Made by a program: the position numbers and the translations under genes
The notes under the pieces: generated by a model
What the model was told of the DNA's origin: nothing
The model's database searches: none
Seen by the model: the letters and a program-made list of their open reading frames with translations, nothing else
In this document: positions 1 through 64,000 of the stretch, one piece after another
Layout: each line of letters begins with the position of its first letter
Position numbering within the stretch: the stretch's first letter is position 1
Source of the DNA: Bdellovibrionales bacterium
GTDB lineage: Bacteria; Bdellovibrionota; Bdellovibrionia; Bdellovibrionales; JAGQZY01
Length of the DNA: 64,000 bases
Assembly (NCBI GenBank): GCA_031426555.1
Contig: JANPLN010000064.1
Location: 24,931 to 88,930 of the forward strand
Direction: 5' to 3'

Positions 1-588
1 CACGCGACCCACGCGAGTGATTGTGCCTTCCGTGAGGTTGCCACTGAGGTCAAGAAAACTCCCAGGAAACGCCTCCACTTGCGTGGATGAGGCTAATAAA
101 TCCGCAGCTTGATCTATCACTTTATCAAAATGTTCAAACTTAAGGTCTTCCGGCGCTTCAGTCTCTGTGCCTTTTGCTTGCTGTTCAAAACGCAGTCCGC
201 GCTCAAACTCCTTCACCGACGCATTGGCTTTTTTGAAGGTGTTCTCTAAAGAGGAGCCTTTTTTTTGCAGATCTTTCTTGCGCTTATCAAGACTCAACAA
301 AAGTTCGTGATCTTCGTCGTTTCGCGAGGTTTGTGCCACCAGTTCCTTTTGCAAAGATTGCGTTTTTGCTTTGGCTGTTCCAATGCGCTCTTGGAAGTTT
401 TGCAACATGGTTGCTTTTTGTTTTTGTAACGCCTGTTTCTGAGACGTCATGTAAACATACTCCCGCTGGAACGATTTGTTTAAAGTGTCCTCCGCTGTTT
501 CAGGTGGGCGAACTTCGTCTGCGAAGGCCGAAAGTGCCAACGTCGAAAGTGCCAACAAAGTAAAAGTCATTAAAAGATACTTTTTCAT
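1..588 (-). CDS. Partial CDS (C-terminus beyond left edge): secreted coiled-coil region, possibly the periplasmic N-terminus of a large MotA/TolQ/ExbB-family protein
   Basis: Not in the ORF track because it runs off the window. Hand translation of the minus strand from ATG 588-586 gives MKKYLLMTFTLLALSTLALSAFADEVRPPE... (Sec signal, then Q/K/E-rich coiled coil), open to position 1. ATGA overlap with the stop of the upstream DUF3450-like gene. The family guess rests on the usual DUF3450 -> large ExbB-like gene order, not on visible TM motifs. Confidence 0.4.
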   Translation of the reverse strand, partial: MKKYLLMTFTLLALSTLALSAFADEVRPPETAEDTLNKSFQREYVYMTSQKQALQKQKATMLQNFQERIGTAKAKTQSLQKELVAQTSRNDEDHELLLSLDKRKKDLQKKGSSLENTFKKANASVKEFERGLRFEQQAKGTETEAPEDLKFEHFDKVIDQAADLLASSTQVEAFPGSFLDLSGNLTEGTITRVGRV

Positions 589-1343
589 AAACTGGCTCCC
601 AACTGGCGAGAATCAATGGGCAGCTGATAATAACCAGCCCCATTTTTGTTTTTTAGATTTTTCACAAGCGAAAGAATAGATGTTTGATCTTCGCTGGACT
701 CCACGTCTTTCCACTTCCAAACGCCCGCCTCTTTGACAGCTTTTAAAACATTTTTATCGGGAGTCACGACGAACAGACTTTGTAAGCCAAGGCGCGCCAC
801 TTCACATTTTCTAAGAGTTCCGTTCAAAGTGATATCCACAACCTTGTACTCATTGGACTGGGCAAGCTTCATTTCGTTTTCGACAAAACTCCAAAAGTCC
901 GCAAAAATAAACTCAAGAGGCTCTTGCGCTTTTTGCACACGGATTTTTAAATTTTTTATTTGCGCCTGGCGGGACTCTTGCAAAAATGGAATCGTCGCAG
1001 CCACCGACACCTCAAAGCGCTCGATCCAGGAAAGAATCTTTTTTTGCGATTGTGGATCTGTCTTGGCCTGAATTTTCACTCTCGACTCGAGACGCTTGGT
1101 TTTTTCGGCAAGCTGAAGTGCGCGCAACTGTTCCTTTTGCACTTGCGATTCAAGCTCTGTTTTACGCTGCGTCCATTGTTCGAGGTCCGCTTGTTTTTCT
1201 CTCTGCAAGGAATCGATCTCTTGGCTGAGTGTCTCAACCTCGGTGCGGGTTTGTGTGAGTCGTCCCACAAAGTCTTCCCACGTGGACGCATGGGCCGAGA
1301 GTGAGATGCCTATTAGAACTAAAAGAAATATGATTTTAAACAT
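585..1343 (-). CDS. DUF3450-like periplasmic coiled-coil protein of TonB-system clusters
   Basis: ORF track 585..1355 begins at a GTG. ATG at 1343 is preceded by GAGGAG and gives signal peptide MFKIIFLLVLIGISLSAHA. Long coiled coil (LSQEIDSLQREKQADLEQW...). Sits directly after exbB-exbD. Confidence 0.55.
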   Translation of the reverse strand: MFKIIFLLVLIGISLSAHASTWEDFVGRLTQTRTEVETLSQEIDSLQREKQADLEQWTQRKTELESQVQKEQLRALQLAEKTKRLESRVKIQAKTDPQSQKKILSWIERFEVSVAATIPFLQESRQAQIKNLKIRVQKAQEPLEFIFADFWSFVENEMKLAQSNEYKVVDITLNGTLRKCEVARLGLQSLFVVTPDKNVLKAVKEAGVWKWKDVESSEDQTSILSLVKNLKNKNGAGYYQLPIDSRQLGASL

Positions 1344-1351
1344 TGTACTCC

Positions 1352-1762
1352 TCACGGATTCACCGGTTTGTCTGTGGTCACAGCAAAATTCTTAACACCT
1401 GCGGATTTGACCCAGTCTAAAACTTTAATCACTTGCCCGTAGGGAAGATCGCGGTCGGCAATAACCACCGCTTGCACGTCGGGATTGCGTTCCACTTCTT
1501 CGCGGGTGAGGCGTTTTGTACCCTCTTCATCTGCGTCTTCGTTATTGATCTGAACCTGGCCGTCCGCCGTGATCGCAACGTTAAGAAGGCTTGGGGTGGT
1601 TTCGTCGCCCGAAGAAGCTTCTGGCAAATTGACGTCCACACTGGGCTTAATCAGGGCGGGCGCGGTCACCATAAAAATAATCAAGACCACTAAAATAATA
1701 TCGATCAACGGCACCATGTTGATTTCGCAAATTGTGTCTGATCCACCTGCTTTTGCGGCCAT
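1352..1762 (-). CDS. exbD: Biopolymer transport protein ExbD/TolR
   Basis: 136 aa. N-terminal TM with INMVPLIDIILVVLIIFMV and a periplasmic domain typical of ExbD/TolR. 1-nt gap after exbB. Confidence 0.85.
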   Translation of the reverse strand: MAAKAGGSDTICEINMVPLIDIILVVLIIFMVTAPALIKPSVDVNLPEASSGDETTPSLLNVAITADGQVQINNEDADEEGTKRLTREEVERNPDVQAVVIADRDLPYGQVIKVLDWVKSAGVKNFAVTTDKPVNP

Positions 1763-1763
1763 T

Positions 1764-2390
1764 TTAGAACCCCTTCATTTTTCCGTAAGCGATCATGATA
1801 TCTTTGCAGCTTTCAACACTGCCGATGATCGCTTTCACTTGTTTTTGAAAATAGTTAAAAGCCACGATGTTTGGAATGGCCACCAAGAGGCCTGCCGCTG
1901 TGGCAATCAAGGCCGCAGAAATTCCCGACATCACCGTTTGCTGACCGGCATTGGTGCTATTTGCCAGATCGTGAAACGACTTCATGATCCCCAACACAGT
2001 TCCAAACAATCCGATGTAGGGAGCGTTTGATCCTACCGTGGCCAAAAACGCCAACGACTGTTCAAGCTTTGGTTGTTGAAACTTGATAAAGGTATCAAAA
2101 GTTTCGGAAAGCCCTTTGAGACCATTTTGTTTGAGATGCTCGAACCCATAAGTCATCACACGCCCCTCAAGCGACGTAGGATCCAGCTTCACATCTTCGA
2201 GGTTGGAAATCTTAACCTGCGACATGGCCTCTTCAAGAATTTCTCGTTGCTGCGCGCTCTGTTTCGCGAGTTTATTGAGCTTCAGGTAGCGCTCTACAAT
2301 CAAACCAAGACTCACAAACGTCAAAGCTATCAATAGATACAAGACGCCTTGGTCGGCATAGTGGGCGATGGCAAAAATTCTATCCTTCAT
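1764..2390 (-). CDS. exbB: MotA/TolQ/ExbB proton-channel protein
   Basis: 208 aa. Contains SNAPYIGLFGTVLGIMKSF and LIATAAGLLVAIP, the ExbB/TolQ signature helices. Confidence 0.85.
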   Translation of the reverse strand: MKDRIFAIAHYADQGVLYLLIALTFVSLGLIVERYLKLNKLAKQSAQQREILEEAMSQVKISNLEDVKLDPTSLEGRVMTYGFEHLKQNGLKGLSETFDTFIKFQQPKLEQSLAFLATVGSNAPYIGLFGTVLGIMKSFHDLANSTNAGQQTVMSGISAALIATAAGLLVAIPNIVAFNYFQKQVKAIIGSVESCKDIMIAYGKMKGF

Positions 2391-3160
2391 GGGTTCTCCT
2401 GCTGCAAAACGGTTTGCAATCTTTGGATTAAAGCATTTATTTTTTTAATTTCGTCGTCGTCTTGGGAATTTTTCAAATGAGATTCTAGCAAAGCCATAGG
2501 AGTCTCATCGAGGGCGTTTGGTTGCGATGCTTTGGTTTTTGTAAGTCCAAAGACTTCATCTTTCCAACCAATCACTTCTTTAAGGATGAGCGGTGCTTTA
2601 TTCTTTTTGTTTGAAAAATCCAATTTTTTAATTAAAAACGTAAGCACGGTTTCACCCTGCTCGTTAAACAGATTTGGATCAGCACCTGCTTCGATGGCAG
2701 CCATCACATTCGGACTCGACGAAAGCGACGCGACCGCAGTCCACATTTCGGCTTGAATTTTAGGAAATTGGTTTTCATCGAGCAAAAATTGAATTTTTTT
2801 GTCGTTATTCTCAGAAGCATAATCAAAAGCCGTCTTTTGAGAGGTATCCACCAAAGTTCGATCGGCTCCACTTTGCAAAAGTTGATAAACAAAAAGAGCC
2901 TTCTTATTTCGCGCAGCTTCGATTAAAAAAGTGCGCTCCTCTTTCAAGCGAATATTTATATTCGTCAACAATGGAAGAGTGCTCGCGAACACCTTGTTAT
3001 CCCCGTTGACGATGGCGAGCAGCATCACTTCCTCCTGCGTGCCCGCTTTATCGCCCTGCTTCCCATTCCCCGTATTGGAAAACCCATAGCTTGAAGACTC
3101 GTGCTTTCCGCAAGCTGCAAGGGCCAGGCAAAATGCAAACATAAAAAAGACTTTGATCAA
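2387..3160 (-). CDS. Ankyrin-repeat lipoprotein
   Basis: TTG start giving MIKVFFMFAFCLALAAC|GK (lipobox LAAC). ANK-like repeats (LLQSGADRTLVDTSQKTAFDYA; AIEAGADPNLFNEQGETVLTFLI). 4-nt overlaps with the TBDR stop (TTGA) and the exbB start (ATGA). Confidence 0.6.
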   Translation of the reverse strand: MIKVFFMFAFCLALAACGKHESSSYGFSNTGNGKQGDKAGTQEEVMLLAIVNGDNKVFASTLPLLTNINIRLKEERTFLIEAARNKKALFVYQLLQSGADRTLVDTSQKTAFDYASENNDKKIQFLLDENQFPKIQAEMWTAVASLSSSPNVMAAIEAGADPNLFNEQGETVLTFLIKKLDFSNKKNKAPLILKEVIGWKDEVFGLTKTKASQPNALDETPMALLESHLKNSQDDDEIKKINALIQRLQTVLQQENP

Positions 3161-6100
3161 AAGACAGCCCCCATTACTACACCAAAGATTCGTCCTCGAC
3201 GAAGCGAGCGAACCATTTCGTCGCCTTGAGTGGATTCGACTTCAGGATTTAACAGGTTTCGAGCACGCAAGCTCATGGTCCAACGATCGCCAATGCGTTT
3301 GGTGGCAACGAAGTCCAATTGCTCAAAAGGCTGCTCGTAGGTGTCTGGGATACTGTTGGTACCAACTTCGGTAATGCGTTTGCCGATCACATTGTAAAGC
3401 AATGTTGTGGTCAATCCCCACTGGGGGCGATCGTACTGCAATTGCATGTTTATAACATAGGGCGACTGCCCCTGAAGTGGGCGCGAGCTCGAAGTCTGTG
3501 TGCCCTTGTTTTGGGCGCTAAGTTCAATCTCGGAATTGATGTAGGTAAGATTCGAGAGCACCGTCCATCGTCGGAGCGGTCGAGAAAAATGCCGTAGCCC
3601 AACCCGGCCCTCGAACTCCACTCCGTAATTTTGCGCGGCCTTCGCATTATCAAACGTTTGAATGCGATTCACGCCTGGCAGAAAGAGGATTTCGATGGGG
3701 TTTTCGAACTCTTTGTAAAAGAGGCCAACGGATGCGTACTCATCGGCGGTAAAGTAATATTCCCAGCGATGATCGATATTTTTTATCACTGTCCCTTTAA
3801 GATTGGCATTTCCTTGTACTATATTTCCCGTTTCATCGTCGATAAAACCCACTGTCGACATTTCGCGAAAGTCCGGCCGAGCTAGCGTCTCACTGTAAGT
3901 GATGCGTGCACGAATTTTTTCCGTGGGCTTCCAAACCACTCCATAGGATGGGAGAATGTCATTCATTTCGATGGTCGAAAAAGATGTGGCATTCACTCGA
4001 TCGAAATACTTAAAGGTATTGACGATCTGTTCAGAGCTTTCCCGGCGAACACCGGCAATGAACGTCCAAGAGCTTAACGGAGAAAAATCCACCATGGCAA
4101 ATTGGGCTTGGGTCTTTTGTGTTCCTACGTAGCTGTCCGCATCGTTAGTTAAGTTTTTAAGCGTTACTGTACCGTTTTTAATATTTTCGTCGCTGAGCAG
4201 TTTATCGGCAGAGCTTTTATCCGCTCCCGACGTATTGCCGCTTTCAAAATAAAAACGATTCACATCGGACGTTCGCTTTTTATCAACACCCAAGAAGCCC
4301 ATTTTAAATTTTAAAAAATCCTCACCCTCGCGTTGAATGGGGACAGTTAAATTTAAAGCGACTTCTTGGCTTTCGTCGAACAATTCGCTGTAAACACGTC
4401 GATTGCCCGACTGGTTATCGAGAAGTGTTTTAGTGTCATTGAGTTTTAGATACGCCAATTCCATGCGCCCTGGATTGTCGCGCTCGGCATCAGCCCAGCC
4501 TAAGCGCCAATCCAACTGAATTGGTGTTTCAGCAACCTTAAAAAGTTCGTGCTCGCCTTTAAAGTGACGCGTCCACAACTGGCGCTCGGTAAAATCCGCA
4601 GTCATGGATTCAACATCGGGGCTGCCGACAGTTGTTGTGTTGTCGATCTGAGTGAGCTTTGTGGTGTTTCTTAAAAGAAACGTGTTGGCGATCAGTCGAT
4701 GATTTTTACCAAGCTCTAATCCGAATTCGTAACTACCTGCCACACGAGTTTCAATTTCTGAATACTCAGAGCTGCGAACAGTATCTTCAACAAGCTTGTT
4801 TCCCGGGCCGACGTTGAAAGTTTTTGTGGTGCGCTCGAGTTGATCGGTGTTTTGCCCGTACATTAAGCTGCCCGAGGAGCCCAGTTTGTAACGACCCAAC
4901 TTCCAGCCGCTCCCCATGGAGAGAGCAAGGCCAGGAAGGGAAGGATTGCTATTGCGAGAAAAATCGTAGTTTTGTGGAAGACTCAGACCCATTTGCACAA
5001 GGTCTTGCTGTGAAACTCCACCATCAAAACCCACTGTATTGGGCTCTAGCTTTTTTCCCTGCGCCAAAGTACTTTGAATCACAGCGGGAAGTTTTCGATA
5101 GCCGTCATCAAAGCCCAACCAGTCTGTGCTACCTCCCTGATGTTCCAAACGATTGTTGACGTTTTCGTACGCCATACTCACGTTGCCGCGAAAAAAGAAT
5201 TTCTCGGGAAGACTGCGTGTTTTTAGCTGGATGATGCCCCCGCCGAATTCGCCCGGTAGATCTGGCGAATAACTTTTTTGCACTACGATGCTTTCCATGA
5301 TGGACGTGGGAAATAAATCCAAAGGAACAACTCGTCGAGCCGGTTCTGGGCTCGGTAACGAAAAGCCATTCATTTGCACGCCCGAATAGCGTTCACCCAG
5401 GCCGCGAACATAGACATACTTTCCACCGATGAGTGTGAGTCCTGTCACTCGCCGCAAAGATGCCGCAGCGTCGCTGTCTCCTGCGCGAGCCATTTGTTCG
5501 GCTCCTAAAACGTCCGTCACCGCAGAGCTCTGTTTACGAATCTCCACAAGAGCTGACAGACTGCCTTTGATTTTTGGCGCCAGCACAACCACTTCTTCCA
5601 ATTCATTTTGTTCGGCCTTCATTTCTAAACTTAACGGCTCCGTGTTTGCTGCAACCTCGATATCAGCCATGGTTTTGGTTTGATAGTTGGGATGAAAGAC
5701 GCTCATCGAGTAGCGACCTTCGGGGATCTGCGCCGTTAAGCGCCCTTCGGCATCGGTTTTAAAAACTTTATCGAGACCGGAAAATAACACCGTCGCGTCC
5801 ACAATGGGGCGCTGTTCGCGGCTGGCCACCTGGATCTTAAATTCTCTGGGAGTCTTCGTAACATCCGTTGCTTGTTGGGAAGCTTGTGGAGAATTTACTT
5901 CCGCTTGCGAGTCGCGGCTTTCTAATAAATTGACTGTGATTTGTACCTCTTCGTCGGCGACGACAGTTACATCAACATCTTGTCCACTGGGAACAATTTC
6001 TATTTTTTGCCGTTTTGCTGGAAGTGTAGCAGAGATAACGCCCGAAGAATCTGTGGTCAAAACACCGTTTAGTGTTTTCACAACAATACCTTCAGCAGGA

Positions 6101-6270
6101 AGCCCGTCTTTAAAAACGACGATAAGAACCTGACCTGTTTTTTCGTTTTTCTTTGAATTTTCAATTTTTAATTCTAATTCGTTACTAGCAGCAAATGCAG
6201 AAAAAGGGCCTGCGACGCAGGCCCCTAGTGTAACAACATTAACTAAGAAGAATACTTTGTTAAACAACAT
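3157..6270 (-). CDS. TonB-dependent outer-membrane receptor with N-terminal carboxypeptidase-regulatory-like domains
   Basis: 1037 aa with a signal peptide. Plug region RVTGLTLIGGKYVYVRGLGERYSGVQMNGFSLPSPEP...FPTSIMESIVVQKSYSPDLPGEFGGG. Long beta-barrel ending in a C-terminal aromatic residue (..GAVF). Confidence 0.85.
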   Translation of the reverse strand: MLFNKVFFLVNVVTLGACVAGPFSAFAASNELELKIENSKKNEKTGQVLIVVFKDGLPAEGIVVKTLNGVLTTDSSGVISATLPAKRQKIEIVPSGQDVDVTVVADEEVQITVNLLESRDSQAEVNSPQASQQATDVTKTPREFKIQVASREQRPIVDATVLFSGLDKVFKTDAEGRLTAQIPEGRYSMSVFHPNYQTKTMADIEVAANTEPLSLEMKAEQNELEEVVVLAPKIKGSLSALVEIRKQSSAVTDVLGAEQMARAGDSDAAASLRRVTGLTLIGGKYVYVRGLGERYSGVQMNGFSLPSPEPARRVVPLDLFPTSIMESIVVQKSYSPDLPGEFGGGIIQLKTRSLPEKFFFRGNVSMAYENVNNRLEHQGGSTDWLGFDDGYRKLPAVIQSTLAQGKKLEPNTVGFDGGVSQQDLVQMGLSLPQNYDFSRNSNPSLPGLALSMGSGWKLGRYKLGSSGSLMYGQNTDQLERTTKTFNVGPGNKLVEDTVRSSEYSEIETRVAGSYEFGLELGKNHRLIANTFLLRNTTKLTQIDNTTTVGSPDVESMTADFTERQLWTRHFKGEHELFKVAETPIQLDWRLGWADAERDNPGRMELAYLKLNDTKTLLDNQSGNRRVYSELFDESQEVALNLTVPIQREGEDFLKFKMGFLGVDKKRTSDVNRFYFESGNTSGADKSSADKLLSDENIKNGTVTLKNLTNDADSYVGTQKTQAQFAMVDFSPLSSWTFIAGVRRESSEQIVNTFKYFDRVNATSFSTIEMNDILPSYGVVWKPTEKIRARITYSETLARPDFREMSTVGFIDDETGNIVQGNANLKGTVIKNIDHRWEYYFTADEYASVGLFYKEFENPIEILFLPGVNRIQTFDNAKAAQNYGVEFEGRVGLRHFSRPLRRWTVLSNLTYINSEIELSAQNKGTQTSSSRPLQGQSPYVINMQLQYDRPQWGLTTTLLYNVIGKRITEVGTNSIPDTYEQPFEQLDFVATKRIGDRWTMSLRARNLLNPEVESTQGDEMVRSLRRGRIFGVVMGAVF

Positions 6271-6274
6271 CTAA

Positions 6275-7615
6275 TTATTTTACAATCCAACCTTCGGTCC
6301 AATCGTTTTCAACTGGGCTAAAAGCACCTACGTAATCAACACCATCAAATTCGAAATTCCCAGGAAGAACGTCTTCCGGAGGTGTCATCCCTGTATCGAG
6401 AGCTGCGCTGCCATCAGTAGGCATTGCTCCATCAAGAATCTTATCTGAGGCAAGCATCACAAAGTTATTGCGATTGGCTTCATTAAACCACTTCGTAATC
6501 GACCAAAGATCTTTCGCTGCATCTTCAAGAATGCTTACGTTATCGCACTGAAGAATTGAGTTTTGCATCACAAGACCTGTCTGTTGAACAGTTTCACCGT
6601 TAGCAACTCCACCATTTTTGAAAGTCTCTTCGTCATCGATATTGAAGCAATTTTGAAAGCTGCCGGTAACAATGGCGTTATAAATTTGAACGCCAGTTCC
6701 ACGACGAAGCATAATACCATTGAGAAGTTTTGCATTGCTGCCCTTGGCAACGATAGTCACGTTGCTCAACACTGGGTTGGAACGCGGGGATGCTGCATTG
6801 TTATCTTTAAAGTTATCAGCTTCGATTCCGTTTGGATCTTTTTCTGAAGCATTTTCAAGAACGATATAAATGTACTGAGCGGCGCCAGTCCAACCTTGAT
6901 CCCAGTCAAAACCATCATCATCGTTATCAATAGATACAACATACTTAAGATTTACAGTTCCACCGAAAAGCTCGATTCCATCATCGGCACCTTTGTACGC
7001 TTCGATATTTTCAACAACAGTTCCACGACCAACACCGTAGAAAGTAATGGCATTTAATTCGCTGTCTGTACCGAATGTGTACCCAGCGTACTCAACGCGC
7101 ATGTACTGAATGGAACCAGAACTGTCGTCATCATTGGATCCACCATATTTTGGCGCTTGATCAGAGGCGACGCCTTCGATGAAGCCTTCGCAAACAGCGG
7201 CGCTGCAATTATTAATACGAGCATTGCCTGTGATAACAACGCCACCCCAGTAGCCAGCTGCTGGATTCACACGCTCAAGAGCTGTAAAAACAACTGGTTT
7301 GTTTTGGGTACCGTTGACGAAAATTTTTGAATCGCGAGTGATTGTAATAAATGATTGCGGCGATCCGTAAACAACTGTGCCAGCCTCAAGAGTGAGAGTG
7401 GAAGTGTCTTTTTTATCGCCACCGATGCGAACATCGCCTTTTAGAACCCATGCCGTATCAGGTGTAAGTACTAGGTTTGTATTGAGGTAACTGCCCTCTA
7501 CAAAACAAATGGACTTACCGTCAACTTGGCCGGCTCCCTCAGTAGTACCTGCTGGGCAGGCATAAACATTCGCAAGACCTAAAAGGCTCGCTGTAACAAA
7601 ACTCATTAATTTCAT
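6275..7615 (-). CDS. Secreted protein, probable parallel beta-helix fold, first gene of the TBDR operon
   Basis: 446 aa. Signal peptide MKLMSFVTASLLGLANVYA. Repetitive G/N/V-rich turns (GGVVITGNARINNC, GADDGIELFGGTVNLKYVV, DDDGFDWDQGWTG). Function unknown. 4-nt gap to the TBDR start. Confidence 0.45.
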   Translation of the reverse strand: MKLMSFVTASLLGLANVYACPAGTTEGAGQVDGKSICFVEGSYLNTNLVLTPDTAWVLKGDVRIGGDKKDTSTLTLEAGTVVYGSPQSFITITRDSKIFVNGTQNKPVVFTALERVNPAAGYWGGVVITGNARINNCSAAVCEGFIEGVASDQAPKYGGSNDDDSSGSIQYMRVEYAGYTFGTDSELNAITFYGVGRGTVVENIEAYKGADDGIELFGGTVNLKYVVSIDNDDDGFDWDQGWTGAAQYIYIVLENASEKDPNGIEADNFKDNNAASPRSNPVLSNVTIVAKGSNAKLLNGIMLRRGTGVQIYNAIVTGSFQNCFNIDDEETFKNGGVANGETVQQTGLVMQNSILQCDNVSILEDAAKDLWSITKWFNEANRNNFVMLASDKILDGAMPTDGSAALDTGMTPPEDVLPGNFEFDGVDYVGAFSPVENDWTEGWIVK

Positions 7616-7743
7616 AGAAAAACTCCTCGTTTTGCCTATCAGCTTGCGCTTTCGGCGTTAAGTGGTTCCCTTTTGGGATTTGAGCGGCACTTATCTCTGG
7701 GTCTCCCGTAGAAGTAAAATGAAGAAGCTGTTAGGAAAAATTA

Positions 7744-7772
7744 TTAACAAAAAACTATTTGACTCGTATAGT
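7744..7772 (+). promoter_or_regulatory. Candidate sigma70-type promoter for the porin gene
   Basis: TTAACA (7744-7749), 17-nt spacer, TATAGT (7767-7772). If real, the ORF-track start at 7759 is upstream of the transcription start. Confidence 0.3.
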
Positions 7773-9048
7773 TAATTACATGGTATTCAAGAGCTTTGTT
7801 GGTTTTGTGTCAGTTTTGAGTCAGGGAATTATTGTGAGAGTTTCGACAAACAAAAGATGCTTATTTTTTATCCTTATATTGGTTTCCGCGCGCGCTCGTT
7901 CGGAGGCACTTGTTTTGCCAACGATGGATTATGGAAGTGAAGGCTTCGTTGTAAAACACGAACCAAGTCATTTTACAATGGCAACCCGTTTTCGCATTCA
8001 AACCCGCGCGACCTATGAAGACTACGACACAGAAAGTACCACCCAGGATGTTACAGACTTGCAAGTGCGACGCATGCGACTGCGTTTTGATGGTTCCGCT
8101 TTAGATCCACGTTTTATTTATAAGATCCAACTGTCCTTTACCCGCGGTGATATGGATTACGATAATACCGACTACCCGAATGTTCTTCGCGATGCCGCCG
8201 TTGGCTGGAAACTTTTTGACGAAGACAGTTTTAAAAGTACCTTGTGGTTTGGACAAACAAAACTCCCCGGTAACCGCCAGCGGGTCGTTTCCTCTGGGGA
8301 CCAAGAACTCGTGGATCGCTCACTCCTCAACGCCACTTTCAACATTGATCGGGATATGGGAGTTCAATGGTATAACAAACTTGGCGAAGCAAGACCCTTC
8401 TGGCTCAAATTTGCAATGAGTAACGGCGAAGGCCGCGCCAATAACAACAGCAATACAGGCTTAGCGTACACGGCCCGCGCTGAGTGGCTGCCCCTGGGCG
8501 CCTTCACCGACGGCGGAGACTACTTCGAAGGCGATCTGGCCCGTGAACGGTCGGCCAAACTTTCATTGGGAGTCAGCTATCAATCCAATCGCAAAACCAA
8601 TCGTGTTGGCGGCCAAACTGGAAAAACCTTTGTGCCTGGTGTAACCACAGACATAGAAACATTGCTGGCTGATTTTTTACTGAAATACAATGGTTGGGCT
8701 TTCAGCGCCGAATACGCCAACCGTCAAACGGATAATCCTTTGATTACGCTCTCCTCTGGACCCGATGCCGTGTTCAAAGGCTCGGGGTACAACGCTCAAC
8801 TCAGTTATGTTTTCACCAAAAAGTGGTCGCCCGTCGTGCGCTACACTCACGTTCGACCCCACGACGCGATTTTGAACTTCGAAAACGAAAAGACCCAATA
8901 TACCTTAGGGCTCACCAAATACCTCAACCATCACAAAATAAAAATCATGGGCGACATTACTTTCGAAGACGAAAAAGAACGAACGTCCACGGCCAGCGCC
9001 AACATGAACAACTGGATCGCGCGTTTGCAATTGGAATTTGGTATCTAA
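7759..9048 (+). CDS. Phosphate-selective porin O/P family outer-membrane porin
   Basis: Motifs RFRIQTRATYE, VRRMRLRFDG, LWFGQTKLPGNRQRVVSSG, DRSLLN. C-terminal LQLEFGI. True start probably internal: GTG at 7834 gives (M)RVSTNKRCLFFILILVSARARSEA, a signal peptide. Confidence 0.7.
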   Translation: MTRIVNYMVFKSFVGFVSVLSQGIIVRVSTNKRCLFFILILVSARARSEALVLPTMDYGSEGFVVKHEPSHFTMATRFRIQTRATYEDYDTESTTQDVTDLQVRRMRLRFDGSALDPRFIYKIQLSFTRGDMDYDNTDYPNVLRDAAVGWKLFDEDSFKSTLWFGQTKLPGNRQRVVSSGDQELVDRSLLNATFNIDRDMGVQWYNKLGEARPFWLKFAMSNGEGRANNNSNTGLAYTARAEWLPLGAFTDGGDYFEGDLARERSAKLSLGVSYQSNRKTNRVGGQTGKTFVPGVTTDIETLLADFLLKYNGWAFSAEYANRQTDNPLITLSSGPDAVFKGSGYNAQLSYVFTKKWSPVVRYTHVRPHDAILNFENEKTQYTLGLTKYLNHHKIKIMGDITFEDEKERTSTASANMNNWIARLQLEFGI

Positions 9049-9944
9049 AGCCACTCAAGAATAAATTTTTTAGCTTTGGCAAGGCTGTCCACATGGAACC
9101 ATTTGATGGCTTCATCTTTTTTAAACCAGGTGAGCTGCTTTTTAATCAGCTGCATATGGGATGTGACAATGCACGGGAGAAGTTCGTCTTTGGAAATTTG
9201 CTGATCGAGATACAGTCCCACTTCTTTATACCCGACACTACTCAATGGTGCCCAGTCCGAGTACTTCTGGCGGAGCGCCTGAACTTCCTCTACAAAGCCT
9301 TCTTCCAGCATGACTTTTGCCCGTTGCTCCACTCGAGCTCGCAAGATTTCTTTCTCGGCAAATAAACCCACCTTGATTTTTTTAAATCCGGCAATGGGAC
9401 TGGGAGTGAGATTTTGTTCGAGCTCATCTGGATTTTTTTGCGACAGCATCATCATTTCGAGCGCTCGGCGTATTCGGTAGTGATCATTCAGGTGAATCGT
9501 TCGCTGCAGCTGCGGCGATTTTTCGATAAGCCATTGATGAATGTTTACCCAGCCCTCAGTGGCAATCCGTTGATCTATTTGCTGCGTAATTTGTGCGGTC
9601 GCTTTTGCGACAGGGTACATTCCCTTTTCGAGTGCTTGTAGGTAAAAGCCGCTTCCCCCGCAAAACAACAAACGCTCGAAGTCGTTTTTCTGCAACAAGC
9701 CTTGTACGGCGTTAACATAAACTGCAGCCGTAATCTGCTGACCTTTTTCCACAAAGCTATATAAAAAATGATCCGCCAATTTAAAATCTTGCGACGAAGG
9801 AAGTGCAGCTCCTATTTTCAGCCCTTTGCACATTTGAATACTATCCACATTCAAAATAGGAAGTTGATTGGCCACAGCACATTCTAATGCCAATCGCGAT
9901 TTTCCCGAAGCTGTTGGGCCAACGATCAATACCGCTTTCTTCAC
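9045..9944 (-). CDS. miaA: tRNA dimethylallyltransferase
   Basis: P-loop MKKAVLIVGPTASGKSRLAL and full-length MiaA-like sequence. 4-nt overlap with mutL, the classic mutL-miaA order. Confidence 0.9.
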   Translation of the reverse strand: MKKAVLIVGPTASGKSRLALECAVANQLPILNVDSIQMCKGLKIGAALPSSQDFKLADHFLYSFVEKGQQITAAVYVNAVQGLLQKNDFERLLFCGGSGFYLQALEKGMYPVAKATAQITQQIDQRIATEGWVNIHQWLIEKSPQLQRTIHLNDHYRIRRALEMMMLSQKNPDELEQNLTPSPIAGFKKIKVGLFAEKEILRARVEQRAKVMLEEGFVEEVQALRQKYSDWAPLSSVGYKEVGLYLDQQISKDELLPCIVTSHMQLIKKQLTWFKKDEAIKWFHVDSLAKAKKFILEWL

Positions 9945-11782
9945 ATCAAGCGCCCAAAGTCTTTTTCGATTTTGGTAAAAGGGATTTCGATATACACGTT
10001 ACGTCCATGCGGACAGTAGCTGGACAGTCGGTATTCGTCCATTTGCACAAGCAAACTCTTCATTTCTTCAAGCGACATGGCGTGCCCCGCACGAACCACA
10101 GAGTGGCACGCCATAGTGGCAAAAACATCTCCTACTTTTTTTTCAAAAGAGAAGCTTCCACCCAACGCTATAATTTCGTCGGCAAATTGGCTCAAAGACT
10201 TTACCAAGGCGGTTTCGGCAATAAAACTGGGCGACGATAATATCAATAATGTTTCGGGACCCGCTTTTTCAAGCTCTACACCCAGCTGTGAAAACTCAGT
10301 GTGAAGCGCGAGCATTTGATCCACAGATTCAGCTGGCAATTGAATCGACAGAGGCAATAGAAAATCTTGGATATCAAATTTTTTGTTTTTCCAATTTTCC
10401 ATCAAACGCTCAAACACAACGCGTTCGTGAGCCGCATGTTGATCGATCATAAAGAATGAATTTTCGGCTTCAGCAATAACATATGTTAAGTGGGACTGGC
10501 CAATAACATGGAGCTTTGACCAAAAATTCAACTCCGGCTCTTTTTGCATGGAAGCTGCAGAAAAAGAAATGCTCGAGGCTTCCGCTGAAAAACTTCCTGG
10601 TTCACTCGGCTGACGAATTTCAGCCGCTTTTCTGAGAGCGTCCATAGAAAATTCTTTTTGTTGATATTGAGTTTTTAAAAAATCAGGCGATGAAAAGCTC
10701 AAGGATCTTAGCTGCGTCGGCATTTCCACTTTTGCTGTCGAAGTTGTATCCACTGAGATAAAATCTCGCATCAAGGGCTGCTGTTTCTGATTGAGTGTCG
10801 CAATCCAAGGCGCCAGTTCCAGTTCACCGCGCAGTGAGGCGTGCACAAAACGAAAGATTTGCGATGAATCAACAAACTTAACCTGGGACTTCGTCGGATG
10901 AATATTTACATCCACGGTTTCTTCGGGAACATGTAATTTTAAAACAACAAAAGGGTATTCTCCGTGCATGAGTAAACTGCGGTAAGACTCTAAAATGGCT
11001 GCTTGGATCGTTCGATCTGTCACCCAGCGGTTCTGCACAAAAATCCACAGCTGCTTGCTGTTGCCTGTCGTCGTTTGCGGGCTGGAGTAAACGGCTTCGA
11101 GTTGATAGCCTTGGTAATTTTTTTGGACAATAAATACGTCTTTGATTTCTAAAACACTTTTTGAGCGCGCTAAAAAATCTTGCGCCACTGGATAAAACAA
11201 CAAAACTTTCCCATGTTGTTTTAATTTGAATTCCACATCGCAATTGGCAAGGGCCATGGCTTTAAACACAGATTTAATTTGTGTGAATTCTGCAGAGTCG
11301 GATTTTAAAAATTTAAGTCGTGCCGGAACGTTTGAAAAAAGATCTTCAATCTCCACCGTTGTTCCGGGCTCTCGCCCCGCTGGCACTGGAGGAGTGTCTT
11401 TGCCAAACTGGTTTTCAAGCACATATGCTTTATCGGAATCTTTTTTTCGCGAGGTAATTTTAACTCGGCTCACCGAGGAAATGCTCGCCAAGGCCTCTCC
11501 GCGAAAGCCAAAGGTGCGAAGCTTCCATAAATCGTCGGCCTGCGAAATTTTACTCGTCGCATGACGTGCGCAAACTAAGGGGAGATCCTCGGGGCCAATG
11601 CCCTTGCCATTATCAAAAACCTTGATGGATTTGCCACCGTTTGTAACGTCCACCTCGATCTGCGTGGCTCCGGCATCAATGCAATTTTCAATGAGTTCTT
11701 TTAAAAGATGGGCTGGACGCTCCACCACTTCCCCGGCGGCAATCTGATCCACAACATCTGACGAGAGGACTTTGATTTCCAT
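9941..11782 (-). CDS. mutL: DNA mismatch repair protein MutL
   Basis: MEIKVLSSDVVDQIAAGEVVERPAHLLKELIENCIDAGAT (GHKL ATPase). Start taken at the internal ATG 11782; the ORF track extends to 11821. Confidence 0.9.
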   Translation of the reverse strand: MEIKVLSSDVVDQIAAGEVVERPAHLLKELIENCIDAGATQIEVDVTNGGKSIKVFDNGKGIGPEDLPLVCARHATSKISQADDLWKLRTFGFRGEALASISSVSRVKITSRKKDSDKAYVLENQFGKDTPPVPAGREPGTTVEIEDLFSNVPARLKFLKSDSAEFTQIKSVFKAMALANCDVEFKLKQHGKVLLFYPVAQDFLARSKSVLEIKDVFIVQKNYQGYQLEAVYSSPQTTTGNSKQLWIFVQNRWVTDRTIQAAILESYRSLLMHGEYPFVVLKLHVPEETVDVNIHPTKSQVKFVDSSQIFRFVHASLRGELELAPWIATLNQKQQPLMRDFISVDTTSTAKVEMPTQLRSLSFSSPDFLKTQYQQKEFSMDALRKAAEIRQPSEPGSFSAEASSISFSAASMQKEPELNFWSKLHVIGQSHLTYVIAEAENSFFMIDQHAAHERVVFERLMENWKNKKFDIQDFLLPLSIQLPAESVDQMLALHTEFSQLGVELEKAGPETLLILSSPSFIAETALVKSLSQFADEIIALGGSFSFEKKVGDVFATMACHSVVRAGHAMSLEEMKSLLVQMDEYRLSSYCPHGRNVYIEIPFTKIEKDFGRLM

Positions 11783-11868
11783 GGAGAAGGTATATCTCAA
11801 CCTCAGCGAAAGGGAAGCCAACAGATGCGAAGTCTCCTGGCAATGGGCCCTTAATGCTTCGCGCTACG

Positions 11869-12378
11869 TTAGAAAAACACCGAAAGACCGTATCCGACGA
11901 AGAGCCCGCCCTTCTCGTAGGCTGTCTGGTTGGGGTTCCATTCGTACTGAACCCGTGGGCCAGCGGCAATGGTTTCGTCAAAGAAAAAATTATACCCTAA
12001 AGTGGTGCGTGTATTGATAAAGCTTTTGTCGTAGCTGTCTCGCCGATCGGTGTCCCAAGTTACCGACTGCGATAAATAAAATGCAGAGTTTGCTAAAGTG
12101 TAGAAGTAATAAGTTCCGACAACGCCAAATGAATTGTTATCTATGCCTCTAAAAAAGTCTGTCGCAGCCGTGACTCCCAGGGAAAATCGATCCACTACAA
12201 AATACTGAAGATCCGCTTCTAAACGAATGGCGCCGCCTCGATGTTCATTGTATCCAAGCGAGGTGCTCACGCCTAAATTCCATCGCCCTTGTTGTAACGG
12301 CAGCGTAGAAGTTGCGATGTCTTCGGCTTTAACACTCGATGCATTTAACACTAGGAAACAAAAAACAATCACTCTCAT
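11869..12378 (-). CDS. Small outer-membrane beta-barrel protein
   Basis: Signal peptide MRVIVFCFLVLNASSVKA, alternating beta-strand pattern, C-terminal ..GYGLSVFF. Confidence 0.45.
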   Translation of the reverse strand: MRVIVFCFLVLNASSVKAEDIATSTLPLQQGRWNLGVSTSLGYNEHRGGAIRLEADLQYFVVDRFSLGVTAATDFFRGIDNNSFGVVGTYYFYTLANSAFYLSQSVTWDTDRRDSYDKSFINTRTTLGYNFFFDETIAAGPRVQYEWNPNQTAYEKGGLFVGYGLSVFF

Positions 12379-12427
12379 AGGCCCTCCGCCCAAGAAGAAC
12401 TCTACGAGACGAGATCGCTAGAAGGCA

Positions 12428-13819
12428 CTAAGCTCTCGACCCAATGGCTTTTTGTAGCGGCCGAGCGACGATAAAGAAAATGAGGCCCGCTCCCACTCCC
12501 AGCCCACACAGCATCATAAAAAAATCGTCTTTCGGCATTGTTTCGTAAAATGTTCCCAAATAACCAGTGAGATAGTTGCCGAAAAAACTCGACATAAACC
12601 AAAGCCCCATCATCGTACTGAGAATTGGTTTCGGCGATACACTTGTCACCAGGGACAACCCAATCGGAGATAGATAAATCTCTCCAATGGTGAAAATAGA
12701 TGTGGTGGCTACGAGCCAAAGTACGCTTCCTCTTTCATCACCGGGAACCATTTGAGCGGCCAAAATCATAAAAATGTAAGCCAAACCACAAAGGACACAA
12801 CCGATACCCATTTTCGTAACTGATGTGGGCTCTGATTTCTTTCGCGCTTGCCAATTCCACAAAGAGACAAGCAGTGGCGAAAAAATAATGATCATCGCTG
12901 GATTGAAGGATTGAAACCAGGTTGATGGCATCTCCCACCCCGCAACGAACCAATCCGTTTTTTTGTCTGCCCAAAGCTGAAGCGTGTTGCCCTGCTGCTC
13001 GTACACCGCCCAAAAGACAATATTTAAAAAACAAAGGAAGGCTAAGCCAAAGACGGCATTCCATTCCTGTCTGCTCATTTTTTCACGAACTTGAGTTTTA
13101 ATATTCTGCAAAGCCGGCTGAGACGCCGGTATTAAACCGCTTCCCAGCCAATAGATAATCATACTTAAAATCATGCCCACGCCAGCTGCACCAAATCCCC
13201 AGTGCCATCCCACTTTTTGCCCTAAAGTCCCACAGACAAAAGGCGACAACAAAGCACCCGAATTCACACCCATGTAATAGATGGCAAAGGCCCCATCCAA
13301 GCGACTGTCATTTTCTTTGTAGAGGGATCCGACCTGTGTCGATAAATTTGGTTTAAAAAATCCGTAGCCAAAGATGATAAAAACGAGAGCACCTAAAAAA
13401 GCAGATTCGCTCGCCATTAAAAAATGGCCGATGGCCATTAAAGTTCCACCCAAAAAGACAGAACGATATTTTCCCAAATAACGATCGGCGATGAGGCCGC
13501 CGAAGAAGGGGGTAAAATAAACGAAGCCTGTATAAAGACCGTAGAGCTGCGAACTCATTTGCTGAGCCGTCATTGCGCCGAAAACAGAAACCAGGCCTGC
13601 TTCCAGAGTTTTGTAACCAAACACGGCGGCGGCTCGCTCCGGATCGGTGAGAAGATAATCTGTCATATACAGAATTAGGAGCGAGCGCATTCCGTAATAC
13701 GAAAACCGCTCCCACATTTCAGTGAGGAATAACACATATAAACCAGATGGATGTCCCCAAAACTCACGCCCGTTAAATTTTGTTTTTATGTTTTGTCGCA
13801 TCACATATCTCGCTTTCAA
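12428..13819 (-). CDS. POT/PTR2-family di-/tripeptide:proton symporter
   Basis: GHPSGLYVLFLTEMWERFSYYGMRSLLILYM (PTR2 signature), followed by 12+ TM helices. Confidence 0.85.
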   Translation of the reverse strand: MKARYVMRQNIKTKFNGREFWGHPSGLYVLFLTEMWERFSYYGMRSLLILYMTDYLLTDPERAAAVFGYKTLEAGLVSVFGAMTAQQMSSQLYGLYTGFVYFTPFFGGLIADRYLGKYRSVFLGGTLMAIGHFLMASESAFLGALVFIIFGYGFFKPNLSTQVGSLYKENDSRLDGAFAIYYMGVNSGALLSPFVCGTLGQKVGWHWGFGAAGVGMILSMIIYWLGSGLIPASQPALQNIKTQVREKMSRQEWNAVFGLAFLCFLNIVFWAVYEQQGNTLQLWADKKTDWFVAGWEMPSTWFQSFNPAMIIIFSPLLVSLWNWQARKKSEPTSVTKMGIGCVLCGLAYIFMILAAQMVPGDERGSVLWLVATTSIFTIGEIYLSPIGLSLVTSVSPKPILSTMMGLWFMSSFFGNYLTGYLGTFYETMPKDDFFMMLCGLGVGAGLIFFIVARPLQKAIGSRA

Positions 13820-13839
13820 TCTGAAAGACGAGGGTTATA

Positions 13840-14241
13840 TTATTGATTCAAGTCTGTCCATTTATAATTTTTAACTTTTTTGATGATCGGCTTAATGTGC
13901 GGTTGGGGTCGCAACAAATAGAGTGGATCTTGTTTGCGCTGTTCGAGGTGAAGTTTAACTTCCGCGGCCGCCCGCTCCGGATTTTGTTTGTAAGTGATCG
14001 GATCAAAGCCACAGCCCTTGCACCTGATGGAGTGGCGCCAGCGAACTTGATAGGTGAGCTCGGTCACCATGACTAGGGCTGCAAATAAAAACAAGCTGGA
14101 CCAGTGGAAGTCCTGCCAGATCAGGTAAGACGCAATGGCTCCTGCGACGGCAAGAGCCAATATTTCAAAAAGATGAATGTGCTTTCGCTTGTACACTTTT
14201 TGTGGAAGCTCACAGAACGAACAAAAAAATCTTTCCTTCAA
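13840..14241 (-). CDS. Hypothetical membrane protein with CxxC pairs
   Basis: 133 aa. CSFC near the N-terminus and CKGC after two TM helices. No family recognised. Confidence 0.35.
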   Translation of the reverse strand: MKERFFCSFCELPQKVYKRKHIHLFEILALAVAGAIASYLIWQDFHWSSLFLFAALVMVTELTYQVRWRHSIRCKGCGFDPITYKQNPERAAAEVKLHLEQRKQDPLYLLRPQPHIKPIIKKVKNYKWTDLNQ

Positions 14242-14320
14242 CTAGACCTCCGGCCCTATTCCTGAGCTGCAGACTGCAAATTCATGGTCCTCATAGGCCT
14301 TTGTTGCTACCATCTAAGAC

Positions 14321-14938
14321 ATGAAATACCTGTCTATGATACTAATCGAACTTTTTGTGTCTGTCTGTTTTGCGGCTGATAAACCCTACGAAAGTTATGA
14401 CGAAATCGTCGACCGGCTCTCGAAATACCGCAACAAACAAGCTGTCCAGCAGATGTCGACGAGTATGCCTAAAGAAAAATTTCATGTCAGCTTCGGACTT
14501 TCTAATTCTTCGACGAAAGTTTCGCAAGAGGGAATCGGCAGCCTTAGTCAAAACGGTTTTGTCTTAGGTTTAGCCCAACCCATCATTTCGCAACAGCTGT
14601 TCTTCGAAGCCTTCGGAAAGTTTTTTCAAAACACCACCGAAAATAACTTTCGCGCCGAACTCCAGCAGTACGAAGTGCGCTTGAGTCACAAAGAGCGACT
14701 GGATTTTGCTGTTCTTAATCTCGGCGTCGGAGCCTCCGCCCGATTTCTTTCAGTTTCGTCTCCCAATATCTCAAACGAATATAAGATGCCCGGCCTTGTG
14801 GTCACGGTAGGATTCGAACGTCGCTTGGCACAAAGCCTCAGCGTCGCCTTCGATACGGCACTCCATCGCGGGCTGCGCGAAAATCCCAACGGAAAAAATA
14901 GCACAGAGTTTGTATTGCGACTTAATTACCATCTATAA
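14321..14938 (+). CDS. Hypothetical secreted protein (possible small beta-barrel)
   Basis: Signal peptide MKYLSMILIELFVSVCFA. No recognised motif. Confidence 0.35.
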   Translation: MKYLSMILIELFVSVCFAADKPYESYDEIVDRLSKYRNKQAVQQMSTSMPKEKFHVSFGLSNSSTKVSQEGIGSLSQNGFVLGLAQPIISQQLFFEAFGKFFQNTTENNFRAELQQYEVRLSHKERLDFAVLNLGVGASARFLSVSSPNISNEYKMPGLVVTVGFERRLAQSLSVAFDTALHRGLRENPNGKNSTEFVLRLNYHL

Positions 14939-14946
14939 GGTGATCA

Positions 14947-15687
14947 ATGGAAAAATACTCGCGTGCTGATTTTGATCGGGATCTTAAAAAGATAAAAAAC
15001 TATCTTCCTGAATATCTTCGAAACCCATTTGAACAAATCAAATCACCGCTGGTTCTTCCGTGGCAAAGTACGACGCTGACTCTCATTGGCATTAATTTAG
15101 TTTTCGGTGTTATCCATGGGATCTATAAAATGGATCTTTTCCAGTGGGTCATCAGTCTTTTAGTCACGCCTCTTTTGGCGGCTGGATTTTTGCTTTTGAT
15201 GACTTTATTTGTGTCTTATCTGGTGCAGTATATGCTCGACATGCAGCACGAGTTTGACTATATCGCCAGTGTGTTGTTCTGGGCCTATATACCGTCTTCT
15301 CTTTTCTTTATGGGTTCGCTGTTCTACCCGCCCATTTATCTGCTGGGACTTTTGATCTTAGCTGTTTTGTGTGTCAAAGGGTTGGTCGAAAATTTTAAAA
15401 TCCCAAAAAACACAGTCGTCACTTTAGTCGTTTTAGGTTTTATGCTGGCTTTGATATTTTGGATTCTCAATGAATTTTACGGGTACCGAGCACCCGTAAA
15501 ACCAAAATCATTAGACGAATTAGAGCAGGAAATCAGTCAAAATATAACTACTGGCGAACGCCACTGCGTAAAAAAGCTTCCCAGTCGGCGCGCAATAAAA
15601 ATCCCATATATCCATGATGAACCCAACCTTGACCCGGTACTTCCACATCCCATGCACAAAACAAATGATGTTTACGTGTGCGGTTAA
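14947..15687 (+). CDS. Polytopic membrane protein (Yip1-like topology)
   Basis: 246 aa with about 5 TM helices after a soluble N-terminus. The last ~46 codons overlap the convergent gene 15548..16435. Confidence 0.4.
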   Translation: MEKYSRADFDRDLKKIKNYLPEYLRNPFEQIKSPLVLPWQSTTLTLIGINLVFGVIHGIYKMDLFQWVISLLVTPLLAAGFLLLMTLFVSYLVQYMLDMQHEFDYIASVLFWAYIPSSLFFMGSLFYPPIYLLGLLILAVLCVKGLVENFKIPKNTVVTLVVLGFMLALIFWILNEFYGYRAPVKPKSLDELEQEISQNITTGERHCVKKLPSRRAIKIPYIHDEPNLDPVLPHPMHKTNDVYVCG

Positions 15688-16435
15688 AATCACGACACGT
15701 AAACTGGTGCGAGTAATTGCCTTCACTCATGAACAAGCGAAACGTTTTTTCGCCCACGCGCTCGATGGACGACGTTGCAAGGCGCTGACCCTGCCAGTTA
15801 TCAAACGACATACCGTCGCGGCCTAACCATACAGACCCTACCGGTGAGTTGGTATTGACGTTGTAAACGCCCATAGGCTGATTGGGGCTCACATGATTCA
15901 CCGACATAAAGAACTCATCACCCACATTACCCAATGGATTTACATAGGTCACAGCGATCCACTCGCCGTTCAGATCTCTGAGTCTGATGTCGTTAAGAGT
16001 AAAATCACTGGGCTCTCTAGGGTTGGCGCCGGCCAGTTGCCCAGAGAAAGTTGCTTTTGCACAGGCGTAGGAGTGAGGGTTGCCGCGCGGATCACACTGA
16101 TCGTAGTTTTCTGGATAAACGCGCGCGTAGCGATTGTCTACATAGGTAGGTTCTTCGTACTGCTGATCATCACCATAATTTCCGTCGTTATAATTTCCGT
16201 CGCCGTAGCTGGGCTCCTGATACTGCTGGCCGCCACCTTGATATCCGTCGTTGTAGTTTCCGTCATTGTATCCGGGCTCCTGATACCGCTGGTCGTCGAC
16301 ATAGTTACCATCTTGAGTGCACCGAGCGAATGTGTCTTTATTTAGGTAAGGATTATCACAGTTTGTCGAACCACCGGCCATGGTATCCGCCGCAAGAACC
16401 GTCATCGCTAAAAATAGAATCCACCAAGTTTTCAT
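15548..16435 (-). CDS. Secreted protein with tandem Y/N/D/G/Q-rich repeats
   Basis: ATG at 16435 preceded by AGGAG. Signal peptide MKTWWILFLAMTVLAADTMA. Repeats QYQEPxYxDGNYNDGNY. The ORF-track N-terminal extension to 16603 is probably not translated. Confidence 0.5.
   Translation of the reverse strand: MKTWWILFLAMTVLAADTMAGGSTNCDNPYLNKDTFARCTQDGNYVDDQRYQEPGYNDGNYNDGYQGGGQQYQEPSYGDGNYNDGNYGDDQQYEEPTYVDNRYARVYPENYDQCDPRGNPHSYACAKATFSGQLAGANPREPSDFTLNDIRLRDLNGEWIAVTYVNPLGNVGDEFFMSVNHVSPNQPMGVYNVNTNSPVGSVWLGRDGMSFDNWQGQRLATSSIERVGEKTFRLFMSEGNYSHQFTCRDFNRTRKHHLFCAWDVEVPGQGWVHHGYMGFLLRADWEAFLRSGVRQ
16149..16300. repeat. About 63-nt imperfect tandem repeat (~2.4 units) inside the CDS
   Basis: Units 16149-16210, 16211-16273 and 16274-16300 share gggctcctgata(c/t)(c/t)gctgg...ccgtcgtt(g/a)ta(g/a)tttccgtc. 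Confidence 0.6.
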
Positions 16436-16633
16436 TATCTCACTCCTTTGTTGTCTGGCCGGAGGGTCTTTAACCCTAGTGTGGCCGATACACGAACCGT
16501 ATATGGTCTTTTTATACATCGCGTTACTTTTGTAAAGGATATCAAAACATAAGGAATTTAATGCAGTTAGGATTGTAATAGTTTCATCCGGCGCCCTAGA
16601 CAAAGGAGATTCTTTCGCTTAGGCTCACGCTCT

Positions 16634-17407
16634 ATGAAGACATTACTCCTGGTACTCATCTCCTGTGGTTTTCCCCTTTCGACTTCTGCGCTGACTCGTC
16701 CTCAACAATCAGAAGTCTCATTACCATTCGCCGCCACTCCTGTGCTCGCCTGTCGGGATTTTGATACAATGAAACAAACTCAGCTCCCGCTCTGTGATTT
16801 TGTGACGACGGACCAGCTCAAGACAAATTTACTGGCCCTTCTGATCACCCAACAAAAGGCCCTTGATTCACTCCTTGCGAATACCACTTTACCCCTTGAG
16901 AAATCGAATTTTTACCACATGTTGAAAGACTATCTCTCCTCTATTGAGCGTTATTCCATTCAAAAAATTGCCGATATTTGTTATCTGAAAGGGCGTTTGA
17001 TTCTACAAACGCCAGGTTTGATTTCGGGCTGTATCTACAACCAATTCGCAAAAATGAAATTCACAATTGGGATTTTACAAAAAGACATTGTTGTTTCAAC
17101 GTTGCACAACGCTTCGAAACCTTCCGAAGAACAAAAGAAATTTGATGTTTTTGTTAACGACTTGTTGTTGGACCTCGCTGAAAAAAACAGAAACTACTAC
17201 CCTAACAATGCCGCTATTAAAACTTTAATGGCTGAAGTACTTAAAATCTACGGTGGTGACGGAAAAAGTCTTTACGCCTCGTTTTTAGGAATCTGTGGTT
17301 TAGAGTCGATCGCAAATGTGTCCACGACACGTGATACAGACTCTGTCTCTGCATGCGAAGCTAGCTACTTAACCGATTTGCGGCAAACTCTGTTTCTAGC
17401 TATTTAG
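16634..17407 (+). CDS. Hypothetical secreted protein
   Basis: Signal peptide MKTLLLVLISCGFPLSTSA. No family recognised. Confidence 0.35.
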   Translation: MKTLLLVLISCGFPLSTSALTRPQQSEVSLPFAATPVLACRDFDTMKQTQLPLCDFVTTDQLKTNLLALLITQQKALDSLLANTTLPLEKSNFYHMLKDYLSSIERYSIQKIADICYLKGRLILQTPGLISGCIYNQFAKMKFTIGILQKDIVVSTLHNASKPSEEQKKFDVFVNDLLLDLAEKNRNYYPNNAAIKTLMAEVLKIYGGDGKSLYASFLGICGLESIANVSTTRDTDSVSACEASYLTDLRQTLFLAI

Positions 17408-17423
17408 TTCGCGCAAACTCCAT

Positions 17424-17738
17424 CTAATTACAAACGGCGTAAACACATCGACCTTCGTAGCCGTCGATCATCAATGTACATTCTTTCTTTGTTTGTTTAT
17501 TAATGATGGTAATTGCATGAACTCCGTAGTCTGTAACTTCTACGGGTGTTGCCGAACCTTGCGCCTTTAAATCTTCAAACAATTCTTTAAAATCATTGAG
17601 ATCTTGTTGATTAAAATATTCACCGCTACAAGCCTCATATTTTTTTAAGTCCTCATCAATGCCATCAATGATTTGATCTGCGTGAGAATAATTAAAAGCA
17701 ATTGCACCCAATATTAAAATCATTATTTTCATAAGCAC
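17424..17738 (-). CDS. Small secreted Cys-containing protein
   Basis: 104 aa. Signal peptide MLMKIMILILGAIAFNYSHA. Confidence 0.35.
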   Translation of the reverse strand: MLMKIMILILGAIAFNYSHADQIIDGIDEDLKKYEACSGEYFNQQDLNDFKELFEDLKAQGSATPVEVTDYGVHAITIINKQTKKECTLMIDGYEGRCVYAVCN

Positions 17739-17869
17739 CTCTTAAATTAATTTTTTTTTAAACCCAAGTTGCACAACGCAAGTACTACTCCGCGCGAATC
17801 ACAGAGTCCATAGTCAAAACTGAAAAATGACTGAATTTGTACAAATTATATTTTTTGATACCTAGGTTT

Positions 17870-18322
17870 TTAGCATTTTTGGCAAAGGCCGCGGATGACG
17901 ACGGAGTCGTTGGTCATTTTGAACTTGGCTTCTTTGTCGAGAAAATCAGCGAGCACCTGCAGGGTTTTTGTTGTTCCCCCCACATCGGTTACATTCCCGC
18001 AGCGTGTGCATATAGCGATAAAATGTTTGTCGTGGCTGCAGGCTTGATGGGTGCAATAAATATATTTGCCGTCGCCCACAGCATGTACGATTTCTAACTC
18101 TTCAAATTTTTCGAGGATTCGGTAAACAGTGACGCGATCGAAATCTTGATCTTTAAATTTTTTCTGCAGGGTGAGAAAAATTTCCGATGGGGAGAGGGAC
18201 TTTTTCGTGCCCTCTAGGAGTTCTAAAATATTCAAACGAGATTGTGTCAATCGCAGTCCGGCTTCGCGCATTTTTTCGAGAACGTTCTCGTTAAATTGAA
18301 ACGGACTAGATTGCTTTTTCAC
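17870..18322 (-). CDS. Fur-family metalloregulator
   Basis: Winged helix (RLTQSRLNILELL...VTVYRILEKFEELEIV) plus HxxCxxH and CxxC metal sites (CTHQACSHDKHFIAICTRCG; C-terminal CQKC). ATGA overlap with dut. Confidence 0.8.
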   Translation of the reverse strand: MKKQSSPFQFNENVLEKMREAGLRLTQSRLNILELLEGTKKSLSPSEIFLTLQKKFKDQDFDRVTVYRILEKFEELEIVHAVGDGKYIYCTHQACSHDKHFIAICTRCGNVTDVGGTTKTLQVLADFLDKEAKFKMTNDSVVIRGLCQKC

Positions 18323-18777
18323 GACGTTACTGCAACACCCGTGCTGCCAAACCCACCGGCGCCACGTTGAGTGTCTGAGAGCTCAGAAACAAGTTCCATT
18401 TGCGCCTGAAGAACCGGGCACAGTACACACTGAGCAATGCGATCTTGATCTTGAATCACAAAGGGCTCTCGTCCGAGGTTGATTAAAATAACTTTTACTT
18501 CGCCCCGGTAGTCGGCATCGATAGTTCCTGGCGTGTTTAGAACAGTCACCGATTTTTTAGCTGCTAAGCCACTGCGCGGACGCACCTGAATTTCGTAACC
18601 CACTGGAATTTCAAAACTCAAACCCGTCGGAACCATGACCGATGCCCCCGGCGCCACAGCCATGGGACTATCTATCTGTGCACGAATATCAAAGCCGCTG
18701 GCTAAAGTGGTTTCGTACTTTGGAAGATCGCCCTTAAAGTGGGCCCATTTTTTTACCTTCATCAAAATTGTAGTCAT
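18319..18777 (-). CDS. dut: dUTP diphosphatase
   Basis: GFDIRA, RPRSGLA, GTIDADYRGEV, RGAGGFGSTG motifs. Start ATG 18777 has GGAGG upstream and an ATGA overlap with the M16 peptidase stop. Confidence 0.9.
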   Translation of the reverse strand: MTTILMKVKKWAHFKGDLPKYETTLASGFDIRAQIDSPMAVAPGASVMVPTGLSFEIPVGYEIQVRPRSGLAAKKSVTVLNTPGTIDADYRGEVKVILINLGREPFVIQDQDRIAQCVLCPVLQAQMELVSELSDTQRGAGGFGSTGVAVTS

Positions 18778-20042
18778 AATCCCTCCATCCATTGACGATC
18801 TTTGGCTTCATTCACCGCCCCCATGAGATAGAGGCTCTTGGTTTTTAAATTTAAGAATTCGTCGATGTAATTGTTTACATTGCGAAGCTTAATAGATTCC
18901 ATCTCTTTTATTACAGATTCCACGGAACGGTATTTGCCGAAGACCATTTCGTTTGTGGCTAGGGAAATCATGCGACTCTCGATATCCTCAGAGGCAATTA
19001 ACAGTTGCCCCTCAACCTGGCGGCGATAAAAATCCAATTCTTTTTGCTTCATTTTCGAAATGTGAAAATTACGTATTTCTAGAAGCAGCTCTTCAACGAG
19101 ACTGTGATACTGTTTTTTATCCGTAGCAGCATAGAAAATCTGCAAACCAAAATCAGTATAGGTATTGAGCATACTAAAAATCGAATAGGCCCAGCCTTTT
19201 TCTTCGCGAATTTTCTGGTACAGCCGCGAAGTCATACCGCCACCCAAACACGCGTTGACCATAAAACCTTCAAAACGGCGTTCTGAGCCATAGGATAATG
19301 ACGGCGCTCCAAGAACAATATGCACCTGTTCGCTCTCGCGCTTTTTCACATCTAACAGAGGCTGCAGACCCTGGGACTGGCGCTGCACGGTGTGTTTTTG
19401 CTCAGGCATATGACCCAAATACTTTTCTACAAGTTTTACCACTTTGGCATGATCCACACTGCCGGTAACAGCCACGATGAGATTTCCCGAGAGATATTTT
19501 TTTTTGTACCACTCACGCACATCTTTTTGCGTGATATTATTTAATGACTCCTCTGTTCCAAGAATAGGCCATCCAATACTGTCTTTGGGAAATGCTTTGG
19601 CAAAGTATTCATCAAAGACAGAGTCTTCGATATCATCGCGAGCCATATAGAGTTCTTGCAGCACAACATTTTTTTCTTTTTCAAACTCAGACTCATCAAG
19701 AGTGGCAAAATGAAATAGCTGAGATAGGATTTGAATACTGAGCTCGAGATCTTCTTTAAGGGTGGTGGCATGAAAGCACGTATGCTCTTTTGCAGTAAAT
19801 GCGTTGAGCTCTCCACCCACGGCTTCTAACTTTTGTGCAATTTGCAAAGCTGAGAATTTTTTTGTGCCTTTAAAAACTAAATGCTCAATCAGATGCGAAA
19901 CACCCACATATTTAGGGTCTTCGTCTCGCGTTCCGCGATCTAGCCAAAACCCCACCACCGCACAGCGCGTGCCTTTGTGGGATTCTGTCAGAATCCGAAT
20001 TCCATTTATTAATACGGTTTTTTTAAAGAGTGGTTTGGACAT
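18774..20042 (-). CDS. M16-family zinc peptidase (insulinase/pitrilysin-like)
   Basis: HxxEH zinc motif in VSHLIEHLVFKGTKKFS. 422 aa, two-domain length. Confidence 0.8.
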   Translation of the reverse strand: MSKPLFKKTVLINGIRILTESHKGTRCAVVGFWLDRGTRDEDPKYVGVSHLIEHLVFKGTKKFSALQIAQKLEAVGGELNAFTAKEHTCFHATTLKEDLELSIQILSQLFHFATLDESEFEKEKNVVLQELYMARDDIEDSVFDEYFAKAFPKDSIGWPILGTEESLNNITQKDVREWYKKKYLSGNLIVAVTGSVDHAKVVKLVEKYLGHMPEQKHTVQRQSQGLQPLLDVKKRESEQVHIVLGAPSLSYGSERRFEGFMVNACLGGGMTSRLYQKIREEKGWAYSIFSMLNTYTDFGLQIFYAATDKKQYHSLVEELLLEIRNFHISKMKQKELDFYRRQVEGQLLIASEDIESRMISLATNEMVFGKYRSVESVIKEMESIKLRNVNNYIDEFLNLKTKSLYLMGAVNEAKDRQWMEGL

Positions 20043-20053
20043 AAGACAGAATC

Positions 20054-22162
20054 TTATGTCGCTCCATCAGCTAATAAGGCTTTGCGCGACAGCTTCACTC
20101 GTCCCGAGCGGTCCACTTCGACCACTTTAACGTCGATCTTATCGCCTTCTTTAAGTACGTCGGTCACGTTGCGAATTCTGTCGTTAGAAATTTCAGAAAT
20201 ATGCAACAAGCCCTGAGTTCCAGGAAGAATTTCAACAAACGCTCCAAAATCAACGATCTTAACGACCTTGCCTTCGTACTTTCTGCCAACTTCGGCTTCT
20301 GCACAAATAGACTCGATGATGGAAATGGCTTTGTTGGTCATCTCCGGATCCGACGAAGCAATGTTGATGGATCCATCGTCTTGAATGTCGATTTTAACGC
20401 CCGTCTCTTCGATGATGGCCTTGATCACTTTACCACCGGCGCCGATCACTTCGCGGACTTTGTCTGGCTTAATTTTAATTGTTACAATACGCGGAGCAAA
20501 TGGCGACAATTGACCTTTTGGTTGCTTAATAACTGCGTCCATAGCGTCGAGAATATGCAGGCGTCCTGCTTTGGCTTGTTTAAGAGCTTGCTCCATCACA
20601 TCAAAGCTAATGCTATCGATTTTAATATCCATTTGTACAGCTGTCACACCTTCACGGGTTCCAGCCACTTTAAAGTCCATGTCACCCAAGTGATCTTCAT
20701 CGCCCAAGATATCTGTTAGAACAGCTGTGCGCTCACCGTCGCTGATAAGGCCCATGGCAATCCCGGCAACCGGAGATGTCATCGGAACCCCAGCATCAAG
20801 GAGAGCCAAAGTACCCGAGCACACTGTGCCCATGGAGCTTGAACCATTGGATTCCAACACTTCGCTTACAATTCGAATGGTGTAGGGGAATTTTTCTTGC
20901 GTCGGCAGCATTCTCTGAAGTGCGCGTTCTGCTAAGTTTCCGTGGCCAATCTCACGACGGCTCTGTCCGCCCATGCGTCCTGTCTCGCCCACGCTGAATG
21001 GAGGAAAGTTATAATGCAGAAGAAATCTTTTTTTGTAGGTCTTGTTCAAACCATCGATCATCTGCTCATCATCACCTGTTCCAAGAGTCACTGTGCCTAA
21101 AACTTGCGTTTCACCGCGAGTGAAGAGACCAGACCCGTGAACCCGGGGAAGGATGTTAATTTCGCAAGCGATAGGACGAACAGTTGTTAAATCGCGGCCG
21201 TCGATGCGCGACCCTTTGTCGAGGATCGTTGCGCGAGAGATACGATACTTGAGATCTTCAAGGATCATCCCAAGATCTTTTTTACGAAGCTTTTCTACAG
21301 ACTCTGGGAATTTTTGATTTTTAATAAGTTCGGTGCTGGCAAGCTTTGCGATCTCGTAATATTTTGCGTAACGCTCGTTCTTCGTGCGAATACTCAAAGC
21401 TTCAGTGATTTTGCTTGTCAAAAGAGCTTCGGCTTTTTGTTTAAATTCAGCATCGATTGTGTACGGAGTGAATTCGCGCTTTTTTGGCGCTTTTGATTTT
21501 TCGCGAAGTTCATCTTGCATATCAAGCAACGCTTTTAGCTGTTCGTGACCAAACTTGAGCGCTTTGAGGAAATCTTCTTCGCTGATGAGTTGCGCTTCAC
21601 CTTCGACCATCAAAACTCCATTGCGAGTTCCGGCAATGGTGATGTCCATATCCGATTTTTCTAAAGCTTCAGCACTTGGATTCACAACCAACTGGCCGTC
21701 GATGCGGCCGATTTGGAGAGCCGCTGTGGGGCCGTTAAAAGGAATGTCACTGATGTGGAGAGCTGCCGAAGCGCCAAGGCTTGCGAGCATTTCAGTTGAA
21801 TACTGACCGTCGTAACTTAGTACGGTTGCTACAACTTGTGTTTCGTAGCGATAGCCCTCTGGAAAGCAGGGGCGAATCGGGCGGTCGATTAAACGCGAAG
21901 TTAAAGTTGCGTTCGTTGTGGGCTTGCCTTCACGCTTAAAAAAGCCACCGGGAATTTTTCCAGACGAATAAAATTTTTCAACATACTCTACAGTGAGAGG
22001 AAAGAAGTCTAAATCAGATTCTTTGCGACTCGATACAGCCGTCACGAGAACGATGTTGTTTCCGCAGGTTACTAATACGGATCCGTCGGCTTGTTTTGCC
22101 AGTCGGCCCGTTTCGATTGTGATCTGTTGGCCGGCTAATGTTGTAGTCACTGTCTGTAGCAT
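20054..22162 (-). CDS. pnp: Polyribonucleotide nucleotidyltransferase (PNPase)
   Basis: 702 aa. Two RNase PH domains, KH, and C-terminal S1 (GKVVKIVDFGAFVEILPGTQGLLHISE). Confidence 0.95.
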   Translation of the reverse strand: MLQTVTTTLAGQQITIETGRLAKQADGSVLVTCGNNIVLVTAVSSRKESDLDFFPLTVEYVEKFYSSGKIPGGFFKREGKPTTNATLTSRLIDRPIRPCFPEGYRYETQVVATVLSYDGQYSTEMLASLGASAALHISDIPFNGPTAALQIGRIDGQLVVNPSAEALEKSDMDITIAGTRNGVLMVEGEAQLISEEDFLKALKFGHEQLKALLDMQDELREKSKAPKKREFTPYTIDAEFKQKAEALLTSKITEALSIRTKNERYAKYYEIAKLASTELIKNQKFPESVEKLRKKDLGMILEDLKYRISRATILDKGSRIDGRDLTTVRPIACEINILPRVHGSGLFTRGETQVLGTVTLGTGDDEQMIDGLNKTYKKRFLLHYNFPPFSVGETGRMGGQSRREIGHGNLAERALQRMLPTQEKFPYTIRIVSEVLESNGSSSMGTVCSGTLALLDAGVPMTSPVAGIAMGLISDGERTAVLTDILGDEDHLGDMDFKVAGTREGVTAVQMDIKIDSISFDVMEQALKQAKAGRLHILDAMDAVIKQPKGQLSPFAPRIVTIKIKPDKVREVIGAGGKVIKAIIEETGVKIDIQDDGSINIASSDPEMTNKAISIIESICAEAEVGRKYEGKVVKIVDFGAFVEILPGTQGLLHISEISNDRIRNVTDVLKEGDKIDVKVVEVDRSGRVKLSRKALLADGAT

Positions 22163-22201
22163 GGGTCTCCTTGTGTCAGTTTATGCACGTCTGAATTAGG
22201 C

Positions 22202-22253
22202 GAGTTTCTTCGGGAAACTCTCGTAGCAGAAAAGTTTCTTTGGGAAATTCTCT
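22202..22253 (-). promoter_or_regulatory. pnp leader: two tandem related hairpins
   Basis: GAGTTTC-TTCGG-GAAACTC (22202-22220, 7 bp) and a diverged copy at ~22228-22253. The position matches the rpsO-pnp intercistronic processing/autoregulation region known in E. coli. Confidence 0.35.
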
Positions 22254-22283
22254 GCAAAAAAAAGAGCTTCTTTCGAAGCTCTT
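22253..22283 (-). terminator. Rho-independent terminator/attenuator after rpsO
   Basis: Minus strand reads AAGAGCTTC-GAAA-GAAGCTCTT followed by TTTTTTTT. Confidence 0.65.
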
Positions 22284-22297
22284 GTGAACGCTAGAAA

Positions 22298-22567
22298 TTA
22301 CTTACGTAGTTCTAGTTCTGCGATCACTTCTTGGTATTTTTTGAAACTTGTTTTTTTCAAATAATCCAAAAGACTACGACGACGATTCACCAGTTTTACA
22401 AGACCAACAGTTCCGTGATTGTCTTTGGGATGTTTTTTGAAATGCCCCGTAAGCTCTTTAATTTGGAATGTGAGAAGAGCAATTTGCACTTCAGAACTTC
22501 CAGTATCAAGATCTTTACGTTGGAATTTTTTAACGATTTGCGACTTTTGAGCGGTATTTAATGCCAT
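22298..22567 (-). CDS. rpsO: 30S ribosomal protein S15
   Basis: 89 aa. GSSEVQIALLT...HLKKHPKDNHGTVGL..LVNRRRSLLDYL. Confidence 0.95.
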   Translation of the reverse strand: MALNTAQKSQIVKKFQRKDLDTGSSEVQIALLTFQIKELTGHFKKHPKDNHGTVGLVKLVNRRRSLLDYLKKTSFKKYQEVIAELELRK

Positions 22568-22676
22568 ATGTCCTCCTAGAACAACAAACCTCTTATGGCG
22601 TCATGGCCTTCGACCACAGAAGTTAAATTTGAGTGGCCAAAGTATTTCTAAGTGCTTGGGAGGTCAAGACATTTAA

Positions 22677-22734
22677 GGCTCCTTAAGAGCCGCATTTTAA
22701 CAGCCAGGCTCCGCAAGGAGCCGCATTTTAACAG
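22677..22734. repeat. Tandem duplication (~30 nt x2) of hairpin plus gcattttaacag, spanning the truB stop codon
   Basis: ggctccttaagagccgcattttaacag (22677-22703) and ggctccgcaaggagccgcattttaacag (22707-22734). Each has a GGCTCC/GGAGCC-type stem. Confidence 0.6.
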
Positions 22735-23624
22735 TTAAAAACTCGGCGGATGGAATACCCGGTCTCTCCGCGAGTGAGGATGGCCAGTAAATCCTTGGTT
22801 TTACCGCTGATAACTTTGACCCCAAGAGCAGCAGGCAAATGCATATATTCGATCTCGAGAAATCGCCCTAACCTGTGGGAAATTTGTCCGTTTCTTAAAA
22901 GTTTCTCCTCGAGTCCCTCCACCTTTACTACCGGCCAGGTTGGCAGGGCTTGGCCAAAAGGAATCCAATGAGGGGGATCGTCAGTCATTAAGCGTCCGTC
23001 TGTGAGAGTCACGGCGTCTTGCAGAGCATAGGGAAAGGAGCTTTCCCTGCGCAAAACAGCCACAGCGGCCCCACAACCCAGCTTTTCACCCAGTTTTTCC
23101 ACCCACGTCCGCACGAAGCTGCCCTTGCTGCAGGAAAGTCGAACTTGCACGCGATCCATCGTCGCACCTAAGAACTCGGCTTTGTAAAAAGTCATGGGTT
23201 TTGATGGGGGTGTAAATACCTCTTGAGCTCGGGCTTTTTCGTAGAGTTTTTGCCCTTGCACCTTCATGGCCGAATAAATCGGGACTGGCCATTGAAAGGT
23301 CCCCTGCAGCTCTTCGACCGCCGCTTTGATTTTTTGTTCGGTGACGTCCACGGTTTTTGTTTCGATCACTGAACCATCGGTATCGCCGGTGTCATAGCGA
23401 ACACCCAATAGAGCTTCGACAACATAGGATTTATCGCCCGAAAGAATAAAATCGGAGAGTTTCGTAGCCTCGCCCATGAGTACGACCATCAGGCCTGTGG
23501 CCAAGGGATCTAAGGTTCCCGCGTGGCCCACTTGTTTTTGCGCCGCCAAACGACGAACCGAGCTCACAACGTCGTGGCTGGTCATCCCTTTTGGTTTATC
23601 AACAAGTAAGAGTCCGTTTTTCAT
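22728..23624 (-). CDS. truB: tRNA pseudouridine(55) synthase
   Basis: GLLLVDKPKGMTSHDVV and GHAGTLDPLATGLMVVLMGEATK (catalytic Asp motif). Confidence 0.9.
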   Translation of the reverse strand: MKNGLLLVDKPKGMTSHDVVSSVRRLAAQKQVGHAGTLDPLATGLMVVLMGEATKLSDFILSGDKSYVVEALLGVRYDTGDTDGSVIETKTVDVTEQKIKAAVEELQGTFQWPVPIYSAMKVQGQKLYEKARAQEVFTPPSKPMTFYKAEFLGATMDRVQVRLSCSKGSFVRTWVEKLGEKLGCGAAVAVLRRESSFPYALQDAVTLTDGRLMTDDPPHWIPFGQALPTWPVVKVEGLEEKLLRNGQISHRLGRFLEIEYMHLPAALGVKVISGKTKDLLAILTRGETGYSIRRVFNC

Positions 23625-23639
23625 TTTATTGTCTTATTT

Positions 23640-23990
23640 TTATTGCTTAATTTTAATGAGAAGCTCATTAATTTTTTGCGAGGTCGCTACACCCTCGTCG
23701 TTTAAAAATTCCAGTCGCGGACAGTATTTCATGCGCAAATGTTTCATCACTTCTCTTTGCATCTCGCCCGCCTGGTCTTGCAAACGTTCAAGGGTTTCCT
23801 CGGAAACTGCGGGTTTTCCCAAGGCGCTCACAAAAACCTTGGCGCCTTTTAAATCCTTCGCGACTTTCACTTGGGTCACATTTAAAAGGTCGCCGGTAAA
23901 ATGACGAATCACAAAACTGGCAACGATTTCACGCAGTTCTTTTTCAACTCGCTGTGCTCGCCTGTTGTCACCGGTTTTGCCGTCACTCAT
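23640..23990 (-). CDS. rbfA: Ribosome-binding factor A
   Basis: 116 aa. RAQRVEKELREIVASFV. Located between infB and truB, with a 4-nt overlap with infB. Confidence 0.85.
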   Translation of the reverse strand: MSDGKTGDNRRAQRVEKELREIVASFVIRHFTGDLLNVTQVKVAKDLKGAKVFVSALGKPAVSEETLERLQDQAGEMQREVMKHLRMKYCPRLEFLNDEGVATSQKINELLIKIKQ

Positions 23991-26770
23991 AGTTCTCGCA
24001 CCACAGACTCTTGCGTGTAGGCTTCGATTTCATCGCCGACTTTTAGATCATTGTAGTTTTCGATGCTGATACCGCACTCAAACCCTGTTTGAACTTCGCG
24101 GGCGTCATCTTTAAAACGCTTAAGGCTGCTGATTTTACCCTGATAGACCACTTTGCCATCACGAAGCAAACGCAACATGCTGTTTCGAGTGACCGAACCA
24201 TCCGTTACAAAGCAACCTGCAATGGTTCCTATTTTTGGCACTGTAAAAATATTTCGAACCTGAACGCGTCCAAGAATTTTTTCTTTAACGATGGGATCAA
24301 GAAGTCCGCCGAGAGCTCGCTTCATTTCGTCTACCAATTCGTAAACAATAGAGTAGGTTTTAATTTCCACACCTTTATTTTTTGCGGCCGCTTGGGCGCT
24401 TGTATCTGGGCGCACGTTAAAGCCCACAACCATTCCTTTGGTGGTGCTTGCTAAAAGAACATCGGACTCACTAATACCACCGATACCGGTGTGAATGAGC
24501 TTGAGCTTTACTTCGCTCGTAGAAAGTTTATCAAAAAGACCTTTCACGGCCTCTAAAGAACCCGCCACATCACATTTTAAAATCACAGGAAGTTCTTTGA
24601 CGTCGCCCGATTTGAGCTTGGACATCAGATCTTCCATCGTTGGCGGCTTAGCCTCCAGGGACTTCGCGATTTCTTCTTTGCGAACCCGCGCGATTTCCTC
24701 GGCGCTCTTGTCGTCTTTACAAACATCAAAACGATCGCCCGCACCAGGACTGTCGGGAAGACCTATGATTTCCACCGGCATGCTTGGTCCCGCCTCTTTC
24801 AGCGGTTTGCCAGCGTCGTCATGAATCGTGCGCACACGTGTTGCGACCGAGCCTATAACAATAGATTGACCTGTTTTAAGAGTTCCATCTTGTACAAGCA
24901 AGGTAGCAACGTTGCCGCGGCCTTTTTCCACTCGACTTTCGATAACGATTCCCGTTGCAGATCGAGTTGGACTGGCTGTGAGCTCGAGAACTTCGGCCAA
25001 AACCGAAATCTGCTCGAGGAGCTCGGGAATTCCATCACCTTTGAGGGCGGAGATTGGACAGAATTGTGTCGATCCACCCCACTCTTCGGGGATGAGTTCA
25101 TATTCAGTCATTTGTTGCTTGATGCGATCCGGAGATGCGTCGGGCTTGTCCATTTTGTTGACGGCTACGATGATAGGCACCTTCGCCGCTTTGGCGTGGC
25201 TGATGGCCTCGATAGTTTGTGGCATCACACCGTCATCCGCTGCCACAACAAGAATCACGATGTCTGTAACATTGGCTCCGCGGGCACGCATCGCAGTGAA
25301 AGCTTCGTGACCCGGAGTATCGATAAAGGTCACCTCGCCAAGCGTGGTCTTTACGCGATAGGCACCGATGTGCTGAGTGATTCCTCCGGCTTCTTTCGCT
25401 GCCACTCGGGCTTTGCGAATGGAATCGAGAAGCGTCGTTTTACCGTGATCCACGTGACCCATCACTGTTACAACTGGTGATCGGTAAACGCGTTCAACAT
25501 CAATGTTGAGCGTGGAAGCCTGCTCAACAAGCTCGAGATCGGTTTTTTTAATATTTTGCGCTTCGAATTTAAATTCGGGAACCACCAATGCGATGGTATC
25601 AAAATCCAAAGTCATGTTCATGTTTGCCATGACCCCGTTACTCATCAAAGCTTTAATTAAGGCCGGTGCTTTAATACCTAAGTTTTGCGCAAGCTCGGTC
25701 ACTGACATACTACCGTGCACTCGAACAACGCGCTTGTGTGCGGCTGGCAATGTGATCTGAGTTTTTTTATTGTGACCTTCGGAAATCTTTTTCTTTTTCG
25801 GCTGGAATACAATCTCGCGTTTCATGAAATCGGCAGAAACGAAAGACGGCGGCGCTTGCTCTTTTTCTTTTGCCGGTGCAGCGGGAGGAACAGCTGGTCC
25901 GCCCATCACGCGGCGGCCTTTGTCCTTTTTACGATCGTCCTCAGTCGTCGCAGGCGGAAATTCTGGAGGTGCGTCTTGCGAAATAAATCCTGTACGCAAA
26001 GAACGATTTACCGTTTTCACCTGGCGAGCCTGTGGTGGCGCCATACGATTGAGATCCATGCGACCGACGATATTTCTTTTTGTCGAGCGAACACCGCTGA
26101 TCGGGCCATCTTCAGTCATCAGAACTTCACGCTTGCGCGGGCCAGTAACTGGGATTTTTTCGTCTACAACTGGGGTTGCAGCAACAGGGGCTGCTGTCAC
26201 AACGGCGGTTTCTGAAGTTGGTGCGGCGGCAACTGCTGGAGCTGCAACTACCTCTGCTGACGCTTGCGGTTCGTGCGCTACTTCCACAGCTTCTTCAATC
26301 ACCGCTTCCACTTCTGGAGCTGCTGCTTTTTCTTCAACAACCTCGGCTTCTTCGGTTTTCTTTCTGCGAATGACGGTCTTAGAGGCCGCCGCTTTTGCGG
26401 CCGCTGCGGCTACGGCAACAACTTCTGCTTTGGCAGCCGCAGCTGCCTTGCTCGTGGATTTTGTTGCGGCTTTTACAACCGTAGTTTTTGTAGGCGTTTT
26501 TGTGGTTGTTTTTTTCAGGGCGGAACGAGCATTGGCGGCTTCTTCATCCGCAACTTCGACGACAGGCTTTTTGGCAGCTTTTTTAGTCGCCTTCTTTTTG
26601 TCGGAACCAGACTCCTCGTCAAGTTTGGTGCGAATTTGATCTATGAGATCAGTTGTTAAATCCGCCATGTGGCTCTTAATCGGAAGCCCCCACTTGCGAA
26701 TCTTGTCCATCAACGTGATGGTCTCAACTCCAATCTCTTTTGCAAATTCATAAACTTTTTGCGTCGACAT
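23987..26770 (-). CDS. infB: Translation initiation factor IF-2
   Basis: 927 aa. GTPase motifs VMGHVDHGKTTLLD, DTPGHEAF, NKMD. Long A/V/T/K-rich low-complexity N-terminal region. Confidence 0.95.
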   Translation of the reverse strand: MSTQKVYEFAKEIGVETITLMDKIRKWGLPIKSHMADLTTDLIDQIRTKLDEESGSDKKKATKKAAKKPVVEVADEEAANARSALKKTTTKTPTKTTVVKAATKSTSKAAAAAKAEVVAVAAAAAKAAASKTVIRRKKTEEAEVVEEKAAAPEVEAVIEEAVEVAHEPQASAEVVAAPAVAAAPTSETAVVTAAPVAATPVVDEKIPVTGPRKREVLMTEDGPISGVRSTKRNIVGRMDLNRMAPPQARQVKTVNRSLRTGFISQDAPPEFPPATTEDDRKKDKGRRVMGGPAVPPAAPAKEKEQAPPSFVSADFMKREIVFQPKKKKISEGHNKKTQITLPAAHKRVVRVHGSMSVTELAQNLGIKAPALIKALMSNGVMANMNMTLDFDTIALVVPEFKFEAQNIKKTDLELVEQASTLNIDVERVYRSPVVTVMGHVDHGKTTLLDSIRKARVAAKEAGGITQHIGAYRVKTTLGEVTFIDTPGHEAFTAMRARGANVTDIVILVVAADDGVMPQTIEAISHAKAAKVPIIVAVNKMDKPDASPDRIKQQMTEYELIPEEWGGSTQFCPISALKGDGIPELLEQISVLAEVLELTASPTRSATGIVIESRVEKGRGNVATLLVQDGTLKTGQSIVIGSVATRVRTIHDDAGKPLKEAGPSMPVEIIGLPDSPGAGDRFDVCKDDKSAEEIARVRKEEIAKSLEAKPPTMEDLMSKLKSGDVKELPVILKCDVAGSLEAVKGLFDKLSTSEVKLKLIHTGIGGISESDVLLASTTKGMVVGFNVRPDTSAQAAAKNKGVEIKTYSIVYELVDEMKRALGGLLDPIVKEKILGRVQVRNIFTVPKIGTIAGCFVTDGSVTRNSMLRLLRDGKVVYQGKISSLKRFKDDAREVQTGFECGISIENYNDLKVGDEIEAYTQESVVREL

Positions 26771-28212
26771 TAGGCCTCGTTTCCGGTGTTAGACATGCTT
26801 TTTTCGGCTTCAGCAGAATCTTCTTTTTCTTTGAGTTGTGCCAGCTGTTCACGGAGTTGCTGTTCTGCTTGCTGCTTGGCATCCCCTTTAACTTCTTGCG
26901 CCTCAATGGCCACAGGAGCCTTGGGAACTTCTACACCATCATCCTGATATTTTTTAATAAGTTTGAGTGCTTCATCAATAAGCCCGCGAGCTTTTTCTTC
27001 GGTATCGTAGCCGGCGATGGCCATCACTTCTTTGACGTTGGCTTCAGCTAACGATTGGAAGGATCCGAAACCACTTTGGAAAATATTTTGCGCCATTGTA
27101 TCAGACATGCCTGGAAGCAACATGAGATTGAAAATGGATTCGGCGGTTCGAGCTGAAGCGTTGGCTTCAGACATAATATCAATTTTCCACCCGGTGAGTT
27201 TTGAAGCAAGACGCACGTTCTGCCCTTTTTTACCAATGGCCAAACTCAATTGTGTATCGGCAACAACGATTTCCATTTCTTTCGAGTTCTCGTCGAGGAA
27301 CACGCGAGAGATTTCTGCAGGAGCTAGAGCATTGCACGCAAAACGCGTGATATCTTCGTCCCATTCAACGATGTCAATTTTTTCACCTTTGAGCTCTTGC
27401 ACGATGGTTTGTACGCGCGAACCCTTCATTCCCACACAGGCACCCACTGGATCCACAGCAGAATCTTTGCTGTAAACGGCGATTTTCGCACGCTGCCCGG
27501 GCTCACGAGCAGCGGCCATAATTTGCACGATACCATCGTAGATTTCGGGAACTTCCGCTTCGAAAAGCTTAACAAGATAATCCGGATGGGCGCGGGACAT
27601 GATAATTTGTGGCCCCTTCGTTGTTTGACGAACATCCAATAAATGTCCTTGAATGCGGTCACCGGGTTTGAAAGATTCGCCCGGAATTTGCTCGCGCGGT
27701 GGCATGAGGGCTTCGGTTTTTCCAAGATCGACAATAATGTGATTGCGCTCGATGCGACGAATGATTCCCGAAGCCACTTCACCCTTGCGGGCTTCGAACT
27801 CATTAAAGATGATTTCGCGTTCGGCATCGCGCACTTTTTGCAGAATGATTTGCTTGGCTGTCTGCGCGGCGATTCGGCCCAAATCTGAAGTGTCCAGTTT
27901 GATACCGATTTGATCGTGCATTTGCGCTTCCGGATCAAGCTTGAGGGCGTTTTCCATGGTGATTTCGATCTCTTCATCCTCAAAATCTTCGTCTGGCACA
28001 ACTTCGTTAAACTGGAAAAGTTCAACCTCTCCGGTTTCTTCGTTGTACGTGGCTTCGATATCTCTATAGGTGCCATAAACTTTTTTAGCGGCGACGAGCA
28101 TTCCTTGAACGACGGCATCGATAATTAATTTTTTTTCAATCCCCTTGTCTTTACCAAGTTGATCAATCATTCGATTTAAATCGGAAAACATTCCATCTGC
28201 TGCCATAGGCAC
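26770..28212 (-). CDS. nusA: Transcription termination/antitermination factor NusA
   Basis: 480 aa. S1 and two KH domains (GACVGMKGSRVQTIVQEL; AIGKKGQNVRLASKLTGWKIDI). 1-nt overlap with infB. Confidence 0.95.
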   Translation of the reverse strand: MPMAADGMFSDLNRMIDQLGKDKGIEKKLIIDAVVQGMLVAAKKVYGTYRDIEATYNEETGEVELFQFNEVVPDEDFEDEEIEITMENALKLDPEAQMHDQIGIKLDTSDLGRIAAQTAKQIILQKVRDAEREIIFNEFEARKGEVASGIIRRIERNHIIVDLGKTEALMPPREQIPGESFKPGDRIQGHLLDVRQTTKGPQIIMSRAHPDYLVKLFEAEVPEIYDGIVQIMAAAREPGQRAKIAVYSKDSAVDPVGACVGMKGSRVQTIVQELKGEKIDIVEWDEDITRFACNALAPAEISRVFLDENSKEMEIVVADTQLSLAIGKKGQNVRLASKLTGWKIDIMSEANASARTAESIFNLMLLPGMSDTMAQNIFQSGFGSFQSLAEANVKEVMAIAGYDTEEKARGLIDEALKLIKKYQDDGVEVPKAPVAIEAQEVKGDAKQQAEQQLREQLAQLKEKEDSAEAEKSMSNTGNEA

Positions 28213-28215
28213 TCC

Positions 28216-28722
28216 TTATTGCTTTTTTCCAAAATCAAAAACCCAGTGGGCCTTTGCCACTGTTTCCAGTGGAACTGTTAACATTTTACCTTCAAACTCT
28301 ACACCCAATTGCTGATCCTGATACGACGTGATCGTCCCGGTCAGCTTTTTGCGACTTGCAAACTGCTGTTCAATTTCTGGAATGATTTGTCCGAGGGGGC
28401 GAAACAAACTCAAGGCCACCAGTTTGCCAACACTCTGCTCATAGTGCCATGGCTTCTTAAGATCTCGTTCGATTCCCGGGCTTGAAACTTCGAGGTTGTA
28501 AGCGCCGTCGATCAGATCTTCCACGTCTAACATCAAACTCAAAGCTTTAGAAAACTCCGAGCAGTCCTCAAGAGAGACTTTTTCCTCGCCCGTGCGATCA
28601 ATGAAAATGCGCAAAGTTTTGCCTCGACCAGAACCAAAAAGTTCCAGATCGTAGATCCTCAGTGCTTTGTGGCCGGCAATACGCTCGGCCAACTCCATCA
28701 ATTTCGTAACCGTTGGATTCAT
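28216..28722 (-). CDS. rimP: Ribosome maturation factor RimP
   Basis: Immediately upstream of nusA. LRIFIDR...DCSEFSKALSLMLD. Start at ATG 28722, because the ORF-track extension to 28749 covers a terminator hairpin. Confidence 0.8.
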   Translation of the reverse strand: MNPTVTKLMELAERIAGHKALRIYDLELFGSGRGKTLRIFIDRTGEEKVSLEDCSEFSKALSLMLDVEDLIDGAYNLEVSSPGIERDLKKPWHYEQSVGKLVALSLFRPLGQIIPEIEQQFASRKKLTGTITSYQDQQLGVEFEGKMLTVPLETVAKAHWVFDFGKKQ

Positions 28723-28730
28723 AATCTTTC

Positions 28731-28758
28731 TCAAAAAACAAAGGCCCACGAGGGGCCT
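28731..28758 (-). terminator. Rho-independent terminator upstream of rimP
   Basis: Minus strand reads AGGCCC-CTCGT-GGGCCT then TTGTTTTTTG. Confidence 0.5.
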
Positions 28759-28820
28759 GCGAATGTTGGTGTTTTAGCAAAGCGCCCGGTAAAAGGCAAG
28801 ATGTGGATTCCTAAAAATAG

Positions 28821-29267
28821 CTAATAATTGAATAAAATCGCAGCACTACCGTCTTTGTAGTAAGCCCGGCGGCGCCCTACTTCTTGAAAACCCTTTTTTG
28901 CGTAAAGATGTCGGGCCTTTACATTGTCCTCCCGGCACTCCAACCAAATGGTTTTGTCCTTTTGTGCTGCCAAAAAATCGCTCAAAAGTTGCGACATCAT
29001 GCCCTGACTTTGGCAAAAGGGCGAGGTGCCCAAAAAGAGGATTTCCAGGATTTCGTGGCTGGGTTTATGGAAGTGAATGAGGGCTGCAATCTGGGAGTTT
29101 TTGTATAAAACCATGTTTTCGTGGCGCTGGCAGTTGGCCACGAGCAATTGATGGGTCCACCCCTGCATTTCCAGTTGTTCTGCTGAAAATGAGTGCACCC
29201 AATCGTTGAGTTCCCAGGTCGTAAGTTCCGTCTTACTTAATTTTGTATCCCGAATAATACACCACAT
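28821..29267 (-). CDS. GNAT N-acetyltransferase (RimI-like)
   Basis: QSQGMMSQLLSDFL...IWLECREDNVKARHLYAKKGFQEVGRRRAYY (acetyl-CoA binding motif A region). Start uncertain; 35-nt overlap with the upstream ORF. Confidence 0.6.
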   Translation of the reverse strand: MWCIIRDTKLSKTELTTWELNDWVHSFSAEQLEMQGWTHQLLVANCQRHENMVLYKNSQIAALIHFHKPSHEILEILFLGTSPFCQSQGMMSQLLSDFLAAQKDKTIWLECREDNVKARHLYAKKGFQEVGRRRAYYKDGSAAILFNY

Positions 29268-29829
29268 TGTGAGTTCTAAAAACCGCAGCCATCCAATCGC
29301 GAAAACGCTCTTGGTTTTTTTGCAGCTTCAAAATTTGCACGATCTTCTCGCGCACTTCATCCAGCGGTTTTTGTCCCAACTGATTTTTGTTTTGCATGTA
29401 ATAGCTCTGAATCGCGTCGTCATTCACCGACAACAGATCTTTGGGCATTTTTAGATTGAGAATATTTTTGACGCGAATTTTGCGCTGGTTGTGCTCGCGC
29501 AACTCCTTGGACGAAACAGCAAGGCTTTGCCAGAGGCGATCATTTTTTAGTTTCTGGAGAGTTTTTTCTTCGGCGCGCAGCACTTCAGCATCGTCGAGTT
29601 TTACTACGAGCAACGTGGACGCTTCGATCACCATAAGATGTTCGGATATAAGATCTTTGAGGGGTTCTTTGCGATCGACGAATTCGGCTAGGGGGTTGTG
29701 GATCTCGCTCAGGAAGAGATTGATTTGCAAATCGCGAGAGGTGACAACTTGATCTCCTACCTTCGCCAGAGCTGCCACGATCACTTCGGGTTCGGCGTAA
29801 ATAAATAGAGAGAGCAGAAATACCACCAT
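29233..29829 (-). CDS. Hypothetical exported protein, weak SurA N-terminal-like chaperone resemblance
   Basis: 198 aa with a hydrophobic N-terminus. Helical K/E/L-rich sequence. The assignment is only an impression. Confidence 0.3.
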   Translation of the reverse strand: MVVFLLSLFIYAEPEVIVAALAKVGDQVVTSRDLQINLFLSEIHNPLAEFVDRKEPLKDLISEHLMVIEASTLLVVKLDDAEVLRAEEKTLQKLKNDRLWQSLAVSSKELREHNQRKIRVKNILNLKMPKDLLSVNDDAIQSYYMQNKNQLGQKPLDEVREKIVQILKLQKNQERFRDWMAAVFRTHNVVYYSGYKIK

Positions 29830-29885
29830 GTTTAAATGGTATATGCGGTCGATGAGGGGACCAAGAGGACCAACGTCTAGTATTT

Positions 29886-29918
29886 TAAATAAAAATGCCC
29901 GGTCAGGACTGACCGGGC
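29886..29918 (-). terminator. Rho-independent terminator after the OMP gene
   Basis: Minus strand reads GCCCGGTCAG..CTGACCGGGC followed by ATTTTTATTT. Confidence 0.55.
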
Positions 29919-29958
29919 TGTGCTAAAGAGGACTAACTACTACTACTTAAAACTCTAA

Positions 29959-31269
29959 TTAAAAGTTAAACCGACCATTGACTAAAAACATCTGATAGCT
30001 GGCTTCTTCGAATGGACTTACTGTTCCACCGGTTGAACGACCTCTGTAATTTCGGCTGTTGGTACGTCCGTAGCGGCGGGCAGCAGCCTCGAGCTCGCTG
30101 TTGTCGCGGTCGTAAGACAAGTTGCTCATCCAGCGAAGCTCTGCACCGATACTAAAGTTTTTGGAAACCTGAAGATCCGCACCCACACCAACACCTGCAT
30201 CAACCGCAGTTGATGTTGCAGACGCTTGATAGCTGCGAGTTTGATCCATGTCGCGGTACGTGTAAGCTAAAAGACCACTCACCTTCGGCGTGATTCTGCC
30301 CATTTGCGAGAAGTGATAAGCCACACCCATTCCGAAAGAGTACTGCTCGCCAGATTTAAAGCCTTCGTAGGTTTTTCCATCGATCAATTCGTTAACGTTA
30401 CCGTCCATCGTAAGATCAGAGTAGATAAACGAAGCTTCAACACTAAAGTTTGTTGAAAAATGCGTTCCAAAAGCGATCCCTGTAGCGAGATCAGACGTAA
30501 CATGCCCTGCACCTGAGTTCATTGAACCAAGCATTGGAGCGATGTACGACTGTTGATCCCAAAGAGCATACGAAGTTTCAGTTTTCACTTCGTCATTGTA
30601 AGCGTAGGGAACTTCGGTTTTTGGCTCAACGTAAACGGGCTTTTCTACAACGACCACAGGCGGCTTGCTGTATTCCTCTTTTTGCGAGTAATCGTCGTTT
30701 TTATAATCGTCGTCTTTTTTATAATTATTGTCATAATTCTTATCTAAACGGTTACCGAACAAACGATCGGCGCGGTCTTTTTCGTCTTCGATGCGCGACC
30801 ATTCTAATTTCTCGATCACTTTCTCGTCGGTGCGATATTCTAGATTTTTACGAGAATTCTTAATGTCACTCCCGTAATTTCCGTTGTTTTCGCCAACGTT
30901 TGTTTGCGAATAAGTATCTACTTTTGACTCGGCTTCGCCCTCAGCGGCAGCAGCTGCCTTTTGCTTGTTGGCGTTTGAATTGGCATTATAAATATTGATT
31001 TGCGGGCTGCCATCCGTGTTTGTAGCAGAGTTGTTGCCCCTAAAATTATCTATTTGCGAAACTTCTCCGTCTGAAGTTTGCGATCCACCAGCCAAATTGT
31101 TTTCAACAGTTTCGATCTCTTCATAACCGTCGTTACCAGCTTTTGGTTCGTATTGTTCTGCTTGTGCAGGGCGACCATATTGTGGCGCTTGCTGCTGATA
31201 TCTTTCATGCTGTGCAAACGAAACCGTTGTCACCAACATTAGAATAGTTACTAATAATTTTTGTCCCAT
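29959..31269 (-). CDS. Outer-membrane beta-barrel protein with long low-complexity N-terminal region
   Basis: ATG 31269 preceded by AGGAGGAA. Signal peptide MGQKLLVTILMLVTTVSFA. Q/N/D/Y/K-rich linker. C-terminal barrel ending ..FLVNGRFNF. Confidence 0.55.
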   Translation of the reverse strand: MGQKLLVTILMLVTTVSFAQHERYQQQAPQYGRPAQAEQYEPKAGNDGYEEIETVENNLAGGSQTSDGEVSQIDNFRGNNSATNTDGSPQINIYNANSNANKQKAAAAAEGEAESKVDTYSQTNVGENNGNYGSDIKNSRKNLEYRTDEKVIEKLEWSRIEDEKDRADRLFGNRLDKNYDNNYKKDDDYKNDDYSQKEEYSKPPVVVVEKPVYVEPKTEVPYAYNDEVKTETSYALWDQQSYIAPMLGSMNSGAGHVTSDLATGIAFGTHFSTNFSVEASFIYSDLTMDGNVNELIDGKTYEGFKSGEQYSFGMGVAYHFSQMGRITPKVSGLLAYTYRDMDQTRSYQASATSTAVDAGVGVGADLQVSKNFSIGAELRWMSNLSYDRDNSELEAAARRYGRTNSRNYRGRSTGGTVSPFEEASYQMFLVNGRFNF

Positions 31270-31538
31270 ACATTCCTCCTTAGCGTTTTTCCTTAGCCTC
31301 TTAGGACTCTGTAATAGCAAGGGTCGTTCCAAAAAATGGCACTTTGCATTAATGCTTTGTAAGTATATGTTTTTATTGAGGTATTATTGGCACTGGTTCC
31401 CTATTGGAACCGCTGATGGAAGATATAAGCAAAATTTTGGTAGCGATTTGCTCTCCAACGTTTTGACGACACTGAAAATAATACTTGTCTGAAAAACTCA
31501 GATCATTTAGCTTCAGCTTCCTAATTAGTTCTCAATGT

Positions 31539-31625
31539 GGCCTTTTGGCGGAACTGGTAGACGCGCACGATTCAAAATCGTGTGGGGGTAACTCCATCCC
31601 AGTTCGATTCTGGGAAGGGCCACCA
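31539..31625 (+). tRNA. tRNA-Leu (anticodon CAA), type II with long variable arm, CCA encoded
   Basis: Hand-folded. Acceptor GGCCTTT/AAGGGCC, D arm GCGG..GGTAGA..CGC, anticodon stem CACGA/TCGTG with loop TTCAAAA (CAA at 31573-31575), variable arm TGGGGGTAACTCCATC, T arm CCCAG-TTCGATT-CTGGG, then A-CCA. Confidence 0.9.
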
Positions 31626-31628
31626 TTA

Positions 31629-31651
31629 CGAAGACGACCACTCTGGTCGTC
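31629..31651 (+). other. Hairpin immediately 3' of the tRNA
   Basis: AAGACGACC-ACTCT-GGTCGTCTT (9 bp), not followed by a T-run. Possible processing or termination signal. Confidence 0.35.
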
Positions 31652-31805
31652 TTGCTGACTCCCCAGACTTCTTCATTCTGAAATTGGTCGCTCCGCTCCT
31701 GCCTGCGGCGCTTTGGGGGAGTGGATTAGCTTTGCATAATACCACATGCAACCAAAAATGAATTTTTGACACAGCCTCGTAAATGCAATTTAATTTGAAG
31801 AATCT

Positions 31806-32879
31806 ATGAAACAGCTAACGTTGCTTTCTGTTCTTGTACTTCTCTGTTTTAAAGCTAGTGCCTTTGAGTTTCTAGGTGAACCCGTCTGTCTAACCTGTGG
31901 ACTGCGCCCTTCAGAATATGATTATGCCGATCCTTCCACTCCCGATTTTAGTAAAACGGGGGAAGTTACAATTTACTTTACCCATGGCCATCAGGTGACA
32001 TGGCGAGCGAGTTCCACGGAAAAAGCTTTTGCTAAAATGACTACTGGGCAAACTCCCAAAGAAGGCGTGGTTGAGTTGTACGATGCCACTGGGGATTATT
32101 TGGATGGTCCGTGGGACGTCAATGTTCATACTCTTTGGAATCAGCGCGTACTGATTGCGGGAGTGATGGTTCCCGCCGAGGCTGGAATACTTCTAAACTG
32201 GCCAGAGGACAATTGGCGTCGACGGATTTCGGTGTTTATGCAAAAGCAGGATCGTTGGACGCGACTGCCTGATCGTCTTTTGGGTGATCCCACGGAATCA
32301 ATGAGTTGGCTTGGTCATTCTTATGGTCACGATATCGTTTTTGATGAGTTTGGCACACCGTGGATATTTTATGAGCGCGTTGCGCGCTCTGAAGATTTAT
32401 CTCCAGCAGTCACAAACATTTATTCGGCTCCGCTCTCCAGTGCCCTTGTTGTAGACGAAGAGCATTTGATTATAAATTCGGAAGATAAGGGTTTTCTCAG
32501 CGCGGAAACCTTTGGTGGCAATCACCTGGTAGAGGGTGCACGAATCCTCAAACTCAAAAATGTCTATTATTTATTTTTTAGTGCTGGGTCTTTTGATGCC
32601 AGTGATTATGGAATTCATTTGGGTGTTTTAGATTCTCTGCAGGGGGCTGCGAAGATATATAAAACTAAGTCCGGTGACATTTGTGATTTTGGTGGATCCT
32701 TGCGGAAAAAACTCCACCTCACGTGGGGTCCTGGTCGACCTGCTGCCTTTGTGCATGGAGAGGACACTTGGCTTCTGTTTCATGGCATTCGCAAGAAATC
32801 CAAATGCCTTGAATTAAAATGCAGAGACACTTTTCTAGTTAAAATTGATCTCGAAGCTCCTCAACTAGCCTGCCGTTAA
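31806..32879 (+). CDS. Secreted GH43-like (five-bladed beta-propeller) family protein
   Basis: Signal peptide. LVEGARILKLKNVYYLFFSAGSF resembles the GH43 EGP..YYLFYSAG block. The assignment is moderate at best. Confidence 0.4.
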   Translation: MKQLTLLSVLVLLCFKASAFEFLGEPVCLTCGLRPSEYDYADPSTPDFSKTGEVTIYFTHGHQVTWRASSTEKAFAKMTTGQTPKEGVVELYDATGDYLDGPWDVNVHTLWNQRVLIAGVMVPAEAGILLNWPEDNWRRRISVFMQKQDRWTRLPDRLLGDPTESMSWLGHSYGHDIVFDEFGTPWIFYERVARSEDLSPAVTNIYSAPLSSALVVDEEHLIINSEDKGFLSAETFGGNHLVEGARILKLKNVYYLFFSAGSFDASDYGIHLGVLDSLQGAAKIYKTKSGDICDFGGSLRKKLHLTWGPGRPAAFVHGEDTWLLFHGIRKKSKCLELKCRDTFLVKIDLEAPQLACR

Positions 32880-32921
32880 ACTCACGCCTTATCAAGATTG
32901 TGCGGCTGAGGTAGCTGTTTC

Positions 32922-33749
32922 TTAAAATACTCTTTGGGTAATCAGCTTAAATTCACTGACTGCAGAATCAAAATCAAATCGTTGGTTGGTGACAGCTGGC
33001 GAAGGATTCTTTTCGAAATCGTAGACCATAAAGGAATTTGGAGCGTTTCGGCGAGTGCGATGGGAAATACCAGTGCCGCACACACTGATGAGAACTTTTT
33101 TGCGAAGCGTGGGATATCTTGCCTCTGACGTAGTGATAATAGGATCGTGGATGTGCCCGCCCATGACCACGTCCACACCTTGTTGCGCCAACATTTGCAT
33201 CACTTGGGGGGCATTTAAAAGGAGATTTTTTTCGTCGATTTTTTGTTTACAGTCCAAAGGATGATGAAGAGCCACGACTTTCCATTTGTCTGTTTGTTTG
33301 TCTGGCGAATTAGCTGGCAAATTGTCTGGCGAAGAAAATTGTTCTAACTGCTTCGCCAGATAGTTTATGTCTAACTTGCCATCGATGTGACGAAATCGTG
33401 AGGTGGAATTCAGAACTAAAAGCTCTAGCTCTGCATTGGCATAAAAGCCATCGGGCTTTGAGTTTAAAATTTTTTGATACCTTCCGTAGGGAGCGAACAG
33501 GCGCGAAAAAATATTAAACAATGAAATATCATGGTTGCCGGGGCAACAAATAAAAGGTGCAGGCGCTAGCTCGTTAAAAAAAGCTTTTGCTTTTAAAAAC
33601 TGAGTCTTAGTGGCCCGCTGAGTAATATCGCCGGTAACAACAACAAGGGTTGGATCTAACTTCTTGATCTTTTGTTTTAACGAATGCAACACAGCTTCTA
33701 CCTCAGTGCCAAAATGCAAATCGGAAATCTGCAAAAGACGAAAAGCCAT
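32922..33749 (-). CDS. Calcineurin-like metallophosphoesterase
   Basis: ISDLHFG, VVVTGDITQ, CPGNHD, GGHIHDP motifs. TAATG overlap with the upstream cytochrome c gene. Confidence 0.8.
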   Translation of the reverse strand: MAFRLLQISDLHFGTEVEAVLHSLKQKIKKLDPTLVVVTGDITQRATKTQFLKAKAFFNELAPAPFICCPGNHDISLFNIFSRLFAPYGRYQKILNSKPDGFYANAELELLVLNSTSRFRHIDGKLDINYLAKQLEQFSSPDNLPANSPDKQTDKWKVVALHHPLDCKQKIDEKNLLLNAPQVMQMLAQQGVDVVMGGHIHDPIITTSEARYPTLRKKVLISVCGTGISHRTRRNAPNSFMVYDFEKNPSPAVTNQRFDFDSAVSEFKLITQRVF

Positions 33750-34573
33750 TACTCACCGGCCTTTACATTTTGACTCTGTTTCTTTAAGTAGCTCACAATA
33801 TCGGCGGCGACTTTTTCTCTTCCGATCAATTCCACAGGGAGGCCCGACATTTGAGAATTTTTATTCAGCGCTTTGGGATTTAAAATATAACTCGCAAGAT
33901 CGGCGGTCGATTTGGCTTGGACAAAGTAATTGAGGGGCGGACCTCGCAAACCCCCAACGTCGTTGAGTGCATGACACGAAAAACAGTGCTTTAAAAACTC
34001 ACGGTGACCCGTCTTGATGCTTTCAGGGCTGTTTGCCGTTGGCAACAACGGTTGGTAGGCTTTTTTGCCGTCAATAAAATCAACTTTATGAACTGCATAG
34101 GGCGAGCGAAAAAAATTCTTCTTCGCCGAAGCCGCATCTGGATGATCCCACGTTAAATAAAAGGGACCCAGTGCAATGGGTTTTTCGTTTTTTAAAATAA
34201 AAGGGCTGCCATCGGCCATGGCGAAGGACAGCGTGGCTTTTTTTGTTTTGAACTCAGCCAAGGGAACGTCAGAGCGATAGCCGTCGGTGCAATAAAAAAC
34301 TAAGGTGTCTAGGGAGTCCATTTGGTTTTTACCATAAATAGCCTCAACCAGCGGCAACACAGCAAAGCCCCTGTAGTTTTTTTGCGAATTTTCATGGGGC
34401 TCAAAAACTTTTAAAATTTCGTCTTTTTGTAAGCTTTTTAAAACCTTTATACTCGCTGATTTTTGCAGAACTCCATTTTTAAGAAAAGTCATTTCCACTG
34501 CTTGATTTGCAAACAACGAATTGGCACTGAGTAGAAAAAGAAGATGGAGGAAGACTGTTTTTGTGGATCTCAT
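33749..34573 (-). CDS. Secreted c-type cytochrome domain protein
   Basis: Signal peptide. Single heme motif CFSCH in REFLKHCFSCHALNDVGG. N-terminal ~180 aa domain not identified. Confidence 0.6.
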   Translation of the reverse strand: MRSTKTVFLHLLFLLSANSLFANQAVEMTFLKNGVLQKSASIKVLKSLQKDEILKVFEPHENSQKNYRGFAVLPLVEAIYGKNQMDSLDTLVFYCTDGYRSDVPLAEFKTKKATLSFAMADGSPFILKNEKPIALGPFYLTWDHPDAASAKKNFFRSPYAVHKVDFIDGKKAYQPLLPTANSPESIKTGHREFLKHCFSCHALNDVGGLRGPPLNYFVQAKSTADLASYILNPKALNKNSQMSGLPVELIGREKVAADIVSYLKKQSQNVKAGE

Positions 34574-34612
34574 AACGCTCCAACACTATTCCTTGTTTAA
34601 AAAAAGACAAGA

Positions 34613-35497
34613 TTATTTTCGTAAAATTGCAAGGGCAAATGGTAAATCTGCAAGGATATCGGTGGGTCGAAGAGAAAGAACATCTTTTTTTGCTTTTATC
34701 CAATTATCTGCAATCCAGCCATGGACGAAGGTGGCAGCGCAAACCGCATTGAGGCCAGAGACTTTTGGTGGTTTTTGGGCTAAAAACGAAGCAATCATTC
34801 CAGCAAGTACGTCGCCACTTCCCGCTTTTCCTAGAGCAGGATTTCCCGAGACCACTTTGTAAAGTTTTTTTCCGTGAGCAATGAGAGTGGACTCTCCTTT
34901 GAGCACCACAATGCACTGCCATTTTTTTTTCGCTAAAATCACCGCTTCGTTGCGATGGGTATGCACCCAGTTTCTGGATTTGTTCAGGAGGCGACCCATT
35001 TCTCCCTCGTGGGGAGTGAGTATCCAATCGGCTGGGAGCTTTTGGGCAGGATGAAGAGCCAACCAATTAAGTGCCTCCGCATCAAGTATCACATTTTGTT
35101 GTTCTGTTTTTCGCCAGTGACGTATCCACTTTGCGATGGATTTGGGACTTCGATAGCCCGGGCCCAACACTGCCGCTGAAAATTTTATTTTTTTTAATTG
35201 GCTCTCGGTCGAAGCAAGAAAGTCGGGATGCTGCGAAAGGTTTTTTTTGGAGGATTCTAATAAGAATACATAGCCTGCACCACAGCGACTGGCTCCCTGG
35301 GCGGCTAATACAGCGGCTCCCCACATTCCAGTGCTACCAGCGACCACACAGACTTTCCCGCCCTGCACCTTGCTGTCGGCTTTATTGCGCTTTGGAAGAT
35401 CTTTTTTGAGAGAAGCTCTTGTATAAAGAATAGGTTTCATAGCTTGTTTTAGCATCTTCTTGAAATTTGTTTTATAAAAAAGCACACTGGGATGCAT
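34613..35497 (-). CDS. nnrD: ADP-dependent NAD(P)H-hydrate dehydratase (YjeF C-terminal/carbohydrate kinase family)
   Basis: GKVCVVAGSTGMWGAAVLAAQGASRCGAGYV, ILTPHEGEMGRLL, GNPALGKAGSGDVLAGMIASFLAQ. Confidence 0.8.
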   Translation of the reverse strand: MHPSVLFYKTNFKKMLKQAMKPILYTRASLKKDLPKRNKADSKVQGGKVCVVAGSTGMWGAAVLAAQGASRCGAGYVFLLESSKKNLSQHPDFLASTESQLKKIKFSAAVLGPGYRSPKSIAKWIRHWRKTEQQNVILDAEALNWLALHPAQKLPADWILTPHEGEMGRLLNKSRNWVHTHRNEAVILAKKKWQCIVVLKGESTLIAHGKKLYKVVSGNPALGKAGSGDVLAGMIASFLAQKPPKVSGLNAVCAATFVHGWIADNWIKAKKDVLSLRPTDILADLPFALAILRK

Positions 35498-35508
35498 GGG
35501 GGGTGTGA

Positions 35509-36459
35509 ATGAACATCTATCGTTTTTTATCCTTGGCTCTATGTCCAGTTTTCATATTTCAACTCTCGTTGGCCACCCCTGCTGCAAACGCCGTTGGAGC
35601 CGGTTTTAAAGCCCAGGACGTTGCAATGATGAATGGGTTTAGAAACACCCACAAGCTATTTAAGACAGCTCTTTCGGGAACCAACACTCCGCCTCGCTTA
35701 GCTGCTGCGATGACTGCGCAATTGGCAAAGAAAAATCTCTCTTTGAGCGAATTTAAACTAATGACAGACGGAACTGTGCAATTTCAATTGCAAAATAAAA
35801 ATCATATTTTTAGTCGCGAGGCTGGCAATCGCTTTCGTTTGGATGGAAAGCTTATTGATCTAAATTCCAAAGAGTGGTCAACGGATGTGAGCTTTCAAGT
35901 GCTCCCTCCTTCGAGTTGGCTACTGGTCATTCCTACTGCCAATGCAGAGATCACTTTAGGAGGCATATTAATAGCTGCGGCACTTGTATTCATCGTTATG
36001 GCTGTTGCGTGCTCTGCTCCAAACCCTAAGACTGGCGGAGCAAAAAGAATCCGTGTGCAGGACATTCGTCAAACAATGTGTAAAGGTGGATGTGGTCTCG
36101 CCTGCGCAGCCACTGTAGGAGGAGAATTTGACCTTGATGGCTACCTTAATGAAATATGCGCTGAAGTGGCAAAAAAATATCCTGCCGCTGAAGATGTGGA
36201 ACGTAGTTCACAGGAGTATGAGCGCGTGGTGAATGGCCGCCAAGCACGACGAACACTATTGCTGGCCGAAGTGTCGAGAGTGAATTATCAACGTAGTCAC
36301 AATCTAACTCTTGATACGATCGATCAGCAAATTCTTTCAACTCTCATTACAGATCCAGAAACCATGAAGTCATGCGTGTTAAAAACACTCACAGGTGCTC
36401 AAGGAGCCGCGCCCCATCAGCCAAATCGCGAGCCGGCCATTGTTCCAACAAATCAATAA
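35509..36459 (+). CDS. Hypothetical exported/membrane protein
   Basis: Signal peptide plus a central TM (ITLGGILIAAALVFIVMAVA). No family recognised. Confidence 0.35.
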   Translation: MNIYRFLSLALCPVFIFQLSLATPAANAVGAGFKAQDVAMMNGFRNTHKLFKTALSGTNTPPRLAAAMTAQLAKKNLSLSEFKLMTDGTVQFQLQNKNHIFSREAGNRFRLDGKLIDLNSKEWSTDVSFQVLPPSSWLLVIPTANAEITLGGILIAAALVFIVMAVACSAPNPKTGGAKRIRVQDIRQTMCKGGCGLACAATVGGEFDLDGYLNEICAEVAKKYPAAEDVERSSQEYERVVNGRQARRTLLLAEVSRVNYQRSHNLTLDTIDQQILSTLITDPETMKSCVLKTLTGAQGAAPHQPNREPAIVPTNQ

Positions 36460-37580
36460 GGTCGTTGCGGAGGACGAGTTAACGTCGCCCTGAAGGCGTC
36501 TTCGTCCACTTGGCCGCCACTCCTTACAAAGCCCTGTAAAAAACGACTCTTGCGACTCGTCCCGATAAGCTGCTCCTTCACCGTTTGCGCATTGATAGAG
36601 TATCCGTCAGCCATGGCATGACCGATCACTCGCGTGACTTCGGCGGCCGCGTGGGAAGTCCATCCCGTGCTGTGGTTGATCCATAGATTGCCAACGTTGT
36701 ATTCGTAGTGATGGGCGGCGAGGACAGGGAGATTGTCGGCTCGCATTGACAGGTCCACTGTGGCTCCATAATTTGTCAAAATATTTCTGCCCGACTCAGG
36801 ATCAACGTTCACCGAAATAACTCCATCAGATGTAACTGAAGTTACCGAAATCACATTGGCGTTGTCGCGAGAAAATTTTGCTGGGCAATAATCAAAGTAG
36901 TCGAGATTGCGGCCGGAATTGCCAGCGGCAATAACAAAAATAATTTGCGGATACTTTTTAAAAATTTGCGACCAGGCGTGCTCCTCCGATGGTAAAACTC
37001 CACAATCGGAACCGAAGCTCACATTTATGATCTTTACCCCTCGCGACGAAAAGTTTTTTATGACATCCGCAACGTCAAAAATATCTTGTTGGTTGCCGTA
37101 CATTCTGCGCACAAAATGGACGGCGATATCACTGCGCCCTTTGATAATTCGGCTGGTCACCCGTGTTTCATGCTCGAGATAGGGCTGCAAAACTCCATTT
37201 TTGAAAATTTGATCCATGGGCCACGGACTACCAAGTGCCTGGTCCATCCAGCGGGGAAATCCAATGCCGCTGTTTTCTTGAAGCCTTTGATGTTCACAGG
37301 CATTTAAATTTTTATTCTTTGGCAGATCTTCGAGTTTTTGCAGATTTTTTTCAAATTTCGTGCGGATCGAAAGGAATTTAGCAAGACCGGGGTGGTTATA
37401 ATCCACGCCCGAACCGATCACACCCACCACAACTTTGGGCGCATTCAATGGGAGGTTATCAGAATCGTAAATCGATCGCAGTGATTTTATGGGATAGCAT
37501 TCTTCAGAAAAAGCGCTGAACGTAAATAATAGGACTATGAAGAAAATAGACTTTACCATCCGTCTCAACTTCATACTCAT
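36453..37580 (-). CDS. Secreted S8 (subtilisin)-like protein lacking the canonical catalytic Asp
   Basis: VVVGVIGSGVDYNHPGL (G where IDTG/IDSG has D), EHETRV (cf. HGTHV), AAGNSG, GWTSHAAAEV (cf. GTSMAAP). The ORF track starts at TTG 37583; ATG at 37580 or 37574. Confidence 0.6.
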   Translation of the reverse strand: MSMKLRRMVKSIFFIVLLFTFSAFSEECYPIKSLRSIYDSDNLPLNAPKVVVGVIGSGVDYNHPGLAKFLSIRTKFEKNLQKLEDLPKNKNLNACEHQRLQENSGIGFPRWMDQALGSPWPMDQIFKNGVLQPYLEHETRVTSRIIKGRSDIAVHFVRRMYGNQQDIFDVADVIKNFSSRGVKIINVSFGSDCGVLPSEEHAWSQIFKKYPQIIFVIAAGNSGRNLDYFDYCPAKFSRDNANVISVTSVTSDGVISVNVDPESGRNILTNYGATVDLSMRADNLPVLAAHHYEYNVGNLWINHSTGWTSHAAAEVTRVIGHAMADGYSINAQTVKEQLIGTSRKSRFLQGFVRSGGQVDEDAFRATLTRPPQRPY

Positions 37581-37581
37581 C

Positions 37582-37611
37582 AAGCCTGAAAACGAGAAGG
37601 TTTTCAGGCTT
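37582..37611 (-). other. Perfect 12-bp hairpin abutting the start of the S8-like gene
   Basis: AAGCCTGAAAAC-gagaag-GTTTTCAGGCTT. No U-tract. Lies between the lipoprotein gene stop (37655) and the next start. Confidence 0.5.
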
Positions 37612-37654
37612 CGATGCTAAAAATACAGGGATGAAGTGCTTAATTTACAGTGAG

Positions 37655-38614
37655 TTAGTTTAAATCCATCTCGAAGTTCCCAAAAATACTCGTAAACTCT
37701 TGTTCCCTTACGGATTTGCCGTTGATAAAGTACTGAGCTGTCAAAAGGGCCGTGTCAGGGCTCACCCCTGCCCCGAAGTTTGGCAAAGATGCAGTGATAT
37801 AGCCCACCACTTTAAAGTCGTTGTAGTTCTGTTTGAGGGTCATGGAGACAAACATCTGTTGTGAAACAGTTTCACCGGTTTGCGGGTTGAGCTGGAGACT
37901 CCCAGTCATTTTCGCAGACACTTCTGAAATGACTTGGCCAAAGGATTGACTGTCCGCAGTCATCAACGCGCTCATATTCATCGACAGATTCACTCGCGCC
38001 GCACTCACCAGGGAAAAGTTCATGGCCATTCCAGTCGTGGTCTTCGAAGATGTGATGTCTAAACCTAAGGACGTTGGGCTATTTAAGTTGGATTTAAAAG
38101 ACTCTTCAGTTTTTACGACGACAGAATAGCCATTTCCCGTTTGATTTGGCGACGACGTTACGCTTTGTGAATAGGAAAGTGGACAAAGTGAACCACCGAT
38201 TGAAAAAAGTGTTTGCGGCTGCTTCAAAGCACTATTCATCGTCCCGTTCAACATCCTGTACATCGGTCCATCCATGGGCGGATTTGGTGCTCCACTGGCA
38301 TGAACCTGACATTGATTGGTCTTTTTTGCTTGGTCCATTTTTTCTACCAGTTCTTGTTGCGCTTTTGTCAGCGCCAGGGTTCCGGGATTTTTTTCGATCA
38401 CAAATCCACCGAAATCGTCGGTATTATTTTCTGCCGGATTTTGTGTCACAAGCGAAACATCTTCGATGGATTGGTTCATTCGGAGGACACTTTGCTTTTG
38501 GGTGTCGGTGAGTTCGGGAAGGCCCGCCCCTGGAATTCCGCCACCAGAGTTTTTACTGTCACTGCAGCTCACTGTTAAAATTAAAAAAGAAATAAGAACG
38601 ATTATTTTTGTCAT
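37655..38614 (-). CDS. Hypothetical lipoprotein
   Basis: Start at ATG 38614 gives MTKIIVLISFLILTVSC|SD (lipobox). S/T/N/Q-rich. Confidence 0.45.
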   Translation of the reverse strand: MTKIIVLISFLILTVSCSDSKNSGGGIPGAGLPELTDTQKQSVLRMNQSIEDVSLVTQNPAENNTDDFGGFVIEKNPGTLALTKAQQELVEKMDQAKKTNQCQVHASGAPNPPMDGPMYRMLNGTMNSALKQPQTLFSIGGSLCPLSYSQSVTSSPNQTGNGYSVVVKTEESFKSNLNSPTSLGLDITSSKTTTGMAMNFSLVSAARVNLSMNMSALMTADSQSFGQVISEVSAKMTGSLQLNPQTGETVSQQMFVSMTLKQNYNDFKVVGYITASLPNFGAGVSPDTALLTAQYFINGKSVREQEFTSIFGNFEMDLN

Positions 38615-38668
38615 TGATTTCCCCAAGTTTGTTGATGCAGGCAAGGAAATCAAAATAGGTTATGGATG

Positions 38669-39214
38669 TCAACCCAGTTTGCTGGCATACGCGATGTAAT
38701 TTTTTAGGACCTCACGAAGGCGGTCTTGAGTTGTTAAATCAATGAATTTTCCTTGTGCATCAAAAGCTTCGTGGGCTTTTGCGAGACCGAAACCCTGCGG
38801 ATAAAGATAGCAACCCAGCGACTCCAAGGGTTGCCGAGAATGCAATAATGTTCGGACTCCCGCCATGCCCCCAGGTGTAGCAGCCATCAAAAGAACTGGT
38901 TTTTTATCGAAAGGATGAGGCTTTAACCGCGAAAGCCAGTCGATGGTATTTTCGAGTGGACTCGAAATGGATCCGTTGTATTCCGGGGAAACAACAATCC
39001 ACGCCGCCGCTGATTTTAATTTTGCACCGAGCACATTAACGGCTTCGGGAAACTTTTCAGTTTCGATATCCCCATCGTACACCGGAAGACTGAGAGGTTT
39101 AAGATCAATGAACTCCGCTTGAGTACCCTCTGGCAGAAGATCTTTGGTTGCGAGAAGCAATTTTCTATTGAGAGAATCTTTTCGCAGACTCCCACAGAAC
39201 AACGCAACTTTCAT
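38669..39214 (-). CDS. NADPH-dependent FMN reductase family protein
   Basis: MKVALFCGSLRKDSLNRKLL...IVVSPEYNGSISSPLENTIDWLS. Start ATG 39214 lies 2 nt after the OPT stop; the ORF-track extension to 39361 overlaps the OPT gene. Confidence 0.75.
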   Translation of the reverse strand: MKVALFCGSLRKDSLNRKLLLATKDLLPEGTQAEFIDLKPLSLPVYDGDIETEKFPEAVNVLGAKLKSAAAWIVVSPEYNGSISSPLENTIDWLSRLKPHPFDKKPVLLMAATPGGMAGVRTLLHSRQPLESLGCYLYPQGFGLAKAHEAFDAQGKFIDLTTQDRLREVLKNYIAYASKLG

Positions 39215-39216
39215 AA

Positions 39217-41088
39217 TTACCCCGCTGTCTCGATGATCAACAAGATGATTCCGATGATAGAACCGCCGGCAATAATTCCCGCACCAATGGACTCTTGGTT
39301 TTCGGTGACCGCCTGATAAAACGGCGACCGATTTTGCAAAGGTTTTTTGTTCATCACCCAAAAAATAAAGGCGCCCAAAAACATCATAAACACATCGGTA
39401 AACGACAGTACAAATGGCAAACCAAAAGCCACCGGCGAAATAGGGAATTTTCCGTTGGTTTTTTTAATCAGGATTTCCATACCGATGCCCAAAGCCGCAC
39501 CAATGAGCACAGCGTATTGAGACGTGATGTGGAGCGAAGAAATTCCCACAGACAGTACGTCGGCGATGGCTTTCCACACGATGGCACTGGGCATTGGCAG
39601 TCGGTCTGTGCCAAACGCACTGATATCGCCTTTAAAAATCATATAAAACACGGGAATCGAGACGAGACTTCCCGCAAAGATTCCGATGATGTGTCCCACG
39701 GCCTGCTGTCGAGGTTTTGCGCCCAACATATATCCAGGCTTGATATCCATTAACAAATTGCTGGCGTTTAGACACACGCTAGAGGTCACTCCGGCTGAGG
39801 TGAGATTGGTGGCTAAGTTTCCCGGATCTAGAAGACTGTAAACGGCCTGGGTCATTTTTGCGAGGGCACTGCCCGGCGTGGTCCCCGTAAGGCCTGTGGC
39901 TTTGACCGCCATGATGCTAAAGGCAAAGACCAACGGAATCGACACTGCGGTTAGCCAGTAATCCACTCCGAAAAACGCTTTGCCCATGATAACCACGGCG
40001 AGTCCGACAATAGGAACGCCGATCAAGGACACTGAAAGTGGCAGCTCAATATCTTTAAGAATGTCGATCTTTTTATCAATTTTGGTTTTTTTAAAAAATG
40101 ACTTAAACCCTGCAATGGTGGAGTCGGCTGAGAAAAACGAATATAACGACGCACTCGTCATCATGGAAGCTCCACCCCACAGTGCCCAAATGGAAATATT
40201 TCTAAATCCACCGCCGATGATAATTCCTTTTTTAATCATGATCGGTGCTAAAACTGCATAGTTGAACAAACCACCCAGCAACATTGAAGTCGCCGTCTGC
40301 ATGGACATGATCGTGCCAGCCCCCATCATGACGATGGATGTATCAAAGCGAAGAAGAAGATCCTTCATCGGAGTTCCCAAAATTGTTGGCGTGTAGAATT
40401 TGTAAACGAACTCATCCCAGTAGTGAGGAATGGCCAGGAAAGGTACACCGATTTTTGCGAGCACCGTTTCGCTTCGTAAAAATTCAATCAGGGCAGACAC
40501 TCCCGCACCGGCCGCTAAAAATTTGGCTCTCTGCACGCCCACTTTGGCATCCGAAGAATGTAAGCTTTCAAGCACCACACCCGCCGCGTAACCTTCGGGA
40601 AACGGCAACTGCTCGTCGTTGATAAATCGTTTTTTAAGAGGGAAAGCGAACAGAGTCCCCAGCACCCCCAGCGCCACAACCCAAAAGTAAACTTGCCACT
40701 GAGAAGGAATGGTTTGAGTCGCCAACATGTAAGCAGGAATAGCGGCAATCAAGGGAGATGTCGTGTAGCCAGCGCTGGCCGCGATGGACTGCATGGCATT
40801 GTTTTCGAGGATGGTCATGTCGGTGGCGATTTTTGTTTTAGCTAGCAGTCGAAACATTCCATAGGAGGCCACCACCGCCGTGATCCCAACTCCCAACGTC
40901 CACCCTGTTCGGATTCCAATGTACAAGTTGGTTAAACAGAGAAACATTCCGAGCAAGGCACCGGTGAGTGCCGAGCGCAGGGTGAGCTGGGGCATGTCCC
41001 CTTTGTAAACATTCTTCAACCACCACTCGTCTTTTTGCTGAAGTGTCCAGGTTTTAACTTGCTCTTCGTTGAGTTGCTTTAAAGACAT
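39217..41088 (-). CDS. OPT-family oligopeptide transporter
   Basis: 623 aa with ~16 TM helices. N-terminal LTLRSALTGALLGMFLCLTNLYIGIRTGWTLGVGITA is typical of the OPT family. Confidence 0.8.
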   Translation of the reverse strand: MSLKQLNEEQVKTWTLQQKDEWWLKNVYKGDMPQLTLRSALTGALLGMFLCLTNLYIGIRTGWTLGVGITAVVASYGMFRLLAKTKIATDMTILENNAMQSIAASAGYTTSPLIAAIPAYMLATQTIPSQWQVYFWVVALGVLGTLFAFPLKKRFINDEQLPFPEGYAAGVVLESLHSSDAKVGVQRAKFLAAGAGVSALIEFLRSETVLAKIGVPFLAIPHYWDEFVYKFYTPTILGTPMKDLLLRFDTSIVMMGAGTIMSMQTATSMLLGGLFNYAVLAPIMIKKGIIIGGGFRNISIWALWGGASMMTSASLYSFFSADSTIAGFKSFFKKTKIDKKIDILKDIELPLSVSLIGVPIVGLAVVIMGKAFFGVDYWLTAVSIPLVFAFSIMAVKATGLTGTTPGSALAKMTQAVYSLLDPGNLATNLTSAGVTSSVCLNASNLLMDIKPGYMLGAKPRQQAVGHIIGIFAGSLVSIPVFYMIFKGDISAFGTDRLPMPSAIVWKAIADVLSVGISSLHITSQYAVLIGAALGIGMEILIKKTNGKFPISPVAFGLPFVLSFTDVFMMFLGAFIFWVMNKKPLQNRSPFYQAVTENQESIGAGIIAGGSIIGIILLIIETAG

Positions 41089-41119
41089 GGGATCCTTTGG
41101 CTCTGATTATTTTGTGCAA

Positions 41120-41728
41120 TTATTTGCTACAGTTTTCGACGATTTCGGTGGTGAGGCTGAGAGATACGGCCGACCAGGTTTTTGATTTTCCATCGGAACC
41201 TTTGTGAAGGTCATAACAAACTTTGTTAATCGACTCGAGGGGCTTTTTCATTTTAAAGTCCATGATATCGATGTCGGTTTCGGCCACATATTTTGCTCCT
41301 TCGATTTTCATGCGAAAAGGTACAACCTTGCTTATGCCGTTCATATCGATTTTGATTTTACTAATAGCAGGGCTATAGGAAACGATCTGTCCTTTGATTT
41401 TGGTGCCGATCACTTTTTTGAAAAAGAATTTCTTGAGGTTGTCATTGCGACCAGGGTCGCCCGACTCTAAGCCCTGGGGATCGATTTCGATGGACGTTTT
41501 TTCGAAAAGCTCTTGAGCGCTGTTGGCTGTAGGGGGCGCATCCAAGGTGAACACGGGAAAGCTGGCAAGCACGCCCTTCTTTTCGGTGAACTTGTACGCT
41601 GTCCACTCAATTTTGAGAGCGTCTGGCTTATAGGAATAAGTGCATGTGGTGCTGGTTGGCGACTGGGCAGAGATTGTAAGAGAAAAAAACAAAACCGCTG
41701 TGAACACTGAGGACCTCCATTGTAACAA
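41120..41728 (-). CDS. YceI-like periplasmic lipid/polyisoprenoid-binding family protein
   Basis: Signal peptide. IEIDPQGLESGDPGRNDNLKKFFF resembles the YceI S-x-TG-x3-RD-x-HL-x3-FF block. Confidence 0.45.
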   Translation of the reverse strand: MLQWRSSVFTAVLFFSLTISAQSPTSTTCTYSYKPDALKIEWTAYKFTEKKGVLASFPVFTLDAPPTANSAQELFEKTSIEIDPQGLESGDPGRNDNLKKFFFKKVIGTKIKGQIVSYSPAISKIKIDMNGISKVVPFRMKIEGAKYVAETDIDIMDFKMKKPLESINKVCYDLHKGSDGKSKTWSAVSLSLTTEIVENCSK

Positions 41729-41769
41729 TGAAGGCCATGGTATTAAAATCTCAGATTCTTAGCAACTGC

Positions 41770-43671
41770 TTATGAAGATCTGACGAGCTTTTTCGTCCAG
41801 GTTGAGATCGATGAGCACTGAGTTTCAGCGATGTCGCAGAACTGCACCCCGTAGGATTTGCGTTCCTGACTCCACACCACTTTACCAAGCACTTGAACTC
41901 GCTCTTTGCCATCGGGACTCATGATGTTCATTTCAACGATTCCACCCTGCTCAAGCAATGCTTCCGTATCAATCTTCACGCCACCAAGCGAAATGGAACT
42001 GACAGAGCCGACAAGCTCTTTGTCGCCAACGCTGATGCGCACTTCTGATTTGATATTATAACGCTGATACGCTCGGCGATCGTCTTCTTCTTTGCGACGC
42101 ATTTTAAGTACAAATGCCACAGCGAAGGGGCTCAACACGATCAGCATCAATAGTCCGCGACCGGCAATGTCCGCTGATGACTCGCCAGAGATTTGCTTAA
42201 CAAGTCCGCAACCACCGCTGGCACCGCCCTCGGAGGCCACACTGCGGCTGGCAGTATAATCTGGCTGAGAGGTACTGATCGCGTTGTTTTTAGCATAGGT
42301 TACCGCTTTGAAAACATTCACACGGGCGTTTGTTGTGACTTTGCCATTCACATTCCCCACATTCGAATCGTTCTGGGCGTAGAGAATTTGCCCCGCCTGA
42401 TAGCCGTTAATTTCTTGACCCGCTTCGCGCTCCATTAGCGCAATAATTCCAGCCACCAGTGGCGCCGCCATGCTGGTTCCAGAGGCGTATGCATAACTGT
42501 TGTTTGGCAATGTACTTAAAATACCAACCCCGGGGCTGGCGATATCAACTGTCGAGCGTCCGAAGTTTGAAAAGCTCGCCATGGTGTCGCTGTCACTGGT
42601 AGCTGCGATGGATATTAGATTTCCCACGGAATAGTTTGAAGGATAGGTGGGACTGTTATCGTTATTATTACTGGCGTTTCCTGCAGCGGCAACAAAGGTC
42701 AGACCGTTGGCATAAGCCTCAACAATGGCATCTAGCAAAGCGGCACTATAACTACCGCCGCCCCAAGAGGCATTGATCACAGAAGCGCCGTTTTCGATGG
42801 CGTAATAGATAGCTTCGATGGCGTCGGAGGTGGCGCCACTGCCTGTGCTGTCCAAAAACTTCAGCGGCATGATCTTAATTTTAGCCGGCGTAAGTGTCAT
42901 TGCAAAAATATCCTGAGTGACACCAAGGATAATTCCCGACACGTGGGTTCCATGGTCTTCGTCGTCCATGGGATTGTTGTTGTTCGCTACAAAATTCCAA
43001 CCGCGAATGTCGTCGATATATCCATTGTGATCATCGTCAATTCCATTGCTTGCGATCTCATCGGTGTTTCGCCAAACGGCATTGGCATCCACAAAAATTT
43101 CGTGATTATAATCCAAGCCAGTATCGATCACTGCCACCACGGGCACAACGGATGAGGTTGGCGCTAAAATATTCCAAGCCTGTTCCACTTGAATCGCAGC
43201 GTCCGATTGATAATAAGTGGGCACGGTAAATGACGTCACACCCGAAGCGCTAATTGAATTCAAGGCTTCGGATTTTGAAAACTTATTACTCTCCAACCCT
43301 GCGCTTTGTTTCCTAAATATGTAATTTGGCTCCGCGTACTCCACGTTTGGATCGGCACGCAGCTGTTGCAAAAGCTGTTCAACGTTTTGTTGCCCCGCTT
43401 TTGCTTGAAAATGATGGGTATTTAAAAGATTCCAAGATTTTTTAAGATTCACACTCAAGCCTATGGCTTTGCTACTAAAACTCGCACTGCCCGCCTGTTC
43501 TTTTTTAAACTTAACAATCACTTCGCCAGGAACGTATTCTTGAGCCTGTGCCAAGCTTGAAGCCAACAAAAGCGCGCACCAAATCGTTGCAATGTAACTA
43601 CAAAATATAGGCAAAATACACCCCTTGCTGTACTTAGATCCTATCGGTTGAACGAAAAAAAAATAAAGCAA
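41770..43671 (-). CDS. Secreted S8 subtilisin-family protease with a C-terminal TM anchor and cytoplasmic PilZ domain
   Basis: Catalytic motifs VAVIDTGLDYNH, HGTHVSGII, AAAGNAS, GTSMAAPLVAGIIAL. TM LLMLIVLSPFAVAFVL followed by KMRRKEEDD. PilZ motifs RRAYQR (RxxxR) and SISLGG ((D/N/S)xSxxG). No ATG start; TTG candidates at 43671 and 43614 (the latter with AAGGGG upstream). Confidence 0.8.
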   Translation of the reverse strand: MLYFFFVQPIGSKYSKGCILPIFCSYIATIWCALLLASSLAQAQEYVPGEVIVKFKKEQAGSASFSSKAIGLSVNLKKSWNLLNTHHFQAKAGQQNVEQLLQQLRADPNVEYAEPNYIFRKQSAGLESNKFSKSEALNSISASGVTSFTVPTYYQSDAAIQVEQAWNILAPTSSVVPVVAVIDTGLDYNHEIFVDANAVWRNTDEIASNGIDDDHNGYIDDIRGWNFVANNNNPMDDEDHGTHVSGIILGVTQDIFAMTLTPAKIKIMPLKFLDSTGSGATSDAIEAIYYAIENGASVINASWGGGSYSAALLDAIVEAYANGLTFVAAAGNASNNNDNSPTYPSNYSVGNLISIAATSDSDTMASFSNFGRSTVDIASPGVGILSTLPNNSYAYASGTSMAAPLVAGIIALMEREAGQEINGYQAGQILYAQNDSNVGNVNGKVTTNARVNVFKAVTYAKNNAISTSQPDYTASRSVASEGGASGGCGLVKQISGESSADIAGRGLLMLIVLSPFAVAFVLKMRRKEEDDRRAYQRYNIKSEVRISVGDKELVGSVSSISLGGVKIDTEALLEQGGIVEMNIMSPDGKERVQVLGKVVWSQERKSYGVQFCDIAETQCSSISTWTKKLVRSS

Positions 43672-43740
43672 CTAAGGGAATCTTTGCCCCTTTCACGACC
43701 GATTCTCAACTTGAGACAATTGCGGCATCTCATGATGAAA

Positions 43741-43901
43741 CCATTTTTACTTTTTTATATATTTTCCCTTTTTTTAGAATGTTAAAAATAGGACGCGGGC
43801 ATCGTGCCCTCAACCGCACAGTCTTACGCCATCCTGGCGCTGCGGAGGTCCTATTTTCAACATTCTAAAAAATGGAAAAATATATAAAAAAGCAAAAATG
43901 G
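43741..43901 (-). ncRNA. Structured element E1: 54-bp imperfect stem enclosing a 53-nt GC-rich two-hairpin core (unassigned family)
   Basis: Arms 43741-43794 / 43848-43901 are complementary at 50/54 positions. Core 43795-43847. 3 of the 4 stem mismatches are G:U on the minus-strand transcript. Lies 70 nt upstream of the S8-PilZ ORF. Confidence 0.45.
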
Positions 43902-43993
43902 CCCACTTGCACCCGGAATGCTGAAAGTTATCTTGCGTTTACTTTATGATGTTGCAGTTCATGTGCTGGTATCGATTGCGGGATTTGTGAAGA

Positions 43994-44140
43994 TTGATTT
44001 TTACTTTGGGTTCAGTTTCCGAAAACTTACTAAATGGGACCTCTGCAGCGCCAGGATGGCGTACGACTCTGCAGTTGAGGGCACGATGCCCGCGTCCTAT
44101 TTAGTGAGTTTTTGGAAACTGAACCCAAAGTAAAAATTAA
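43994..44140 (+). ncRNA. Structured element E2: 47-bp imperfect stem enclosing the same core in inverted orientation
   Basis: Arms 43994-44040 / 44094-44140 are complementary at 43/47 positions. Core 44041-44093 is the reverse complement of the E1 core (49/53). All 4 stem mismatches are G:U on the plus-strand transcript. Confidence 0.45.
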
Positions 44141-44188
44141 AGTTTATAAATCTCGCGCGGCACACTCTCGTGTGCCTGCTGAGGTTAT

Positions 44189-45670
44189 CTATTGAGAAAT
44201 GACTTTTTCGTTGATTGTGATGGAGGCAGTTTTGCGCAGCTGATCCATCCAGCCCTGAAACGACTCGTAGGATTTTTGTCGATCCATGATTTGTTTGAAG
44301 TAATCCATGGGCTGATCTTTTTTCGCTGTTGCTACTGGCGAAGCATCAACGCTCTTCAACTTTACAAGATAGTAACTACCATCTTTTTCCACCACGTTTT
44401 TGTAAACGGGGTTTTGTGGAGTTAGGGTGAGTGCTGCGGTTAACACTTCGTTATTATCTCCCAGCTTGGGCACCATCATATCGCCTAAACCAAAGGCGCC
44501 GGTTTCTTCCCACGTCCAACCCTTTTGTGCAAGGAAGGCGTCAACGTTTCCAGAAGAGAGTTTTTCGTTGATGTTTTTAACAGCGTCTTGTTTCTTATCC
44601 TGTTTGATAAGAGTCTTAGCCACTTCTTTTTTTACGGCTTCGAGCGATGGTGCTGTGGCATCGCGCTTTTCGTTGACCATCAAAATGTGGTAACCAAAAG
44701 ACGACTTGAAAGGCTTCGAGATCACTCCAATAGGTGAGGAGAATGCCACTTGATCAAATTCCGGCACCATGCGACCGCGCTCAAAAAATCCTAAATCTCC
44801 GCCTGTGGCTTTAGAACCAGGGTCTTCCGTCCATTTTTTTGCCATTTCAGTGAAGTTTTCTTTTTTAACCTGGGCCGCGATTTCGGTGATTTTGGCCATG
44901 GCCTTTTCGTCGGTCATTTGCGGTGAAGTTTTAATTAAAATATGTTGCGCGCGAACACCTTCTTTTTGCTGAAACGTGGCTTTGTTATTTTCGTAATAGT
45001 CGCCGATTTTTTTCGCTTGCGAACTCAAGTAGTCGGTAACTTCTTTGTCGTTGATGTCTGCATCAGAAACTAAATCTTGTGGTGCCTTTTTGATAAATTG
45101 CACATTGAGCTTCACTTTAGAAACCACATCCTCTTGCTTTTCGATGAGATCGCTGTCGGTGGAGCTCTTTTGATAGAATTCATTCATTTTTTGCACGAGC
45201 ATATCTTCGACGATTTGCTCCTCAAAACGCCCTTCGCTTAGACCTTGAGCGCGCAGCAGTTCTTTATAACGAAGTACCGAGAAAACACCCTTGTCCTGAA
45301 ACTGCGGAATTTGTCGTAAAAACTCGCGAATCTCTTCGTCGCCCACCACAATACCCTGATTTTTAGCGGCCTGAATGATCAACTTGCGGTTCACCAGACT
45401 GTCCACCACTTCGCGATTGAGTCGCTTGCGCTCTTCGTCCGACATTTTTGCAGCTCCACGGCTCTCTTGGACGCGATCGAGATAACGTGAAAACTCAGTG
45501 TAGCTGATGGTTTCGCCGTTGACCTGCGCCACAGACGAGCCCGACCCCATGAAATCCACATCTGGCGAGTAGCCAACAAACAAGAAGATGAAGCACACCA
45601 AAATGAGCAGCAACCAACCTGCGATGTTGAAGATCGGATTTTTTCTTTTCTTATAAATGCCTTCGAACAC
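44189..45670 (-). CDS. ppiD: Periplasmic chaperone / parvulin-type peptidyl-prolyl isomerase PpiD-like
   Basis: N-terminal TM anchor, SurA_N-like region, PpiC domain (VRAQHILIK...GGDLGFFERGRMVPEFDQVAFS...SSFGYHILMV). Confidence 0.7.
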   Translation of the reverse strand: MFEGIYKKRKNPIFNIAGWLLLILVCFIFLFVGYSPDVDFMGSGSSVAQVNGETISYTEFSRYLDRVQESRGAAKMSDEERKRLNREVVDSLVNRKLIIQAAKNQGIVVGDEEIREFLRQIPQFQDKGVFSVLRYKELLRAQGLSEGRFEEQIVEDMLVQKMNEFYQKSSTDSDLIEKQEDVVSKVKLNVQFIKKAPQDLVSDADINDKEVTDYLSSQAKKIGDYYENNKATFQQKEGVRAQHILIKTSPQMTDEKAMAKITEIAAQVKKENFTEMAKKWTEDPGSKATGGDLGFFERGRMVPEFDQVAFSSPIGVISKPFKSSFGYHILMVNEKRDATAPSLEAVKKEVAKTLIKQDKKQDAVKNINEKLSSGNVDAFLAQKGWTWEETGAFGLGDMMVPKLGDNNEVLTAALTLTPQNPVYKNVVEKDGSYYLVKLKSVDASPVATAKKDQPMDYFKQIMDRQKSYESFQGWMDQLRKTASITINEKVISQ

Positions 45671-45770
45671 GAGTCCTCCTAGGAATCAAACCGCCCATTA
45701 CAAAATTTTTCCGCTTTTTTTTCAAGGAGAATTGTTGATATCAAAGAAGTTTTTGTTATTGTAATGAGGA

Positions 45771-46586
45771 ATGGAATTTCTTCGACTCGATTTTCGAAAA
45801 TTAGTCTCTATCGCCGCTTTTTTAAGCGTTTGCGTCCTAATTTATACACTGCAACAGTCTTTTGGGCCGGCCGACAACGCCATGGCTCCCAACTTTTTAA
45901 CGGCGAGGATTCAACCTTATTACAACACGGCTGCTGAATCTATTGGCAAAACCGTTCGCCAGTATGTGGATCTTCTTTCGATCAAGGAGCAATTGCAGAC
46001 TCTGAAAGCCGAAAATCAAACACTGCACGCTCAACTGCAGGTTCTCGAGGAGATTCGCTCTGAAAACGAACGCCTCAAAAGCATCTTCAATTTGCGCGAC
46101 ACCCACCCTAAATACGATTTTGTGATCGCAAAAGTAACGGCAAAAGATCTTTTTACCGATCACTACTCTCTCACGATCTCCAAAGGCTCCGAAGACGGTA
46201 TCGAAAAACTCAGTGGTGTGATCACCGGCGACGGCGTGGTGGGTTATATCGTTGACGTGCAAGCCCACTCGTCCCGACTCTTGCTGGTCAGTGATCGTTT
46301 AATTAGTATCGATTCCACGGTGCAACGAACTCGGGGCCGTGGAATCATCTCCGGCCACTCGCGAAATGAATCTGTGCTTAAGTTTATTGATCGCCCCCAG
46401 GACATCGCTCCGGGAGATCTGATCGCGACGAGTGATGATCAAAAAATGTTTCCGATTGGTTACCCCATCGGCAATGTGGTTTCGGTGCGAGTGAGTCCCT
46501 TTGGAGTGGGTCATACAGCGCTGGTTCACCCCATTGTCGATTTGCGAAAACTCGATGAAGTGATCGTGCTCCGGGTGAAAAAATGA
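45771..46586 (+). CDS. mreC: Rod shape-determining protein MreC
   Basis: TM, coiled coil (LKAENQTLHAQLQVLEE..ENERLK), beta domains (GVITGDGVVGYIVDV...SRLLLVSD; FPIGYPIG). Confidence 0.85.
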   Translation: MEFLRLDFRKLVSIAAFLSVCVLIYTLQQSFGPADNAMAPNFLTARIQPYYNTAAESIGKTVRQYVDLLSIKEQLQTLKAENQTLHAQLQVLEEIRSENERLKSIFNLRDTHPKYDFVIAKVTAKDLFTDHYSLTISKGSEDGIEKLSGVITGDGVVGYIVDVQAHSSRLLLVSDRLISIDSTVQRTRGRGIISGHSRNESVLKFIDRPQDIAPGDLIATSDDQKMFPIGYPIGNVVSVRVSPFGVGHTALVHPIVDLRKLDEVIVLRVKK

Positions 46587-47101
46587 TGCGCACACAGCGA
46601 TTTTTCCTTTTTTTGCTGCTCATTGTGTCGTGTTTTCTTTTTGAAACAACGATTTGGTTTTCGTGGGTGGGATACATTCCCTCTCCCAATCTTTGGACTC
46701 CGGTTTTGGTTTACTTGATTATCAATCGAGAACACCCACGGCGCCTGGGTTGGCTCGCGACATTTTACATACTTCTCCTGACCTGCACCGTCGCCTTACC
46801 TCTGCAAACGTTGCTAGCCCTTTGTGCCACGTTAGTTATTTTGCGATTCGTGCAAACAAACTTTTCGACACTGAGTATTTTTGACCTCGTGCTATTTAGC
46901 TCTGGGGCCATGTTTACCTTCCCGGTGCTCTATAGCGCCATGGATTTTATGATCACGTCGGAATTCCATTTCGATTTTCTATTTCACTTTCTTTCGCTGT
47001 TGATATCGTTTCCGCTGATTCCAGGAGTCCTTTTGTTGTGTCGAAAAATTGATACGTCATTTTCTCCTCACTCTTACAACAACTTGGTACTTGAGATATG
47101 A
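46583..47101 (+). CDS. mreD: Rod shape-determining protein MreD
   Basis: 172 aa polytopic membrane protein. 4-nt overlaps with mreC and mrdA. Confidence 0.65.
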   Translation: MMRTQRFFLFLLLIVSCFLFETTIWFSWVGYIPSPNLWTPVLVYLIINREHPRRLGWLATFYILLLTCTVALPLQTLLALCATLVILRFVQTNFSTLSIFDLVLFSSGAMFTFPVLYSAMDFMITSEFHFDFLFHFLSLLISFPLIPGVLLLCRKIDTSFSPHSYNNLVLEI

Positions 47102-49038
47102 AGATTCACATCAGCTACGAAGAACCTGCTCTCCGAGAGCTGCAAAATAGAGGCAGCCTTCTTTACATTGCTTTAGGATCGCTTTTTTCTTTTCTTATTC
47201 TGCGGCTCATTTACTTACAGATGATACAGGGAAGCGCGTTGTATGCCTTCTCCGAGAAAAACCTGCTCAAAGAAATTCGCGTGCAGCCCCCTCGCGGCAT
47301 CATCTACGATCGCAATCATCGCATCATCGCCGAAAACCTACCCAACTTCGCACTCACTCTTTCCCCACAATATATTAAAGACCTTCCTCCTCTCGCCCAC
47401 GAGATCAGTGAAATCGTCGGTATTCCCAAAGAAGAAATCATCAATAAGTTTAAAAAAGACTCACGGATCAACGGCTCCTATCGACCCGTGACGATTAAGA
47501 ACTTTTTGAACAGAACCGAAATCAATCGGTTGGAGTTGTTAAAAATCGATTTTCCAGGAATCGACATCGAAGAATTGATCTTTCGCGAATATCCCTATCG
47601 CGACGCTTTTGCCCACGCTATTGGATATATCAGCGAAATCTCCGACACGGAACTCCCGCGCTTGCGCGAAAAAGGCAATCGCATCGTCCAACAAGGCGAC
47701 GTGATTGGAAAGAGCGGCCTGGAAGATCGTTACGACGATTTTGTTCGCGGCGTGACTGGTATTTCCTATGTGAAAGTGGACGCAAAAGGTCGCGAAGCCC
47801 TTGGAGAGTCCCTTAAGTTTTTAGGGAGTATCGAAGACCTTCCCCCGAAGGCTGGTCAAAATATAGAGACCACTTTGGATCTCGATCTGCAACTGGCCGC
47901 CCAAGAAACTTTTTTGAAACACAAACAAACTGGCGCGCTGGTCGCGATCAACAAACAGGGCGAAGTCTTGGCTCTTTATAATAATCCATCGTTTGATCCC
48001 GGTTTGTTTTCAAAAGGAATCACCAGTGACGTCTGGTCTAAACTTATCAATAATCCCGATAAACCACTGCGCAACAAGGCGATTCAAGATCACCACTCGC
48101 CGGGTTCCACCTTCAAACCGTTTATTGCCTTAACCAGTTTACAGGATGGAAATATCAAAGAAAAAACTCTGGTGAACGCTCCACCCGTCTTTATGTTTGG
48201 AAATCGTCCCTACCACGATCATACAAAAACCGGGCAAGGGTATATCACCGTCACGCAGGCCATCGAAATGTCGAGCAACGTGTTTTTTTACAAACAAGGC
48301 TTGGCAACCGGAGTTGATAAGATTGCGCTTTACACCAAGGCTCTGGGACTGGGCGCGCGCACAGATATCGATCTTAAAAACGAAGTGCCAGGACTGATTC
48401 CCACTTCAGAATGGAAACAAAAAAATCGCGGTGAACCTTGGCAGGAAGGCGAAAACATCAGTATCGCCATCGGACAGGGCTTCGTTTCTGTGACAACATT
48501 GCAGCTCGCAACGGCCTACATGGCCATTGCCAACAGCGGCAAAGTTTATAAGCCCATGGTGGTGAAAAAAATCATGGATACCGAAAACCGCGTGCTGCAA
48601 GAGTTTTCGCCCACACTGGTGAATGACCTTACAGACCCCACAAAACCCTATTATGTTTCGCCTGATAATTTTAAAATTGTGCAGAAGGGATTGTTCCTGG
48701 TGGCAAACGGCGAGCGAGGGACAGCTCGCGGCGCAAAAATTCCAGGATTCACCATCGCTGGAAAAACCGGAACAGCGCAGGTGCGAGGGTTCTCGGCCGA
48801 TCAGGTGTATGCCAACTGTTACAATCGCCCCAAAAAACAACGCCACAACGGACTTTACATCGCTTACGGACCCTTCGAGGACCCCGAAATCACTGTTGCC
48901 GTTTTAACCGAAGGCTCATGCTCCTCCAAAGAGGCTGTGCCCTTGGTTAAAGAGTTTTACGAATCTTATGTTAAAAAATACCATCCTCAGGCCATCACGC
49001 AAAACTCTGAGCCAGATACCAAAAAGGGCAAACAATGA
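47098..49038 (+). CDS. mrdA: Penicillin-binding protein 2 (elongasome transpeptidase)
   Basis: 646 aa. RGIIYDRNHRIIAEN, SPGSTFKP (SxxK), transpeptidase KTGTAQ. Confidence 0.9.
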   Translation: MKIHISYEEPALRELQNRGSLLYIALGSLFSFLILRLIYLQMIQGSALYAFSEKNLLKEIRVQPPRGIIYDRNHRIIAENLPNFALTLSPQYIKDLPPLAHEISEIVGIPKEEIINKFKKDSRINGSYRPVTIKNFLNRTEINRLELLKIDFPGIDIEELIFREYPYRDAFAHAIGYISEISDTELPRLREKGNRIVQQGDVIGKSGLEDRYDDFVRGVTGISYVKVDAKGREALGESLKFLGSIEDLPPKAGQNIETTLDLDLQLAAQETFLKHKQTGALVAINKQGEVLALYNNPSFDPGLFSKGITSDVWSKLINNPDKPLRNKAIQDHHSPGSTFKPFIALTSLQDGNIKEKTLVNAPPVFMFGNRPYHDHTKTGQGYITVTQAIEMSSNVFFYKQGLATGVDKIALYTKALGLGARTDIDLKNEVPGLIPTSEWKQKNRGEPWQEGENISIAIGQGFVSVTTLQLATAYMAIANSGKVYKPMVVKKIMDTENRVLQEFSPTLVNDLTDPTKPYYVSPDNFKIVQKGLFLVANGERGTARGAKIPGFTIAGKTGTAQVRGFSADQVYANCYNRPKKQRHNGLYIAYGPFEDPEITVAVLTEGSCSSKEAVPLVKEFYESYVKKYHPQAITQNSEPDTKKGKQ

Positions 49039-50165
49039 TGAGGCATCCAGGACTTTCTGTCCCTATTGGGCAAAACACGTTCCTCAAGCGCTTTAGCTTT
49101 TACATGATTCTCAGCGTGCTCATGCTGAACGCCATTTCGCTAATTAATCTTTTAAGCGCCACCACCAACATCGCAAAACATCTAAAGGGTATTTTTTATT
49201 CGCAAATCATGTGGATTGCCATCGGTTGGGCTCTTTACTGGCTTCTCACATTTGTGAGTTACCGCTTTTTTGTTCGCTTTGCTTACGTCTTTTATATTGT
49301 AAATATTGGCGCGCTCATCGCCGTGATGTTCATTGGTAAAACCTCCTACGGAGCTCAGCGCTGGATTGATCTTGGTTTTTTTAGTTATCAGCCCTCGGAA
49401 ACAATGAAGCTCGCAATGATTTTAGTTCTTGCAAAGTACCTATCTCGCTTTAACCCGTCGGATGGCATAGGCTTTCGAAATTTATTTGTGCCCATGTTGC
49501 TCGCGGGAATCCCTTTTGCGCTCACAGCCAAACAACCGGATTTGGGAACGGCGCTGTTAATCCTCGCCATTTCAGCTTCGATGATTTTGACCATGCGAGT
49601 TCGTATGCACGTGCTCGTCACTGGTTTGTGCGTGGCTCTGGTGGCAGGCCCGCTAGCCTGGCAGTACGGGTTAAAACCCTATCAAAAGAATCGCGTACTT
49701 ACATTCTTATACCCCAACAAGGATCCTCGGGGTGCTGGCTACAATAGCATCCAAGCAAAAATCGCAGTGGGCAGCGGCCAACTTTGGGGAAAAGGTTTTA
49801 GAAACGGCTCGCAAAGCCAACTAGAGTTCCTCCCTGAAAAACAAACTGATTTTATTTTTTGTGTTCTCAGCGAAGAGTACGGCTTTTTGGGTTGCATCGC
49901 TACCTTAGGAATTTACGCCATCTTGCTCATGGCCATTTTACAATGTGCGATGACGGCGAAAGATCTTTATGGGGCTCTCTTATCCATAGGAGTGTTTTCC
50001 CTCGTCATCTGGCACGTCTTCGTAAATATAGGAATGGTAACAGGTTTGTTACCGATTGTGGGCGTGCCTCTGCCGCTCATCTCCTATGGGGGAACAAGCA
50101 GCATGACCATGATGGTGGGGCTCGGCTGGATCTCCAGCGTCTTTTACCGAAAAGATATGTTTTAA
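49035..50165 (+). CDS. rodA: SEDS glycosyltransferase RodA
   Basis: 376 aa. QPSETMKLAMILVLA, DLGTALL, TDFIFCVLSEEYGFLG, PLPLISYGGTS. Confidence 0.9.
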   Translation: MMRHPGLSVPIGQNTFLKRFSFYMILSVLMLNAISLINLLSATTNIAKHLKGIFYSQIMWIAIGWALYWLLTFVSYRFFVRFAYVFYIVNIGALIAVMFIGKTSYGAQRWIDLGFFSYQPSETMKLAMILVLAKYLSRFNPSDGIGFRNLFVPMLLAGIPFALTAKQPDLGTALLILAISASMILTMRVRMHVLVTGLCVALVAGPLAWQYGLKPYQKNRVLTFLYPNKDPRGAGYNSIQAKIAVGSGQLWGKGFRNGSQSQLEFLPEKQTDFIFCVLSEEYGFLGCIATLGIYAILLMAILQCAMTAKDLYGALLSIGVFSLVIWHVFVNIGMVTGLLPIVGVPLPLISYGGTSSMTMMVGLGWISSVFYRKDMF

Positions 50166-50296
50166 GGTACGGACACACTTTTGGGACTCGTCGCATAATT
50201 AATTTCCAATTTTATTATGCGACGAGTCCCAAAAGGTGTGGCAACGGAGCAAGCTCGGCTTGCGAACGAGCGCCAAAGGCGCCCTTGCCGTACCTT
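50164..50296. other. Composite hairpin element filling the rodA/trxA convergent gap exactly
   Basis: Closing stem 50164-50172 / 50288-50296 (9 bp, overlapping both stop codons). 26-bp hairpin 50174-50199 / 50214-50240 with one bulged G. GC hairpins GCAAGC-TCG-GCTTGC (50249-50263) and GCGCC-AAA-GGCGC (50270-50282). Confidence 0.5.
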
Positions 50297-50622
50297 TAGA
50301 TGTGTTTGGTCAGCATCGCTTTGATGCTGTCTTTGGGATGGTTGCCAACGAGTTGATCGACCATTTTCCCATCCTTAAAAAGCATCAGTGTTGGAACTCC
50401 GCGCACGCTGTAAGTGACCGGTGTTTCCTGATTACTATCGATATCCACTTTGCAAACTTTCATCTTGCTATCAAACTCGAGAGCCAGTTCTTCGAGCTTT
50501 GGCGCTAGGGCCCGGCAAGGTCCACACCACTCTGCCCAAAAGTCCACCAACACGGGAGTACTGGACTTTAGCACGTCAGAATCGAAACTTGCGTCACTTG
50601 AATTCATAATATTTTGGGCCAT
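50296..50622 (-). CDS. trxA: Thioredoxin
   Basis: 108 aa with the WAEWCGPCR active site. Confidence 0.9.
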   Translation of the reverse strand: MAQNIMNSSDASFDSDVLKSSTPVLVDFWAEWCGPCRALAPKLEELALEFDSKMKVCKVDIDSNQETPVTYSVRGVPTLMLFKDGKMVDQLVGNHPKDSIKAMLTKHI

Positions 50623-50720
50623 AGGATCTCCTTAATAATCCCTATTATAATCCATTCGACCAAGGTCTGTCACCTGCCAGAATATTTAAAAGAATTTACT
50701 TATTTAGCCGATATAGGGGC

Positions 50721-52613
50721 ATGGAAAAGAAGTTCAAGGTCCTCGTCGTTGAAGACGACAAAAAATTCGCCGAAACCCTCCTGAGAGTGTTCACTGAAGA
50801 GGGCTACGAATGCTATGTCGCCGAAAAGCCGCAGACGGCACTTTCCTTAATTAAAGTTCACTCCTTTGATGTGGCGTTGATCGATTGCATGCTGCCGCAG
50901 ATGAATGGGATTGATCTTGCGCTTAAGATTAAGGAAGTGGCAGGGGATTCCCTACAACTTTATCTTATGAGTGGAATTTACAAAGATAAAAACTTTTCCG
51001 TCAACGCCATTAAAAAAACAGGTGCCCAGTCGTTTTTGATAAAGCCGTTTAACCTGTCTGATCTGATACAGATGGTGAATGACTCGTTTAAGGAAGTCAC
51101 TCGCGAGCTCAGTCTGAAGAGCAAATCTGTAAAAGGATTATTTCTTCAGGAAAATTTAAGTCAAAATCTGATTCTTGGAATTGTTGGGTACAATCCTATT
51201 ATCAACGGAAACGAACTTCCTTTTATTCTCAATGCGCTGATAACGTATAAGTGCACAGGCTCTTTAAGAATTGGCACTCCTCAGCAGCAAATCGAATTGC
51301 ACCTGCATAACTTTCAAGTCTCTGTGGACAGCGCAAAAATGCCTCCTGGCAAATTTAAATCCGCCATCATGAACAAAGGCTGGGTTCTGCAAGAAGATAT
51401 AGACACTCTACACCCCAGTGACCTCGGCGCGCTCAGATTGCTGCAAATGAACATGATAAGCCCGCATGCATGTATGCAAATCGAAAAAGAAAACACACTG
51501 CAAACCTTGGCACAGTTTTTTGTAAACGATAATATTAATATTAAATACTCTCCGATGCGGGTGGATCCGCGGCGGGTGGTTTTTGAACATTCCGAAATGG
51601 AATCCCATCTCTATCACTGGACAATGAACTCCGACATCCATTGGCTGAAGGCTTTTTACCTGCCGCACATGAATTCGCAAATTCGAAAAATGAATTTGAG
51701 TCAAAATAAGACACAGTTTTTTCCAATTGTTGCTGCCAATAAAAATATTCTACCGATCATGATGAAGAATATTTCGGTGACCGATTATTTTAACGAATCA
51801 AAAGTGGATGACTCCACGGCCACTCAGCTTTTACACACCATGCTGGTCTTTCGAGAATTTTACTTGGGCGATACGCAACTCGAGATCAATTATCAATCTC
51901 ACAAAGAACGTCTTAAAAAATTGCAGGACAGTCTCGAAACTCAGAATGCTTTCGAGCGCTTGGGATTGACCGACCGGGCCAGTGAGCAGGACATTAAAAA
52001 ATCCTATCAAGAAATGTCGCAGAGTATGCATCCTGACAAATTGATCAATGCTCCCCAGGAAGTGAGAACGCTATCACTGATGGTCTACGAAAAGATTCAA
52101 GAAGCCTACAATCAAATCAAAAGCCCGGAAAAACGCGAGCTTTATTTGAAGCGTATTGAACAACAGAAAAAGGAAAACTTACAAAGAGCCGATCTCTTTT
52201 TTGACAAAGCCATCACTTTGCTTTCCCGCGGCGACACCAGCGAAGCCGAAAGAATACTTTCGGACGCTCAAACTTTGGCTCCCTACTCTCCACGCTTGAA
52301 GCTGTTGCAAAGCTGGGCGCATTTAAAAAACAAACAGATTCCTTTGCCACAAATTTCGCGCACCTTAAACAGCCTTCCACCCGAAGAAAAAGAAAGCACT
52401 GTCTACATGTACGTGAAAGGCCTTATGCACATGGCCTCCAACGAAATGGATCGCGCACAGAGCTCGTTTAAAAACACCTTGGCTAAAGATCCTAACTTTA
52501 TGCCCGCGCGCAGAGATATGATGAGTCTTTCGAAACCTGAAAAGAAACCATCGGGAAGCATTCTCAATGCAGACCTTAAAGATGTCGTCGGACTCTTTTT
52601 CCGCAAAAAATAG
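50721..52613 (+). CDS. Response-regulator receiver / DUF4388-like / J-domain (DnaJ) / TPR-like multidomain protein
   Basis: REC: VVEDD, ALIDCMLPQMNG, LMSG, LIKPF. DUF4388-like: GNELPFILNALITYKCTGSLRIG. J domain: AFERLGLTDRASEQDIKKSYQEMSQSMHPDK...AYNQIKSPEKRELY. Helical repeat C-terminus. Confidence 0.7.
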   Translation: MEKKFKVLVVEDDKKFAETLLRVFTEEGYECYVAEKPQTALSLIKVHSFDVALIDCMLPQMNGIDLALKIKEVAGDSLQLYLMSGIYKDKNFSVNAIKKTGAQSFLIKPFNLSDLIQMVNDSFKEVTRELSLKSKSVKGLFLQENLSQNLILGIVGYNPIINGNELPFILNALITYKCTGSLRIGTPQQQIELHLHNFQVSVDSAKMPPGKFKSAIMNKGWVLQEDIDTLHPSDLGALRLLQMNMISPHACMQIEKENTLQTLAQFFVNDNINIKYSPMRVDPRRVVFEHSEMESHLYHWTMNSDIHWLKAFYLPHMNSQIRKMNLSQNKTQFFPIVAANKNILPIMMKNISVTDYFNESKVDDSTATQLLHTMLVFREFYLGDTQLEINYQSHKERLKKLQDSLETQNAFERLGLTDRASEQDIKKSYQEMSQSMHPDKLINAPQEVRTLSLMVYEKIQEAYNQIKSPEKRELYLKRIEQQKKENLQRADLFFDKAITLLSRGDTSEAERILSDAQTLAPYSPRLKLLQSWAHLKNKQIPLPQISRTLNSLPPEEKESTVYMYVKGLMHMASNEMDRAQSSFKNTLAKDPNFMPARRDMMSLSKPEKKPSGSILNADLKDVVGLFFRKK

Positions 52614-52625
52614 TCGCGCTAGCTG

Positions 52626-53267
52626 CTATTTTATCAGCGCCTTCATAAATTTTTTCTTTTTTCCGAGCAAATCAGCGGTGTTTCCCTTGGCTTCTTCTTT
52701 ATGAGAATGTTTGTCGAGATCTTTTGCCGAAAAAACTTTATCTAGCTTGGGAACATTCTTTAAAAAATCTTTATATTTTTCGGCCCGAATGGGATCGCTC
52801 ACCGAGGTCGGAATGGCAATATTTCCTTTAACGCGAATGAATTCTTGCCCCACAGTATTCATACTTCCGCTCATCATGGTGCGATACTTCTGTAAATACT
52901 CCGCTACATCTAATTCAAACAACTGACAAACGTTCTGAATCAAGACATCCGGTTGAATCGGCGTCGAGAGATTCGCATCGATCAGTTGTCTTTGTGCCGT
53001 TTTCAGTTTATCTAAGCGCGACGGAGACCCTACCCAGATAAACTTGGGTGTTCCTCTTTTTTGCCGCACTTGAATAAAATTATTCAAAAACTCATCCTGT
53101 GAACCGAGCACAGAGGTTATGACAAGATCTGGAAAGCTCTTTGCCAACCGTTCGTGCATGTCAGCCCCCTTTTGGATGGAAAGGATGTTAAATCCGAGCT
53201 TTTGCAGAACTGTTCGCGTGAGATTAAACTCTAAATTGTTTTCTAGAATCAAAAGAATATTTCTCAT
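52626..53267 (-). CDS. Receiver-like (degenerate) domain protein
   Basis: REC-like beta-alpha pattern, but LILENN replaces the acidic pair and PDLVITSVL has S where the phospho-accepting D is expected. Confidence 0.3.
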   Translation of the reverse strand: MRNILLILENNLEFNLTRTVLQKLGFNILSIQKGADMHERLAKSFPDLVITSVLGSQDEFLNNFIQVRQKRGTPKFIWVGSPSRLDKLKTAQRQLIDANLSTPIQPDVLIQNVCQLFELDVAEYLQKYRTMMSGSMNTVGQEFIRVKGNIAIPTSVSDPIRAEKYKDFLKNVPKLDKVFSAKDLDKHSHKEEAKGNTADLLGKKKKFMKALIK

Positions 53268-53325
53268 TCTTTTGATTGTGTCATTTGACGCGCCTCGATG
53301 GCAATGATAATCTGTTAAGGCTCAA

Positions 53326-54429
53326 ATGAAAAAAAAGATCACGTTCCTTTATATATTTGGCCAAATTCTCCCTACATTTTTAATAGGCATCGTGGTTTTT
53401 ATTTTTATCATTCTGATGTTCCAGTTTCTAAAACTCACTGAGTTTATTTTGGTGCACAATGTGGCCATAGGCAGCATTTTAGAGCTTCTTATGAATATCT
53501 CCATTGGCTTTTTACCTATTATTTTACCTATGAGTTTGCTCTTTTCAGTGCTTCTCACCTATTCGCGCCTGAGTACCGACTCCGAAATCGTGGCCTTTAA
53601 GGCCCTTGGTTACTCGCCTTACTATCTCGCCTCCCCGGCTATTTTCTTTTCAATTTTTATTTGTTTGATATCCTCGCAAACGTTGTTCGAACTGGGCCCG
53701 CGAGCTCGACTGAAAGTCGATACCCTCCTGGGACGAATTGGAAATCAAAAGATTATCAGCACCATTCAAGAAGGAACGTTCTCCGAAAGCTTTTTTAACC
53801 TGGTTTTGTACACAAACCAGATCGACAAAGAGGAAAAAATTCTGCGTGATCTGTTTATTTACGACAAACGAAACTCCAACAACCCCATTGCTATTGTTGC
53901 AAAAACTGGCGAAATCACCACCACCTCCAACACGACGAACCAGTCCGCGGCCATTGTTCTTAAGCAGGGAAATATCTACAAGCTGGGAGACGCCTCTCAC
54001 ACGAAAGTCAAATTTGATACCTATAGTCTGGTTATCTCTTCTCCCGTGGTGACCCGTAAAAACGAAAAAGACGCGGACTCTTTTACGTTGCAACAAATCT
54101 CAACCTTGCTTTCCGACACGTCATTAAGCCCCGCTCAGCAAATTGAGTTTTCCTCCGAGTATCATGGTCGCTGGGCCATCGCCATGTCGTGTTTGCTTTT
54201 TGGCTTTTTAGGCTCCTCAGTGGGCTCGAGTACAAACCGCCGCTCTAACGCGTCTTCTGGATTTATTTTGAGTGTGATCTGTATTATTTCGTATTGGATA
54301 TTATTTGTGGTCGCTAACACCTTATCTAAAAAAATGTATGCCCCACCCTTCGTGCTGATTTGGGCGCCCAACGTGCTTTTTTCGCTGGTGACGATCTATG
54401 CCTGGCGCCGACACCTCACCAGCTCATAA
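53326..54429 (+). CDS. LptF/LptG (YjgP/YjgQ) family LPS export permease
   Basis: 367 aa. Three TM helices, a periplasmic beta-jellyroll, then three more TM helices. SRLSTDSEIVAFKALGYSP motif. Confidence 0.75.
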   Translation: MKKKITFLYIFGQILPTFLIGIVVFIFIILMFQFLKLTEFILVHNVAIGSILELLMNISIGFLPIILPMSLLFSVLLTYSRLSTDSEIVAFKALGYSPYYLASPAIFFSIFICLISSQTLFELGPRARLKVDTLLGRIGNQKIISTIQEGTFSESFFNLVLYTNQIDKEEKILRDLFIYDKRNSNNPIAIVAKTGEITTTSNTTNQSAAIVLKQGNIYKLGDASHTKVKFDTYSLVISSPVVTRKNEKDADSFTLQQISTLLSDTSLSPAQQIEFSSEYHGRWAIAMSCLLFGFLGSSVGSSTNRRSNASSGFILSVICIISYWILFVVANTLSKKMYAPPFVLIWAPNVLFSLVTIYAWRRHLTSS

Positions 54430-55267
54430 AATCTTGCAGATCTTGGGCGTCACTCACTAGCGTGGCACCCTCGCTGAGCAGTTTTAGATTTCCCGAGGAT
54501 TCGTAGGATCCCGGAAAGTCTGGCACGGTGGCAATGCTCGCCCCCTGCTCGAGAGCATATCGCACTGTGATCATACTTCCGCTCTTGATCGCGCACTGAA
54601 CTACAAGTAAGTGATTGGACAACGCTGATACAAGCCGATTTCTTTTTATAAAATGATGGCGATTCATCTTTTGCCTGGGCAAATACTCGGACAAAAAAAG
54701 CACGTCAGCCTGCCGTGTCCAATGAGCGAGCTCTGCGGGGTAGAGCTCCTCGAAGCCGCAGGGCAAAACAATAACACACTTCTGTCGGTGCCGGAGAGCT
54801 ACTTGGGTGGCTTTTTGATCAATTCCTCGAGCTCCTCCGCTCACAATCAGTTTGTTGTTGCGGGTTAAAAATGCGCCGAGCTCGGCATCCATCCAATGCA
54901 AAAAACAGGGTGCTGCTTGGCGACTCCCAATGATCGAAAGAGCAGGCTCGCTCAGTAACCCCAGATCTCCCCAATAATAAAGACAGGCCGGCGGCACCTG
55001 CAAGCGCGAAAAACAAGCGGGATACTTTGGTTCGCCCCAAACCAGACAACGAGCTGGATCAAAAGATGCAAAATCAGTTCGAAAAATTAATTGCTGCCGC
55101 TCGAAGTCGTCGTCGGTCCATTTTTTTAAGTCGCGCAGTAATTCCCAAGCTTGCGAATGACTTATGTCGCGATTTTGCAGGAAGACCGGGAACGGAATCG
55201 AAAAGAAATTGCAAAGAACTGGCCACTCATAGTTTTGTTGCATGGGTTGCGCCACTGCAAAACTCAA
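54416..55267 (-). CDS. dprA: DNA-processing protein DprA (Smf)
   Basis: IIGSRQAAP...IVSGGARGIDQKATQVAL...LSEY..........RNRLVSALSNHLLVVQCAIKSGSMITVRYALEQG. Confidence 0.8.
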   Translation of the reverse strand: MSFAVAQPMQQNYEWPVLCNFFSIPFPVFLQNRDISHSQAWELLRDLKKWTDDDFERQQLIFRTDFASFDPARCLVWGEPKYPACFSRLQVPPACLYYWGDLGLLSEPALSIIGSRQAAPCFLHWMDAELGAFLTRNNKLIVSGGARGIDQKATQVALRHRQKCVIVLPCGFEELYPAELAHWTRQADVLFLSEYLPRQKMNRHHFIKRNRLVSALSNHLLVVQCAIKSGSMITVRYALEQGASIATVPDFPGSYESSGNLKLLSEGATLVSDAQDLQDFMSW

Positions 55268-55300
55268 ACACCGGTATTCTGAGGCGGTTGATTCAGGTCT

Positions 55301-56497
55301 CTACCAAAAACTAAAACCGGATTTTTTAGGCGTCGATACGGAACTTCGATCCATGGCCGTGCGCGTGTGAACAACCACGGCCGTCGCAAAAGGCGCATTT
55401 GTCGAAACCACTTTCACGACTCCATTGGACGTGAAGAAATCAATTTTTCTGTCAAAGGCGTTTTGAATTTTTAAAACATCACCGATAGTTAAACTTCCAG
55501 TCTCCGATTTTAAAAACACCACATCGCCCGTGTACCAAATCTCTTTGTCTTTGCTCAGAATCGAAATGTCCACTTCCCGCGGAGCCCCTTCAGTGTTCAT
55601 ATTGACGTACGGGGGAATGTGAGTGACCGCCGACGAGCCAGTAAGGATGCCGTCAAACTGACGCAAAACCTCGGCCTCGTAAAGATTTTCGCCGATGTTT
55701 TGAATCACCTTCACGATACCTAAGATGCGAATCCCGTAGCCGCCCTTGAGGTACTCTGGGTTCTCGTCGATGATGCTCAACGTATCACCAGGATTGATTA
55801 TTTTTTCATCGCGCTCGAGGATGATCCGATTGAATTCGCCGGAGACCATGCGTTCACCACCGATGGATTTAACTGTGGCTACAACTTGCGGTTCGGCAGA
55901 AAATATCTCCCGCGTGAGATAGAATTCGTTTTTGTATTTCATTTGCGGTCGAGGAATCACAGAGATCGTTGATTGCTCGTTGAGGTTGAGCAGGGGGCTT
56001 TCGGTAAAAAAATTGGGGGGCTTGCCATAGAACTTACCCGTGGAGCTGACCACGGGATCTGTTTCGAGCATCATGGTAGGATCGGACGTCTGCGCCAGGG
56101 TCTGTTCGAGTCTTTCCACAGACATTGAAGGCGCGTTTTTAAATGTACCCAGCGAAAATATAATCGTATCACCAGGAAAAATCAGATGGGGATTTGTGAT
56201 GCCTTTATTAATCGACCACAGCTTCGACCAGTAATGGCCGTCGCCAAAATAAATTTCGCTGATATCCCAAAGCGTGTCGCCCACATTTACTTTGTACGCT
56301 TGCTCTTGAATGCCTTCGACAATTTTAAACCAATCATCATCTAAAATGGGCTGTTGATAGTGTTCCTCGTAGATGCGGTGCATCCTAGCTTCGAAGGATG
56401 AATCCTGCGCAAACGCAGAAATACTTAGCAATAAAAAAATCAAACCATGCGCGCCAGTTACCAGACTTTTCATGAACACCTTCACTTTGAGCTTCAT
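55301..56497 (-). CDS. Secreted LysM-domain protein
   Basis: Signal peptide. LysM: YKVNVGDTLWDISEIYFGDGHYWSKLWSINKGITNPHLIFPGDTIIF. The rest is unassigned. Confidence 0.6.
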   Translation of the reverse strand: MKLKVKVFMKSLVTGAHGLIFLLLSISAFAQDSSFEARMHRIYEEHYQQPILDDDWFKIVEGIQEQAYKVNVGDTLWDISEIYFGDGHYWSKLWSINKGITNPHLIFPGDTIIFSLGTFKNAPSMSVERLEQTLAQTSDPTMMLETDPVVSSTGKFYGKPPNFFTESPLLNLNEQSTISVIPRPQMKYKNEFYLTREIFSAEPQVVATVKSIGGERMVSGEFNRIILERDEKIINPGDTLSIIDENPEYLKGGYGIRILGIVKVIQNIGENLYEAEVLRQFDGILTGSSAVTHIPPYVNMNTEGAPREVDISILSKDKEIWYTGDVVFLKSETGSLTIGDVLKIQNAFDRKIDFFTSNGVVKVVSTNAPFATAVVVHTRTAMDRSSVSTPKKSGFSFW

Positions 56498-56778
56498 TTT
56501 AGTCTAAAACAGATGTGGAAAAGTGCCATTAATATCGGCAAAAACCCCAACCTAGAGCGGGCATATTGCATTAAAAATATTCATTTATTTGGAGTTTCAG
56601 GACTTATCCACACAAATTGTGGAACTTTGGCGAAATCTTAACATTAAAACCTTGATAATATTGAGCTTAAGCGGATTGCGCAAAAAACACTCATCGCTAA
56701 GCCTATGAATTTTAACGATAATATTGAATTTTCTTCGGTTTTTTATTTCATAATTTAAGTTCTTAAATCGGTCTTCGG

Positions 56779-57681
56779 ATGTGTGAAAGCCAAATAGATT
56801 CCATCTGTCGGCAGGATGAAATGCAGTTTGCTAAGCCGGATATGCTCTGGATTATTTTTGCTGCTTTATTTTTACGCATTCTATTTTTTGACAGAATTGA
56901 TGTCGCCCCATTGTTTCCATCGACATTTCACGATGCCTGTGGCACCTGGACTTTCATCCATAAACTTCATCCGATTTTTTCAGGACTTTTGTGTGGGTCC
57001 GAGCTGCCTGCATCGCTCAAGTCGCTCTTTATTCAGCTCGGCGTCTTCCATTGGTTTGTGGCCTCAGGCGGCCACTTGGTGTTCCTTCAGGCCTTCTTAC
57101 ATCGAATCCATGTGCGTCACTTCACGCTCTCCATGGCGCTGCTCTTAGCGTTCAGTATGACCTGTGGCCTTCAACCTCCCATCGTGCGGGCGTTCATGGG
57201 AATTTTGCTCGCGCGGCTCTCAATGCGCTGGGCCTTATTTTTAAGGCCCCAACAGATCACAATGCTGGCGGGTTTAGCGTCGCTGGTGTTCTTTCCGCAG
57301 TGGTATACGTCGTTTTCGTTTCAATTGAGTTGGCTTGTAGCGTTGGCACTTCCGTGGAGTTCCAAACACACTCTGCAGTCGCTGTGGGTTTCGGTTTTGC
57401 TGATTCCGCTCAGTTCGCAATGGTCGTTTTTGCATTTGCTTTACAATATCGTTTTAACACCGTTGTTTTCGGTGGTGCTGTTTCCACTGTCGATTTTATT
57501 TTTTGCTTTGGCACCATGGACGCTGCTGGGAAATTCCATGTGGGAGTTTGTAATTTGGTGCTGCCAATATCTTCCTAAGGATCACAATCCTCTCAGCCTG
57601 CCGTCTCCCCTGCTATGTTGGGTTTATATTCTGGGCATTCACTGCGCGCATATTGTTTATCAGAAGAGTCGGCATGCGTAG
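56779..57681 (+). CDS. comEC: ComEC/Rec2 competence channel domain (membrane part, separate ORF)
   Basis: Polytopic. GVFHWFVASGGHLVFLQAFL (cf. ComEC HLLAISGLH block) and SFSFQLSWLVALAL. Start uncertain. Confidence 0.6.
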   Translation: MCESQIDSICRQDEMQFAKPDMLWIIFAALFLRILFFDRIDVAPLFPSTFHDACGTWTFIHKLHPIFSGLLCGSELPASLKSLFIQLGVFHWFVASGGHLVFLQAFLHRIHVRHFTLSMALLLAFSMTCGLQPPIVRAFMGILLARLSMRWALFLRPQQITMLAGLASLVFFPQWYTSFSFQLSWLVALALPWSSKHTLQSLWVSVLLIPLSSQWSFLHLLYNIVLTPLFSVVLFPLSILFFALAPWTLLGNSMWEFVIWCCQYLPKDHNPLSLPSPLLCWVYILGIHCAHIVYQKSRHA

Positions 57682-58384
57682 AGCGCTGTTAATTTTATTT
57701 GCGGTGATCTTATTTCCTGCTTCATTTTCAGTCGAACAAAGAAATTTAATTGTGTTTTGGAATGTGGGACAGGGTTCGTGGACAACGTTGATCACTAGCG
57801 GAGCGTGTGTGCATGTAGACACCGGCGGTCGCTGGCGGCCGCTCATAAAAACGTGCCAGTCGCGGAAAAACTACTTGTGGTTTACTCACTACGATTGGGA
57901 CCACATCAGCCTTGCGCGAAAAATATTTATGGCGGCACCCGACACATGTTTGATGCAAGCGGTTCCTCGGCACATAAAAACGTTCAAAAGAAAATTTCTC
58001 AGCATCATTCCGCAGTGCCAACAGTCCGCCCATGGAGTCAGTCTGATTTATCAAGCGAATTTTTTAGAAAATAACGACAGCTCTGCTTTTGTTTTGGCAA
58101 AACAAATTCTCATCACCGGCGATGCCACACAAAAGATGGAAAAAAAATGGCTGCACAAAATCCCTTGGCAAAATATGCACGTTCTCCTGGCGGGTCACCA
58201 CGGCAGTCGAACGAGTCTTTCCCCTCAGTTGCTTAAAAGGTTATCTCGCTTGCGAATGGTCATCGTGAGCGCCGAAAAAAAGAAGTACGGTCATCCTCAC
58301 AAGGAGACCGTGGAAAAGCTTTTACGCGCCCGCGTGCCGATGATTAAGACGGAGGATTTTGGGAGTGTTGCCTTGGAGTTGTAG
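57653..58384 (+). CDS. ComEC C-terminal metallo-beta-lactamase-fold domain (separate ORF)
   Basis: Probable start ATG 57674 (MRRALLILFAVILFPASFS). VFWNVGQGSWTTL, THYDWDH, ITGDA, AGHHGSRTS, KKKYGHPH. ATGCGTAG 8-nt overlap with the upstream ORF. Confidence 0.65.
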   Translation: MFIRRVGMRRALLILFAVILFPASFSVEQRNLIVFWNVGQGSWTTLITSGACVHVDTGGRWRPLIKTCQSRKNYLWFTHYDWDHISLARKIFMAAPDTCLMQAVPRHIKTFKRKFLSIIPQCQQSAHGVSLIYQANFLENNDSSAFVLAKQILITGDATQKMEKKWLHKIPWQNMHVLLAGHHGSRTSLSPQLLKRLSRLRMVIVSAEKKKYGHPHKETVEKLLRARVPMIKTEDFGSVALEL

Positions 58385-58393
58385 TCCGCTTTG

Positions 58394-59359
58394 TTATTGT
58401 GCTACGCCATCCGGATTCATTTGTTTATTTATAACATCAGTAAGTGCGCTCTGAACCTTTTCGTAGCACCCTTGAGTTGCACAGCAATCTCGCGCCACAA
58501 GTGGATACTGAAAAAATGGCGCCATTTCATAAAAATTGTTTCCCTGTGCAGGGCAGCCTGCTGAAGAACTTTCAAGGATTCCATCGGCGCTGAAACGCGC
58601 GCCACTCATGCAAGTGGCCGCAGTGTACGTAAACGTACTGTCTGGATTTCTAACAATAAGACCATCAGTATCAAACCCCTCGTGGCGTCCTCCACCATAA
58701 ATCACAAAGCTTTCTTTCACTGTTGCTAACTGATTACCACTGCATGTAAAAGTCAGCGTATGCAACGATGGCAGCTGGTTGTGCTGTCTATCATACTCCT
58801 GGTATCTCTTTGCATCCTCGTGATACGCTGAAATGATATCCTCAGCCGAACTTCCTTCTTTTAAGTTGTAAGAATTAGAAGTAAAAACACTACCAAGAAA
58901 ACTCGGGAGCCAATCAGATGATTCCGCATGAGCGACATCAAACCAAAGAGACCTAGCCACATTTTTTGGGGCTCGTCGGATTGCTATTTCAAATTCTGCT
59001 TTATAATTGAGAAAAGTCTTATTCTTTTTAATTATAATTGTTTGCGAAAAAACTTTAACTTCGCTTTTTACATCCGAGAAAACGATGGGAATTTTTAAAT
59101 TTTTTGTTTTAACCAAAACAGTGTTTCTGTTTGGCATTGAAATAAGAGGTGGAGCAAAATTTTTAAACGTTTTCACTTCCTTTTGTAATTCTTTATTTTT
59201 AAAATTGGAGAGGTTTAATTTTAATAAGTCCTCAGGTTTTTTAACTTTGTGTAAATTATAAGCATAATAGCTAGCTCGCACTTGCCCCGCCGTACTTTGT
59301 AAAGCAAAAGCCACCTGCGCTGTAAGTAAGCCGCACAAAAGCAATAAACCCGTTTTCAT
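58394..59359 (-). CDS. Hypothetical secreted protein, Cys-rich C-terminal half
   Basis: Start ATG 59359 gives MKTGLLLLCGLLTAQVAFA. The K/N-rich N-terminal half is encoded by very AT-rich DNA. No family recognised. Confidence 0.4.
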   Translation of the reverse strand: MKTGLLLLCGLLTAQVAFALQSTAGQVRASYYAYNLHKVKKPEDLLKLNLSNFKNKELQKEVKTFKNFAPPLISMPNRNTVLVKTKNLKIPIVFSDVKSEVKVFSQTIIIKKNKTFLNYKAEFEIAIRRAPKNVARSLWFDVAHAESSDWLPSFLGSVFTSNSYNLKEGSSAEDIISAYHEDAKRYQEYDRQHNQLPSLHTLTFTCSGNQLATVKESFVIYGGGRHEGFDTDGLIVRNPDSTFTYTAATCMSGARFSADGILESSSAGCPAQGNNFYEMAPFFQYPLVARDCCATQGCYEKVQSALTDVINKQMNPDGVAQ

Positions 59360-59460
59360 AGAAACCCCATTTGTAAATATAAAGTAGTATCTCCTCTCAA
59401 ATGTAAAATCATACTTGTGAAAACGCGAGTCCAGAAAACTTGTGCTTCGCTTGCGAGGCC

Positions 59461-59482
59461 AAAAAAGCCCGACGTCTGTCGG
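59461..59482 (-). terminator. Candidate rho-independent terminator
   Basis: Minus strand reads CCGAC-AGAC-GTCGG GC TTTTTT. Confidence 0.4.
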
Positions 59483-59703
59483 TGTGTTCACTTTTACCTG
59501 TTCAAATTGACGCAAGCTTACTGCCGCTGCGGCAGTGACTTTTGACCTTTACCCCGTTTTTAGTACCAGGAAATTTTTATTTAGATCTTTGCTTATTCTT
59601 TTTGTAGGGGATTAATTGCGAGTTCTCGGAGCTATTTCCGAAACCTGCTAGGTCATGTTGCCAATGCATTCAGGAACACTCAACGGACAACTGACCATGG
59701 TTA

Positions 59704-60093
59704 TTAATCGAGATAAATCCTACAGTGGTAATCCTCAACTCGGTATTGGTCACGCCTATCGAAAGTAGTATCTCCCATCAGAGGTCTACTATGGTCGATT
59801 AATTTAAAACAGGTAATTTCATCGCTAACTACTGAAACTCTGTATTTAAACCAAAATATTGTGTGTGATTTCCACTCAACGTACGTAGCCAACTTACTAA
59901 CAACAAAGTCCGCGAGCATGATCCAGAACTGGGCTCCATTTTGGAAGCTCTGAGTCTCGTAAAAAGTTTCAAGTTGAAGCTCACCTTCATAAAAACTTAT
60001 TTCAGCATTATCAGTAATTACGCTATATTCAGCAAAGGACTCGACAGACAAAAGAACTAGAAACAAAATTAAAAAATTTCTCATATTTTTCAT
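59704..60093 (-). CDS. Hypothetical small secreted protein
   Basis: 129 aa. Signal peptide MKNMRNFLILFLVLLSVESFA. AT-rich. Confidence 0.35.
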   Translation of the reverse strand: MKNMRNFLILFLVLLSVESFAEYSVITDNAEISFYEGELQLETFYETQSFQNGAQFWIMLADFVVSKLATYVEWKSHTIFWFKYRVSVVSDEITCFKLIDHSRPLMGDTTFDRRDQYRVEDYHCRIYLD

Positions 60094-60342
60094 GTAACAT
60101 CTTATTTTAGCGAGGACCTGTTTTTTTAAGAAAAATGAAATTTTTATCGACTTTCCATACTAATAAGCAAGGTTTGAGGCTCACCAAGTGCTGACAAACG
60201 CTCTATAGACCTGATCAGCCTATGAAATAATCCCAACAGAGGATCTAGCGGTCATCATCTCATTTGAGAAAACAGCAAACGCCCGTTACATTGCGAGCAC
60301 TGGATTGACGCGAGTCTACTACCGCTACGGAAGTGAAATGCC

Positions 60343-60376
60343 AAAAAAAATGCCCTATCAATTTACGACAGGGCAT
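60343..60376 (-). terminator. Rho-independent terminator after ald
   Basis: Minus strand reads ATGCCCT-(13 nt loop)-AGGGCAT followed by TTTTTTTT. Confidence 0.6.
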
Positions 60377-60406
60377 TCATGATTGTTCTAAATTACAAAT
60401 ACGAAT

Positions 60407-61513
60407 TTAAAACTGAAGTGCTTTGTAAGGCATTCCAAGATCTTTGGCTACTGGCTCGTAGACCACGGTGCCGTTGTACACGTTGACACCTTTGTAGAGC
60501 GGTGGGTTTTTCGCAACTGCATCTTCGAGGCCCATTTGGGCGATCATGGATGCATACTTGAATGTCGCGTTGTTAAGAGCGTAGGTGGAAGTTCGTGCAA
60601 CCACACCTGGCATGTTGGGCACGCAGTAGTGGATTACGCCATCGACTTCGAAGGTTGGATTTACGTGGCTGGTTGGTTTGCAAGTTTCGATACAACCACC
60701 CTGATCAACCGCGACGTCCACGATCACGCTGCCTGGGCTCATTTGTGAAACCATTTTGCGCGATACAAGCATTGGAGCTTTGCGACCTGTAATCAACACA
60801 GCACCGATCACGAGATCTGACGTTGTTACGCACTCTTCAATATTTTGCATATTGGAGTACATTGTTGTTACGCGACCTTGGAAAATATCATCTAGGTACT
60901 CAAGGCGTGAGTGGTTCACATCCATAATGAAAACTTCTGCACCAAGGCCCACAGCCATTTTTGCGGAGTTGATACCAACAACCCCACCGCCGATGATTGT
61001 TACGCGGCCGCGCTTAACGCCTGTCACTCCGCCAAGCAGAATGCCTTTGCCGCCTTTGTCTTTTTGCAAGTAGTAGGCACCCACTTGAGTTGCCATGCGA
61101 CCAGCCACTTCACTCATGGGCGTTAACAACGGAAGTTGGCCATTTTCGTCCTGGATAGTTTCGTAGGCGACGGCTTTCACTTTCTTTTCGCAAAGAACTT
61201 TGGTGAGCTCGGGCTCTGCCGCTAAGTGGAGATATGTATATAGAATTTGATTGGGCTTCATCAGATTGTATTCAGGAGGAAGTGGCTCCTTTACTTTCAC
61301 AATCATTTCGGCTTTTTGATAAATTTCTTCGGCCGTTGCCAAAGTTTTTGCGCCGGCTTGAATGTAGTTTTCGTTGCTGATCATGGATCCTAAGCCAGCG
61401 TCTTTTTGCACGTAGACTTCGTGACCTTCTGCTACTAACTGTTTTACGTTGGCTTCAGTTAAACCCACGCGATTTTCACTAATTTTGATTTCTTTAGGTA
61501 CACCGATAATCAT
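60407..61513 (-). CDS. ald: Alanine dehydrogenase
   Basis: [19 protein letters not shown]... and the NAD-binding [22 protein letters not shown]. 368 aa. Confidence 0.9.
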
Positions 61514-61567
61514 AGCAACCCCTTTGGTATGTTATGCCGAGGTTTTATGACACTCCCGTTAACGAAG

Positions 61568-62467
61568 TCAATGGGCAAAAGGAATTTGGAAGGGCGCCAT
61601 GGGAGGCATTTCTCCTCCCAAATCGATGAGTTTGTAACCGTCAGAATCGAGTAAATGCAATGCCAATTGATTCATCAAATCGTGCCCGGCGCGATACAAC
61701 ACAAGATGGCCCATGAGGGGGCGCCCCAAGGTCATCAAATCGCCCAAAGCATCTAAAATTTTATGGCGCACAAACTCGTCGGCAAAGCGCAACCCTTCGG
61801 GGTTTAAAATCCCTTTGTCATCGAGGACAATGGCATTCGCCAAGCTTCCCCCGCGGGCCAAGCCCCGCGCCCGGAGCGCTTCCACATCTTTCAAAAAACC
61901 AAAGGTGCGTGCCTGGGCGATGTCTTTTTCGAAGGTGGACACATTGATGTCGATGTCCATTTTTTGCCGGCCGATGGAAGGGTGGGGAAAATCCACGGTG
62001 CAAGTGATTCTCAAGCCGTTGTAGGGAATAACGTAGGCGTGTTTTTCTTCGTTGCCCACATACACCGGGCGATGAACGAAGATGTATTTTCGCAGTTCGC
62101 CCTGCTCCGAAACGCCGGCTTTTTTAAGTTCGTTATAAAAAACCATGGCGCTGCCGTCGCAAATCGGAATTTCGGGTCCGTTGAGCTCGATAAAGACGTT
62201 GTCGATACCCAGTGCCGTTAGCGAGGACAAACAGTGTTCCACAGTTGAAACCGAAAAGTTTTCGTTTCCGAGAGTGGTGGCGTAGGCCGTGGCTTTGACG
62301 TACTTTGCAAGCACTGGCACTGATGGACGTTCTGGCAAATCACTGCGCACAAAGTAAACGCCGGTATTGGGGGGCGCTGGACAGAACGAAATTTCTGCGC
62401 TGGCTCCGGTATGGAGACCAATTCCCTCGATGGTTACTTTCCGTCTCAACGTTTGCTGCAACAACAT
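61568..62467 (-). CDS. lpxC: UDP-3-O-acyl-N-acetylglucosamine deacetylase
   Basis: QQTLRRKVTIEGIGLHTG, STVEHCLS, FVRHKILDALGDL. Confidence 0.9.
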   Translation of the reverse strand: MLLQQTLRRKVTIEGIGLHTGASAEISFCPAPPNTGVYFVRSDLPERPSVPVLAKYVKATAYATTLGNENFSVSTVEHCLSSLTALGIDNVFIELNGPEIPICDGSAMVFYNELKKAGVSEQGELRKYIFVHRPVYVGNEEKHAYVIPYNGLRITCTVDFPHPSIGRQKMDIDINVSTFEKDIAQARTFGFLKDVEALRARGLARGGSLANAIVLDDKGILNPEGLRFADEFVRHKILDALGDLMTLGRPLMGHLVLYRAGHDLMNQLALHLLDSDGYKLIDLGGEMPPMAPFQIPFAH

Positions 62468-62491
62468 AAATCAACCTTTTAACTAATCAGT

Positions 62492-63496
62492 TTAAAAACT
62501 TAAACCTTCAAAATGCTTTTTGGCCAAATCTGTGGCCACCCGACCGCGGGGCGTTTTTTGCAAAAGTCCTTCTTGAATCAAAAACGGCTCATACACTTCT
62601 TCCAGTGTGCCTTTGTCTTCCGACAGAGCCGCAGAAAGCGTTTCCAACCCCACAGGGCCGCAGGCAAATTTTTCGATAATCACTGAAAGAATCTTTCGAT
62701 CCATTTCATCCAAACCTAAATTATCAACTTCCATTTTATTCAGCGCATGGGCCGCCAATTCCATACTGATCACACCGTTATTTTGAATTTCGGCAAAGTC
62801 GCGCACTCGGCGCAATAAACGATTGGCAATTCGCGGTGTACCTCGGCTTCGTCGAGCCAGTTCCATGGCGCCATCGTCTTCGATGGTTACATTCACCAGG
62901 GCCGCAGAGCGACGAATGATTTGTACTAATTGCGTTTTGTCGTAAAAGTTGAGGCGCTCCACAATTCCAAAGCGATCGCGAAAGGGGGCATTTAAAAGCC
63001 CCGCGCGGGTTGTGGCTCCAATCAAAGTGAAAGGTGCCAATTTGAATTTCATGGTGCGAGCGCCAAGCCCATCGCCCGTGATAATATCCACGTAAAAATC
63101 TTCCATGGCACTGTACAAATACTCTTCAACCACACGTTGCAATCGATGAATCTCGTCGATAAATAAAACCGAATTGGGAGTCAGGCTGGTCAATATGGCA
63201 GCGAGGTCCCCTTTTTTATCTAGCGCCGGGCCGCTGGTGGTTTTGAGATTGGCTCCCATTTCGTTGGCAATCAAATGGGCCAACGTGGTTTTGCCTAAAC
63301 CTGGAGGACCGCTAAACAGCACATGATCCATGGGCTCTTGCCGGCGCTTCGCCGCCTCGATGTATATTTGTAGCTTTTCAACAATACTTTTTTGTCCTGG
63401 AAATTCGTTGAAGCGGCTGGGCCGCAGGGTGTTTTCCCACAGGCGCTCACCGTCTTCGCGGGTTTCCCCCGAAAGATCTCTTTCGTTCTCGATCAT
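62492..63496 (-). CDS. ruvB: Holliday junction branch migration helicase RuvB
   Basis: [12 protein letters not shown], Walker [28 protein letters not shown]. Confidence 0.95.
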
Positions 63497-64000
63497 CGTC
63501 CACCTCCTAAAGAGCCTAGCGCCGAACGCAATTGCTCCTCAAAAGGTTTTTTCCGATCCACTTTTTTAACGATCTCTTGCACATCCAAAGGTTTAAATCC
63601 CAGATTTGTAAGGGCGGAATAAAGATCATCTTGGCTTTCGGCTTTTCCAGGCTCGAGGACGAGTTTGCCTTTGAGGGTAAGAATCATTTGCTCGGCAATT
63701 TTTTTGCCAACCTTGGGAAGCAGAGTGAGAGCCTTCACATCTTGCTGTTCGATGGCGTCGATAATGTGGTCGAGCGTTGCTCCCGAAAGAATTTGGATGG
63801 CCATTTTCGGGCCTATGCCATTTACTTTCAGCAGGCTTTCAAATAATTTTTTTTCCACCTGCGAAGTAAAACCAAACAGCTGAATGAGATCTTCGCGAAC
63901 ATGAGTGTAAATCCACAGCGCAGTTGATTTGCCCTCGGGCAACTCGGAGATGGTGTTTGTTGAACACGCCACCTCGTACCCCACACCTTGCACATCTAAA
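63493..64000 (-). CDS. ruvA: Holliday junction DNA helicase RuvA (N-terminus beyond right edge)
   Basis: ..DVQGVGYEV..., LFGF, and Hh[17 protein letters not shown]. The reading frame stays open to position 64000. 4-nt overlap with ruvB. Confidence 0.85.

What the first reader, a model, noticed from the sequence alone, without database searches (positions are those of the whole stretch)
41770..43671. Extracytoplasmic subtilisin fused through a single TM helix to a cytoplasmic PilZ (c-di-GMP receptor) domain
The ORF has a signal-like N-terminus and a complete S8 catalytic set: IDTG, HGTHV, AAGN, GTSMAAP. Next comes one hydrophobic helix (LLMLIVLSPFAVAFVL) followed by a positive stop-transfer (KMRRKEEDD). 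The last ~100 aa carry the PilZ signature pair RRAYQR (RxxxR) and SISLGG ((D/N/S)xSxxG). That topology puts the protease outside the cytoplasm and a c-di-GMP-binding module inside. It suggests inside-out control of a surface or periplasmic protease by c-di-GMP, an architecture I do not know to have been characterised. The gene has no ATG start (TTG candidates at 43671 and 43614) and is preceded by structured element E1.
Basis: partly seen in the sequence, partly recalled or inferred. Interest (0 to 1): 0.6.

Follow-up and report, generated by a model that had tools for sequence, protein, structure and literature searches.

The report
Membrane-tethered periplasmic subtilisin with PilZ tail
This gene from a Bdellovibrio-like predatory bacterium encodes a protein-cutting enzyme exported out of the cytoplasm but held to the membrane by one helix, ending inside the cell in a sensor domain for the signalling molecule c-di-GMP; the design is real and conserved but already catalogued (Bd2545 in B. 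bacteriovorus), and nobody has tested how it works.

Summary
ORF 41770-43671(-) hits Pfam Fervidolysin_NPro-like (2.6e-12), Peptidase_S8 (4.7e-47) and PilZ (3.7e-17). Between the last two lie a disordered linker and a single TM helix. A conserved signal peptide and a positive-inside charge bias (5.4 vs 1.1 K+R) put the protease in the periplasm and PilZ in the cytoplasm.

Across 116 homologues (47-96% identity), all with the same architecture, the catalytic residues and PilZ R533xxxR537, S561 and G563-G564 are invariant. The first position of the second PilZ motif is always S/T, never the canonical D/N. A Ser precedent, PA2989, binds c-di-GMP.

Corrections:
- The true start is probably TTG 43614.
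- The upstream structured element is a lineage-specific insertion, probably not part of the transcript.
- The architecture is not new. It was listed in 2008 for B. bacteriovorus Bd2545 (41% identical), an attack-phase, FliA-promoter gene. The window has the same CCGATA -10 box at the same offset.

I found no biochemical or targeted functional study. Most likely this is a c-di-GMP-responsive, membrane-tethered periplasmic protease of the attack phase. Ligand binding and inside-out control remain untested.

The parts
41770..43614 (-). Revised CDS (614 aa plus stop) of the pro-subtilisin-TM-PilZ protein, TTG start. Residue numbers in this report count from the longer ORF start at 43671.
   Evidence: ORF. 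Start supported by homologue N-termini, conserved SD plus TTG in L084-L086, and the promoter position.
43642..43647 (-). CCGATA, a sigma28/FliA-type -10 box 33 nt before the TTG start. The -35 is weak in this window. The predicted transcription start is near 43632.
   Evidence: The attack-phase consensus TTAAG-N16-CCGATA is given in PMC3627812. The Bd2545 promoter with its mapped TSS has the box at the same -33 offset. The box is present in 8 of 11 orthologue loci.
43621..43626 (-). Shine-Dalgarno AAGGGG, 6 nt before TTG 43614
   Evidence: Sequence. Conserved as CAAGGGG in L001, L084, L085 and L086.
43543..43614 (-). Sec signal peptide (residues 20-43), with cleavage after SLAQA before QEYVPGE
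   Evidence: Hydropathy peak. Signal peptides ending AxA directly before the conserved QEYVPGE occur across homologues.
43324..43551 (-). Fervidolysin_NPro-like prodomain (residues 41-116), the intramolecular chaperone/inhibitor type of subtilases
   Evidence: Pfam PF22148, E 2.6e-12. Precomputed for most homologues.
42424..43143 (-). Peptidase_S8 catalytic domain (residues 177-416). Catalytic residues: D183 (43123-43125), H240 (42952-42954), oxyanion N332 (42676-42678), S400 (42472-42474).
   Evidence: Pfam E 4.7e-47. All four residues are invariant in 116 sequences. pLDDT is 95-98. The closest solved relative is deseasin MCP-01, 3vv3, E 3.6e-65.
42157..42291 (-). Flexible periplasmic tether (residues 461-505) carrying the invariant C488-G489 (GGCGLV; Cys codon at 42208-42210)
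   Evidence: pLDDT is below 50 for residues 477-498. C488 and G489 are invariant. It is the only periplasmic Cys in 111 of 116 sequences. The Cys-to-TM-Pro spacing varies from 27 to 39 residues.
42100..42156 (-). Single transmembrane helix (residues 506-524) with invariant P515, followed by the basic stop-transfer KMRRK
   Evidence: Kyte-Doolittle 2.23. AlphaFold helix 501-531. P515 is invariant. K+R counts are 5.4 after versus 1.1 before the helix.
41797..42081 (-). Cytoplasmic PilZ domain (residues 531-625). R532-R533xxxR537 lies at 42061-42078. S559-I-S561-L-G563-G564 lies at 41980-41997.
   Evidence: Pfam E 3.7e-17. R533, R537, S561, G563 and G564 are invariant. Position 559 is S or T in 113 of 116, C in 3, and never D/N. 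The tail model has pLDDT 83 with six strands plus a helix. The top 22 Foldseek hits are all PilZ-domain structures, most c-di-GMP-bound, with Alg44 4rt0 first at TM 0.75.

Best explanation
The gene encodes a Sec-exported pro-subtilisin. After signal-peptide and propeptide removal, it stays tethered to the inner membrane of a Bdellovibrio-like predator by one C-proximal TM helix. The active S8 domain hangs in the periplasm on a roughly 45-residue flexible linker. A canonical PilZ domain sits in the cytoplasm, directly abutting the helix. It belongs to the family of B. bacteriovorus Bd2545, an attack-phase gene driven by a FliA (sigma28) promoter. The most likely mechanism is as follows. Cytoplasmic c-di-GMP, probably as an intercalated dimer given the RRxxxR form, binds the RRxxxR loop that begins about 9 residues after the membrane boundary, together with the [S/T]-I-S-x-G-G turn. 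This clamps the loop onto the barrel and promotes tail-tail or tail-partner association. That in turn changes the tilt, oligomeric state or location of the Pro-kinked TM helix. In this way the second-messenger level is coupled to where and when the periplasmic protease acts. Shown here: domains, fold, topology signals, motif conservation, family membership and the promoter element. Inferred: ligand binding, transmembrane coupling and the substrate.
For: Domain calls are well above the curated cutoffs. All full-length homologues among the 120 best and the 120 best carry S8 plus PilZ; the few without PilZ are fragments on short contigs. The tail-only search of 1.84 billion representatives finds this linker-TM-PilZ tail at E<=1e-10 almost only at the C-terminus of 596-680 aa proteins. 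The catalytic residues are invariant, so the enzyme is probably active. R533, R537, S561, G563 and G564 are invariant, and R532 is Arg in 93 of 116. PilZ is as conserved as the catalytic domain: 63% vs 65% mean identity, against 35-37% for the linker and TM. The TM-Pro to R533 spacing is tight, 16-20 residues in 114 of 116, whereas the periplasmic tether is variable. The tail fold matches PilZ-domain structures, most solved with c-di-GMP bound, led by Alg44, which is itself a single-pass protein with a cytoplasmic PilZ. Ser in the D/N position is compatible with binding in PA2989. Bd2545 (P0400 = CAE80343.1) aligns over its full length at 41% identity, including GGCGLV, the TM Pro, RRxxxR and TISxGG. 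Bd2545 is called a pilZ gene that is down-regulated on leaving attack phase. It has a mapped attack-phase TSS with a FliA motif. The window has CCGATA at the same -33 offset.
Against: No binding or activity data exist for any family member that I could find. The canonical D/N of the second motif is absent in every member. A single TM helix on a disordered periplasmic linker is a poor conduit for allosteric control of a catalytic site, so regulation may concern localisation or partners rather than activity. There is no conserved neighbouring partner gene. The apparent 109J orthologue tolerates transposon insertions, with fitness values of 0.96-1.46, so the protein is not essential for predation under those conditions. 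The -35 element of the window promoter is weak.
Confidence: 0.5

Rival explanations
1. The PilZ tail is a c-di-GMP-independent adaptor. It would dock or anchor the protease to a cytoplasmic partner, as Xanthomonas PilZ binds FimX and PilB without binding c-di-GMP. The TM plus tail would then serve only as an anchor and address label.
For: By sequence alone, the best PDB matches of the tail are the non-binding Xanthomonas PilZ proteins 3dsg, 4f48 and 3cnr, at a weak E of about 0.01. [quoted passage not shown]
Against: Non-binding PilZ proteins lack the N-terminal RxxxR loop. Here R533 and R537 are invariant in an otherwise unstructured segment, and S561/G563/G564 are also invariant. By structure, the canonical PilZ structures rank first and the Xanthomonas proteins rank 44-46. 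Ser at this position binds ligand in PA2989.
Confidence: 0.15
2. Regulated shedding or sorting. The segment 'GCG motif - spacer - TM helix with Pro - Arg/Lys cluster' would act like a Cys-containing tripartite sorting signal (MYXO-CTERM, JDVT-CTERM or Synerg-CTERM type). An intramembrane or juxtamembrane cleavage, possibly with modification of C488, would release or re-anchor the protease. PilZ would gate this step according to c-di-GMP.
For: C488-G489 are invariant, and this is the sole periplasmic Cys in 111 of 116 sequences. There is an invariant Pro in the TM and a basic cluster after it. The published description of Cys-containing tripartite signals includes one with an invariant Pro in the TM.
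Against: Those signals sit at the extreme C-terminus, with the Cys next to the helix. Here about 110 residues follow the TM, and the Cys lies about 17 residues before it, with variable spacing. No NCBIfam sorting-signal model hit at E<=1. No CPBP or rhombosortase-like gene was seen in the neighbourhoods.
Confidence: 0.1
3. Outside-in signalling. The periplasmic state of the protease (propeptide release, substrate engagement or self-cleavage) would change what the cytoplasmic PilZ tail does, for example sequestering c-di-GMP or a partner. The protease would be the sensor rather than the output.
For: The two domains are equally conserved. The gene is stand-alone with no dedicated partner. B. bacteriovorus is reported to have many PilZ proteins (15-18) of unknown role.
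Against: There is no precedent for PilZ as an output of a periplasmic sensor. The catalytic domain most resembles broad-specificity degradative subtilases such as deseasin MCP-01, thermitase and subtilisin.
Confidence: 0.1

Closest known systems
Bd2545 of Bdellovibrio bacteriovorus HD100 (CAE80343.1; listed as the Subt-PilZ architecture under NP_969350.1)
   Same: It shares the prodomain-S8-linker(GGCGLV)-TM(Pro)-RRxxxR-[S/T]ISxGG PilZ architecture. It is 628 aa and aligns end to end at 41% identity. It has a FliA-type -10 box 33 nt before the start codon.
   Different: The genomic context differs: DUF502 | gene | MgtE in B. bacteriovorus, versus ppiD | gene | yceI-OPT here. Bd2545 has a good -35 (CTAAA), while the window's is weak. 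Bd2545 itself has only expression, promoter and apparently Tn-seq data, and no biochemistry. The equation NP_969350.1 = Bd2545 is inferred: it is the only Subt-PilZ protein in that genome survey.
Alg44 (Pseudomonas aeruginosa alginate co-polymerase)
   Same: It is a single-pass inner-membrane protein with a cytoplasmic c-di-GMP-binding PilZ domain and a periplasmic domain. Its PilZ domain is the best structural match to this tail (4rt0, TM 0.75).
   Different: The order is reversed (PilZ is N-terminal in Alg44). Its periplasmic part is a membrane-fusion-like domain, not an enzyme. Sequence identity is only about 12%. The statements about Alg44 topology rest on established knowledge, not on a test here.
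LapD-LapG inside-out c-di-GMP signalling (Pseudomonas fluorescens)
   Same: The logic is the same: cytoplasmic c-di-GMP level controls what a periplasmic protease can do.
   Different: This is analogy only. LapD senses through a degenerate EAL domain and acts in trans by sequestering the cysteine protease LapG. No LapD or LapG family hit occurs here. In this protein, sensor and protease are one polypeptide.
Mycosins (MycP, type VII secretion S8 proteases)
   Same: They are S8 proteases with an N-terminal signal sequence and a C-terminal single TM anchor. Mycosin is the best NCBIfam hit (TIGR03921, 90.8 bits).
   Different: The score is far below the 278.75-bit cutoff. Mycosins have no PilZ tail and belong to Actinobacteria and Firmicutes ESX systems.
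Deseasin MCP-01 (3vv3) and thermitase-type secreted subtilases
   Same: They are the closest solved catalytic domains (E 3.6e-65 and about 1e-36 to 1e-39).
   Different: They are freely secreted enzymes, with other C-terminal domains or none, and have no TM or PilZ.
[quoted passage not shown]
   Same: The order of elements matches: an invariant-Cys motif, a hydrophobic helix (with Pro in Synerg-CTERM), and a basic cluster.
   Different: The segment here is not C-terminal, the Cys is not adjacent to the helix, and there is no HMM hit.

Membership tests
Peptidase S8 (subtilase), Pfam PF00082 | HMM score above the gathering cutoff | tested here: met
   161.1 bits against a 21.8 cutoff, E 4.7e-47
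Peptidase S8 (subtilase), Pfam PF00082 | Catalytic triad in the order Asp-His-Ser, plus the oxyanion Asn | tested here: met
   D183 (IDTG), H240 (HGTH), N332 (AAGN) and S400 (GTSM) are each invariant in 116 of 116 homologues
PilZ domain, Pfam PF07238 | HMM score above the gathering cutoff over nearly the whole profile | tested here: met
   63 bits against a 22.5 cutoff, E 3.7e-17, profile positions 1-99 of 102
PilZ domain, Pfam PF07238 | [quoted passage not shown] | tested here: met
   The tail model has pLDDT 83, with six strands and helix 92-108. The top 22 Foldseek PDB hits are all PilZ-domain structures, most solved with c-di-GMP.
PilZ domain, c-di-GMP-binding subset | RxxxR motif in the N-terminal loop | tested here: met
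   R533 and R537 are invariant. R532 is Arg in 93 of 116, giving the RRxxxR form.
PilZ domain, c-di-GMP-binding subset | [D/N]hSxxG motif | tested here: inconclusive
   h (I560), S561 and G564 are conserved, but position 1 is S/T (113) or C (3) and never D/N. The register is confirmed by alignment to NISAGG of MotI, 5vx6. A Ser variant (PA2989) is reported to bind.
PilZ domain, c-di-GMP-binding subset | Measured c-di-GMP binding | not testable with these tools
   This needs DRaCALA, ITC or MST on the purified tail. The capture-compound study of B. bacteriovorus (Rotem 2016) was not held in the library.
Bd2545-type S8-TM-PilZ proteins of Bdellovibrionota | Full-length collinear homology with the same domain order, linker Cys, TM Pro and PilZ motifs | tested here: met
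   41% identity over 614 aa to CAE80343.1. 47-96% identity to 115 other members.
Bd2545-type S8-TM-PilZ proteins of Bdellovibrionota | FliA/sigma28 attack-phase promoter (TTAAG-N16-CCGATA) | tested here: inconclusive
   A perfect -10 CCGATA lies at the same offset as in Bd2545, but the -35 matches only 1-3 of 5 positions. There are no expression data for this organism.
Mycosin (TIGR03921) | HMM score above the equivalog cutoff | tested here: not met
   90.8 bits against a 278.75 cutoff
Tripartite C-terminal sorting signals with invariant Cys (MYXO-CTERM and relatives) | Location at the extreme C-terminus with the Cys motif directly before the TM helix; HMM hit | tested here: not met
   About 110 residues follow the TM. 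The Cys lies about 17 residues before it, with variable spacing. No NCBIfam sorting-domain hit at E<=1.
LapD/LapG system | LapD-type periplasmic domain with HAMP-GGDEF-EAL, and a LapG cysteine protease | tested here: not met
   None of these families appear in the Pfam or NCBIfam scans of the protein or among the neighbours.

The most novel reading that the evidence does not exclude
The invariant GCG motif, the Pro-containing TM helix and the basic cluster would form an internal, c-di-GMP-gated sorting or shedding signal. When c-di-GMP changes at prey contact, the PilZ tail would expose or hide the juxtamembrane segment. The attack-phase protease would then be cut loose, or lipid- or disulfide-re-anchored through C488, and delivered to the predator surface or into the prey. 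This would be the first second-messenger-controlled protein-sorting tag.
Probability: 0.1. Interest if true: 0.8.

Novelty: new member of a known kind. Interest (0 to 1): 0.45.

Why it matters
Which effectors translate c-di-GMP signals into the steps of prey attack in Bdellovibrio-like predators is largely unknown. B. bacteriovorus is reported to have 15-18 PilZ proteins, and the literature describes nearly all of its c-di-GMP effectors as being of unknown function. This family is a compact, one-polypeptide candidate for coupling the cytoplasmic messenger to periplasmic proteolysis. It is conserved across the lineage and expressed in attack phase in the model species. It is also experimentally tractable: a soluble roughly 110-aa tail for binding assays, clear point mutants, and a non-essential gene. 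If the coupling is real, it would be a cis-acting counterpart of LapD-LapG. It would also test how a single TM helix can carry a second-messenger signal outward.

Tried and rejected
- **Genome-collection scan.** It returned mostly unrelated subtilases and only three full-length family members (L004-L006). It gave no usable taxonomic survey and missed B. bacteriovorus; L037 there is a PilZ-less paralogue.
- **Word-index search with the tail alone.** This found only 16 fragments. The exhaustive representative search replaced it.
- **c-di-GMP riboswitch or other known RNA upstream.** Rfam at E<=1 gave only sub-threshold long-hairpin (miRNA-precursor) hits between 43400 and 44400. Rejected.
- **Conserved operon partner.** The ppiD-gene-yceI(-OPT) order holds in one subgroup (L001, L002, L085, L086; L084 and L089 only in part) but not in L003, L087 or L088. 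It is therefore not a defining partner.
- **Mycosin membership.** Rejected on score.
- **Rotem et al. 2016 capture-compound list.** This would say whether Bd2545 was pulled down by c-di-GMP, but the paper is not held. The Lambert 2010 supplement has no Bd2545 entry.
- **Literature searches for a functional study.** Searches combining PilZ with subtilisin or Peptidase_S8, and for Bd2545, found only catalogue mentions and expression data.
- **The permissive pattern CCGATA-N20-45-TTG over all loci.** Uninformative. Replaced by direct inspection of orthologue upstream regions.
Full report
**What is there.** Pfam gives three hits above the curated cutoffs:
- Fervidolysin_NPro-like prodomain, residues 41-116, E 2.6e-12.
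- Peptidase_S8, residues 177-416, E 4.7e-47.
- PilZ, residues 531-625, E 3.7e-17, covering profile positions 1-99 of 102.

NCBIfam adds nothing above cutoff. The best hit is mycosin, at 90.8 bits against a 278.75 cutoff. Residue numbers here count from 43671.

**Start codon and promoter.** No in-frame ATG or GTG precedes the mature sequence. The 96%-identical homologue P0001 begins MPIFCSY, which corresponds to TTG 43614. Family members generally have a 20-28 residue signal peptide ending AxA immediately before a conserved QEYVPGE. AAGGGG lies 6 nt upstream of TTG 43614. This SD plus TTG is conserved in the more distant locus L086, where the gene caller chose a truncated start.

CCGATA sits 33 nt upstream of the TTG, at 43647-43642. 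Karunker et al. report TTAAG-N16-CCGATA as the FliA-type consensus of B. bacteriovorus attack-phase promoters (PMC3627812). Their Table S2 lists Bd2545, 'subtilisin like serine protease', as a monocistronic attack-phase unit. It has a mapped TSS 19 nt before the start codon and a FliA motif. In my alignment of upstream regions, the -10 box of Bd2545 (L087) is at the same -33 offset as in the window. A CCGA[TA][ATG] box occurs in 8 of 11 orthologue loci, and four of these also have a good CTAAA/CTAAG -35 at N16-17. The window's -35 is weak.

By analogy the transcription start is near 43632. TTG 43671 would then be upstream of the transcript, and the CDS is 41770-43614 (614 aa). This step is inferred.

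**Topology.** Outside the catalytic core there are two hydrophobic peaks: the signal peptide, and residues 506-524 with a Kyte-Doolittle mean of 2.23.
- Across 116 homologues, the 12 residues after the helix carry 5.4 K+R on average, against 1.1 before it. By the positive-inside rule the tail is cytoplasmic.
- AlphaFold2 with the family alignment (mean pLDDT 86.9) gives a confident protease (pLDDT 95-98), a disordered segment at 477-498, one long helix at 501-531, then a beta-barrel at 538-612 and a helix at 616-627.
- DeepTMHMM was not available, so the topology rests on these concordant indicators.

**Conservation.** All full-length homologues among the 120 best (47-96% identity) carry both PF00082 and PF07238. 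The only exceptions are fragments on 1.6-2.2 kb contigs. A second search seeded from a divergent member gives the same picture.
- In the 116-sequence alignment, D183, H240, N332 and S400 are invariant, so this is an active enzyme rather than a pseudoprotease.
- In PilZ, R533, R537, S561, G563 and G564 are invariant, and R532 is Arg in 93 of 116.
- The first position of the second motif is S (82), T (31) or C (3), and never D or N. The register is confirmed by the profile alignment to NISAGG of B. subtilis MotI, 5vx6.
- Galperin and Chou define the motif as [D/N]hSxxG. They also note that PA2989, with Ser at this position, binds c-di-GMP. The substitution therefore weakens the binding prediction but does not exclude it.
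- PilZ is as conserved as the catalytic domain: 63% vs 65% mean identity to the window protein, against 35-37% for the linker and TM.
- The distance from the invariant TM proline to R533 is 16-20 residues in 114 of 116 sequences. The periplasmic Cys-to-Pro distance ranges from 27 to 39.

**Fold of the tail.** A separate model of residues 525-633 (pLDDT 83) has six strands and a C-terminal helix. Against the PDB, the 22 hits with E<=0.001 are all PilZ domains, most solved with c-di-GMP: Alg44 first (4rt0, TM 0.75-0.79), then MotI, MapZ, BcsA, YcgR, PA0012 and PP4397. The non-binding Xanthomonas PilZ proteins, which are the best hits by sequence alone (E about 0.01), rank only 44-46 by structure.

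**Distribution.** An exhaustive phmmer of the linker-TM-PilZ segment against 1.84 billion cluster representatives gives 80 hits at E<=1e-10. The full-length ones are all 596-680 aa, with the match at the C-terminus. The rest look like gene fragments. Source names are Bdellovibrio, Bdellovibrionaceae, Pseudobdellovibrionaceae, Bdellovibrionales and Bdellovibrionota, plus a few generic MAG labels. Below that threshold, the nearest PilZ relatives belong to proteins with two or three N-terminal PilZ domains and a C-terminal TonB_C.

**Link to the literature.**
- P0400 is CAE80343.1, 'Subtilisin like serine protease' of B. bacteriovorus HD100, 628 aa. Length and annotation match Bd2545 in Karunker's table.
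- It aligns with the window protein end to end at 41% identity, including GGCGLV, the TM Pro, RRKHDR and NTISQGG, and has the same three Pfam domains.
- The Subt-PilZ architecture was listed for B. bacteriovorus (NP_969350.1, the single such protein) in a 2008 survey. Peptidase_S8 is named among PilZ partners in a 2020 review.
- Lambert et al. call Bd2545 a pilZ gene that is down-regulated on leaving attack phase.
- In the 109J Tn-seq data set, a 'subtilisin-like serine protease' (EP01_RS08730) sits next to the magnesium transporter and ABC transporters, exactly as in L087. It has fitness values of 0.96, 1.46, 1.06 and 1.25 on four prey conditions, so insertions are tolerated. The identification of this locus as the orthologue rests on synteny.
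- I found no biochemical or targeted genetic study. The capture-compound paper that might list it is not held.

**Context.** In the window the gene lies between a PpiD/SurA-like chaperone gene (upstream, same strand) and a YceI-like gene followed by an OPT oligopeptide transporter gene (downstream, same strand). mreCD-pbp2-rodA runs divergently beyond ppiD. This order recurs in L001, L002, L085 and L086, and in part in L084 and L089. It is absent in L003 and in the cultured Bdellovibrio genomes L087 and L088. There is therefore no obligatory neighbour.

**Mechanism.** I commit to a c-di-GMP-responsive, membrane-tethered periplasmic protease of the attack phase. The RRxxxR loop begins about 9 residues after the membrane boundary. 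In other PilZ proteins this loop is the part that closes over the ligand, so ligand binding would act directly on the base of the TM helix. With RRxxxR, an intercalated c-di-GMP dimer is expected; this rests on my own knowledge of the PP4397/VCA0042 work, whose structures 3kyf and 3kyg appear.

The catalytic domain hangs on a disordered tether, so direct allostery onto the active site is unlikely. Change of oligomeric state, location, partner binding or release is more plausible. Rivals are a ligand-independent adaptor tail (0.15), regulated shedding or sorting through the conserved Cys segment (0.1) and outside-in signalling (0.1).

**Verdict.** The regulatory claim is plausible but untested. 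The architecture is catalogued, with an expression-characterised orthologue, so this is a new member of a known but functionally unexplored family.

Noticed in passing
It consists of two long hairpins built from interlocked inverted repeats: 43741-43794 with 43848-43901, 43978-44040 with 44094-44156, and their apical parts 43786-43856 with 44032-44102, which are reverse complements of each other. As single-stranded DNA the fold energy is -115 kcal/mol, z = -15.9. The element is present in the 96%-identical loci L084 and L085 but absent from L086 (85% protein identity), so it is an insertion. No Rfam family reaches its cutoff, and there are no further copies in the window. It lies upstream of the predicted promoter.
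   Followed up: partly
window 43704-43716 (-): A perfect palindrome, TCTCAAGTTGAGA, lies about 60 nt upstream of the -10 box. It is conserved in L084, L085 and L086 although the surrounding sequence diverges. It may be an operator site.
   Followed up: no
window 42208-42213 (-), residues C488-G489: An invariant Cys-Gly (consensus A/G-G-C-G-L/M-V) sits in the otherwise variable, disordered periplasmic linker. It is the only periplasmic cysteine in 111 of 116 family members. It could form an intermolecular disulfide, or be a modification or cleavage site. Its role is unexplained.
   Followed up: partly
proteins P0211, P0214, P0215, P0219: The nearest non-protease relatives of this PilZ domain are 660-1060 aa proteins with two or three N-terminal PilZ domains and a C-terminal TonB_C domain. 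This is another design that links a cytoplasmic c-di-GMP receptor to a periplasmic module.
   Followed up: partly
window 39217-41728 (-): A YceI-like gene (41120-41728) and an OPT oligopeptide transporter gene (39217-41088) follow the protease gene on the same strand, with gaps of 41 and 31 nt and no predicted terminator. This invites a 'protease feeds peptide importer' reading, but the linkage holds only in one subgroup of the family.
   Followed up: partly
L086 4932-5001; also P0007, P0020, P0028, P0030-P0034: Gene callers often truncate the signal peptide of family members, probably because the real start is a TTG. P0002 is called from an internal ATG although the conserved SD plus TTG lies 69 nt upstream.
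   Followed up: partly
window 43918-44133 (+): A 71-aa ATG ORF lies entirely inside the inverted-repeat element. It is probably a by-product of the repeat rather than a gene.
   Followed up: no

Follow-up and report, generated by a model that had tools for sequence, protein, structure and literature searches.

An inverted pair of nested palindromic elements between ppiD and an S8-PilZ gene: copies of a probably REP-like repeat family

The intergenic region between ppiD and an S8-PilZ gene in the window (the whole 64-kb stretch of DNA that was analysed) contains two homologous long-hairpin elements, E1 and E2, and this raises the question whether they are structured RNAs that serve the adjacent genes or repetitive DNA that was inserted at this position. 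The first-pass annotation of the sequence tended towards a new RNA family. In the present analysis, E1 and E2 turned out to be copies of a previously undescribed repeat family, and they have the appearance of inserted palindromic DNA of the REP type, not of a regulator of the PilZ-protease gene. The gap between the two genes, initially given as 517 bp, is about 575 nt long, because S8-PilZ homologues have 614 aa and start near 43614. The features of the region are:

43630–43663, minus strand: block TTTTTTTTTCGTTCAACCGATAGGATCTAAGTAC, kept at every orthologous locus, also where the elements are missing; the probable native promoter region of S8-PilZ
43674–43692, minus strand: terminator-like hairpin with a T-run behind it, situated between E1 and the promoter region of S8-PilZ, kept in L120–L122
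43741–43901, minus as the wobble-tolerant ('sense') strand: E1, 54-nt arms and 53-nt head, CM score 103.7 bits
43795–43847, minus strand: head of E1, a three-way junction (folds and alignment)
43902–43977, no strand: non-coding spacer of 76 nt between E1 and E2 (comparison with L120)
43978–44156, plus as the sense strand: E2 in its extended form, 63-nt arms and 53-nt head, CM score 103.3 bits
44041–44093, plus strand: head of E2, with 49/53 positions identical to the E1 head in inverted orientation
44160–44177, minus strand: small hairpin GGCACAC-GAGA-GUGUGCC directly past the ppiD stop codon (sequence)
43742–44188, no strand: lineage-specific, apparently inserted block of about 445 nt that comprises the small hairpin, E2, the spacer and E1 (orthologous-locus comparison)

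Structure of the two elements

A repeat search recovered the E1 arms at 43741–43794 and 43848–43901 with the length of 54 nt that had been proposed and a complementarity of 93%. E2 had been delimited as 43994–44140 with 47-nt arms; the element is real but larger, as its arms comprise 63 nt (43978–44040 and 44094–44156, 86% complementary), and in a 96%-related strain (locus L120) their palindrome is even perfect, with arms of about 66 nt each. Where the L120 palindrome is perfect, the outer arm of E2 contains four extra G:T wobbles on the plus strand. The cores were found as an inverted pair (43786–43856 versus 44032–44102, 71 nt, 93%), and the alignment of E1 (minus) with E2 (plus) returned the same 49 identical positions out of 53 that had been counted before, so that both elements are indeed divergently oriented copies of one element. 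What E1 and E2 have in common in their arms is limited to about 8 nt at the base, ATTTTTRC.

The minimum free energy folds (z = -12 to -15; 0 of 200 shuffled controls fold as well as E1/E2) consist of a long AT-rich stem and a three-way junction of 53 nt that contains two triloop hairpins, which is exactly the architecture that had been proposed. In the E1 head, the helix P2 (CCGCA/UGCGG) encloses hairpin 1 (CGCCA-GGA-UGGCG) and a 7-nt internal loop on the 3' side, and hairpin 2 is GGGCA-CGA-UGCCC. Both hairpins are similar and follow the scheme G(G/C)CA-(G/C)GA-UG(G/C)C, with GC-rich stems of 5–6 bp and loops of 3 nt, and they lie in direct orientation about 20 nt apart within an enclosing helix of 50–70 bp. 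The compensatory swap of CCGCA/UGCGG for CUGCA/UGCAG between the two copies, which had been recognized from the outset, is seen in the alignment, and a further compensatory change was found in strain L120, where hairpin 2 of E1 is GGACA/UGUCC.

Elsewhere in the 64-kb window, neither a further occurrence of the head core nor a headless copy of the palindrome was found, and the only other long inverted repeat is an unrelated palindrome at 50178–50235. A 71-aa ORF at 43918–44133 was considered as a gene and is held to be spurious, because it has no Pfam match and overlaps E2.

Insertion, sequence constraint and relatives

Both elements are present where the orthologues reach 96%, and neither is present at the loci with orthologues of 85%, 80% and 77%. 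The gap between ppiD and S8-PilZ measures 575–577 nt in the window and in L120–L122; L123 and L125 have gaps of only 168 nt and 194 nt, respectively. The block of about 445 nt separates the ppiD stop codon from GTTTCA..TGAGAT, a sequence that directly adjoins this codon in L123. The right edge of the block, again compared with L123, coincides with the E1 arm base at 43741. The small hairpin at 44160–44177 belongs to this block, as it is present in L120–L122 and not in L123 or L125. From these sequence comparisons, the block is best described as a lineage-specific insertion in the 3' region of ppiD. Neither a target-site duplication nor a common target motif is visible at the five insertion sites. 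For a second empty-site comparison, the gene neighbouring copy L113 (see below) was considered, but its homologues reach at most 57% identity and their synteny is different.

The spacer between E1 and E2 served as local neutral yardstick; it has diverged by 13% (10/76) from strain L120. With 10/63 and 12/63 positions changed, the E2 arms have about the spacer rate, and yet these arms, diverged by 16–19% between the strains, are still complementary: six mid-arm pairs have changed on both sides, and the arms therefore remain paired. In the E2 head, there are 0/53 changes (P ~1e-4 at the spacer rate). The E2 head is under purifying selection, a finding that is equally compatible with a host-level function and with selfish spread.

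Relatives were found by scanning genome contigs for the two hairpins, and about half of the matches were discarded; the groups with 53-nt, 47-nt and similar spacings represented conserved proteobacterial coding regions. In the Bdellovibrionota MAG JAZKJI01, two copies on separate contigs (L049 and L113) have identical heads on different, perfect arms, with an arm base that differs from that of E1 and E2. Planctomycetota MAGs contain at least about 40 distinct copies with the same head and architecture, all of them intergenic and many less than 100 nt from contig ends, and among the matches listed, single MAGs have at least 9, 5, 4, 3, 3 and 3 loci. One alphaproteobacterial MAG has the element as well. 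In Bdellovibrionota, copies are few: 64 kb contained two, 21 kb contained one, and about 100 kb from sister species had none. Hairpins of the same type occur in other PVC genomes in a BIME-like cluster of hairpin triplets (L074), and groups of mixed orientation were found at L050, L053 and L028. The Planctomycetota and alphaproteobacterial copies keep unpaired nucleotides of the junction, for example CGAGUGAGCG and GCGAACGUCC. The arms of the Planctomycetota type are conserved, unlike the hypervariable arm middles of the Bdellovibrionota type. Covariation extends to these relatives: six copies of the Bdellovibrionota type have double changes at 18 of 36 pairs, with 94% of the cells paired, and double changes occur in 23 of 49 pairs among 38 Planctomycetota copies. 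The Planctomycetota element may resemble the P. limnophilus class 3 structure in its ordered blocks.

A metagenome scan with GCCAGGATGGCGTA-N14-22-CACGATG gave 55 loci, all of which were chance matches in coding sequences of GC-rich genomes, and paper texts contained the hairpin strings in unrelated primers only. The family is present neither in Rfam nor in the published REP surveys that were compared.

Strand polarity and relation to the adjacent genes

It had been noted that the strand compatible with G:U pairs is minus in case of E1 and plus in case of E2, and folding energies uphold this with both parameter sets. With RNA parameters, E1 folds with -86.3 kcal/mol on the minus and -71.6 kcal/mol on the plus strand, and E2 with -90.0 kcal/mol on the plus and -75.8 kcal/mol on the minus strand. 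DNA parameters give the same asymmetry (-55.4 versus -49.0 for E1, -50.2 versus -43.8 for E2). In the relatives, 41 wobble cells stand against 14 A:C cells on the same strand, and the polarity follows the orientation of the element and not the chromosome strand, in Bdellovibrionota and Planctomycetota alike. The earlier conclusion that the polarity points to selection on a folded single-stranded nucleic acid holds insofar as the polarity is real and shared by relatives, but it does not settle the choice between RNA and ssDNA, which polarity cannot distinguish here because the DNA energy parameters show it equally.

The proposed position of E1 in the 5' leader of the PilZ-protease gene did not find support, as the terminator-like hairpin at 43692–43674 and the conserved promoter-proximal block intervene. 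E1 is probably located outside the S8-PilZ leader, because the insertion lies upstream of the conserved promoter block. Outward transcription of both units from the spacer was not borne out either: promoter consensus matches are weak, and neither a promoter nor any other upstream conservation was detected between copies. An identity as intrinsic terminators was rejected for E1 and E2, as no U-tract directly follows the hairpins; on either strand, there is no T-run after E1 or E2, and nothing but the separate hairpin at 43692–43674 resembles a terminator.

With respect to flanking genes, two Bdellovibrionota copies are co-oriented and two anti-oriented, E2 and L113 being anti-oriented to both neighbours. 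In the unidirectional Planctomycetota contexts (n = 11), the orientations are 7:4, with 4/11 copies anti-oriented to both neighbours. For 19 of the 27 Planctomycetota copies, the gene upstream has the same orientation as the copy, and the sense strand could therefore occupy its 3' UTR. The sense strand of E1 runs in the same direction as ppiD, with the terminator-like site downstream of it. The E1/E2 pair is probably part of the ppiD 3' UTR, where, as a hairpin, it might at most influence RNA stability or termination, and an effect on the expression of ppiD or S8-PilZ is conjectural.

Known repeat systems and rival readings

Which known system comes closest to these elements? We consider E1 and E2 to be a REP/REPIN-like nested palindromic non-coding repeat that acts as a folded single strand, with a probability of roughly 55%. 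With their GC-rich stems of 5–6 bp and 3-nt loops, hairpins 1 and 2 agree with REPs, which are short, GC-rich, imperfect palindromes (20–40 nt) with a small loop. High-copy extragenic inverted pairs or clusters, another REP characteristic, are represented by the Planctomycetota copies, by E1/E2 and by L074, whereas the Bdellovibrionota copies are low in number. The elements thus share with REPs and BIMEs the extragenic location, the multi-copy state in Planctomycetota, the inverted pairing of E1 and E2, the BIME-like clusters and the single-strand-specific fold. The unpaired 5' GT[AG]G foot of REPs, however, is missing or no more than approximated. On the strand with TCC/TCG loops, the feet are GTAC (E2, L049, L113) and TTAC (E1), with GGAC or GGCC at hairpin 2, and the Planctomycetota copies have CT[ACGT]C and GTTC.

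Similarity is highest to REPs of RAYT subclass 2.7, such as GTGG|GGTGGGCA-TCC-TGCCCGCC of Anabaena cylindrica and CAGCCA-ATCC/ATCG-TGGCTG of Solibacter usitatus (PMC6006769, Table S1). On their complementary strand, hairpins 1 and 2 match these REPs in their GGGCA/TGCCC or GCCA/TGGC stems and TCC/TCG loops (PMC6006769). In contrast to REP/RAYT systems, the element has no consistent 5' GT[AG]G foot, a RAYT gene was not found next to any copy, and its two hairpins are in direct orientation in a three-way junction that caps a long stem. Moreover, RAYT-type REPs have their foot on the TCC-loop strand, whereas the wobble bias of the element favours the opposite strand with GGA/CGA loops. Classical REPINs conserve the stem and vary the loop, while the Bdellovibrionota-type element conserves the apex and varies the arm middles; the conserved arms of the Planctomycetota type are partly like those of REPINs. 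REP dimers centred in long palindromes have been described as GTAG-15 in A. variabilis and CGTC-1 in H. neapolitanus (Di Nocera et al. 2013, PMC3733652). For these, 'empty' palindromes were not found, and the composite therefore behaves as a single unit (PMC3733652). They resemble the element in that small REP-type hairpins are at the centre of a far longer palindrome, but they consist of tagged REPs in head-to-head or tail-to-tail arrangement, whereas the hairpins of the element are direct, and their flanking palindromes have a consensus, whereas the arm middles of the Bdellovibrionota type are hypervariable (PMC3733652). The string CGTC(C) follows hairpin 2 in E1, E2 and the Planctomycetota copies and is absent in L049/L113. 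An assignment to the CGTC-tagged REPs (Di Nocera 2013) was rejected: they need an 8–9 bp stem that starts with A-T, a loop of 4–5 nt, a terminal CGTC tag and a CCA tail, a combination that the element lacks.

Other mobile elements share single traits. The ends of IS200/IS605 elements and PATEs likewise carry a pair of similar subterminal hairpins on one strand, are recognized as folded ssDNA in a strand-specific manner, as the element would be, and have no target-site duplication, but neither TnpA nor TnpB was found in association with the element, and its hairpins lie about 20 nt apart inside a helix of 50–70 bp. Cleavage or guide tetranucleotides were not identifiable in the element. Hairpin MITEs (Correia/NEMIS, ERIC/IRU, RUP, bcr1) are also non-coding intergenic long hairpins of 100–190 nt with insertion polymorphism between strains, often co-transcribed in UTRs. 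However, their copies share terminal inverted repeats and target-site duplications, whereas the Bdellovibrionota-type arms differ and such duplications were not seen, and a head conserved across phyla would be unusual for a MITE. With only about 8 nt of arm base common to E1 and E2 and no duplication at five insertion sites, a MITE was rejected. The same applies to integron attC sites, as the base is ATTTTTRC/GYAAAAAT instead of R''(RYYYAAC)/R'(GTTRRRY) and the copies are solitary or inverted and not arranged in cassette arrays.

Mechanistically, each copy would combine a freely varying long helix with a conserved Y-shaped head of two similar GC-rich triloop hairpins, and the pair would have arrived inside one block of about 445 nt in the ppiD 3' region. 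The head may serve as a sequence-specific recognition module for a trans-acting protein that reads a folded single strand of one polarity, and by analogy with REP/RAYT systems and IS200/IS605 ends, the most plausible partner would be an enzyme of the HUH-Y1 type that acts on ssDNA exposed at replication. The arms would need pairing only, and this may be maintained by selection, by concerted events at the DNA level (template switching within the strand or hairpin-templated repair), or by the two together. In the loci that carry the element, about 900 kb in total, a search for such a partner detected no Y1 gene. Y1_Tnp genes with a Y----Q motif form a multi-copy family in the sister species, and their flanks do not contain the E1/E2-type motif. 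An 8-mer, GCGTCCTA, is common to Y1 flanks and element, but it was dismissed, as it also occurs by chance elsewhere in the window.

What alternatives exist for a REP-like repeat? A new structured ncRNA family, either an sRNA or a cis-acting UTR element, would use the head for binding a protein or ligand and the helix for stability or RNase III processing. The extremely stable and covarying fold, the wobble pairs that consistently favour one strand in two phyla, the retained junction nucleotides, the unchanged E2 head in a low-copy lineage, the co-oriented upstream genes in Planctomycetota and the position of E1 relative to ppiD all agree with this. Yet at the gathering thresholds of Rfam 15 there were no matches in the window, and one tRNA was the only match in 18 related loci; E-value scans returned generic long-hairpin miRNA models far under their thresholds, which agrees with the earlier statement that the fold could not be matched to a known RNA family. 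TwoAYGGAY RNA (RF01731) was rejected, as it scored 27.8–28.0 bits instead of the required 43 and the loops are GGA/CGA triloops and not AYGGAY; the score was equal on both strands, which therefore indicates a generic hairpin match. A conserved promoter and a U-tract terminator are both absent, both loops are triloops without GNRA/UNCG tetraloops or other RNA-typical motifs, and DNA parameters reproduce the polarity. The copies behave as interspersed repeats, being multi-copy in Planctomycetota, often at contig ends, missing at the orthologous site of the sister species, and without fixed orientation (E2, L113 and 4/11 of the unidirectional Planctomycetota copies are anti-oriented to both neighbours). 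Furthermore, a nearly neutral rate in the E2 arms with immediate compensation is hard to achieve by selection for RNA pairing alone. The assignment to an RNA gene family was therefore not maintained, and we regard an ncRNA as rather unlikely.

The near-neutral but complementary E2 arms would follow directly if the palindromes were functionless, made and kept by template switching during replication, with compensatory changes as a mutational by-product and no partner at all. Almost perfect palindromes at L049, L113 and E2 of L120, as well as polymorphic nested palindromes at another intergenic site of the same lineage, are in line with this. Such a process does not account for a non-palindromic 53-nt head that is kept across phyla with 0/53 changes versus 16–19% in its neighbours, nor for a wobble polarity that follows element orientation. 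Unlinked loci (L049, L113, E1, E2) combine the same head with unrelated arms, so that a defined unit must have been copied or have moved, and template switching alone is therefore improbable. Another candidate is a single-strand DNA signal of an integrated or defunct replicon, i.e. a hairpin origin similar to parvovirus ITRs or sso, or an orientation-specific nick site of an HUH Rep or relaxase. The ITR of the parvovirus AAV is indeed an analogue in shape, with a long stem and two triloop hairpins (T/Y) that are read strand-specifically by an HUH endonuclease, and the element likewise has two triloop 'ears', polarity, an equally good fold with DNA parameters, and two inverted copies around a short spacer. 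However, the AAV ITR has no sequence or genomic relation to the element and is a replicon terminus and not a chromosomal interspersed repeat. No Rep, relaxase, phage or plasmid gene adjoins any copy, viral contigs and a plasmid collection gave no match, the spacer between E1 and E2 has just 76 nt and is non-coding, and the copies are dispersed in Planctomycetota genomes (at least 9 loci in one MAG), which makes a replicon signal very improbable.

Going beyond a REP-like repeat, one could tentatively propose that the family, found at least in Bdellovibrionota, Planctomycetota and one alphaproteobacterial MAG, has a head that a dedicated partner reads as a single strand of fixed polarity, and that it represents a new non-autonomous mobile element with ssDNA or RNA intermediates or a new structured RNA, with a concerted mechanism that keeps neutrally diverging helices complementary. 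If the REP-like reading is right, the family would be a new REP-type architecture, with direct hairpins in a three-way junction atop a freely varying helix, common to distant phyla. The family would also be a natural example of arms that diverge neutrally and yet pair while a non-palindromic head is frozen, which bears on the practice of reading 'compensatory substitutions' as proof of selection on RNA structure, and caution would be advisable in annotating such hairpins as riboregulators of an adjacent gene. In Bdellovibrionota, the ppiD/S8-PilZ and rodA/trx intergenic regions would then be strain-variable insertion sites. At the rodA/trx junction, the same lineage has another polymorphic nested palindrome, and one strain carries TCC-loop hairpins at its apex.

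Architecture and insertion of the hairpin pair

The inverted pair of hairpin elements E1 and E2, which the first-pass annotation had described between ppiD and the S8-PilZ gene (43741-44156), is borne out by repeat search of the window, alignment and minimum free energy (MFE) folds, with two corrections. The 54-nt arms of E1 (93% complementary) stand as described, whereas those of E2 are longer than stated and reach 63 nt (43978-44040/44094-44156, 86% complementary); in L120, a 96%-related strain, the E2 arms form a perfect palindrome of ~66 nt per arm. The cores, here called heads, are recovered as an inverted pair (71 nt, 93%), and alignment of E1(-) with E2(+) confirms that the 53-nt heads differ at 4 positions, two of which make up the CCGCA/UGCGG to CUGCA/UGCAG swap. 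MFE folding reproduces the proposed three-way junction atop a long stem (z -12 to -15), and the strand polarity is real (E1: minus -86.3 versus plus -71.6 kcal/mol; E2: plus -90.0 versus minus -75.8 kcal/mol). As the asymmetry is also present with DNA parameters, polarity cannot separate RNA from single-stranded DNA. A 71-aa ATG ORF (43918-44133, +) without Pfam match covers the spacer and most of E2 and is probably spurious.

The neighbouring genes encode a PpiD-like SurA_N/rotamase protein and a protein with Peptidase_S8 and PilZ domains. As homologues of the latter have 614 aa, its start lies near 43614 and the gap measures ~575 nt. Among orthologous loci, which were found via S8-PilZ homologues, three strains (L120-122, 96% identity) carry both elements in gaps of 575-577 nt, while the gaps of an 85% species (L123, 168 nt) and a 77% species (L125, 194 nt) are without E1 and E2. 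In an 80% species (L124) the gap is occupied by an unrelated 1159-aa gene (6344-9823, no Pfam match), and the site thus takes different insertions in different lineages. In L123, GTTTCAACTTGAGAT directly follows the ppiD stop codon, whereas its counterpart in the window, GTTTCATCATGAGAT, comes after the base of the E1 arm, and therefore a block must have been inserted right behind this stop codon.

Features between ppiD and the S8-PilZ gene
~445 nt (window versus L123): inserted block, in the order small hairpin, E2 (43978-44156, +), spacer, E1 (43741-43901, -)
43692-43674: terminator-like hairpin with T-run, downstream of the inserted block
43630-43663: block conserved in all species, downstream of the inserted block

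The conserved block holds a TAGGAT -10-like hexamer, which precedes the ribosome-binding site and start codon by ~25 nt; together with the terminator-like hairpin, this places E1 upstream of the probable native promoter. The leader of the PilZ-protease gene, to which E1 had been assigned, is separated from it by both features, and a position in the ppiD 3' UTR is more likely. Outward transcription from the spacer is not supported either, as promoter-like matches there are no commoner than in shuffles.

Distribution of the wider family

A scan for GCCAGGATGGC-N12-32-GGCACGATGCC with one genome per species gave at least 119 loci, and three groups were left after removal of coincidences in coding sequences. 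The Bdello type is found on two contigs of one Bdellovibrionota MAG (L049, L113), with the same head architecture as E1/E2 and perfect arms of ~43 nt that are distinct from one another and from those of E1/E2. In the window, a covariance model made from six Bdello-type copies detects E1 and E2 alone; elsewhere it detects both elements in L120-122, a single copy in each of L049, L113 and L185, and none in ~100 kb of sister-species DNA.

The Planctomycetota type, with at least about 40 distinct copies among the matches listed, folds into a ~140-nt GC-rich hairpin in which the two triloop hairpins recur, again joined in a three-way junction; its P2 helix is long, and a proximal segment of 7-9 bp is wholly different between copies yet complementary. 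Single MAGs hold at least 9, 5, 4, 3, 3 and 3 such loci among the matches listed, where many copies also lie <100 nt from contig ends, as expected of an assembly-breaking repeat. Two copies of this type, identical and 263 nt apart within a tandemly duplicated segment (6910-7224, -), are found in one alphaproteobacterial MAG (L031).

The third group consists of G(G/C)CA-NGA-TG(G/C)C hairpin clusters, in one or both orientations, in MAGs of Planctomycetota, Phycisphaerae, Verrucomicrobiales and Terriglobia. L074, a 2.4-Mb Planctomycetota contig, has four hairpin triplets in 900 nt, a BIME-like organisation. Its four tandem units (1500-2500, -; one degenerate) are ~260-290 nt apart and each comprise the hairpins GCGGGC-NGGA-TGCCCGC, GCCA-GGA-TGGC and GCGGGCA-CGA-TGCCCGC. 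In the Pirellulales MAG JBIIMU01 (L005, L032, L060), the Y-headed elements are surrounded by several occurrences of another short repeat, ..GCATCGCTCACGCGATGGCGGCTTCC.. (hairpin CATCGC/GCGATG), which suggests possible mosaic repeat clusters.

Head constraint, arm divergence and alternative readings

In the Bdello-type alignment 94.4% of cells are paired, with double changes in 18 of 36 pairs (0/500 shuffles as high), and in the Planctomycetota alignment 90.5%, with double changes in 23 of 49 pairs (127 cells; slid controls 31-43% paired), although the copies are mutually related and these counts are not independent events. G:U/U:G cells exceed A:C/C:A cells in the Planctomycetota alignment (41 versus 14), and so the same strand, with GGA and CGA loops, is favoured in both phyla.

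Differences between the window and L120
E2 arms: 10/63 and 12/63 (16-19%)
Spacer: 10/76 (13%)
E2 head: 0/53
E1 arms: 1/54 and 1/54
E1 head: 3/53, including GGGCA/TGCCC to GGACA/TGTCC
E1 flank to start codon: 5/126

We favour, at a probability of roughly 0.55, the reading that E1 and E2 are REP/REPIN-like palindromic repeats of a new architecture, in which a helix of free sequence bears a Y-shaped head whose sequence is constrained. On this reading the element is recognised as a single strand, always of the same polarity, and an inverted pair of copies entered the ppiD 3' region in this lineage. At the rate of the arms and spacer, an E2 head without changes has P about 1e-4, and its frozen state shows sequence-specific constraint. 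A structured RNA, as originally proposed, is a tentative second choice that would accord with fold and pairing. The Rfam comparison suggested at first pass gave no family at gathering score in the window, in 18 related loci tRNA alone matched, and permissive scans yield generic long-hairpin miRNA models; TwoAYGGAY was rejected (28 bits on both strands, threshold 43). E1 and L049 point the same way as the two genes beside them, E2 and L113 the opposite way; none of the Planctomycetota copies lies within a gene, 8 being flanked by convergent genes and 3 by divergent ones, and where both neighbours run in one direction 7 copies share it and 4 oppose it. Orientation thus follows no rule expected of a cis-acting RNA, and upstream sequences of the copies compared share nothing that could be a promoter. 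Moreover, the E2 arms diverge near the local neutral rate yet stay complementary, with six mid-arm base pairs altered on both sides, which would not be predicted by slow stepwise compensatory evolution under RNA-pairing selection.

Such divergence points rather to a putative concerted process acting on the DNA, either hairpin-templated correction or template switching, or else to exchange among the copies. That the elements are purely template-switch by-products would fit the arms and leave the constrained head aside, and we regard this as improbable; a replicon-origin-like signal could likewise act in single-stranded form with one polarity, and given the dispersed intergenic copies it appears more improbable still. 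Both rank below the other readings.

The REP-like reading agrees with surveys that describe REP dimers nested centrally in long palindromes and found no 'empty' palindromes without them (PMC3733652). The RAYT subclass 2.7 REP of A. cylindrica, GTGG followed by GGTGGGCA-TCC-TGCCCGCC (REP table of Quentin et al., PMC6006769), and the S. usitatus REPs, CAGCCA-ATCC/ATCG-TGGCTG (PMC6006769), share stem and TCC/TCG loops with the complementary strand of head hairpins 1 and 2, which makes the latter REP-type hairpins. However, the defining foot of tagged REP families is not matched (here GTAC, TTAC, GGAC or variable), the head hairpins differ from CGTC-family geometry, and RAYT-type REPs carry their foot on one strand, whereas the wobble bias here favours the opposite one. 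No RAYT partner was found in element-bearing loci or at sister-species Y1 genes. HuH-Y1 genes of class 3 are reported to occur chiefly in Planctomycetes, Acidobacteria and Proteobacteria, taxa that overlap those with the hairpin family.

Y1 transposase genes and a second palindrome site

The P. limnophilus class 3 entry ACGAGCCGGAAGCGTCAGCGACGGGCATTT (PMC6006769 Table S1) has GAGCCGG, AAGCG, T[GC]AGCG and CGGGCA in the same order as the Planctomycetota-type element. In a sister species (sample ERR11489098), Y1_Tnp genes of 160 aa occur as at least four paralogues (65-80% identity; HUH 'DHWHICV', Y motif 'YVLLNQ') at unrelated loci (L123 663-1145, -; L181, L182 and L183 6001-6483). A conserved non-coding stretch of ~350 nt (GACTCAA..ATTTGAC..AGGGCGAAGTCATAAA) lies ahead of every one of them, and a 23-nt inverted repeat comes after the L123 copy; the E1/E2 motif is absent from the flanks of these genes.

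Another palindromic site lies between the convergent genes rodA and thioredoxin.

Features of the rodA/thioredoxin junction
49035-50165 (+): rodA
50166-50297: 132-nt four-way palindromic structure (z = -10 on both strands)
50296-50622 (-): thioredoxin

The structure consists of an outer stem, GGTACGG/CCGTACC, plus a 30-bp hairpin and two triloop hairpins, GCAAGC-TCG-GCTTGC and GCGCC-AAA-GGCGC. Both genes overlap, with zero gap, in the sister species L123 and L125, and at this site the 96% strains L120 and L122 have other nested palindromes after a common GGACACACTTTTGGGACTC..GCATAA, with TCC-loop hairpins in the apex insert of L122.
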